DNA from: Piedraia hortae CBS 480.64
Taxonomy: Eukaryota
Length of the DNA: 44,219 nt
Direction of reading: 5' to 3'
Assembly (NCBI GenBank): GCA_010093745.1
Contig: MU006012.1
Location: 56,732-100,950, forward strand
Shown piece after piece: positions 1-44,219 of this stretch. The translations under genes were made by a program, and so were the position numbers. Every line of letters begins with the position of its first letter. Within the stretch, counting starts at the first letter, position 1. The notes beneath the pieces are model-generated. The model saw only the letters and a program-made list of their open reading frames with translations. It had not been told where the DNA came from and did no database searches.

Positions 1-95
1 AAAGCAGACTCCCTGACCAAAGCACGGTCGTCTATCCCTATCTTTTGATCGAAACCGCGCACCGTGGAGTGCTGAATCGAATCAGCAAGGGGGAG
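1..95 (+). mobile_element. 3' end of the internal region of a Ty1/Copia LTR retrotransposon (RNase H C-terminus, short 3' UTR, polypurine tract)
   Basis: 1-48 translates KADSLTKARSSIPIF*, matching the Copia RNase H terminal motif ADxLTK(A/P). AAGGGGGAG at 87-95 is a typical Copia PPT and abuts TGTTG at 96. Confidence 0.8.
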
Positions 96-210
96 TGTTG
101 TGAATATGCGGTATATTACGCGCATTATTAGTAACCGTCGCTCGGCTCTCGACTTCACGCGTCAACTAGTTTTCCGTAGAGATTTGTATGCAGGTACACA
201 TCTGCTCACA
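96..210 (+). repeat. 3' LTR of the Copia element (right boundary uncertain; ...TCACA at 210 is a candidate)
   Basis: Starts TGTTG directly after the PPT. 96-159 is identical to 44156-44219. Confidence 0.7.
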
Positions 211-268
211 ATTATAATATAAAGTGTCGCGAAGCGGCTCGGTCCGGCCCGTACTCAACTACCACTCA

Positions 269-1147
269 ATGTTGTCCTCCGTACGCAGCACAATGTTATT
301 TGTACGGCCACTCTTTCGTGTGCGGGGCATCCATCCTCTCCGCTCCTTCTCTACTTCGAAACTACTCTTCCAAAAAACCTTCCCCACTGCCGACGTCGTC
401 GCGGACGCGATACCCCCGTACCCCTACCCCACGCAGTGGTACAAGCAATCCTCACGGGGCCTGTACGCGGGGCAGACGATAAAATTCGGGAATAATGTGT
501 CTGGGAAGTTTAAGTATAAGACTCGAAGGGCGTGGAGGCCAAATGTCTTTTCGAAAAGGCTTTGGAGTCGCGGGCTGAATTGTCATGTTAGGGTTAAGTG
601 TTCGGTCAAAGCGCTTAGGACGATTGAGAAGAATGGGGGGTTGGATGAATACCTTCTTGGGATTAAGGAGGGGAGGGTTAAAGCGCTAGGCGAGATGGGG
701 TGGTTGTTGCGTTGGGCGATACTTAGGACGGAGGGGGTGAGGAGGAAGTTTGAGATTGAGAGGAGGGGGCTTGGGCTGCCTGATAAGAGGGATGTTGGTG
801 GGGAGGGGGTTAAAGTCAGGGTTGCGAGGGGGAGGTATCTTGTTTTGACAAAGGATGGGTGGAGGAGGGTTAGGCCTAAGAGGGAGGCGGCTGCGCCGAG
901 TGTGGAGGTGTTTGAGGAGGTTTTTAGGGAGAAGATGGCTAAGAGGCAGGATGCGATTAGGATTGAGATGGAGGGGTTGAAGGGGAATGAAACTGAGAGG
1001 ATGAGGTTGGAGAAGATGTTGTTGACGCCGAAGGAGGAGAAGGAGGCGTTGAGGTTGGCGAAGAGGGAGTGGAGGAAGAGGGTGGTTGAGAAGGAGCAGC
1101 AGCAGGAAAATCAGAAGCACCGGAAAGGCGGATTGCAAAGCGTATAA
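269..1147 (+). CDS. MRPL24: Mitochondrial large-subunit ribosomal protein bL28m
   Basis: WYKQSSRGLYAGQTIKFGNNVS...KTRRAWRPNV...ALRTIEKNGGLDEYLL is the Ribosomal_L28 signature. The Arg/Ser-rich N-terminus resembles a mitochondrial presequence. First ATG at 269. Confidence 0.93.
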   Translation: MLSSVRSTMLFVRPLFRVRGIHPLRSFSTSKLLFQKTFPTADVVADAIPPYPYPTQWYKQSSRGLYAGQTIKFGNNVSGKFKYKTRRAWRPNVFSKRLWSRGLNCHVRVKCSVKALRTIEKNGGLDEYLLGIKEGRVKALGEMGWLLRWAILRTEGVRRKFEIERRGLGLPDKRDVGGEGVKVRVARGRYLVLTKDGWRRVRPKREAAAPSVEVFEEVFREKMAKRQDAIRIEMEGLKGNETERMRLEKMLLTPKEEKEALRLAKREWRKRVVEKEQQQENQKHRKGGLQSV

Positions 1148-1152
1148 TGGTA

Positions 1153-2418
1153 TTAAACGTGTGACTTTTCGGAAGTCGTGTATTCTCTTTTTGTTTGCAA
1201 GTTGGCTAGATAGGGAGAGTGGAAGAGTTTGCCCGTCCATATGCCTTTGATTGTACCAGCGGCGATCACCATCCAGAGTAGAAGGACGGAAGCGCCGATG
1301 ATTGTTCCGGCTACTCTGAAGAACAGCGACGGTAGCTCCTCCCCAATGAGAATGGTCGTGATAGCGTACAATCCAATGGGAAAAGTAAACCCCCACCAGC
1401 CCATGTTGAATGGAATTGGCCAGGAAATGTAGATGGATGCAAGGCCATAGATGAACCACACAAGGCCCCAGCCCCAAAGCACAAAAGCAGTGAGAAAGCC
1501 TAGTGAATAAAAAATCTGACCCGTCATAGGATCAAGTGTTTTTGTCTTTGGAAACAACTTCATTGCAAGCTTTCCCATCTGCAGAGCCCCAAACCCACCA
1601 AAGGCAAGGGGACCAACCGGCAGGAAAACGCTAGCAACTGTCTCTCTGGGAGGCATACGATGCATAGCCAAGCGGTGGAAATAAGTCATCAAGACGCAGA
1701 ATATCATCGGCATGGCCATGCTCCACATGGTAAAGCTGACCACCAGCGTACCGAGAGCATATTGTGCATTAGGCAGGGTCCAAGCTACTTCAGACCCCAC
1801 GCCTGCAGCTACAGTCGTTGCCGCTATGGGGAGGATCTGCGCCGCGGTAAAATTATGCAGACCTCTTTCATGGCTAGCAGACATGAGCAAAATGCCGAGG
1901 ACAAGAGTGACGATGACTGCAACAATGCTGTCAATCATCCACAACGCCCAGCCGAATTTCACAGCCCAATTGCCCCAGGCGGGAGAACAGAGAAGAATCC
2001 ACATTTCAGCAATTGTGGCGAAGCCCATGGGAGCTGTACCGAGGAAGAGACTATTATTCGGATCGGCAATCATGACGCTCCAGATTTCCGGCCATATCGT
2101 GTACCGTAATATGCTGATGACCAATGCCAAGGTGAACAGTACAATGTTCAGCCCAAAGAACATTATGCTGAAGACGGTGATCCACTTTGCTTTCCAGGGG
2201 ATCATGTAGAAGATGATGGAGACTATTCCCGTCCCCATATTGACCGTAAACCACGAGGGAGAGAAGTTGCGAACAATACGCCGCCATCCTCGCTCATTGC
2301 GATTGTCTATAGAAACTTGCGGTCTGGTATGGGCCACCGGTTCTTCATTGATCGACGGTTTGGAAGACTTGGGCTGTTCTTCCTCGGTCTTGGATGAAAT
2401 TTCTGATTGAGCAAGCAT
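1153..2418 (-). CDS. SSU1: TDT/SLAC1-family transporter (sulfite efflux pump Ssu1 / Mae1-like)
   Basis: GWRRIVRNFSPSWFTVNMGTGI, SLFLGTAPMGFAT, SVFLPVGPLAFG and FNMGWWGFTFPIG motifs; about 10 hydrophobic segments. Confidence 0.88.
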   Translation of the reverse strand: MLAQSEISSKTEEEQPKSSKPSINEEPVAHTRPQVSIDNRNERGWRRIVRNFSPSWFTVNMGTGIVSIIFYMIPWKAKWITVFSIMFFGLNIVLFTLALVISILRYTIWPEIWSVMIADPNNSLFLGTAPMGFATIAEMWILLCSPAWGNWAVKFGWALWMIDSIVAVIVTLVLGILLMSASHERGLHNFTAAQILPIAATTVAAGVGSEVAWTLPNAQYALGTLVVSFTMWSMAMPMIFCVLMTYFHRLAMHRMPPRETVASVFLPVGPLAFGGFGALQMGKLAMKLFPKTKTLDPMTGQIFYSLGFLTAFVLWGWGLVWFIYGLASIYISWPIPFNMGWWGFTFPIGLYAITTILIGEELPSLFFRVAGTIIGASVLLLWMVIAAGTIKGIWTGKLFHSPYLANLQTKREYTTSEKSHV

Positions 2419-2588
2419 CGTCCTGTCGTACACCTTGTCTTCCCCTCCGTTATCTTTTGCAAGGAGACGTCTGACCGCCTCATCCTAACGAGGATAACGT
2501 CCGATTGGCTTGCGCTATTTTGGGATACAGTGCGGACCGTCCCACACTCGGAATCAGCCGAGGTTCGCTCAACGTCGACAAAAAAAAA

Positions 2589-4187
2589 ATGTCCCTCGCC
2601 AAGACTTCTACCAGACTTTGTGCTTTGGGACGGCTATCATGTCGCTCCTTCAGCGTCTCCTCGAAGCCTCTGATTGCGATATCGGAGATGAAAGAGACTG
2701 ATCTGTCCAGTCTGAGAGTCAACAAACAACGTCTGATGCAAACCCTGCACCACACGTGCGAATGGGGGAAAGGCGAACGATGGGGGAGGTAAGTGTCTTA
2801 TCGCTTCTTGATTTCATGATGAACAAACGCACCCACAAAATATGACCATTGGTTTGATTAAAATCATCATCATAAGAACAGCCATCTGATTGAATACCCA
2901 ACGACTTCTCATCTGCTCTGACAGAAACTGGCTAACAGCATTAGTGGCGAAACAGAGACGGGCATGTCCCGCTTATCGCTCTCAGACGACGATAAGCTTG
3001 TGCGCGACTGGTTCCGTGAGACATGTTCGTCTCTCGGGTGCAAAGTAGACCACGACGCCATGGGGAACCAGTTTGCCATCAGGCCTGGGCTGGACAACTC
3101 GGCCCCTCCAACATACGCAGGTAGCCATCTGGACACTCAACCCAGCGGGGGCCGATACGATGGTATCCTTGGAGTGGTAGCATCGGTAGAAATGCTGCGC
3201 GTTTTGAACGACAACTGGATAGAAAGCAATTATCCCATTGGAGTAGTCAACTGGACAAACGAAGAAGGTGCCCGTTTTCCCCGTTCCATGAATTCTTCAG
3301 GCGTCTGGTCTGGAAGCATATCCCAGGACGAAGCCCACTCCCTCCGCTCTGTAATCCCACCCAATGACACTGCAACCATGAAAACCGAACTGCAGCGCAT
3401 TGGATATCTAGGAAACATATCGTCAAGCTGGCAAAACATGCCTATGGCCGGCCACTTTGAATTACACATCGAACAAGGGCCTATTTTGGAGGCATCTAAG
3501 CAAAGTATCGGCATTGTGCGCGGCGTGCAGAGCTACCAATGGCATACTGTGACAGTCAAAGGTCAAGAAAGCCACACGGGAGCAACCAGCTTTGCCCACC
3601 GTGCAGACGCTCTTCTAACAGCAAGCAAGATGATCCTTGCTTCCCACAGCATCGCAGCGAAGCATGATGCCCTCGCTTCAACCGGCATCTTGATGCTGAA
3701 ACCGGGGTCTACAAATACAGTCCCGGGAGAGGTGCACTTCACGCTCGACGTCCGAGCCGCGCAAGACGAAATCGTCGATACTGTTGTTCGAGAGTGTGCC
3801 TCCGAATTCGCAGCCCTTGCCTCCGGCGAGATTTTGCCAGAGGGATGTGTCCCTTCTTCCCGTCAGTGCACTGTCTCATGGACAGAAGACTTTGTCAGTC
3901 CTGCTACACATTTCAGTGAAGAGTGCGGACGGTGCATCACTACCGCTGCGAAGAGGGTTTTTGGAAACCAAGAAATGTCTCACTGGGGAAGGGACATGAT
4001 GTCAGGTGCTGGTCACGATTCGGTAAATACCAGCAGAATCTGTCCCACGGGAATGATTTTTGTTCCATGCAGGGATGGCGTTAGCCATAACCCCAAAGAG
4101 TTTGCCAGTGAGGAAGCATGTGAAGATGGCGCAAACGTCCTATTGGGTGCCGTGGTTGAATTTGACAAGCTTCGCGGGAAAAAGTGA
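2589..4187 (+). CDS. Peptidase M20 family N-carbamoyl-amino-acid hydrolase / beta-alanine synthase (Pyd3-like); exons 2589-2788 and 2945-4187
   Basis: GSHLDTQPSGGRYDGILG, WTNEEGARF, HFELHIEQGP, SGAGHDS and SHNPKE motifs. The GTAAGT...CTAAC...TAG intron (2789-2944) joins WGS-GETETGMSRL in frame. Confidence 0.92.
2811..2895 (+). ncRNA. Intronic box C/D snoRNA with two antisense elements to 18S rRNA
   Basis: Box C ATGATGA 2816-2822, D' ATGA 2842-2845, C'-like TTGATTA 2854-2860, box D CTGA 2886-2889. Guides CACCCACAAAAT (2830-2841) and TAAGAACAGCCAT (2873-2885) complement the conserved 18S segment AUUUUGUGGGUG...AUGGCCGUUCUUA. The host intron is 156 nt versus 45-52 nt for the other spliceosomal introns here. 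Confidence 0.85.
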
Positions 4188-4278
4188 CTGGGTATTCTTG
4201 AAGGCAGCGCTTTGCAGCCACGAAGTGGATTATCTAGCTACACAGGGACTGTAGCCACTCCGTTTTTGTAGGTACAGT

Positions 4279-4858
4279 TTAAGCACCACCACGACCGTAA
4301 CCACCACGGAACTCGGGACGGAAGCCTTCGCCGCCCATGCCACCTTCTTTGTCCGCATCACGACGGCGGTATCTATCAAACCGTTAGCTTCATTCTCCTT
4401 GCTGCTCGTGAATACCCACCCATCGCGATCACCACCACCAACACGGGGTCCACCACGTCCACCACCCGGACGACGATCACGCTCATCGCCGCCCATCATA
4501 CCACGCGGCGGAGCGTGAGTGCGCTGCTGCTTGACGTGCGTTTGGGGTACGACGTCGGCCGGTAGATGGAGCCATTCGCGGAGGTAGTCGAGTCCCTCGG
4601 GCGTCAAGGTATAATAATACCACTGCCAGCTGAACTGAGTCTTGAGATACCCGCGCGAGGTCAGTGACTGGCAAGCCTTGATGACATATAAGTTCTTGGT
4701 ATCGATTTCACCGTGCTTTGGCTGGTTGAAGTCCTTCTTCGCGACCAGCACGCCCTCGTTGAAGAGGTATGCGTGGATCTTCTTGCGATCAGCCTTGGGA
4801 ATCAGCCTGGATGCGGTTAGACGGTATTCGACGCAACGGGTCACCTGTCCACGTACAT
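4279..4858 (-). CDS. RPS10: 40S ribosomal protein eS10; exons 4858-4857, 4806-4420, 4372-4279
   Basis: Spliced product MLIPKADRKKIHAYLFNEGVLVAKKDFN...TQFSWQWYYYTLTPEGLDYLREWLHLP...FRGGYGRGGA*. Intron 1 (GTACGT...CTAAC...CAG) splits the start codon AT|G. Confidence 0.96.
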
Positions 4859-4917
4859 TGTTTGTTGGTGGGTTGACGGTGGTCGGGTTCAATTCCGTGA
4901 GGTGCAAAAGGCTTGGC

Positions 4918-4941
4918 GGAATTTTGACCCCACATGTGACT
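4918..4941. promoter_or_regulatory. Candidate element in the RPS10/RPS8 bidirectional promoter (GGAATTTT plus CCCCACATGTGACT)
   Basis: The same 14-mer CCCCACATGTGACT recurs at 5786-5799 upstream of DPH3, beside GGAAATTTTT. It resembles Homol-D (TGTGACTG) or a Cbf1 E-box variant plus an RRPE-like motif. Confidence 0.5.
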
Positions 4942-5015
4942 TCTTGGCAGCCCGCACAAATCGCTTCCACCGCTCACCTCCACCGTAGACAAACCCTGAC
5001 TTTACGACAAGAACC

Positions 5016-5722
5016 ATGGGGTAAGCCCTTTGCCTTGCAAAACACGAAACGGCTGACAAATGACAGTATCTCTCGCGACTCGCGACATAAGCGCAGCGCC
5101 ACTGGTGCCAAGCGCGCATACTATCGTAAGAAGAGGTATGCATAACCCGATCGCCCCTTCAGTCTTTCTCTGACAGAAAGCCAGGGCGTTCGAGAAAGGC
5201 CGCCAGCCGGCCAACACGCGTATCGGTCCCAAGCGTATCCACTTGGTGCGCACGCGTGGCGGCAACCGCAAGTTCCGCGGCCTTCGTCTCGACTCGGGCA
5301 ACTTTTCCTGGGGCAGCGAGGGCATCAGCCGCAAGACCCGCATCATCGGCGTCGTCTACCACCCGTCCAACAACGAACTCGTCCGCACCAATACGTTGAC
5401 CAAGTCGGCCGTTGTGCAGATCGATGCCGCTCCTTTCCGTCAATGGTACGAGACCCACTACGGTCAGTCGATCGGCCGCCGTCGTCAGCAAAAGGCCGGT
5501 GAAAAGGTTGAGGAAGAAGCGAAGAAGAGCAAGAGCGTTGCGGTAAAGCAGGCAGATCGCTTGAAGAAGGCCGGCAAGCCGGAGTTGCCCATTGAGAAGC
5601 AGTTTGAGGCCGGCCGTCTGTATGCCGTTGTCGCTTCGCGTCCCGGCCAGAGCGGTCGCTGTGATGGCTACATCCTCGAGGGCGAGGAACTGGCATTCTA
5701 TGCTCGTGCTATCCGTAAGTAG
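5016..5722 (+). CDS. RPS8: 40S ribosomal protein eS8; exons 5016-5020, 5067-5135, 5185-5722
   Basis: Spliced [39 protein letters not shown]...[22 protein letters not shown]; canonical GT-AG introns with CTGAC branch sites. Confidence 0.97.
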
Positions 5723-5904
5723 AACTGTTAGGCTCACGTTCTGAAACCGTCCCATCATCTCATTCGTTCGTCATCTCGTCTGCTGCCCCACATGTGACTC
5801 GGAAATTTTTGTGCATGCAACATTTACACCAGACCAAACACAACACAACTCGCGCATCTTCGAAGACAACTAGTCCAATCCTACTCAATCACCGCACGCC
5901 CAAA

Positions 5905-6159
5905 ATGTCAGAAGAGAACGTCTACGACGAAATCGAAATCGAAGACATGTACTTTGACGCGGCTCTGCAAATTTACACGTACCCGTGTCCCTGTGGTGAC
6001 AGGTTCGAAGTCGGCATCGATGACCTCCGCGACGGCCAGGATCTTGCCGTCTGTCCGAGCTGCAGTCTCATCATCAAAGTCATTTACGATGTGAGCGATC
6101 TGGATAAGGGGCATACGGGAGAAGGGATGGGGGGTATGGCGAGTGGGATTACTGTTTAA
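5905..6159 (+). CDS. DPH3: Diphthamide biosynthesis CSL zinc finger protein Dph3/Kti11
   Basis: YDEIEIEDM...[11 protein letters not shown]...[14 protein letters not shown]. Confidence 0.95.
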
Positions 6160-6553
6160 GATGGTTTGGCAAGGGAGGGGTAATGCGTAGAGAAATGGAT
6201 GGCGTTACGGATGGATGGCGCAAGGTCTCGTTCGTGGCTACGCTGTGGGATAGACAAGAAGTTGCGGTGGGAGCCTGTAGTCATGGAGTTGCGGTGTCGT
6301 TCATGCACAGCATATCTTGTCTCATTGGACCACGAATTTGTCCTTCCGGGCAGGATGCGCGGGATGGTGCATATTCCCGTCTCAATCGACGTACAAATTC
6401 CCGGATTGCATCCCCAAATAGATTGCGTCTTGTTTGCTTGGAGGGGTCCAGCGGGAGGTTCCGTCACTCTTGAATTAAACGTGGGGTAGCTCAACCACAG
6501 CTCCAGCCTCGTTGCTGTCAATTTTCCCTCCCCTCCAACCTCAGTCATTCAAC

Positions 6554-7169
6554 ATGTCTACTTCTCGTTTCCTGCGGCAGGCTAGCCGTCTCTCGACGCG
6601 TTTGGCTCCTATTTCTGCCCGGCCCGTGACTTCCCGTCCGATCGCGCTTCCCTTGCTCTCGAATGGCGCTCAAAGACAGCTGAATCTGGCCATGGGAGGC
6701 CTTGCACACGACAAAGAGCCCATTGCTGAACCCGCGGCTGATCGTCCGTCTCATCCCACACCCATTAGCGAGGAGAAATATCACGATCGTGCCGATCATT
6801 TCATGGATGCTCTCAATGAACGCGCAGAGAAGCTTCAGGAAACGCGTGATGATGTCGAGGTTGAGTATAGTGTGAGTGCGCATTCCTCTGTCTGTTATGG
6901 GTAATTTATTGATGAAATAGGCTGGCGTCCTCTCAATCACGATACCCTCAAAAGGAACCTATGTCATCAATAAGCAGCCGCCTAACAAGCAGATCTGGCT
7001 GGCTAGTCCCGTTTCCGGCCCCAAGAGGTTTGACTGGGTGCTTGAAGATGAGGGACTGCACCAAAAGGAAGGTAGTGGAAAGGGTAACTGGATATATATC
7101 CGCGACGGCACGTCCCTGACTGAGCTACTGAGAGAGGAGGTTGGACTGAAAATGGCCATTGACTGTTAG
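6554..7169 (+). CDS. YFH1: Mitochondrial frataxin; exons 6554-6871 and 6921-7169
   Basis: Spliced [46 protein letters not shown] is the frataxin/CyaY signature; mitochondrial presequence-like N-terminus. Confidence 0.95.
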
Positions 7170-7194
7170 TTGATGAAGTGTACCTGTGTTACTG

Positions 7195-8262
7195 TTATGA
7201 TATCAAATGTGGAACGCCAACTCGATCAGCTTCTGCGTTCAATGCACGCACCTCGGCTTCGACATATGGAATCCCTTCTTTCTTTCTCTTTTCCTCTGTC
7301 TTTTGTTCAATCTCACCTGGAAAGTGGATTCTGTCCACGTCTGCCGCCTTCTCGCTCGACACAACTCGTTTATATAGATAATCCATTCGCTGTTTGAACT
7401 CTTCCAGTCCCATGAACAGGTCTGGCTTGATGGCAACCAGGAAATGGCCAACGTCGGCTGGTCTAGAAGGGTCATAGGGATTGTTGACGCCGCCCGCAAA
7501 GGCAGAACCAGAAAGGACGCCGGAGAAGACATCCATCATGATAGACAGTGCAGAACCCTTTGGTCCACCCATGGGCAGCATGACGCCTTCCAAGGCCGCG
7601 GAAGGATCGTCAGTAGGCCGTCCATCGGCATCCAAGGCCCAGCCAAGCGGGATTTTCTCACCTCGTCGCTGGGCTTTGTAGATTTTGCCTCTGGCTGCCA
7701 CGGAAGGAGCCATATCTAGAATGAAAGGGGGAGCTTCGCCAGCGGGAGCTCCACAGGCGATGGGACTGACACCCATGAGCTTCTCCTTGCCGCCCCATAC
7801 AGGCAAAGCAGGTGAGCTGTTTGTAAAGACGAGACTCATCATAGGGGGGTCATGATCCAGTGCCTGCTGGACCAACCAAGCCGACATACCAAAATGATTG
7901 CTATGCTTCACGCTGCAGAGACCGATGCCATATGTAGCAGCCATCTCACATGCAGCACGCATTCCCATGTGTGCGGCGACGAAGCCGAAGCCGTTCCTCC
8001 CATCGACCTGTGCGACAACAGGACTGATCTGGGTAAGACTAGGCTGAGCGCGAGCATCCAACACGCCCTGGCGGATACGGTTCATGTACGACGGGATGCG
8101 GTTGACTCCATGCGTGTCTACACCGCGAAGGTCAGCGGCAACGAGGCAATCGGCCACGATCTGGGCGTGTTCAGGGGAAACGCCATTGCCCTCTAGCACC
8201 CGCACAACAAACACCTTGACGTCGGCAGCCGAGAAGACTTTGTATTTCTCATCGTCGGCCAT
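7195..8262 (-). CDS. Ldh_2-family NAD(P)-dependent dehydrogenase (malate/L-lactate/ureidoglycolate type 2)
   Basis: ADLRGVDTHGVNRI, SNHFGM, ILDMAPS, GGPKGSALSIMMDVFSG and PGEIE motifs. Confidence 0.9.
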   Translation of the reverse strand: MADDEKYKVFSAADVKVFVVRVLEGNGVSPEHAQIVADCLVAADLRGVDTHGVNRIPSYMNRIRQGVLDARAQPSLTQISPVVAQVDGRNGFGFVAAHMGMRAACEMAATYGIGLCSVKHSNHFGMSAWLVQQALDHDPPMMSLVFTNSSPALPVWGGKEKLMGVSPIACGAPAGEAPPFILDMAPSVAARGKIYKAQRRGEKIPLGWALDADGRPTDDPSAALEGVMLPMGGPKGSALSIMMDVFSGVLSGSAFAGGVNNPYDPSRPADVGHFLVAIKPDLFMGLEEFKQRMDYLYKRVVSSEKAADVDRIHFPGEIEQKTEEKRKKEGIPYVEAEVRALNAEADRVGVPHLIS

Positions 8263-8333
8263 TGTGTGTGTGGGGGCATCGAATGTCCCCCGCCATGAAA
8301 GGCGGCACCGACATCGAACTCAAACAACTCACC

Positions 8334-10625
8334 ATGAAATTCTCCCACAGCATCCAGTTCAATGCCGTGCCGGACTGGGCCTCACACTACATCTCCTATT
8401 CCAACCTCAAGAAACTCATCTACCAGCTTGAAAAGCAGATTAACCAGGGCAGTGGTCAGCAGGTAGATGACCCCGAAAACGCCCCGTTGCTTTCATCCGT
8501 GGACGAGCCAGACAAGATCTTCTCGCAAAAGCTAGACGAAGAATTGAATAAAATATGTAAATTCTTCAAACGAAAGGAGGCGGAAGTTTACGACGAAGTC
8601 GACGCCTTGCTTGGCGACGTTGTCGGTTACGAGGCGGAACAGGCATCACATCCCAGCGAAGTGCGGGTAAGACGACAGAGTATCTTCCAAGCCTTTCGAC
8701 GTGGGAGTACTGGGGATGGAAGCGATAACGATTCCGACGAGGAGGGCGGAGCGGCTGCGAAAACCTCGATTGCAGACCTTGGTGTCTGGAGCGAAAGCAT
8801 CACCCTGAAGAAGAGGATCGTGAACCTCTACGTTGATATCTCAGATCTAAAGTCTTTTGTCTCGCTGAACCAGACGGGGTTTGGGAAGGTGTTGAAGAAG
8901 TACGACAAGACGCTCAATCGCCATCTAAAACCGGTGTATATGCGAGAAAAGGTTGCTCCTGCGTATCCTTTTACCGCAGAGATCATGGAGCGAGCAAAGG
9001 GTTATCTTGCCAGGATCGAAGATGCCTATGCACGTATTGCGACGCAGGGTGATGTTGAACTCGCCCGCCGAGAGCTGAGGCTTCATCTGCGCGAGCATGT
9101 CGTCTGGGAACGGAACACGGTCTGGAGGGAGATGATCAGCGTCGAAAGAAGAGGTCAGGCTGCCAATCTCGGGTTAAAGAATACGATAGTCGCAGGTGAT
9201 GAGAAGAAAGCGACGCCGTCGTTTTTGCGGAGCGGCAGCTTCTGGGTCTTGATGTCCTGCTTGGCCGTTTTTGCGGTGCTGCTAGGAGTCCGCTTTATGG
9301 ACCAAGCAGAGCAACAAAACTGCCTTGCAATGGTGGTATTCGTGTCTTTACTATGGGCTACAGAGGCGATCCCTCTTTTCGTGACTTCGATGCTCGTCCC
9401 CCTTCTCGTGGTTTTACTGCGGGTTGTGCGGGTAGATGACGAACGACTGGACAGCAAAGCAACGGCGTCGTTTATATTTGGTGCCATGTGGACGCCTGTA
9501 ATGATGCTTCTGCTGGGAGGCTTCACCATTGCTGCCGCACTCAGCAAGTACAATATCGCCAAGATGCTGGCCACATTCGTCCTATCCAAAGCCGGCACTC
9601 GACCTGCAGCTGTGCTACTTACAAGCATGGGCGTGGCGCTATTTGCCAGTATGTGGATTAGCAATGTTGCGGCACCTGTGCTCTGTTTCTCCCTCATTCA
9701 GCCTCTTCTGCGGAATCTGCCTCCGGAAAGTGACATGGCGAAGGCCCTCCTGATGGGTATCGCTCTGGCTTCCAACATTGGAGGCGCCGCATCCCCCATC
9801 GCTTCACCTCAAAACTTAATCGCACTGGAGAACATGGATCCGCAACCCGGCTGGGGTATCTGGTTCTTCATCGCCCTACCGGTATGTCTCCTCAGCATCC
9901 TCATAGTCTGGCTCCTCCTCCTCGTCACCTTCCGCCCCAGCCGCGGAGGCACAAGCCTCGTCGCCATTCGACCCATGCGCGACCCCTTTACACCCCTCCA
10001 ATGGTTTATCTCCGCCGTCACAATCCTGACAATCATCCTCTGGTGCCTAACCCACCGCCTCGAAGGCATCTTTGGCGACATGGGCGTCATAGCCATCGTT
10101 CCCATCGGAATCTTCTTCGGCAGCGGGATCCTCACCAAAGAAGATTTCAACAACTTCCTCTGGACAATCATCATGCTCGCCGGTGGTGGTCTCGCACTAG
10201 GCAAAGCCGTCGCCTCATCCGGACTCCTCACAGCCCTCGCATCAACACTTATAAAGCACACCTCTAACCTCCCTCTCTACGCAACCGTCTCCCTCTTCGC
10301 AGCCATAACCCTCATAACCGCAACTTTCATCTCCCACACCGTTTCCGCCCTAATCCTCCTTCCCCTGGTCCGCGAAATCGGAGCGGGGATGAATACCCCT
10401 CACCCGAATTTATTGGTCATGACATGCGCGATTATATCAAGCGCCGCGATGGGGCTTCCGACGAGTGGGTTCCCGAATATGTGTGCTGTTATGATGGAGG
10501 ACGGGCAGGGGAGGAGATACCTCTCCGTGAGACATTTTTTGACGAGGGGGGTACCTGCTTCGCTGGGTGTGTATGCGGTCACGCTGTCGGTGGGTTACGG
10601 GGTTATGCTTGTTGTGGGGTTTTGA
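8334..10625 (+). CDS. PHO91: SPX-domain low-affinity phosphate transporter (Pho91/Pho87/Pho90 family)
   Basis: MKFSHSIQFNAVPDWASHYISYSNLKK (SPX), LNQTGFGKVLKKYDK, LREHVVWERNTVWREM, SMWISNVAAP, TSGFPN. Upstream in-frame ATGs at 8283 and 8295 are possible starts. Confidence 0.93.
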   Translation: MKFSHSIQFNAVPDWASHYISYSNLKKLIYQLEKQINQGSGQQVDDPENAPLLSSVDEPDKIFSQKLDEELNKICKFFKRKEAEVYDEVDALLGDVVGYEAEQASHPSEVRVRRQSIFQAFRRGSTGDGSDNDSDEEGGAAAKTSIADLGVWSESITLKKRIVNLYVDISDLKSFVSLNQTGFGKVLKKYDKTLNRHLKPVYMREKVAPAYPFTAEIMERAKGYLARIEDAYARIATQGDVELARRELRLHLREHVVWERNTVWREMISVERRGQAANLGLKNTIVAGDEKKATPSFLRSGSFWVLMSCLAVFAVLLGVRFMDQAEQQNCLAMVVFVSLLWATEAIPLFVTSMLVPLLVVLLRVVRVDDERLDSKATASFIFGAMWTPVMMLLLGGFTIAAALSKYNIAKMLATFVLSKAGTRPAAVLLTSMGVALFASMWISNVAAPVLCFSLIQPLLRNLPPESDMAKALLMGIALASNIGGAASPIASPQNLIALENMDPQPGWGIWFFIALPVCLLSILIVWLLLLVTFRPSRGGTSLVAIRPMRDPFTPLQWFISAVTILTIILWCLTHRLEGIFGDMGVIAIVPIGIFFGSGILTKEDFNNFLWTIIMLAGGGLALGKAVASSGLLTALASTLIKHTSNLPLYATVSLFAAITLITATFISHTVSALILLPLVREIGAGMNTPHPNLLVMTCAIISSAAMGLPTSGFPNMCAVMMEDGQGRRYLSVRHFLTRGVPASLGVYAVTLSVGYGVMLVVGF

Positions 10626-13238
10626 GGGGTATGTATGTTATGGTAGAGGTAATGTGAGCTTGATCGTGGGTTTCAATGTGTCTGGCTGGCTCTGCCCTGG
10701 ACAGCTCCGATCCGTTGCGAGGTCGACTATCAGGACTGATTATGGAGGGGGGAGGTGTCCCGGCGCTCCGCTGCGCGTATGCAATCGCTTTCGGTGGGAT
10801 ACTTAATGTTCACATCTCTTGTGTCAATGATGCCACGCATCCCCTGTTCTTACCCAGGCAGTTCCCGGAACTGGAATTACTCTTCTGGGGAAAATGTGAC
10901 CGAAAGGGAAAGGAAGACATTTTCATCAAACTTTTGATGGAAGGGATATGTCACGAGAGCGGTGTCGTGATGGGTATGCACAGAGATCCCCTTCGCTTAT
11001 GATCAACGCCATAGAATGAAGGTCATTGTAATCGTTCAACTGTCGTGGACACTGTAAAACTGCAGGAGTTAGCATCATGGCAGGAATCCCGAGAGGTAGA
11101 CTCTCGCGAGGAGTGATTGGTTGATTGAGACGTTCATGAGAAGTCAAAATAACACTCCGTGCGTTGGCATGCAAGGATCTCTATAGGAAGATTTTCCGTT
11201 GGGAGATTGATAGTGGCTTCCTGCTCGCCTGTTTTATCACGTCGGGTTAGAGGTTGGTTCGCGTGTTGGATGGGTATATGGAGGATTGGGATTGTGAAAA
11301 ATTATGGGTGAGAGTCGATGAGGTTTCAAGGGGAGAGTTGCTCCCAAAGGTCTGGGTCATCTTTTCGGAGAGTTGAATTGGTGAGAACATCTCTTGTTGG
11401 AGCTGAAATTTGGACCGAAATGTGACTGCAGAATGAATTTGAGATGTCTACTGAGTCTTTGGCAAGCTTTGGGGTTGTTTTACTCTTTTGAAGGCGGGTT
11501 GTTCAGATTAGGGGTATTCAGCTTCTCCATCCTTCGGATTCCCGACGAGTTAGCGGGGGGCAATTCGGTGGGCACAGTGTGTAATCATGCAATTTGGTGG
11601 GTAAAGTGTGTACAATTATTTAGGTTCGTATGAGGCTTCGTGGACCAGTAATGGCTACTTATCCTCGGCTGGATGGAAGAGGAGATTTGAATTGGAAAAG
11701 GATAGGTTAGGATGGCAGATGTTCTTTGGCAGAAGATAATGGAGGATCATTGAAAAAGGACAGGGCATGTGAATTTGGGAATCGCTAGTCAGGACGGTTG
11801 CACTGTCTACTGGTCTCTGGAATTCAGTACATCATGGTGGAGCTTATGATACTTACGTGGGAGGACCTCGATTATCGGAATTAGGTACGTACAGACCAAC
11901 GTAGATGGTTCTAAGCATCTAAGGCTCAATATTCTAAAGATACCATGTATGGAAGACATGATTTCGCGTGGGAGATAGATATCCTTGGCAATACGTTTTC
12001 TGTGGAAGAGTCTGATGTCTTCGCCCAAGACCGTGCAAGCGGCAGAAAACTAGAACCATAGGTCGAGAGTATTTGTCAAAGGCTATAGCGTCTGCGGTCT
12101 GTGTGGATGGCACTAGCCCGCAAGATCACTGTTCCTCGCAGAAGAACTTTTCCCTAGAGAAGATAAATGAAGCCACCAGTTCACAAGGGGCCGGCCCAGT
12201 AGGCACTTATTTGCTCGTGTATGCTTCCTCCCATACATGTGTAGGAAACATCACTCTGTAACCTTATACATCTCTCACATATCCGTTGCAGGGTAAGAAA
12301 CGATAGGTTTAGATCTATGGGAGTCCATTTAGTGTTCTTGCCTTGGCACACTCAACATAAATCCAGCCATTTCAGGGTATATGTGCCTACTACATCAGTG
12401 GAGGGGTCATCTGGTCCTCTAGGGCCTCACTAGGTCGACGTTCCAAATTATCATCGTGAAGCAGCTTGAGGTATTAAATTTCAACTTCCATAACCTAGTG
12501 CATTAACTGGCCTCGGTGTATTTCTGCATCGTATTCTTGTATTAATATTGGCCGCGTTTCCAGCAGAATGATTTATATCATCGCCCACCTGAATTCTTAC
12601 CGAAACATTTTTTTACAGGCATTTTGAACAGGCCGTGAACCATTTTCTCCTCATCAACATCATCACCCACTTGTTCATACTCATTTCTTCAGACATCATC
12701 ACCACACTGAGCCCATCCAGAGAAGCAGATCATATTCAGATCTGCGATTTTATTAGCCCTGGTACAACCGGTCAGCATCCATCCCACAATAGAAATTTTA
12801 TAAAAGGCAATTTCATTCAACCCATGACCCCACTGATGCTCATGTAGAGGACGCAGTCCTCCCCATGTGCCATAAAGATCAGACTCTGGAGTATCCTCCC
12901 GGTAACAGACAAAAATTAACCATCCTCGACTTGGAACACGGAAAGAGGATCTAATGCAGAACGCGACCAATTGAAAACACTGTGCAATTGCCAGAGTACA
13001 ATGTCATAAATCGAGAAAAATAAAACATCATTGTCATGTGCAGGAACCACAGAGATGGTTATAGTTCTGAGACATCATCAAACCGCAACCCACGACGTAG
13101 TGTACACTTTCCATCTGCACCTCCCAACAACACCGTTAGTGAACCTACTTCCATTCCAAGACATTTTTTTCTTCTCAGCGGTATGATTCACGCACACCAT
13201 GTGTATTGATACTTCTTCAGGCGTCATATATGTCAGAA

Positions 13239-13334
13239 GCCCTTATAGCTCAGTTGGTAGAGCGCGGCACTAGTAAGGTTTAGTGTAGTGCTCCAGCAAT
13301 GCCGAGGTCTACGGTTCGACTCCGTATGGGGGCA
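13239..13334 (+). tRNA. tRNA-Thr(AGT) with a 23-nt intron (13276-13298)
   Basis: Acceptor GCCCTTA/TGGGGGC, D arm GCTCAGTTGGTAGAGC, anticodon stem CGGCA/TGCCG with AGT at 13272-13274, T loop GGTTCGACTCC. Intron TAGTGC pairs with GCACTA; a T-run terminator follows. Confidence 0.95.
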
Positions 13335-13479
13335 GACGTCTTCTCTTTTTTTGCTCATTCTCTTCAACCTCACCTACATTACTTCCCTTAGTCATGTAAA
13401 AGGGCGAAGGGGGATTATCCCGTCAAGGCAGACTGCTTCCAGCTTACGATTCAGTATACATCTCTACAGCATTATGTCA

Positions 13480-14538
13480 TTACAAACTCGTCAACCCAGC
13501 AACGAGAGCAAGCAAAGCCAAATGCTCATCACTACCGTCGACGAGCATCTTATCCGTTTCAGAGAACAAAGCAAGGGCAGGGGCGGACATTTTTCCTTCC
13601 AAGATCAAGCGGTCGTACAACTGCGCGATTACCTGACCGGCTGGCCATCCCTCGCAGATGATATCCTCGACAAGGGCTGAGATGCGTTTGAATTGGACGT
13701 TTTTGGTTAAAAGGCTGATGATTGTTTCGATTGTGTCTCCTGGTACGACACCGGCGATTTCTTCGATTGTGGAAGAGGTTATTTTCCCTCCTGAGCGGGA
13801 GGCGCTTTGGAGGAAGGTGATTGCTTTGCGGAGATCGCCGTCGGAGCAGCGAAGGAGGGTTTGTATTGCGTCGGAATCGATGGAAAGGTTTTCGAGTTTG
13901 GATATCTCCTGGAGACGGGCACCGGCGTGGGATGAGTTGAGGAGCTTGAAGCGGAATTTGGAACAGCGGCTGGCGAGGGGGTCAATGATGCGCGTGGCGT
14001 AGTTGCAAATCAGACAGAAGCGTGTCGTACGGCTATATGTCTCCATTGTTCGTCGCAGAGCCGACTGTGCGTCCTGGGTCATACTGTCGGCCTCATCCAG
14101 GATGATCAGCTTGTAGGGCGGCACCGGGTAGTCCTTGGACACCAAGCCGTCCGCGTTGGACAGCCGCATGCGTGCAAAGTCCTTTACTTTTTCCCGCACG
14201 ATTGAAATGCCGCGCTCGTCTGATGCGTTCAGCTCCAGAACGCGTGATCGCATTAGCGTCTGGCCAAAGAGTTGTCGCGCGAGCGCCAGGATCGTCGACG
14301 TTTTGCCTGTCCCCGGCGGACCGTAGAACAGCATGTGTGGCAGGTTGGCGCTCTGCAACGTGCGTCGGAGGACTGTAACCGTGTGCTCTTGTGCTGCGAC
14401 TTCTTCCAGCGATCGTGGCCGGTATTTTTCCACCCATGGCTGCAGTCCTGCGTCTGTTGGAGCTACCGCTTTAGACGAGCTTGCAGCTGCCACCGCCGCC
14501 TCTGCCTTTCGTGCCCGTATATCGAAAAAGTTTGCCAT
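13480..14538 (-). CDS. RFC2: Replication factor C small subunit (yeast Rfc2 / human RFC4)
   Basis: [70 protein letters not shown] motifs. Confidence 0.96.
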
Positions 14539-14546
14539 TGTGTCTT

Positions 14547-14563
14547 GCGCGACGCGCGACGCG
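14547..14563. promoter_or_regulatory. Cluster of CGCG/ACGCG (MCB-like) boxes just upstream of RFC2
   Basis: GCGCGACGCGCGACGCG immediately 5' of the RFC2 ATG. MBF/MCB control of replication genes is established in ascomycetes. Confidence 0.55.
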
Positions 14564-14699
14564 ATCAGTAATGGTTTGTAGTGTTAGGCTTACGACTGCC
14601 TAATGGGGAAGGTGCAGTTTTGACAACACCACCGATGTTCCCAGATGTAAAAACTCAGTGTACGCTGAAAATGATACTTTCATTTGCTAAACATTACAA

Positions 14700-15947
14700 C
14701 TACTGTGGCCTGTTCGCTTCAAGCTCCGCTGGCGTAACTTCGCTTCTCCTTCTTATCCTCAGACGGAATCGTCTCCATCGGCTTTCTCCCGTGGATTCCT
14801 CCTGTCTGGTCGTTGTCTGCTCTTCCCCAGGATTACCGAAAGGAAGTGCGTGACTCATTAACAGTCTCTGTCGGAAAAAGTTGCCGGAGCGTGCTGCCCA
14901 CGGGGTGTTTCGAGAGATATTCTGTATCCTTCTGGTAGACTGTGCATCATCGCCATCTGCACGCGGCGTGGGAGTGTGATAGTCCGCCTTGCACAGTGGA
15001 CAGCACGCCCGACGACCGGTGAGCCATGGATCGACGCAGGCTCCGTGAAATGCATGGCCACATGTTAATCCTCGCACATCGTCATCGTCCTCAAGGGTAT
15101 CGAGGCAGATAGCGCAAGCATCGCCTGGGGAATCGAGTAGTTGTTGTGGGGCTTCTCCCACAATGTCGTCGTCGTCGTCGCCTTCTTCCTCCCCCTCTCT
15201 GTGGTGAATTTCGGAGTCAGCCGGTATTTGTGCAGGCTTTTCGTGTGTTATGCTTTCGGAGCGTCTTTGACTGGTAGCAGCGTTGGTGTTTGCAAGGTCG
15301 CCGTCGTCCAGTGGGATAGATTCATACTTCTCAGCACCTGCCACAACGCTCTGCTCAGCCCCGGCCGCTGATGGTCGTGCCGCATCTGTGATGTCGCGTT
15401 CCTCGGTCGACCTTTGTTCAGCACTAGCGAGTTCCATGGCCGAGTCTTTTGGTTGCCTTCCCATCTCGGTACCATCATGTGAAGGGACGGCCATTAAACC
15501 ATCGCTTTGAGACGCCTCTGCATTGACGCCACCATGAGCCGGCAGCCCTTGGGCTTCTCTGGTGGCACGCCAGGTCTTTAGTTTGGTTAAGGGAAAGCGT
15601 CGGTTGACCTCGTCCATTGTCATGAGTTTCTTCTCCCGCCGCCGTCTGCGAGGGCGCTGCATGGACCCGAGATCGATCGGTTCCCCATTCTGATCCAATA
15701 TGCGCGCCTGACGATTGCGCTGATTGAAGCGGAAACAGTACTTTACCCCCACAATGATCCTACAGCTGTCAGAGCGTGTCCTGTCGCACGTCAGTCAAAC
15801 TTACCAAAGGTTGGTGAAGACGACGCCAAACCCGAGCGCGACAAAGAACAGCAGCGGAGAACTTGTCGGTCCGCTGCCGTTCCGGCCAGGTGCATGGTCG
15901 GTCGCCGTGGGAGTAGCAGCTAACGTTGTTGTTGTTGTTGTTGCCAT
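14700..15947 (-). CDS. Single-pass membrane RING-H2 ubiquitin ligase; exons 15947-15805 and 15759-14700
   Basis: Spliced SSPLLFFVALGFGVVFTNLW|IIVGVKYCFR transmembrane segment; RING-H2 CAICLDTLEDDDDVRGLTCGHAFHGACVDPWLTGRRACCPLCK. Confidence 0.9.
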
Positions 15948-16407
15948 TGCGAGTGACAGGTCCCCACAGGCTGTAAATAGCCCCAAGGTGCGGGGGGGCT
16001 TGACGTACACCTGTGGCGGTGGCCACGTCAAGCTTATCGCACAGTCAGTCAGACGAAACTTTTCTGATTACGGCAGCAATGGAAAGAGTAAAACGACGGC
16101 GCACATGAAACAGGCTGAGCGGGAGCCCGAGCGCAGGCGCGGGCGGTGAGGGGCAACGTCCACCGCCCTTCAAATGTCATCAGCCCGTCTGGGCATTGCG
16201 GGGTCTGACTTCCGAGCGGCGCTAACGGAAATCTTTTGGCGCTAGCCCTATACTGGCCCATGTTGGGCTGGTTGTGTGACCATCATCCCTGGTTCCGATG
16301 ATCCAATCGCTGAACGAGGCAACCACACTTAGTTCGGGTATGCGACGCACGCCTTATATACATGACAAACTCCTTCGCTCTTGCCAAACTCCGTCGCTTT
16401 TCCATCG

Positions 16408-17242
16408 TTAATCGCAAAACCGCTTGCTAAACTCGTCAAATATCTTAGGTGTAATGTCGTCCGAGCAATTTCCCTGTACCTTCCAGAGGACTCCCAGTCT
16501 GTCGTAATACTCCAGTAGAGGCGTAACATTTTCCTCGAAGCTGTGCAATCGCGCTTTCCAAACCTCGGGCCGATCGTCGTCTCGCTGTGTCAAGGGCTCT
16601 CCGGTTATGTCATCACGACCGGGCACCTGCGGTGCGTTGAAGGTAGTATTATATACCCGTCCAGAAGGAGCATGGATCCAACGATTGCAAATACGGTCAA
16701 TGATGATATCTGGCGGTGTGTGAATATGAAAAACCATATTGATCGGCAACATCTCGGCGAGTTTCTTTGCTTGACAGACGGTACGCGGGAAGCCATCCAG
16801 GATAAAAGATGCTTCGGGTGCCTCAGAATACGTGTGCTCAGTGTCATCCGTAGGCGGCATAGTAAATAGATCAGCTGCAACGGTATCAAAGCCCACTGCA
16901 GCAGAGTTCAATGTAAACGGGCGGGGCTCTTCTGTAGGGACCAGCCAGCCACGAGTAGTAAGCGCATTGCGAATAAGTCGCAGAATCACGGTATCAGGCA
17001 CTAGTCCGCCAGTGGACATGATGCGCTCTGCCTGGATTCCTAACCAACCATCAGAGGCAACGAGGCGCATGGTCAAAAGACTTACCCAGCGGAGTTCGCA
17101 GCCGTACGTTCTCCCGCAATAAATCTCCCGAACTTATTGAAGATAGCTGTGGGTATTTTCTGAGCATTCTCTCCGTCTGGGTCCCCTTGCCGACGCCTGG
17201 AGCGCCGAACAAGCAGACACGAGCCGCTCTGCGTATAGGCAT
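16408..17242 (-). CDS. ADK2: Mitochondrial GTP:AMP phosphotransferase (AK3/Adk2); exons 17242-17086 and 17039-16408
   Basis: GAPGVGKGTQ P-loop, ISSGDLLR, FILDGFPRT, LID region RWIHAPSGRVYN...DDITGEPLTQRDDD. Confidence 0.93.
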
Positions 17243-17470
17243 GGTTGGAAGAAGCGAAAGAAACCAACGATTATTATATAAAACAGTACAGAGTCACGGA
17301 ACGAGTCAGGCCATCTCGTTCGGCCGAAAGGGAATCGGATTATCTCAACCTGAGGTTCTCTGATCGCAGGCTGGGACTTCCCCGCTTTGCCCGGTCCTGC
17401 TGATAATTACGTCATGTGACAATTAGCCCCCTTGGCAACACCAGTACTTTGGCTGCAAAATCATCTGATA

Positions 17471-19000
17471 ATGTGGGCAAATCGAACGGCGCGTCTGGCG
17501 CCTGTACTGCGCCGTGGAGGTCGCCTGCCTCCGAATAGGTTACTGGCCGTCGCGCTGCTTCTCCCGCGCCTGGTGTCGACCGAAACCTCGTCGCGCACCG
17601 CTGACCAGCCGCCTCCGGGCTTCAACCTCCGCGAAGCTCAGCGGAAACCGAACGAGAACGCGACGGAGACGGCGAATAAGGCTGAGATCAAAATTTCCAG
17701 CGATGAGCCAACCAGCCATGCGCCAACTGATGCCGTGGTTGCGCGATCGGTCAGCGAGAGGGCAGCAGAGCCGGCCATACAGGTAGTCGAGGCCAAAGAT
17801 GACAAGAAGAAAACGCTATGGCAGAAGATTAAACACGAGGCGCAGCACTACTGGGATGGCACAAAGCTGCTGGCGACCGAAGTGCGCATATCCAGCCGTC
17901 TGGCGCTCAAGATGGCGGCCGGCTATGAGTTGACCAGACGTGAGCACCGACAGCTACACCGTACAGTACAAGATCTTGGGCGGTTGGTGCCATTCTCGGT
18001 GTTTGTCATCGTCCCCTTTGCAGAATTGCTGCTGCCAGTGGCCTTGAAGCTGTTCCCCAATATGTTGCCCAGCACATACGAGGACGCTAAGAGCAAAGAG
18101 AACAAGGCCAAGCGACTGCGGAGCTCGCGCCGCGAAGTGTCCAGCTTCCTGCGCCAGACCCTGCGAGAGAGCGGACTGCCGGTCAGCGCCGCCAACGCCC
18201 AAAAAGAAGAATTCACAGAATTTTTCCGCAAAGTTCGGGCCACAGGGGAGAGCCCCAGCAAAGCGGATATCATCAAAATGTGCAAATTGTTTAAGGATGA
18301 TCTCACGCTGGATAACCTGAGCCGGCCGCAGCTGGTCGGCATCTGCCGCTATATGAACCTCAATTCATTCGGCACCGACCCAATGCTGCGCTACCAGATT
18401 AGACACCGCATGCGACAGATCAAGCGCGATGATCGCGCCATTTCCTTCGAAGGCGTTGATTCTCTGTCGGTTCCGGAGCTGCAGACCGCCTGTGCTGCAC
18501 GCGGATTGCGCACCCACGGCATGTCCCCAGGCCGGCTACGGGATGATTTACACCTGTGGTTGGACTTGCGGCTAAAGTATGGCGTGCCGTCCACCATTCT
18601 GGTGCTTTCCAATGCGTTCATGTACGCCCAGGGGAAAGAGACCGAGTTCGACTCGCTGCTTGACGCCATCCAAGCCGTCTTGAGTAGCATTCCAGAGGAG
18701 CTCTTCCACGAAATCGAGTTGGAAGTGCACACGGCCGAGGGCGCTGCAACGAACAAACAACGTCTGGAGGTGCTCAAGGAACAGCAGGAGCTCATCCAGG
18801 AAGAGTCTGAACAGGCTGAGGAGCAACAGACCCAGGGCGGACGCGTTGAAAGCGTTTCTGATCGGGAAAACATTGACGATGGGGATGAAAGCACCGCGGC
18901 GGCTGCGTCTCCTAGAGCCGAAGAAGCCGAGGCGGCCAAGAGCGAGCCTACAGCAGCCACAGGCGAAGATGAGGATGCAAAGATGAAGAACCAGTCTTGA
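17471..19000 (+). CDS. MDM38: LETM1/Mdm38 mitochondrial inner-membrane protein
   Basis: QHYWDGTKLL, ELTRREHRQL, RLVPFSVFVIVPFAELLLPVALKLFPNMLPST, LDNLSRPQL, ELQTACAARG motifs. Confidence 0.95.
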   Translation: MWANRTARLAPVLRRGGRLPPNRLLAVALLLPRLVSTETSSRTADQPPPGFNLREAQRKPNENATETANKAEIKISSDEPTSHAPTDAVVARSVSERAAEPAIQVVEAKDDKKKTLWQKIKHEAQHYWDGTKLLATEVRISSRLALKMAAGYELTRREHRQLHRTVQDLGRLVPFSVFVIVPFAELLLPVALKLFPNMLPSTYEDAKSKENKAKRLRSSRREVSSFLRQTLRESGLPVSAANAQKEEFTEFFRKVRATGESPSKADIIKMCKLFKDDLTLDNLSRPQLVGICRYMNLNSFGTDPMLRYQIRHRMRQIKRDDRAISFEGVDSLSVPELQTACAARGLRTHGMSPGRLRDDLHLWLDLRLKYGVPSTILVLSNAFMYAQGKETEFDSLLDAIQAVLSSIPEELFHEIELEVHTAEGAATNKQRLEVLKEQQELIQEESEQAEEQQTQGGRVESVSDRENIDDGDESTAAAASPRAEEAEAAKSEPTAATGEDEDAKMKNQS

Positions 19001-20065
19001 ATACCTCCTGCCTTCAAATAGACTGTACCATAGAAACTTTAAATCCAATGTGCACCAGCGGCAGTAACGTGATTGACGCGCACAAACTATACGCTAGGTA
19101 ATGTGCAAAGGGCTTTGTGATTAAGAGTGCGTTCGGTCGACTCGATTTTTCCTGTGTTTAATCTTACGGTATCACCCAATCGTTCGCTTTTCCACAGGGG
19201 AAAAAAGGCTCATCTCAAAGACGCGAACGCAGACTGGCCAGTCCCGCAAAGTAGATCGATTCAAGAAAAGTATGAATCGTCCAAACGAAACATGACCAAT
19301 GAGAGGTGGTACCATATGGTCGGCAAGGATGTCCAGTTGTCACCGGTTGACAGGCAGGCTCAATTTAGGGCTTTTGGCGGGTGGGAAGGCGGAGGAAAAG
19401 TTGGACAACACATTTGACTCGCTTTGCCTACCTTCTTCCAGTACATCTTCTATCCTTGTGTTCGCACCACTACGAAAATGTCTAGACTTTTCGTACATCT
19501 GAGTTCACTTAAAAACGTGAACCGTATCCAGTAGAATCAAATCCAGCAATCGCCTTCTGACTGTCTATCATTTTTCATGTTCGACACCAGCAGGCAAGCA
19601 ATTTTCATCGAGATCGTCAAACTTTTCACCCAGTGCTATACAAATGAAATCCGCGTCACTGGCCGCTTGACTTTGCACGTTCATTTGAGCGCACTCGCCT
19701 ATGGCTATATGGTAATGTGTGGCCCAGTACGCAAAAACGTGGGGCGATACATAGCTCAATTCCTGGAGAATTGGGTATTCAAGCCTGGTCCGCTGTGGTG
19801 TTCGTGGCTAAGACTCCGACTATGTACCCCGACAAAACAGCATACGTGAAAAACACAACGGCTGTGCCATTCTTTCGATCAAGGATGTGGTCGTGACGAT
19901 GGGCAAGAGACGGGGCGTGCCGTAGACTTGTGACTGGTTGGGATTTCGACATCCTGTGCGGGTCACTAGCGCCCACAAACATTGTCAGAATAATTTCCAT
20001 CTAGCGAAAAGCATCACATCCTCCTCAAATTTGGGATATATCTTCTTTCAACATCCAGTGACGAA

Positions 20066-21260
20066 ATGGCGCACCCGAGAGCTCGTCCCAGATATGCACA
20101 CCAGCCCGCCCATAAAAATACCAAGTCTAGTCTTAAAAAAGCTCCTAAAGAAATAGTTGAGAGGACTTGGTTGATGCATCAGACGAAGTATAGCAAGACA
20201 GTCATCCTCATGATCCATTTGACAACGATGATTTCGGTGTCCAGCCTTTGGGGACTGAGCTGGCTTCGATTTTCTCCAGCCTCTACCGCTACCAGGTCCG
20301 TTAGTGGAGTTACCCAGTGCAGGCTATACAAAAGGCGCACTTTTGGAACTCAACGATGCCTGCTGTAAATTGATCAAAGAGTCCTATACTGAAAAGGAAA
20401 CCCTGTCAATTTTGATGTATTACGGTCTTGGTGCCATTGTCGAAAACAACCATATGCGCATTGGGTAAGTTTTTCCGCCCCTGTAAGGGTATGGCAATCT
20501 GACTGACATATCAAGTGGCCCTATCGATCGCCGCAGCGGGGCCTTTGTCAGCAATACCGTCGACTGGAATAGTGCCAAAGCAATCATGTCAGAGATTGAT
20601 GGCAACCAGCTACACATATTGGATTGCTGCTATGCTGGGGAAGCAGCACGGCCCCATGTCGAAATCACGACTACGTCGACCACAGAGTCCGCGCCGGAGT
20701 CCTTGCAAACTTGCTTTACCAGAGCCCTGATCGAGGAGCTACGAGCGGCAACTCTCCCCGTCGCTGTTGTACATCTGTACAGCGCGATCACAAATAAACA
20801 CGAGGACTACCGACTTGTATACCGACCTGTGTTCACCGCGTGGACAGGCAAGCCGCTCATTGTCTTGCAGAAGCCTGATCGCCACACACAAGCCATGATG
20901 CCGAAACTCACGGAAGATTTCCCGCGCGTCATTTTCACTTGCCTCGAGGGCGACTTCAGCATGATAAATATCTCTGCCTTTGAGATGTGGCTGTCAATCA
21001 ACGTTCCGGTGGCGGTTGGAGACGTGTATGGAGTCAATCTAGAAGGAGTCTCCCGCGCACAATCAACCATGGTACTGGTATCCATGCCCTTGGCTGTCTG
21101 GGCCATTCTTTCGGAGGATCAGCAGCTCAACTTCGTTGCCATGGCTCGGTTTCGGAATTTGATGCTGCAGTGGGCTCAGGAGGGCGTTACTGGGCTGAGC
21201 ATAAGGCCTCGTGGTACGGAGAAATTTGCATCGAGCAGCCGAAAGCAGGATGATGAGTAA
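20066..21260 (+). pseudogene. Degenerate fungal caspase-fold (peptidase C14-like) protein gene
   Basis: Across two frameshifts, a stop and an intact intron (20465-20515) it reads YSKTVILMIH/DNDDFG..ELASIFSSLYRY/..LSILMYYGLG..VDWNS..QLHILDCCYAG..FTRALIEEL. This is the Y-x-G-H-G / DCCYA / FTxAL layout, with the His position as Leu. 5' boundary approximate. Confidence 0.7.
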
Positions 21261-24200
21261 ATAGCTGGCGTAGGGAATTCAGGCACGGGCCTCCTAGAAC
21301 CTTCATTCTCTACCTGTAATCTCAAGGGCGGTCGTCATGTGATCCTTGGTACCATTGTTAACCACCTATAATGTAGCTTAGCTTGCGTGAGCTAAATTCT
21401 TCGTCGAGCCTTTCGTTTCTGCTGTGGGGAAAACCCGGTCGGCTCCCTTGGCATGTACACGTTTACTTCCGCACATGATTTCGAATTTGATAGGACCAGT
21501 GACAGAACGCCCAGAACGCTCGGCAAGGCCCATAGTTGGATCTAACCCTAACTTAGCAGGCCGAGCAAAATCTTAGTGCGAAAGATAGGAGTTACGGTGA
21601 AAGACATTTATCTCGTGTGAAAGTACAGCTGCCATATGAATTTTTAGATGATACATCGCACAAAAACTGCGTCAGATCCATGGAGGTGAGGATCTAATGA
21701 GCATGGAAGATCTGGGTATCCGCGTGATCGGATTTTAGTTTTCACCAAAGTACTTTCCAGCTGGATGGCAAACTAGAACTCTCATCTCATCACACAAAGA
21801 GATTGACAGTACATATAGATGCTTTTATGCCATCAAACATACTGACAGGTACCATCCCTAGACGCAGACTCTCAGATGCATAATCGTTTTCTATTTTGCA
21901 ATTGGGTTTGTATCTTCGTTCCGCATGGCTTATCCGATGTGCGGAAAAATTGGCATGGAAAATGTGAATATGAATCTAATAAGACATAGGAGTGGCGGAG
22001 CGTAATTGGACCACTAATGCCTTATGTTTGCAGGGATTACGATACATTCTTAGAGGTAGAGGACTCTCACCTGAGAATGGCTTTGATCTGCTTGCCCAAG
22101 ACCTACATATACATAGCAGCTGCTCGAGGCCTGCAGGGTCTTCGGCCTCAACGAGAAAGGTTTCCCCTCCGACGAGGTCACGGTAGCGCGTGATCTTGGC
22201 AAATGCGGTCCGGCCAGGGTGGGTCTGCGGTAGAAACATACAACATCCTCCCAAAGCTGTGAATTTTACCCAACAGGTCTCACATTGGTCTGAGGTAAAC
22301 CGAGCTTCAACCTTCAAACGTCCTATAACAATCACTTTCTGGTTGTTCAATGTTTGATGTCCTAATCCGTAGGCAAACAATCTTTGACGAAGTCGTCAAA
22401 CATCGCGTTTGTGAAATAAGATTTGACCTTGTACAACTGGTCGCTGAACATTGCGTTTTCATTGGTGCGCATTCACCTGGCACTAGTGCATGTGCCCAAA
22501 ACTTGACCTGAAGCAGGCTTTGACCAATCACAGCGAAGCCCTGAAGAAGCCGCCTTCGCCCCACAGGGACATTTGTTTGCGACTTCACCTTCACCTTGTC
22601 ACAATAGAATCCACCTGTACATGGTGTCGGCTACGAAATGTTTGCTCCTTGCAATGAGCAGAGTTAAGAGACTTTCCACTGTCGCTCACGAGCGGATTTA
22701 TCGCGTTGCTCGGTCGGGCTGACCAACACCAGTTTTGTCAGAGATGTGCGCCGACTTCCGCAACCAGATATACCATAAATCCCTACTGAACATGTACCAA
22801 TACACGCAGCTGCGTTTGCTTGACATCAGATTACGCCTAGATTACCCTGACGCATGGGAAGATTTACAGGCCTTTTTCATGCATCAATGAAACCCCGCAT
22901 ATCCTTACGCACATGCGAAAGGTGGTCTGTTCTGAGCCACAATCAGCAGCAGGGTAAGCATAAGAACTGTGCTAAAGTTCGAGTCGCAAACCTGTAATCG
23001 TTTTGCAATACCTATGATCCCAAAAATTACCAAAGATTCTCCGCGCATTCTCCTGATTTGCTAGCACGGTGAGCCCTGTGTCAGATGAGTTAGATCGGTG
23101 AAGTTGGAACGCCCAAGGCTTCGCAGGGTTTTCTGCCTCATAGAGGAGTTTTCCCCTATAACGAGATCATGTCATCGCGTGGTCTCGGCAAATGCGGTCT
23201 GGCCAACTGTGGGTCTGTGGAAGACGCCCAAAATGTGGCGGTTCGTTCTACAAGCTTCTCATAAAGGCCGAGGAATACCACCGTACTTTGATGCAGAAAA
23301 TCATTGTAGTCCTGCTCATGATCGTCAACTTCACGCCGTCAACGGAGCCATACACGACCAGCAGCCGGCCCAGTGTTTCTTTTGGCGCGGCGTTGTGATG
23401 AATGCCAACCTCTCGTACAGTGACTCCCTGTCGTCAGAAAATAATTAGCAATAGGCCCTCGCTTTTGGTCTTGGGGCACTCGGGGCTGGCCTTTCACTTG
23501 GCACGCTGCTTCACCCTGATGTGACAAGCCGTCAAAACCTCTCCTTGTCCCACACGCTGCCCAGCAATTCCGAGAACGACGCGCGTGAACATGTTGAAGA
23601 GAGTGGTGAGGTACCTGCGACTAACTGCAGATGTGGGAAACGAGTGGGCCTGCTGAAGAAACATCCATTGAAAGGATGTTTTGCTTCATGTCCAGCGAAA
23701 TGCAACGAGAAGCATGGCAGAACTTGGTCATCATCCCCGCTGGCCGCATTTCACTAATGTTTAGCCCACCGTACGCCCTACTCACCCAGAAAGTCATATC
23801 GATCTTCACAGTCTGCATGTCCCTCGTTATTTTTCTAGGCTGGGTAATAGTCAGTGGTGTTCCGCGGCCTGACCTTTCCATATGTCCGGTGATGCAAGTT
23901 TTTTTTACCCAGATATCGTGCAATAAGGTCCGATGGTCATGGAAGTAGCCGAGTCCCGGCAACTCAGGTATTACGGACTTACTGACCTCGACCTACAATC
24001 CATCGGGCAATGTCTCCTAAACCATGGTGATATCGCTAACAGTGGCCTGTTGATAATTACTCAATGGCGTATTCTATCTCACCAGATGGAGAGGGAGGAG
24101 GGAATGGTATCGAGAGGATATTCGACTACTCGTTTCCGGGCATGAGATAACACTGCTTGTATAGGATACCTAAAGGCGCTCCTAGATATGGATTATCTTT

Positions 24201-25039
24201 TTGTGCTTGTCTAGCCTCCGAGAGCATTTCTCTGCGCCAATTTTTCCTTCGGTGAACTGGTGTGTTCACGGCCTGAGACCAGCCCATTTTTAGAGTGTCC
24301 TTAGCCGGCTAGGTGAGACAAATGGCATTTGTAGATACAACTGTAAGTCTGTCGACCACTCTTCAGGGCAAAAAGTATTAAGGTATCGAGAAGTTGTTTG
24401 ATGAGACTAAATTCTGTGATAATTTGAAGGAAACTATCCGCGTAGATTGCGGGTGTTGTGCACCACCAGGCAAGGAGTCTTTATCTTCTATCTTGTTATA
24501 AAAATCCTTGGTAGATGGCCCACGACGGTGATATGCATATTCATATGGATATTTAGATGGCATATCGCTCTCTGTTAAATATGTGTAGCTGCGTGACAAA
24601 CCATACCTTTTCACCCCATTGTATGGATCCGCCCCGAGATGTGAATCCCTCAACCTCATCAAAGACTTCTCACGGTCACGTCCATGCGCAATCAAAATTC
24701 CCGAAAACACCCACTACATTCCACATGGAACAGAGCATGGGACCTTATATCACAAGCAAATCACAGGTAGAACACCAAATAATCACGTTGAAAGGCCATT
24801 CTTTGACATGCCGTCGGTCAACGTTCGGTCACAATCCGCCAAACGACTCCCCACGTGGACCTCGGCTGACGACATCAGACTCCAACACCTCGAACAAAAA
24901 CTCTCACGAGGGAAGGCCATCAAACAACCGCTCCCTCATTGCATCACACGTCCTCTCATCCACAAACATGACCTCTGCTCCAACAATGTCTATTGAAACC
25001 CATTGAAAATCCACAAAGGCACACTGCCGGGAAATGAGA

Positions 25040-25924
25040 ATGTCATCAGCCCTATCACCCACATCCAAAGCGGCACTTTCCAAACTCCGATCCTTCGCCG
25101 CTCCAACAACAAATTGGCACAAATGCCCTGCGTCACGCCGCGCCGCGGTTCTGATTCTACTTTACCCAGGCCTTAGGGGTGAATTGAGGGTTGTTCTGAC
25201 TCTGCGATCTGCGGGATTGAAAAGCTACGCGGGCCAGGTTGCTCTTCCGGGGGGAAAGGTTGATGATGAAAAGGAGACGCCTTTTGTAGCGGCTAGGCGG
25301 GAAGCGTTTGAGGAGATTGGTTTGCCGATGAGATCCGCTGCAGGGGACGCGGTGGAAGAGATTACAGAGATGCCTTCGCATCTGGCTATGACGGAGCTGG
25401 CGGTCAGGCCTTGCGTTGCTTTCATGCCTCATAACCTTGTGGTTGAGAATGAGAGTGTGCGGTTAGAGCCTAATCCGGATGAGGTCGCGGCGATATTTAC
25501 GGCGCCGTTTGAGAATTTTCTGAAGGTGGATGATATGCAGGATGAAGGGGTTGAGGGGCAGTGGTATAAGGGTGCTTGGCACGATTGGCTTGAGACGAAG
25601 TGGAGGATGCACGAGTTTTTCGTCCCGGTTGAACATGACCCGGTGATTTATCCCCGTGCAGCTTCTGCCTCTCTTCCAGAGCATGGGATGCACACGGAAG
25701 GAAGCGTCACCCCTAACCGATGGCGGGTTTTTGGCATGACTGCAAGGATACTAGTAGACTGCGCACGCGTTGCATATGGGTATGAGCCGGAATTCGAGCA
25801 TAATGATCATTGTGGCGACGAGGAGTTGGTGGCTAGACTGCTAAGAATCGGTCGTTTGAAGGACAAGGAAAAGGAAAAAAGCGTACTTACCCGGTCGATT
25901 ATTAAAAAAGCTGTGAAATTATGA
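25040..25924 (+). CDS. PCD1: Nudix CoA diphosphatase (Pcd1-like)
   Basis: RRAAVLILLY, VVLTLRS...YAGQVALPGGKVD...AARREAFEEIGL (Nudix box), PNPDEV, VFGMTARIL. Alternative start ATG at 25034. Confidence 0.9.
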   Translation: MSSALSPTSKAALSKLRSFAAPTTNWHKCPASRRAAVLILLYPGLRGELRVVLTLRSAGLKSYAGQVALPGGKVDDEKETPFVAARREAFEEIGLPMRSAAGDAVEEITEMPSHLAMTELAVRPCVAFMPHNLVVENESVRLEPNPDEVAAIFTAPFENFLKVDDMQDEGVEGQWYKGAWHDWLETKWRMHEFFVPVEHDPVIYPRAASASLPEHGMHTEGSVTPNRWRVFGMTARILVDCARVAYGYEPEFEHNDHCGDEELVARLLRIGRLKDKEKEKSVLTRSIIKKAVKL

Positions 25925-25967
25925 TATGTACAGTGTCATGCCGCTGGACTCGCTGGATTATGATATC

Positions 25968-26579
25968 TTACAGTTTCAACTGGTCCCGAATGGTCTGCAT
26001 CAGATTCAAGTTGGTCAGCATTACCTGACCGGAATTAAAGGCGTCGAAAAGGTATGTATTCGTCTGTGCAGCTTCCTCGTCCACGGTATTAAGTGTCCGC
26101 CATTCGCTATCCGATTCTCCTCCATTCTTTAGCTTCAATCTCTGAAGATGTACAGTCAGCTGACAGAGCTGTAAGACGATGACGGCTACGTCCATTGACG
26201 CAAGGACAACCTTGTTGGTTGGTCTTTGGCCTATCAGATCCAGTAGGGCTCCACCGTGTAGATAGCCGCTATCCCCCGTGGGCATTGGAAATGCAACATG
26301 CAGTAACAAACAGAGCAAATTTGTGCCCATTATCATGCCGAGAAACGGTCGGTCCGTCGGTGGTTCTGGAACTAGGCCGGGCTTGGGTGTCAGATAGCTG
26401 AACTGCACCAATGCGCGCAGGATGAAGCGGAAAAAAGAACAGTCCAGGTAATAGATGATGCTCAACTGGGCATAAACGGTGGCATCCAGCTCCCGGCCCA
26501 ATTCCTCCAGCAACTGCATGCGCTTCTTCCGCAGCCTCCGTTCATTTTTGCCCCGTACATGCTCTGGCTCATCGCTCAT
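25968..26579 (-). CDS. DUF1746 / Dsc4-like SREBP-pathway E3 ligase complex membrane subunit
   Basis: YAQLSIIYYLDCSFFRFILRALVQF..LTPK and GYLHGGALLDLIGQ motifs, typical of fungal DUF1746. Confidence 0.75.
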   Translation of the reverse strand: MSDEPEHVRGKNERRLRKKRMQLLEELGRELDATVYAQLSIIYYLDCSFFRFILRALVQFSYLTPKPGLVPEPPTDRPFLGMIMGTNLLCLLLHVAFPMPTGDSGYLHGGALLDLIGQRPTNKVVLASMDVAVIVLQLCQLTVHLQRLKLKNGGESDSEWRTLNTVDEEAAQTNTYLFDAFNSGQVMLTNLNLMQTIRDQLKL

Positions 26580-26743
26580 CGCTGTAGTCGCATGTTGCAG
26601 CCTCGGGTGAAGTTAACTGGATCTTTGTCAGCGTTGGTGGCTTACCGTCAGCGGTCGTAATATATATGTGGAATCAGACTAGCGTTACAGTTAGTATCCG
26701 TAAGCTACGTATATGTATATCGCTGGCCACTCCACCGCACCCA

Positions 26744-27844
26744 ATGGCAGGTTTGTCCTCCCAACTCTCTGCTGTCGTGTGCTAATAGCAGCCCAAAGAC
26801 CGTCCGTCGTGTGGCTCTAAGGCCGGCGACTTGCAGTACAATGTTTCCACCCACGTTGGCGCCCTCTTTCTCATCTTATTCCTTTCCACCCTCTCCTGCT
26901 CCTTTCCGCTTCTCGCTCGCCGATTACCATGGCTGCCCATTCCCGGCACCTTTCTTTTCCTTGCACGTCATTTTGGCACTGGAGTCCTTCTGGCAACGGC
27001 TTTTGTTCACTTATTTCCGACAGCTTACACCAGTCTGACCGATCCATGTCTACCGCCATTTTGGACAAAATCTTACCCAGCCATGAGCGGGCTCATCGCA
27101 ATGACCAGCGTTCTGTTAGTTGTGGGAGTTGAGATGTTTTTTGCGTCTCACGGGGCAGGCCACAGCCATGCTGTTGACTTGGATGCGATAAGGGGGCAAC
27201 ATGTACCACTACAGTCGCGAAACAAACCTCTGCCACCAGAGCCACCGTTCCAAGATGATGACTCGGATGCGGAGTTGGACCATTTGGACCAGATAGATCC
27301 TGTGTCTTCGGCAGGTCTCCTGCACGACCCTCCTGCCGCGGCTGAGTCGCCCGTGAGCCGCCAGATATTACAGTGTCTTCTGCTCGAGGCCGGAATCCTC
27401 TTTCACAGCGTCTTCATTGGCATGGCACTTTCAGTCTCTACTGGTTCGGCTTTTGTCGTTCTTCTATTCGCAATCAGCTTTCACCAGACATTTGAAGGCC
27501 TCGCCCTTGGCTCACGAATAGCCGCCATCGCCTTTGACCCCAGCAGTTTTAAACCATGGGTCATGTGCCTCATGTATGGCATCACCACTCCCATTGGTCA
27601 GGCCATCGGTATTGCATTGCAGGGAATGTACGATCCCGCAAGCGAGCTTGGGCTGCTCATGGTTGGGGTTGTAAACGCCATATCAACAGGCTTACTGCTC
27701 TACGCAGGCTTAGTGCAACTCCTAGCTGAGGATTTGCTGAGCGAACGGAGCTATCATGATCTGCAAGGTGTTTTGCGCGTCAAAGCCTGCGGCGCGGTTG
27801 TCGGTGGATGTTTCTTAATGGCCCTGGTCGGGGCCTGGGCTTAA
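26744..27844 (+). CDS. ZIP-family zinc/iron permease; probable exons 26744-26750 and 26799-27844
   Basis: RHFGTGVLLATAFVHL, GHSH loop, LEAGILFHSVFIG, FHQTFEGLALG, ALVGAWA*. The first intron (GTTTGT...CTAAT...AAG) is inferred to give MADRPSCG. Confidence 0.9.
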
Positions 27845-27951
27845 CCATCTGTAACATTATTGCATAGAGAGCTGGATTTCATGTCAGGGTAGCATTCCAA
27901 ACATCATCTCAGCGAAACCAAAACTTCTACCATACCTCCCTCTTGAAAAAC

Positions 27952-28467
27952 TCATTCCACCACCGGCCTCCGTTTCACAAACTCCTCCAAATCCGCCCTC
28001 GTCGCCACTCCAAGTACAAACCTCCTCCTCGCATCCGTCACGACCGCGAAATCCCCATCCTCGCCCGCATCAACCTCATCAAAGAACCTCTCAAGCTCCT
28101 CCAGGGGCGTATCCATGGTGATAAGCCAATACTTCCTATCTCTCCCCCCCCTCTTGAAGCTCGTCATGGCTTTCTGAACCTTATCACCACCCTCAACCTT
28201 CCCAGCCTCTAACATACGCTGAAGCCGCGGCATGGAAATATACCCCACCAGGGCGTTGCCGCCGTCTTCGATTACGGTCAAGTGCGTGAAGTCGCGCTCG
28301 TAGGCGGCTGCCATTGCGGCGGAGATGCGGCTTGATGATGAGACGGAGAGGGCTCGTGGTGGGTCCAGGTCTTCGACGCTTGCCTAGCCGGCGGGTGAGC
28401 TGTGGGTGAGGATAGATTGGATAGGGGGGCGTACGCCGCGGTAGTTTCTGGGGGTTTTTGGAGGCAT
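27952..28467 (-). CDS. Small CBS-domain-pair protein; exons 28467-28435 and 28383-27952
   Basis: Spliced NYRG|ASVEDLDPPRAL...AYERDFTHLTV...LVGYISMPRL...ITMDTPLEELERFF...FAVVTD..RRFVLGVATRADLEEFVKRRP. Confidence 0.85.
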
Positions 28468-29939
28468 GGTGGGATGAGTTTTGGGTTCGCTTGGTTTAAG
28501 AGTGCTAGTTGCGGTTGCGGATGTGATGTGATTTTGTGATATGGGATTTGGGCACACAAGCTCGAAATTTTTGTCGGGAGATGTTTGCGGGGAACCAAGT
28601 TCCTGGCTTCTTTATTGAAACTCAAATCGAGAAAGATATAATTCTGTGGGTAACTACGAAATGAACATTCGCGTGGAAAATTTTATGGGCAATAGAGATG
28701 TTTTTTGGAGAAGGTTGCGCAACTGAGAACTCGCAAAGCTTTCGCCAGTTCAGCTGCGCTACGCAAAACGATAATCTGCCTTTGAGCCGTCTTTGACATC
28801 AAGAAGCTTAATTATTCTATCAACCGATCTATTTGAGTGGAGAGACAAACTCACAAAACCGTGATGCAACATTCTGTCGACAAGCCAATCTTACGCAATC
28901 ATTCGTGTCGTACAATCAAACCTGAATACGGCGAACACTGACTATGTGACTATTTGTTTGAAGCGAGGATCCTGTTCCCTCAATCGTTGCTCACGTAGGT
29001 CCGTTCCTCTCATGAACGAGTCTTCGTGCATAATGCCCTCAGCCACTCCCGCCGCAATGAGCCAGCTGATCGGCCTTCACGGCCCCATCCAGCCAATCCT
29101 TCATGCAGGCATCGTCCTGTGTCGCTATCTAAGATCCTCGCTCTCTCATTCAGTTGTTCTTCCGTGTCTTAGGGAAATTCTGCAAACAGGTTGACGGTGA
29201 GCTAGTTAGGGACGTGTTCTTTGTTGTTCTGCGGGCATGCATTAGATTCAACTTTGCAAGCATGAAACGCAATGCTTACTGAATATCTGTGAGAAAAAGG
29301 AGATCACCGTCTCCCCGTTAGACAAGATGCCTGAACACTGGCCAAGCTTGCGACGATAGATTCCAAAACTCCCCACCAACAAGCATTGCTGGTATCGGGT
29401 TGAAGGTCCCGCGAGGCCCAAATGGAGCGTTTAGTCAGTCACTTCGATCCCATTCGTGTTCACCGTGGCCTTGGTGGAAGGCCATACTGATCAAAACGTA
29501 TACAGATCAGTTGTCTGTTCAGTCATATATGTGAGCAGAGACAAAGTTACGTGGACTGCACCGTGCATGGTGCTGATCGAGACTAGTCGTCGGTTAGATG
29601 ACTGTGGTGCTGAGAGAGCTGGGATTGCAAAGGAGCAACTAGAATTTCCAATGCCGTCGAAGCCGAGGGATCGTGAGATGCCAGCTCTGAATTTAATCAG
29701 GACTTCTGAGGAAGATCTCAAGCAGATGATTGGCTGCTCCAGAGTAGAAGGGGTGGGAACCGTAACATAGGACAGTAGACACAGGAACACTCATCACGGC
29801 GATCCCGGGCTGACTGATCGGCACTCCTTCGCTTTTCTCACCAGCGTTTATCATCCTTCAGACCCCCACAGTGTCATACCCCACACCTGTGCGACCCATG
29901 GGTCTGAGCTTGCCCACCCCGCCTACTCGATCTTCCTCA

Positions 29940-30230
29940 GTTTGTAGGACTTGTATGTCAACTCGTTGCTTGAAAACAACGACCCCGGCATGCAGCGTCT
30001 TGAGTTTGCAGCTATTTGAAGAAGTCGCGGACTTATCCAATCGTGCTCGACGCGTCAAAGGATGACTGTAGGCGTGTGCCGTCGCTAAGGCGAATTTGGA
30101 TGCGTGGAATGTAAGTATTGGTGTCTATTTCACAGTTCGGATCGGGAATTTTGGGTCGTGAGAGAGTGTCTGCGCCGCTGAAAAGCTCACCAGAGACTTG
30201 GGCAATGGTGGAGCCGAGTTTGTACCCTTG
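29940..30230 (-). pseudogene. Decayed Shp1/p47-like fragment (SHP box plus UBX domain)
   Basis: QGYKLGST...EIDTNTYIPRIQIRLSDGTRLQSSFDASSTIG*VRDFFK*, then in a shifted frame FSSNELTYKSYKL. This resembles UBX IQIRLxDGTRL..F...TIGDV..F..FPxKEL. Confidence 0.65.
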
Positions 30231-31699
30231 AGCTGCTCGCTATGGTACACTGAAGCGACCTCATGCGTCGCTTACATGTGAGAAGCTATAGCTCTTGAAT
30301 GAGACAACCAGACCTCACTTTGTGAATGGAACCAGTTTCCTAAGGTTGCTTTTATTCAAGGGGAAAGTTTGGACTTTCCCAACGTCACGGTGACGCGGGT
30401 AAATGCGGGCAATTCCGCAGTGTAGTGGGGCACCTTGGCGGCGGGGTTACTTTCATGCTGATCCCACACACGTACCATAAGAATTTCTTTCCCTTACACA
30501 TCTCTTCACACATCTCTCGCACTTCAACGTGGCAGAAGCAAGTGACTGTGAGCTTCTGTCTGCCATTTGCGATGAAATGCCGATCGAGGCAAATTACTAA
30601 GATCGAGGTTCATCGCTCAGGGCAAGGCTATACCCTGGAATCATCTGGAATGGTGACAATGAACTGCACCGAAAGTCACAACAAGGACAGTTTTTCAAGC
30701 TATCTGGGAATCCTCTAATGGCGTCCTCAGCATGTAGCTACAACACGAATTCAAAGGCTGTGTATATAAAGCTTATGGAGACGGATGCCACGGTCAGCTC
30801 GGACAAGTGTCATGCATCCTTGAAAGCTTTGGGGATAGCCATACTAACGAAGCAATGGAACGGAATAGGGTAATTCGCGCCCTAGTCGTTGCTCGGGATC
30901 CGCAGAAGCAGGCTCGAGTTACCACAACGTCAACCACAGCAACGACGAGAGCTGATTGTAAGATTTCTTTGGAATGGGGACGTTGGTCATGAGTGGCGCC
31001 AAGAAGGGTAAACATACCAGCACAATGGCCGCTGTTTGACAGTTTCTTCGGCGCCGGACCATCATCAGATTCGACACGCGGATGCACCCTGTTCATCATG
31101 GTGTACTTCAACCAGGGCACTTGTCGATCACCATGCAGGTGTACTGTGTCCACACATAAGTCGATAAGCGGTACCTTGGAGCCGGGCATATTACCAGGAC
31201 TGGAGGTTTAGCTTCTTCCCTAAAGGGAATAGACTAAGAGACAATCAAGCGATACTTACAAAACCCGACGCTACGACGATCGCCTCAGGAACAAATGGAT
31301 GGTGCTGGTCGCCTCAGAGAATAATGGGTCACTCCAGTTGTGAAAGCATGGAGAACACTCCAGCGAGAGGCAATAGCAGCCAAACAAACAATTCCAAATT
31401 TCCGAGGTGCTGACAATCCGTAGCTCGCGTGAGATAGGCAGGCCAAATGGCTCTAATTGAAAAGAGAGAAAAGGTCTGACGAATGGTAAGAGGCAATTTG
31501 TGGTCCATATGTTGCGGCACTCTTGATGACGGACTCCTGGGGCAGCTCTTGGAGCACGCGGCCGCGCGGAGTGACAGAACTTGTGTCTGGAGCCACCCAG
31601 AGCGCCAGGTGGTCTACGTGGCCACGGCAAACCAGCTTTTGTCAGTTGGACCAACTGGCGTGGCCGGACTAGCTGCTACGATTGACTCGGGGCAGTCCT

Positions 31700-32600
31700 T
31701 GGGCAAGAGCAATCCTTGGACGATTCATCCGATGGAGTAAGTCGTGCTTGATCAGACGCCAATGGGCCTCCACGATCATTGTTGTCTTTTAGACCGAGAT
31801 GGCATTGGGATTGACTGATATTGCCTATATCCTCCACTTACGGAGCTCGTACCAGTTGACCCACATGTATGCCCAGATGTCTATGAAGTTGTGGGTCTTG
31901 CACCGCCGATACATCTCTCGGGCGCAGTGCCTACAGATCTCGTCAGCTGCAATCTTTTTTGTCCGCAAAAAGCTTATCGCTATATCATGTCACTCGACCG
32001 ATAATTACCTGTGCTGTTCGGTATCATCAATTGTCAGGATCCAGTTGAAATCCTCCTCTGCTTCGCCGGACGTCGGTGCAAAGGCTATCGGAAAGTCCAT
32101 GTGTACAGCTGTTGTGCCCATGATCTGACAAGGGGCATATTGATCCGGCTGACCTGGGGTATATGGCCAGAAGTACAATCAACCAAAACGGTGTACAGCC
32201 TGCATGTACATACCTTATCCACAAGCCCTGCCTGCCTCGCTTGCTCTTCCTCCAGCTCCACGCCTTAAAACGATCGCCGGGGCTTTCCATGTAACCGCCG
32301 TTGGGCAGGCACACCCATTCCGAGGCCGACGCGTCTCACTTCATCTGCTGCTCTCGTTCGCGCGCAATTCGTCTTGTATGTGTTGTCTACAAGAACAAGA
32401 TTTGGGCCAAATCTTGCCCTCGTAGACAAACCATCTCAGCTCTCCGGGTAGGTATTCCAGGAACAACTGCGTGGAAGAGCAAGAGCCATTTTTTCCCGCC
32501 GCAATGCCGTCTGGATGCTATTAAAATTGCTGGTGGTGATTGGAATTCAAGCCGTCTATACGAGTGGCTGCGAGAGCTGGTCTTGCGGTAACGGTAGGGC
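31700..32600 (-). mobile_element. Degenerate Mutator-like (MULE) transposase relic
   Basis: PNLVLVDNTYKTN (about 32367-32405), NMPL/QIMGTTAVHMDFPIAFAPTSGEAEEDFNWIL (about 32035-32140), then CAREMYRRC..IWAYMWVNWY..KTTMIVEAHWRLIKHDLLHRMNRPR (about 31715-31930), with stops and frameshifts. Boundaries approximate. Confidence 0.8.
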
Positions 32601-33232
32601 CAGAGCTGTCTCAGGTCTCTCCCATGGAGAAATATCGCTGTTGTCGGTATTGCCGATGCCTACTTGCTCATCTGGCCGAGGGATGGCGTTTGGAACGTCT
32701 CACAAGAGCTGTAGCCACTGATAAGTAAGTGGCCAGCCGTCCAGCCACGCTTGTTTTGGGCATTCTTCAAGTTTGCTCGACAAATTCTCAAAACCCCGCA
32801 CGGCTCGTGCAGAGCGATGCCAAGCCCACACCATGTTCAGTCCCATGACTCACAGCGGAAACTAATTTCATCCATCAAACAGAGCAAAAATCAACTGGTG
32901 AGGTAATTCAAGGCCGCAGTATGCTTGAAGTGATTGTCGCAGGCCAATATATTACTCATCTCCATGAGAGAGTAGATTCAGAGTGATGAAGTCCAACTAT
33001 GATCTTTAACACCTCTCATCGAGCCCCTCGAGGACATATGGACAGATTGGAGAGCATTAGGCGGAAGAATGAATTATACGACAAGAGTCTGATGACTAGC
33101 CTCACAGTCGTAGATGTAGCTACAGGCTAGTTATCTCATGCATCGGTTTGTCCTCACATTCCACTGCGCCTTTAATACGTCGATAAAATGGGCTCACAAA
33201 ATTAGTGACCCAAACAGAACCATATTTCCAAT

Positions 33233-34120
33233 TCAGTCATGCTCATCCTCCGTTTGACCCGGGCATTCTTCCATTTCCTTATCATCAGCATATCGATGCT
33301 TGCACCAGAAGCAATAATGGTACTTGTGTCGCATCTCAAACACAATCCTTTCGAGACGTTCCGCAAACGAGAGTGCCTCAAACTCTTCCAACTCAGGATC
33401 ATCATCATCATCTTCATCAACAACACCCTGCAACGCATCCTCGCCCCCATTCAGAGTCTTGCTCAAAGCACCATCTTCATCTTCTGAGTCCGAATCCTCA
33501 TTCCGCAGCGGAGCAATCCGTCGACTCGCACCCTCTTTCTCCCTCCGCTGTTTAACCAAAGGTCTCCAATAAAGATTAATAGCCTTCAGCGGCACCGAGT
33601 CCTTCACTTCCCCATCCTCAGACTCAAAAGACTCCAGCGTCCGCATAGCCCTCCACATCTGCCCCTCAGCCCTCCTCTCCTCATGTTCCTCACGCGTTCT
33701 CTCACGAAACGACTGTTCATCCATCTTTTGCCTCTTAAACCCCTGTTCAAGATTCCCAGCAAGATCGCGAATGCGTTTCTTCTTCTCCGACTCAACACCA
33801 ATACCCCCACGATCATTCTTTAGCTGAACCGGAAGAGGCTGGGTACGGGCATTCCCATCCTCGGATTTGCCCAAGGCCCCACCAGTAAACCCCATCTTGG
33901 CCATCATGCGGGCACCTTTGTTGGTTGAAGTGTCCAAGGGTGTGGCCAGCGCTATTTCTCGTGTAATCTCTTCCATTTCTGCCCGTTCTTTTTTTGACAT
34001 GATGCGTCCGCGATCGCGCGCTTCGCGCTTTAGACGGGAGACTCGTTGTAGGGATGTTTCTGGTCGTTTGGGCTCTTCGGCGAAGGACATGGAGAGGTAG
34101 TCGTCTTCTTCGTCGGCCAT
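33233..34120 (-). CDS. G-patch / DUF4187 protein (GPATCH11/CCDC75-like)
   Basis: EEDDYLSM, NKGARMMAKMGFTGGALGK...PLPVQLKNDRGGIG (G-patch), MRHKYHYCFWCKHRY...CPGQTEDEHD (DUF4187). Confidence 0.9.
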   Translation of the reverse strand: MADEEDDYLSMSFAEEPKRPETSLQRVSRLKREARDRGRIMSKKERAEMEEITREIALATPLDTSTNKGARMMAKMGFTGGALGKSEDGNARTQPLPVQLKNDRGGIGVESEKKKRIRDLAGNLEQGFKRQKMDEQSFRERTREEHEERRAEGQMWRAMRTLESFESEDGEVKDSVPLKAINLYWRPLVKQRREKEGASRRIAPLRNEDSDSEDEDGALSKTLNGGEDALQGVVDEDDDDDPELEEFEALSFAERLERIVFEMRHKYHYCFWCKHRYADDKEMEECPGQTEDEHD

Positions 34121-34382
34121 GTTGTCGCCTTGGTTCTTCGCTGGAGCTGGCATGCCAACTGAGGCGTAACCTAGGTGTTGCAAACCTTCTGACCGGGTAA
34201 TACCCCCATTGCGTATTGCCGCGCCCAGGCCTGTGCATAAGGACGATTACCGTATTTGGAAGCCAAAGTTGACCTCACTTCACAGCAACATGTCTGCGTG
34301 GCGCATCTCTAAACAACCCGCTAATTTTTCGCAGTTCATTTTCGATCTAGTCCCTTCTACTAGCAATTACAGCAACAAAGAC

Positions 34383-35677
34383 GAGGTTCGGATTTTAGTC
34401 GCTAACGACTAAAGCGGGTAACGACTTATGACGACTAGCACGTGATCAAGTCAGTATGTGACTAAGCGCGGTGGCTGACCCTGCAGATGAGGTCCCTGGT
34501 CTGCTGGTACGTTTGCTCGGTGTGTCGTCTAGCTTTCGATGTCTTTCTCCCATCATAAAAGACGTACTGCCCCTGGACCACAACGTGCGAGAAGAAATAA
34601 TTTCTTGCCGCGGAAGTGGAAAAGACTGCTGCCAAGTCGTATCTGTGTCCTCCAAACTGAATGGTTGATGTGGGCTTTTCCATCATGTCTTCAATCAGCA
34701 TGATCTCAATGTCAAGGAGCTCTGGCGACGATTGCACCTCACAATCGCTACATTGACGTGTACCAGTGCAAGCTGCCACCTTTGTTGATGCTTCTCCATC
34801 CTCAAGAGACTGACTCCACTCACTTGAATGAGGTAGTCGGCAGGTTTTGGCTGAAGTCGATTTTCATTCGGCAGTAAGCTAAACTGCCGCTCAGCACTAT
34901 TCTAATTGCTTGCTGGTCCACCCGAAGAATTGAACCACCCGACACGATTGCGATGCCTTTCGTCTGTTTGTTGTCGGTCGCTGACTCCTGGGGGCAGTGC
35001 ATGCAAGAGCAGCTGGTTGTTCTGGTCAAGCAAATCTGGAATATATGGGCTGCATGGTCAATGAAGTACTCTTCAATGGAGCCAAACATGTCGAATTGGC
35101 CCGACTCATCCATATATAGCATCTCTGTACACCAAGCAAGATTTGTTTGGTCGTACTGTTTCGACTAGATCAAATTATTAACCTGTCACAGGACTCCATG
35201 CTCATCTGCAACGGCAAGCCCAGTCAGCCTCGCCAGAAGGAAATCGACATTAGAGAGGTGTCCAGAGGGCAAGTGTTCAACCCAACAAAATCGTTGATCT
35301 TTATGTTCGAAGGGATTCCGAAATTCTGCAGCTGCACGCTGGTCATTGGTCGCGAAACTCGATCTTTGCCTTTTTCAACAACTCTTTCGTGGTATCGGGT
35401 TCCCACCCGTCATTGGCATACCTACGTTTTGCTGGGTGTTTGCTGTAGCGAAGGGGCCACCGAAGCAAAATTCTTGTCGATCTGCACAACATAGCGAGCG
35501 GCATACCACAAAGGCTGCCACGAATGATATTCTGTCCAATTACTACAAAGATTATAAGACTCATTGTGCGAACGGCACGGCCTACGTCTCATTGCGTGAA
35601 GAGGATGAGCTCATCACGTGCTAGTCGTTACTAGTCGTTACCCCGCTTAGTCGTTGACGACTAAATTCATCAGCCTC
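34383..35677. mobile_element. Non-autonomous TIR DNA element (about 1.3 kb, MULE-like GAG termini)
   Basis: 34383-34446 (GAGGTTCGGATTTTAGTCGCTAACGACTAAAGCGGGTAACGACTTATGACGACTAGCACGTGAT) is an imperfect inverted copy of 35613-35677 (reverse complement GAGGCTGATGAATTTAGTCGTCAACGACTAAGCGGGGTAACGACTAGTAACGACTAGCACGTGAT). No TSD recognised. Confidence 0.8.
34462..35406 (-). pseudogene. Decayed papain-fold USP/peptidase-C19-like protease gene inside the TIR element
   Basis: In order: GLNTCPLDTSLM (Cys-box-like), FDMFGSIEEYF, CSCMHCP and CTGTRQCSDC (Cys pairs), IQFGGHRYDLAAVF....RNYFFSHVVVQGQYVFYDG (His/Asp-box-like). Stops and frameshifts lie between the blocks. Confidence 0.55.
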
Positions 35678-36489
35678 AGTCTGAAGCTAACTTCGCAAAC
35701 TTCAATTTAGGGTCTGCGTGAAGATTACAAACCCTCACCACGTGCTTCTGACACGTGTTCACGGCGTTCCTTGACTGAAAAACCCAACAAAATTAACTTT
35801 GGTGTTGCACCTGAATCTTACTATATCCCCGATGGGTGATACTCCTCCAACGAATTCTGGTGCTCGTTACATACGCTCATTTTTGGAAACCACGCGAGTG
35901 GGCTTCCCGAGTACAATCAAAAGTTTCGAACTATGGAGGAATTGTGCAGCGACGTTTCAAACTGCGAAACATCGAACGCCTGAACGTTGTACTCAAAAAG
36001 CTCTGTCTTGGAATTTCTTTACAGAACTTGGTTAGATTGCTCATATGATCGATGCACAATCATAGACTACTTGTTCTACATCTTTCGAATCAACCTATCC
36101 ACACGCAGTCAATTCCTCATGTGCAGACAGGGTGAGGTCGGCGTTATTTCCACGCATGACGTCTTCTTGGAGGTCAAGAATCCCATTTGGGCTGAGCTTC
36201 GTAACATTCTCAAAAAGTTGAGTTTATATTCTCGGTCATTGTAAATCCAAAAGCGCGAGATGTGTCGCTGAGTTACAGTCCTCTGCTATGTGCTTCATGC
36301 CCTCTTTCATTCTCCTGCGCCTTGCAACGGGCTAACGAGGAGGAATATCAGGAAAGCCTTCCGGGAGATCGCTCCCCGAGATGTGTTGTGTCTTTGGTAA
36401 AAAGCCACGGTCCTCTGGAACTCCCGCCAGGACTCAATTGGAGCATAGCAGATGATTATGTACTTGCAACCCCCCCAAAAAACGGCTTT

Positions 36490-36835
36490 CCACTGCGTTC
36501 GAGTTAGTTTGGTAGAAGCCCAGTCTTTCCAAGGCTGCTCTCGCGTACTTATGCCATAGGGCCGTTACCTGCTTAAGGCCGTATAGGGCTTTATAAAGTT
36601 TGATGATTCAACCCAGCCCCAAAGGATTCATGGGGTTGACGAGAGAAGCCACCATTCCATTGGGATGGACATGCCCCATTATCTATTGCAGCTCTTCGGC
36701 AAACCCGGGTTTGCGACTATGGAAGTTTTAGAACTTCGTAAGATAGGCATCCTCAACGTCCGAGTTATTTGTGGGTGCGCCATGAGATTTGTCTTCCTAC
36801 ATGGATTAGGATCTTTCCAATGTAATGTTGGTATC
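36490..36835 (-). mobile_element. Ty1/Copia reverse-transcriptase (RVT_2) relic
   Basis: GKILIHVGRQISWRTH / SDVEDAYL (compare QMDVKTAFL) / IIKLYKALYGLKQVTALWHKYARAALERLGF, in three frames with stops. Confidence 0.82.
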
Positions 36836-37626
36836 GAATATCTCATTGGCAGCCCGCCACTGTGAAGTCTTGAAGGTATGACCATCTTCTGCCAGGTTTC
36901 GGTTCCTATGGAAGGAAGTCACAGTTGCAACGATATGGATGCTCTATGATGAATGAAAAGCTTGGCAGAGGTTCTTGCAGACTGCAAAGCAAGGAGAAAC
37001 GCTACATCTGATATGGAGAAGTTGTGCTGATTGAAAATACAACATGGAACGGTACAGCGCACACCCACACTAAACGACTAGCTTACCCTACGTAATCCAG
37101 GCTTGCTCAGGGGTGGAGCAGAATGATCTCGACCATGGGGAAGGGGCTTGTGCTAGCCCTTGTGATAAACTATCGCGATCTGGTGGGGCGGTAGGCAAGG
37201 CTATGAACGGTGTAGATCCAGAGTGTCGCTTTCGGAAACCTCGCGATGTGCCGATTCATGTAAGACCAGATGTGTTTGATGGCTGATTAAGTGAGGAATG
37301 TGGCAGCTGGCAGAAGAATCCTTCCTTAGTCATCCAGGAACAGAAGCGCGCCCCCACCAGCAGCCTCAACAGCTTCTGCACTCAGTGCCTTAGTGTAGGC
37401 GCTTCTAGCTGACCAATGTCATTTGCAAGCGTCGAACAGCGCTCTGCAGATCTTAGATCGTTTAGCTCTCGTATTTAAGCACTCCAATGTAGTGGTATCG
37501 GATAAATGTAGGATAATTTGGCTGGCATTTGTCAGATGTCAATGGTGGGGCTCCCATCACGTCGAGCGTAAATAAAAGCTGTCTCCTCACCTTCTACACC
37601 TGCACCTAACAGTAGAAGCATCAATC

Positions 37627-38331
37627 ATGGCTCCCAAGATCGCCATCGTGTTTGTTAGTCTCCCTGTTTACAGCGTGCTGGGCTCCGGCTGACCACAACA
37701 GTATTCCATGTACGGCCACATCAAGACCTTGGCCGAGGCCGAGTCTCAGGGCATCAAGGAGGCTGGCGGCTCCTGCGACATTTATCAGCTGCCCGAGACT
37801 CTGTCCAGTGAGATCTTGACCAAGATGCATGCCCCGCCCAAGGACCAGAGTATCACTATCCTCGAGGACCCTGCTACTCTTGAGAAATACGACGGCATCC
37901 TCTTTGGTATTCCCACCCGCTACGGTAACTTCCCCGCCCAGTGGAAGACGTTCTGGGACCGCACCGGCTCGCAGTGGCAGACTGGTGCTTTCTGGGGCAA
38001 GTATGCGGGCATGTTCGTTTCGACTGGCACAATGGGTGGCGGACAGGAAACGACTTGCATTAGCGCCATGAGTACCCTGGTCCATCATGGCTTCATCTAT
38101 GTCCCGCTGGGATACAAGACTACCTTCCCCCAAATGGCCGACCTCAGCGAGGCCCGCGGTGGCAGTGCTTGGGGCGCGGGTACCTTTGCGGTATGTATCT
38201 CAACAGATTGAGGAATGCCCTACTAACAACAATAGGGTGCCGATGGTTCGCGTCAGCCGTCCCAGAAGGAGCTCCAGATTGCCACTGCTCAGGGCAAGGC
38301 CTTTTACGAGGCCGTCGCCAAGCATGCGTAG
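37627..38331 (+). CDS. PST2: Flavodoxin-like NAD(P)H:quinone oxidoreductase (WrbA/Pst2/Ycp4 family), short isoform 203 aa; exons 37627-37653, 37702-38190, 38236-38331
   Basis: MAPKIAIVF|YSMYGHI, YDGILFGIPTRYGNFPAQWKTFWD.TG, STGTMGGGQETT, GGSAWGAGTFA|GADGSRQPS motifs; canonical introns. Confidence 0.95.
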
Positions 38332-38382
38332 TAAGCGGGGAATTGCCATTAAATCCAGCTTGCTGACTGCAGTTAGATCTAG

Positions 38383-38566
38383 CAAAGATTCGGCTGCAAC
38401 CGCAGCTGGGGCTGGGGCTGAAGCCGCTGCGGCTGGTCCTGGCGCTGGCGCTGCTGGATCCAATACCAGGGCTGCGGAACAGCAAACGTCAACGACACCA
38501 AAGTCTAGACAGAAGAACGAGAGCCAGGGACCATGTGGGCTTCCAGTCAAGTGTTCGGTTATCTGA
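38383..38566 (+). CDS. Alternative last exon of PST2 giving a 264-aa isoform ending in a CaaX box (...GPCGLPVKCSVI*)
   Basis: Donor GTAAGC at 38331, inside the stop codon TA|G; branch CTGAC 38363-38367; acceptor TAG 38380-38382. Splicing gives TAC and an open frame to TGA at 38566. Confidence 0.75.
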
Positions 38567-38919
38567 TAGCCCTATGTAATCCCGTCGTTTTTCTGACGTT
38601 CATCTGTGTCAGCACTCAGGGCCTGCGTCATGCGGAAAGGCCCAGTCCGTCTACGGCCCGAGCCTAGTGGTCCCACTCTGCGGCACACACAGGCGACACT
38701 GACTTCTCTTTTCTCTTCTTCATGCGTTGTTCTCTGTCTACATAGGGCCTATGCAATCCTCTCGTCCATAGTCTCTTGCTTTGAGCCTCTCCCTTGTCTC
38801 TCAACGATACCTCGGCCCCGACCTCTCGTCCTTAGCCTCGCGTCGTGACAATCTATCTTGCCCCGCATCCCCACTACCCCACGCCACACGTCGCACTTCA
38901 ACCATAAGGTCCATCAATC

Positions 38920-39806
38920 ATGGCGGACCCCTTTGATGCCGCTCTGTCAGTTAACACACACTCTCTCCTCCCAAAAGCTAACACAATACCTCCAGTGATC
39001 TCCTCCGCCGTTTACCCCCATCCCGCACCAGCGAGACGCTCACAAAGATCATTTCCCTCCGCCCAGAACTAGAAGAAGACCTCCTCTCTTCCGTCGACGT
39101 TAGTTTAACCTCCCAACGCTGCACCAAAACCGGAAGAGACTATCTCTGCTGCGACTACAACCGCGACGGCACAAGCTATCGGTCCCCCTGGTCCAACGAA
39201 TTCGAGCCCCCTCTACCCGACGCCGACGACGATGATCTCAAACCCAGCGGCCGCATTCGCCGAATGGAAGAGTCCCTCAACTCCGCCATCGACGTCTACC
39301 GTGAGCTCTACTACGACGGCGGAATCAGCAGCGCGTACCTCTGGGCCCTGGACCAAGCGCAGAGCGGCTTCGCGGGTGTAATCCTTCTTCAAAACCGCAC
39401 TCCAAAGGGAGGCGAATGGGACGGAATCCACGTCTTTGAGGTCGAAGAAGCAGCGACAAAACGATCCGCACTATATAAACTCACGTCGACAGTTATTTTG
39501 GATTTGCAGGGTCAGCAGAAGCTGACGGCGGGACCGGCGGTCGAGTTGGCGGGGAATTTGACGAGACAGACGCAGGCGGATATGCAACTTACGGGGTTCA
39601 GGGAAGCGGAAATTGAAAAGTCGCATGTGGCGAATATGGGACGGATGGTCGAGGATATGGAAACGAGGATGAGGAATATGCTGCAGGATGTGTACTTTGG
39701 GAAGGCGCGCGATGTGGTTGGCGATTTGAGGAGTTTGGTTCCGTTGAATGAGGTTGCGAGTGAGAGGGCCGCGCATAGAGATGTTATCGAGAAGATGAAT
39801 CGGTAA
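38920..39806 (+). CDS. CAP2: F-actin capping protein beta subunit; exons 38920-38945 and 38996-39806
   Basis: MADPFDAAL|DLLRRLPP...GRDYLCCDYNRDGTSYRSPWSN...YRELYYDGGISSAYLW...WDGIHVFE...YFGKARDVVGDLRS. Confidence 0.95.
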
Positions 39807-39943
39807 CTAGATCTCAGAATACATATTTCCTTTCCCAGTTTGAGTTCTTGAGATGCTACTTCGCAGAGTTCGTAAAATTTACATAGTGAGAAACCAACTC
39901 GCTTAAAGCATAGTCAAATCATCTACATACGTATCTACACTCT

Positions 39944-42900
39944 CTAAGGATTCAAAGCCTTCTGTCTCGCCCTCAACGCCTCAGCTAACCCGCCTGCTAA
40001 ACCACCTCCTCCAGCCGCAGGGGCAGCATCACTATGCTGCTGCTGTTGCTGCTGCGGAGCAGTCCGCCCAACAGGCCTCTTCGCAGGCGGAGCGGGTGGA
40101 GGTTTCCTTCCCACGGGCGGAGCCTTGACCTCTTCTAGATAAGCTGCTGGGGCCCAGCCCGAGGCGGATTTGTCGCTTCGTTTTGCTAGCCACCATCCTG
40201 GAAGAGTATTAGTAGGGTAAACAGATTGGTGTGATGAACTCACCGTTGTCTTCTTTTTGCGTGATTATTATTATCTCGCCTTGCTTGAGACTTAGCTCCC
40301 CGCCGGTTTGGCCGGTGAAGTCGTAGAGGGCTTTGTATTGTGGTTCGAGAGGATGGGCTGCTGGCGGTGGAGGTGGAGGTGGAGGGCCACGTACGCTAGT
40401 GCTGGATTCGTTGCGAGTGTGAGCGCTCGCTGGTGTTTTGGAGCCGTTGATCGCGGCTGAAATTGCGGCTGCGGCAGGGTTTATGCCTTGGGCTTTTGGC
40501 GGCTGAGGAACTCTTTGTTGCACGTTTGGCTGCGGTACTGGCACTGGCACAGGTGTGCGTGTTTGGGCCTGTGGCCGGCTTTGTGCTGGTGGCGGTACGG
40601 GCATGACTCGCTCTGCTTGTCGTGGTGCCGTTGCTGATGTGGATGACGCGCCTGGCAAAGGCTGTACGGGCGGCGGTGCTCGAGTTTGTTGTCTTGCCTG
40701 CTTCGAGAGTTTGCCGCCAGCGCTCTTTTTGAGCAACCCGCCGCTTGTGATTGCTTTGGCAGGCTTACTCTTGCCCTTGGGTGTCGGCTTGCTAACGCTG
40801 TTGGGCGGCTCTCCTGACCCGGTATGGATTTGTCCGGATTTATATGTGTCGTCACGAGGGACAGCAGGATCTTTGACAGCTTTGACAGTTGCAATCTTGC
40901 CAGGTTTTTTATTGTAGTTGATGCCGTCCGCGATTTGAAGCTGCGTTGTTCCCCTTGTAGCGTGCTTGAGCTGTGTGAAAAACTCCGTCTTGAAGATGCA
41001 CCGGACCAAAGGATCCGGCTCTTGAGGGCTCCCAACGCCCAAAGCAAACCAGTCGTCCTTTAGATTACTGCATGAAACAAATTTCAATGCGCCCAAGGAA
41101 ATGGTCCGTTCAGAACTTATGACAAGCTGACCCTTGACCATTGCTTGCTTGATCAAGTAGATATTTTTGTTAGTCAAAACCAGAAATCTCGGCTCAGGTT
41201 TGGACGAGCGGCCCAGTTTGGACACGAGAATTTCTGCTCGGCAAGAAAAGAATGTCTTCTCACCCGACCCAATGTTGGCATTGCTGCGTAACAACTCGCC
41301 CATACCGCCCTTGTTATCGATGCCAAGATAATCGCCCTGAAAGCGTCGGTATCCGAGCAAAGAAAAGCGACGTCGCTCTTTGCGACCACCCAGCAGCTTA
41401 TGGCCCTCGTCACGCAGCACCAAGAACGGCTCACCGCCGCTCTTCTTCCGCCAGAATTTCTGGATGCGTATGGCACATTCAATGCGATATCTCAAGTAGT
41501 TTCTCCACGCGCGCTGGATGCGGATCGCCATGTTGTGCCAATATTTATCACGCATTGTTTCGAGCGCGAACAGAGTCTCGGGAGTCTTGATAAACGCCTT
41601 ACTCACTCCCATCTGCCATTCTTCTTTGGGTATGCTGGTGTCTTTTAGAATCTGCTGCACTCCACTGCGTGCATCCCCAGTCCAGGTGTATTCACCCGCA
41701 TAAGAGCACTTGGGCGACAACAGATAGAAGCGTTCGACAAACTTTTCATACGTTTGACGATATGCAAAGCCAGCTCGTCGGATGCGCACGTTTTCCTGCA
41801 ACCCAAGGTACTTGATCTGATGCAGCACGTTTGGACCGTTATACTCGGTGGGAGACTTGTTCTCATTAGGCTTGATGGTGCGAATGTACGAGGGCGAACA
41901 CTTCATCAAAGTTGCCACGAGATCGTTGGCAGAAGCCTTGATCTTGTCGCCGGCTGTTGGCGGACGCCGCCGGTTGTCCTGGTCGACCTGGTGTGGGAAC
42001 AGAGTGTGCACAAACTTATTGCTGGACTGAGCGACGAGATTTAGAATGTCTTTAAGCAGCTGGTCTTTGTTCTTGTCTGTCATGCCCTCCACAGCATAGC
42101 TGACGTCGCCCGCGTAGTGCTTGATGACAAACTGGCCTTGACGAGGAGCGAAATTGGGATTACCACTCAACGCATTCAGTCGTTGAACAAACGTCTGATC
42201 AGCTGCCGCTGGATCCGCATGGGCAGTGGCACAGGCATCGTTCAGCGCCGCAAACACACCCGGAGGACGCTTTTCCTCGATCAGCTCGCACACAACCTTG
42301 TTGTCAAAGTATTTGATGGGAGTCCACTGGATCTGCTCGCGTTCATACTCCTCTTGTTCTGTCTTTAGAGTTAGCTGAATGAAGATTTGCTGCAGCTTCT
42401 CGTTGACGTAGTTGATACAGAGCTGTTCGAAGCTGTTCTTCTCGAAGATTTCAAAGCCGTAAATGTCTAGAATGCCAATGCTCTGCGTGACGGCTCCTGT
42501 GGCCCGTAATGACTGGTTCACACGCTGCACGATCCAGTCAAACATGTTGAAGTAGATGGCCTTTGCCAGCGCATCACGCACGCTGGTCGCTTGGGCAATG
42601 TTCATGGGCGAGTCGTAGACACTGCCGCGACGACCGCCCCTACTAGTCTCAATAATACGAGTCGTCAGCGCTTTGTTGACGTGGGCCGCGTCGACCTCCA
42701 ACAAATATGCTACAAAGTCGATTACCGACTGGTCCCGCACCGCTGCGTTGCCCGAATCGTCCTCGGCAAAACTAACGTTGCCAATCCACAGGATTGCCGA
42801 CAGCATGCGGAAGATGGAATCCTGCTCCTGCTGATTCATGCCAATGACATTCATCGCATTCAACGTGTCCTTGAAGTCTGCCACGTCGTCAATGCCCTGC

Positions 42901-43697
42901 ACATCGTAGCACTTGCTCTTGCTCGTATAAGTATACGTCGTCGGATCCTGCACACCAAAATTCGTGCGGTGCTCCTGACTTGCGCCTTTGGTGAGCTGGT
43001 AGAAGATGTGAAAGTTTCTCTCGTCCCGGATTTGACCCACCACTCTGCTCTTTTCCAGCAAGTAGTTGTTGATGTTCGCACCAATCGGCTCGCCCTGGGC
43101 GTTGAATTGAATCTCCAGGTACTTGCCAAATCGCGACGAGTTATTGTTCCGCAACGTCTTGGCATTCCCAAACGACTCCAGCAGAGGATTAGTCGCCAGC
43201 ACCATGTCTTTGGTCCGCTGGATTGAGCTGTTACTACCGCCAGATACGTTGGCAATGTACTGCATAATGCGTTTGGCTGCCTCCGTCTTTCCAGCGCCTG
43301 ACTCTCCCGAGATAATGACACATTGGTTCTCCCGGTACGCCTGCATATTGTAGTATGCGCTCTCGGCAATGGCAAAGACGTGTGGCGGCATCTCTAACCG
43401 ATTCTTGCCCTGGTAGCTCTGTAGCACCTGTTCTGTATAGATTCCAAGGTCACGAAACGGATTCACAGACACCAACACGTGGCCGATATATGTGTAGATC
43501 TCGCCATTCTCAAATCGCTTCTTGAGGTTGTCGTTGATGGCCTCGTTGGTGATCTGGCTGATGAGCGTCAGGTCACTAACGCCCACCTCTTTCTTCTTTG
43601 CCGTATCATAGGCCGCTTTGCGGATCGTCGGCTGACCGCCCTGTGCTTGCGCTTGCGTCGCTTCCTTCTTACGTCCGGCCCGCTTGGTGACGCCCAT
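39944..43697 (-). CDS. MYO5: Class I myosin (MyoA/Myo3/Myo5); exons 43697-40244 and 40197-39944
   Basis: [36 protein letters not shown] motor motifs, IQ motifs, TH1, Pro-rich TH2, SH3 (YKALYDF...EDN|GWWL...GWAPAAYL). Confidence 0.97.
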
Positions 43698-44155
43698 GTT
43701 CTACGGATGGATTGATGAATGTTCCGCCCATTCAATGAATTGCGAACGATGTACCGCCGGATTTATAGCGGATTCGAGGGTCGGAGAACGTTGTTAAGCC
43801 TGTTGCCAATCTTACGGCTCAAGAAGTGACGTCGGCTTCCAAAACAGGAAAGGCCGCGTCATGCGCCACGGCTGCTCTTGCCGAATCGGAAGTTTCCAAG
43901 CCTGACCGCTCGTGATGAGGCTGGAAAATCACAGTAACAGTGGGCTGCCATGTGAAATTCGGAAAAATCTTTAGAACAGTGCCCAGTGGTGAATGCCACT
44001 GTAGCGTTTCCAGGGGAAGAATGCACTACCTGACGCTGCTTGTCGCTCTGCCTACCAAACGTCAATAATCTTGACAGCTCAAGCGTGACTTCCGCAAGTG
44101 GGGGTGTGGAATGTTTGTACTATATTCTCTCAATGACTACCCAGGGAGGAGAAAT

Positions 44156-44219
44156 TGTTGTGAATATGCGGTATATTACGCGCATTATTAGTAACCGTCG
44201 CTCGGCTCTCGACTTCACG
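44156..44219 (+). repeat. Start of a second LTR of the same Copia family, truncated by the window end
   Basis: 64/64 identical to 96-159; begins TGTTG. Confidence 0.8.

Follow-up and report, generated by a model that had tools for sequence, protein, structure and literature searches.

A tandem splice donor at the stop codon of a Pst2-family gene in Piedraia hortae and the conserved CaaX-ending tail behind it

Contigs treated as RNA-derived show, in the dothideomycete Piedraia hortae (order Capnodiales), that the last intron of a flavodoxin-like quinone reductase gene is removed from either of two donors that lie three nucleotides apart and overlap the stop codon. One junction rebuilds a stop and closes the short enzyme; the other deletes the stop and opens a tail with a CaaX end that is conserved among related fungi. 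We hold it probable that this one gene, through two donors and one acceptor, gives rise to a minor, spliced long form carrying the tail, and that its relatives reach a comparable long form by translational readthrough.

The DNA analysed (the window) is a stretch of 44,219 nucleotides from P. hortae CBS 480.64 (GenBank assembly GCA_010093745.1, contig MU006012.1, positions 56,732 to 100,950 of the forward strand); positions are counted from its first letter.

The reductase gene and its two stop-codon junctions

Three coding exons on the + strand (37627-37653, 37702-38190 and 38236-38328) encode a product of 203 residues, 100% identical to the protein that NCBI names ‘benzoquinone reductase [Piedraia hortae CBS 480.64]’ (P0003 here). 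P0003 matches the Pfam families PF03358 (FMN_red, 41.4 bits, cut-off 24) and PF00258 (Flavodoxin_1, 31.1 bits, cut-off 25), and shares 71-78% identity with relatives named Alt a 7, Cla h 7 or WrbA; other relatives are named flavodoxin-like fold protein. By its sequence, the gene is a flavodoxin-like quinone reductase of the Pst2 / WrbA / Alt a 7 family whose predicted activity is FMN-dependent two-electron reduction of quinones. Unspliced, its open reading frame ends ...CAT GCG TAG TAA, with TAG at 38329-38331 and TAA at 38332-38334, both inside the tandem donor (Table 1).

Table 1. Features of the reductase gene, in window positions
Feature	Position	Strand	Basis
Exon 1, starts with ATG at 37627 (MAPKIAIVF)	37627..37653	+	sequence; contig joint 37653>37702; matches P0003
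Intron 1, 48 nt, GTTAGT...CTGAC...AG, branch A to AG 9 nt	37654..37701	+	GT..AG joint, sequence
Exon 2, 163 codons, flavodoxin-like catalytic core (predicted)	37702..38190	+	translation; Pfam FMN_red on P0003
Intron 2, 45 nt, GTATGT...CTAAC...AG, branch A to AG 9 nt	38191..38235	+	joint 38189>38235 with ‘cut +1’; sequence
Exon 3, encodes GADGSRQ...EAVAKHA; its last position is 38327 with the minor donor and 38330 with the major donor	38236..38330	+	translation, joints
Tandem donor GTAGTAAGC; GT at 38328 weak (no G at +5), GT at 38331 is GTAAGC	38328..38336	+	sequence; two GT..AG joints
CAGCTTGCTGACTGCA, holds the CTGAC branch site; perhaps a relic of an ancestral ...TTCCAG TGA CTG CA stop/readthrough context	38356..38371	+	local alignment
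Acceptor AG in use	38375..38376	+	both listed joints land at 38377
Last exon: 3' UTR in the major mRNA (after TA joined to A); Ser-Ser and a 60-residue Ala/Gly-rich tail in the minor mRNA	38377..38563	+	translation, joints
Conserved end GPCGLPVKCSVI; CaaX box CSVI at 38552-38563, second Cys 6 residues upstream	38528..38563	+	translation, tail alignment
Poly(A) addition site, 36 nt past the tail stop	38602	+	loose end of 23 A, one contig

Splicing was read from the contigs of one public run (Logan; kind guessed as ‘RNA?’) over 37300-39900. GT..AG joints are present at all four introns of the reductase gene and a neighbouring gene, and loose poly(A) ends occur at 38602 and 39843; on account of both, the contigs were treated as RNA-derived. 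The poly(A) site at 38602 lies beyond the tail stop, which places the whole tail region in both mRNAs. The bin 38605-38691 has no contig cover.

At the stop-codon intron, two joints with GT..AG ends land on the same acceptor. Joint 38330>38377 skips 46 nucleotides and has a depth of 10487.8 in 2 contigs; joint 38327>38377 skips 49 nucleotides and has a depth of 1698.3 in 1 contig. Their junction sides, 24 and 29 letters, respectively, are under the 30-31 letter comfort line of the tool. The long-form junction amounts to about 14% of the two by contig depth, a rough figure given its origin in k-mer depth, short branch contigs and one run. Joints to 38373 or 38383 are not listed among the contigs of this run; such contigs drop rare variants and are unable to show the absence of intron retention or of acceptors 38372 and 38382.

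The consequences of the two junctions for the reading frame differ. Donor 38331 joined to AG 38376 brings TA next to A and rebuilds a stop codon, giving the 203-aa form from the major mRNA. Donor 38328, in the context GC followed by GTAGTA, joined to the same AG brings GC next to A TCT AGC AAA GAT...; the stop is gone, and Ala-Ser-Ser and the tail follow in frame, giving 265 aa ending GPCGLPVKCSVI.

The sequence elements around the intron are in keeping with these junctions. The two donors (GTAGTAAG, at 38328 and 38331) are 3 nt apart, and GTAGTA at 38328-38333 conforms to the GYNGYN motif. A G at +5 is present in the four other donors of the examined stretch (GTTAGT, GTATGT, GTAAGC, GTCAGT) and absent from GTAGTA, which fits the minor use of the latter. 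Downstream, the CTGAC branch site occupies 38363-38367, and AG dinucleotides end at 38372, 38376 and 38382, that is 6, 10 and 16 nt after the branch A at 38366; the 10 nt of the acceptor in use compare with 9 nt in each of the first two introns. A preliminary description of this locus, made from the DNA alone, had named the end of the reading frame, the GTAAGC donor at 38331, the CTGAC site, the three AGs, the 203-aa product and the 60-codon tail, and each of these is where it had been placed; its junction arithmetic (38372 giving TAT TAG, 38376 giving TAA, 38382 giving TAC) is likewise correct. The second GT at 38328 and the intronless in-frame TGA CTA layout of the relatives, described below, had both been missed.

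The tail and the stop codon in related fungi

In Piedraia, the 60-codon tail frame (38384-38563) ends PCGLPVKCSVI and is closed by TGA at 38564-38566. The CaaX geometry is present, with Cys at -4 and then the stop (...KCSVI) and Val at a2. The X residue is Ile, as in 1 of 88 distinct metagenome tails among the matches listed, and this rarity makes the efficiency of prenylation uncertain. A second + frame is also open over most of the tail, so that ORF length by itself is weak proof of the tail in Piedraia. Piedraia keeps each of the eight motif residues that never vary in the alignment, together with the CaaX geometry and a QQTSTTP block. Of the eight best-matching loci among the matches listed, L017 is 37% identical to it and the other seven are 47-59% identical over 46-59 codons. 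In the same comparison pN/pS is 0.32-0.51 with synonymous sites nearly saturated; the alignment was protein-guided, and these ratios are biased somewhat downward. From its sequence, the long form should be prenylated, with a farnesyl or geranylgeranyl group, at the CaaX Cys, and the upstream Cys may also be acylated.

The same end recurs well beyond Piedraia. Among 14 fetched orthologue models, six (two of Phyllosticta, three of Alternaria and one of Pyrenophora) end GPCGLP[AVS]KC[ED][VI]M. A metagenome scan with back-translated GPCGLPxKC returned at least 118 loci, and flanks were taken for 80; having been chosen for the tail motif, these loci lack phylogenetic independence. Among the matches listed, Cys followed by three residues and a stop is found in 102 of 120 oriented matches, and an upstream Pst2-like domain (tblastn, query P0003) in 88 of 120, every one of which (88/88) has the CaaX geometry. 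Eighteen of the 120 have neither geometry nor domain and are chance matches; the other 14 have the geometry and no domain match, and 13 of these 14 have at most 443 nt of upstream sequence (again among the matches listed). Within the 88 distinct tails listed, a2 is always I, V or L, and the X position is taken by L (38 tails), M (21), S (17), Q (8) and, once each, by T, V, I and A. Across the 83 tails aligned from the matches listed, the residues G, P, C, G, L, P, K and C never vary, all eight being fixed by the search pattern.

The variable part of the tail, too, behaves as coding sequence. In frame-blind nucleotide alignments of 33 independent pairs among the matches listed, pN/pS is 0.48 in the tail frame versus 1.20 and 1.35 in the other two frames, and stops interrupt those two frames in 47 and 69, respectively, of the 73 listed tails. 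Searched at E<=0.001 against a representative library, the tail profile finds 87 proteins, and 85 of them are free-standing ORFs (36-115 residues), which is what one would expect of a tail usually parted from its enzyme by a stop; a tail search of ‘longer’ proteins gave no match at E<=10, and a profile search with the 83 tails gave a single match, P0123 of Hyaloscypha. The tail is real and conserved, and it evolves as coding sequence. Judged by these comparisons, it is an old feature of the gene family and more than chance.

How the tail is attached to the enzyme was read from 78 distinct loci that carry both domain and tail, among the matches listed. In 73 of them the tail follows the domain stop directly, in frame and with no intron; of the remaining five, three belong to the intron class and two are degenerate copies that share a contig, and a continuous stop-free frame from domain to tail occurs in none of the 78. 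The orthologue comparison that the preliminary description had called for came out in two ways, the tail and its CaaX end being conserved and the intron at the stop being absent from these 73 loci, where TGA CTA is typical. Among the 73 direct loci listed, the stop is TGA in 71 and TAA in 2; TGA CTN is found in 70, TGA CTA in 47 and TGA CTAG in 38, and the conserved context runs on as TGA CTN NAT GG, read Leu-Asp/His/Gln-Gly. Of the 71 Leu codons right after the stop, 47 are CTA; within the domains of these loci CTA accounts for 19 of 477, among the matches listed. The UGA CUA(G) feature is present in the relatives and not in Piedraia, which has TAG TAA when unspliced and TAA TCT when spliced.

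Six mRNA-like contigs (L029, L033, L036, L052, L054 and L055; 1002-1327 nt, with the frame given by one exact uninterrupted HSP) still carry the TGA, and L063 resembles them except for a one-residue gap in the HSP. Programmed readthrough is, on this context, the most likely way in which most related fungi make the lipid-anchor tail. Other ways of passing the TGA were considered. Selenocysteine insertion was rejected, since fungi, to our knowledge, are without the machinery. A tryptophan in P0145 at the place where its relatives have TGA most likely comes from a gene caller using a TGA=W code, and was not counted in favour of editing or of a lost stop. A-to-I editing, considered following the available text of PMC13123824, is a less likely way past the stop; TGA is kept in every genomic and intronless contig, and the conserved context is of the readthrough type.

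A different arrangement appears in five loci whose domain ends ...FGA or ...VGA before the stop (L022, L046, L050, L067 and L072). Here a GTGCGT donor, preceded by G, lies 5 nt before the stop, an in-frame acceptor lies 65-98 nt downstream in 5/5, and a GCTAAT branch sequence has its A 14 nt before the AG in 4/5. The stop would sit inside a putative intron; retention would give a short form and splicing a long form. Public gene models handle the stop inconsistently. P0123, from a leotiomycete, joins ...HILK to ...SETAAV and skips the VSF-stop-LDGSSASGTK seen in L064 and L114, and the Alternaria models P0073 and P0099 disagree with each other at the point where stop and tail meet. Such long models appear to be work-arounds around the stop; the consequence for annotation is that public models end the protein at the stop or invent introns over it.

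The closest tails to that of Piedraia among the matches listed share QQTSTxPQ (L096, L073, L074, L038, L075, L097 and L026), and most of this group, among the matches listed, end ...KVNFQ TGA CTG CAA GGT, the readthrough layout. Named proteins of Capnodiales and Mycosphaerellales end ...KVNFA or ...RVNFQ. The layout of the nearest loci and the ends of the named relatives both indicate that Piedraia represents the derived state. Within its intron, CAGCTTGCTGACTGCA aligns with the relatives’ CAACTTCCAGTGACTGCA at a score of 9. Out of 2000 dinucleotide shuffles, 24-29 score as high for L073, L075, L038 and L097; for the remaining two of the six loci, 105 and 239 do. This alignment modestly suggests that the former stop context became part of the intron, with its TGAC now acting as the branch site. 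Piedraia seems to have swapped readthrough for tandem-donor splicing.

Proposed mechanism and alternative readings

A model for the two forms is as follows. The last intron begins inside the stop codon and offers two donors (GTAGTAAG) to the single acceptor AG 38376. Use of the stronger donor, 38331, restores the stop as TA joined to A, and that mRNA yields the 203-aa enzyme. Use of the weaker donor, 38328, deletes the stop, and translation of the minor mRNA would yield an enzyme of 265 aa whose tail, predicted to be disordered, ends GPCGLPVKCSVI. Prenylation of the CaaX Cys, with possible acylation of the upstream Cys, would then tether a minority of the enzyme to membranes. In the relatives, where the tail stands in frame after a leaky TGA CTA(G), readthrough would supply the long form; Piedraia would make the same low-abundance product by splicing.

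The preliminary description had likewise proposed that one gene makes a short Pst2-like and a long CaaX form, chosen at the stop-codon intron. That core is supported; the device it put forward is at odds with the contig joints. In its version donor 38331 is the only one and faces three tandem acceptors, of which just 38382 (TA joined to C, Tyr) opens the tail. All three AGs are indeed there, a 38331>38382 junction would be in frame, and its use at a low level is possible, rare variants being dropped from contigs. What the contigs record, in place of a 6-nt choice of acceptor, is a 3-nt choice of donor (38328 or 38331) with acceptor 38376 only: the two listed joints go to 38377, and 38331>38382, named as the productive junction, is not listed among them, which in contigs is no proof of absence. 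The distance to the branch site points the same way, AG 38376 lying 10 nt from the branch A, like the acceptors of the gene’s other introns (9), and 38382 being the third AG, at 16 nt. Junction 38331>38376, which had been passed over as ‘a stop again’, does rebuild a stop, yet it is the junction of the major mRNA. We therefore regard the three-acceptor reading as very unlikely.

Somewhat less improbable, though still unlikely, is that the intron is an ordinary constitutive 3' intron, that only the 203-aa protein matters, and that the 38328 junction is splicing noise and the tail a decaying relic of readthrough. The major junction does restore the stop, the leaky TGA CTA context is gone in Piedraia, and tandem donors are often noisy, as the GYNGYN background in the available text of PMC1779574 describes. 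A decaying relic sits poorly with the retention of the motif residues, the CaaX geometry and QQTSTTP, and with a pN/pS of 0.32-0.51 despite near-saturated synonymous sites; noise sits poorly with a minor junction that falls in frame (1 chance in 3) and that, at about 14% by contig depth, is far over the error level. A further reading, compatible with the tandem-donor model and in itself very doubtful, is that readthrough persists in Piedraia, where the TAA of the major mRNA is in frame with the tail (TAA TCT AGC AAA). A stop followed by the tail is the rule in relatives (73/78 among the matches listed). The Piedraia stop, however, is TAA followed by T rather than TGA CTA, TAA occurs in 2 of the 73 direct loci among the matches listed, and UAA is generally the tightest stop.

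The tandem-donor model can be set in a wider frame, which we offer as a tentative possibility rather than a probable one. Across filamentous ascomycetes, the Pst2 / Alt a 7 gene might have a conserved two-part output, a major soluble and a minor lipid-anchored form, produced by three interchangeable devices, with selection keeping the ratio and not the mechanism. UGA-CUA readthrough would be the rule among these devices; the stop-holding intron of the ...FGA loci would be another; and the tandem donor of Piedraia would be a third, derived from an intronised readthrough site whose TGAC became the branch point.

Relation to known systems

UGA CUA (G) is a weak termination context that serves dual enzyme localisation in fungi and animals, according to the available text of PMC4207609. 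The systems described by Stiebler et al. 2014 (PMC4207609) and Schueren et al. 2014 (PMC4359377), as far as their available text goes, resemble the relatives studied here in the shared context, in a conserved in-frame extension ending in a localisation signal, and in a low-abundance extended isoform made from the same gene. They differ in the signal, which is PTS1 there and CaaX here, in the longer context TGA CTN NAT GG found here, and in the use of splicing by Piedraia. The terms ‘quinone’, ‘flavodoxin’, ‘prenyl’ and ‘farnesyl’ are absent from the main text of PMC4207609. The available part of a preprint (bioRxiv 10.1101/2021.11.09.467898) mentions readthrough extensions with predicted prenylation signals, for instance in Arabidopsis MT1C.

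Tandem donors of the GYNGYN (delta-3) type are the nearest parallel to the splicing device. In the available text of Hiller et al. 2006 (PMC1779574), four human tandem donors are described at which a stop codon is inserted or deleted; two of the four lie in the last intron, with different C-termini as the outcome. The GTAGTA of Piedraia fits the motif, and both of its GTs are used in the contigs; in contrast to the GYNGYN cases, the 3-nt choice here removes the natural stop, exposes a conserved lipidation tail and replaces a readthrough site of the relatives. The strings ‘fung’ and ‘yeast’ occur 0 times in PMC1779574. Human OAS1 p46/p42, as described in the source text available, is similar in that alternative splicing of the last exon decides the CaaX end and membrane targeting; it is dissimilar in that the choice is one of acceptors set by a SNP, in a mammalian immune gene for an unrelated enzyme and with no link to readthrough. 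The preliminary description had known of no such switch for a prenylation signal; OAS1 is one in general, and for the Pst2 family none was found in the open-access literature searched.

Among fungi, alternative splicing makes cryptic peroxisomal PTS1 tails in Ustilago and other species. There, as here, a minor share of the transcripts gives a metabolic enzyme a targeting signal at its C-terminus; the signal is a different one, and no tandem donor at the stop codon is involved. Within the enzyme family itself, the closest comparison is between yeast Pst2/Rfs1/Pst1-3 and Ycp4, members of the same family as the Piedraia gene, with Ycp4 compared by its description in partial source text only. In yeasts the two forms are separate genes, whereas one gene gives both here. 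According to the available text of PMC4556627, the flavodoxin-like proteins of C. albicans are quinone reductases that protect against oxidative stress and are found at the plasma membrane, and Ycp4 of this species is extended at its C-terminus by about 90 residues, the last of which form a CAAX box. The accessible part of a preprint (bioRxiv 10.1101/2023.04.27.538084) states that Ycp4 of S. cerevisiae is palmitoylated.

Each of these mechanisms is already known singly. In the open-access papers and preprints searched, none was found that connects this enzyme family with readthrough or with alternative splicing, and as far as that literature goes their combination in the Pst2 family is new. 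By analogy with other members of its family, the Piedraia long form would be a membrane-tethered minority of the same enzyme.

If the tandem-donor model is true, the family would offer a clear case of a lipid-anchor signal that lies behind a stop codon and is conserved across many fungi, in enzymes known to guard fungal membranes from oxidative damage, among them the allergens Alt a 7 and Cla h 7. The model would account for the membrane-anchored form in filamentous fungi that have one gene only, where yeasts have Ycp4 as a separate gene, and it would mean that evolution can trade translational readthrough for alternative splicing while the minor isoform is kept. The broader interest would lie in one conserved two-isoform output that is produced by different devices in different lineages.

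Public long models and library proteins across the in-frame TGA

In the relatives' usual layout, the reductase domain is followed by an in-frame TGA and then by the tail, an arrangement for which translational readthrough is inferred. Public long models of the reductase that reach the conserved CaaX tail are found in Alternaria (P0073, P0099 and P0038), Phyllosticta (P0007 and P0032), Pyrenophora (P0106) and Hyaloscypha (P0123); in these, the in-frame TGA is bypassed by modelled introns, and the models differ among themselves at the point where the TGA is skipped. The models probably reflect a readthrough site that annotation has worked around. Two proteins of the representative library also traverse this position: P0145 bears a Trp exactly where the relatives have their TGA (...AKAHA-W-LDG...) and may be a gene call with TGA read as Trp, while P0195 continues into the tail with the stop absent (...AKAH-DGGEDA...) and may represent a spliced or stop-less variant.

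On one metagenome contig, the gene end and tail are present twice (loci L040 and L041), on opposite strands and separated by ~1.5 kb. One copy lacks a base from the TGA CTA GAT G context, placing its tail out of frame; the gene may have been duplicated, with one copy now decaying, or the assembly may be at fault.

The neighbouring capping-protein gene

The reductase gene is adjacent to a gene for the F-actin capping protein beta subunit, the transcript structure of which was read from RNA-derived contigs. Just upstream of this transcript, a contig of which begins at 38714, a loose end of 16 T lies before 38709 in one contig; it could mark the polyadenylated end of an antisense transcript, or have arisen as an artefact of the library.

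Features of the capping-protein gene (window coordinates)
Feature	Position	Strand	Evidence
F-actin capping protein beta subunit gene	38920-39843	+	Pfam F_actin_cap_B, 288 bits
Single intron, 50 nt, GTCAGT...AG	38946-38995		RNA-derived contigs
Poly(A) end of transcript	39843		RNA-derived contigs

A sub-class with a putative stop-holding intron

Five metagenome loci (L022, L046, L050, L067 and L072) constitute a sub-class in which the reductase C-terminus reads ...FGA* or ...VGA* and a GTGCGT donor lies 5 nt upstream of the stop. In four of these loci, a conserved GCTAAT branch and GGAAG/G acceptor lie 65-75 nt downstream. The stop codon of this sub-class would lie within a putative, alternatively retained intron.
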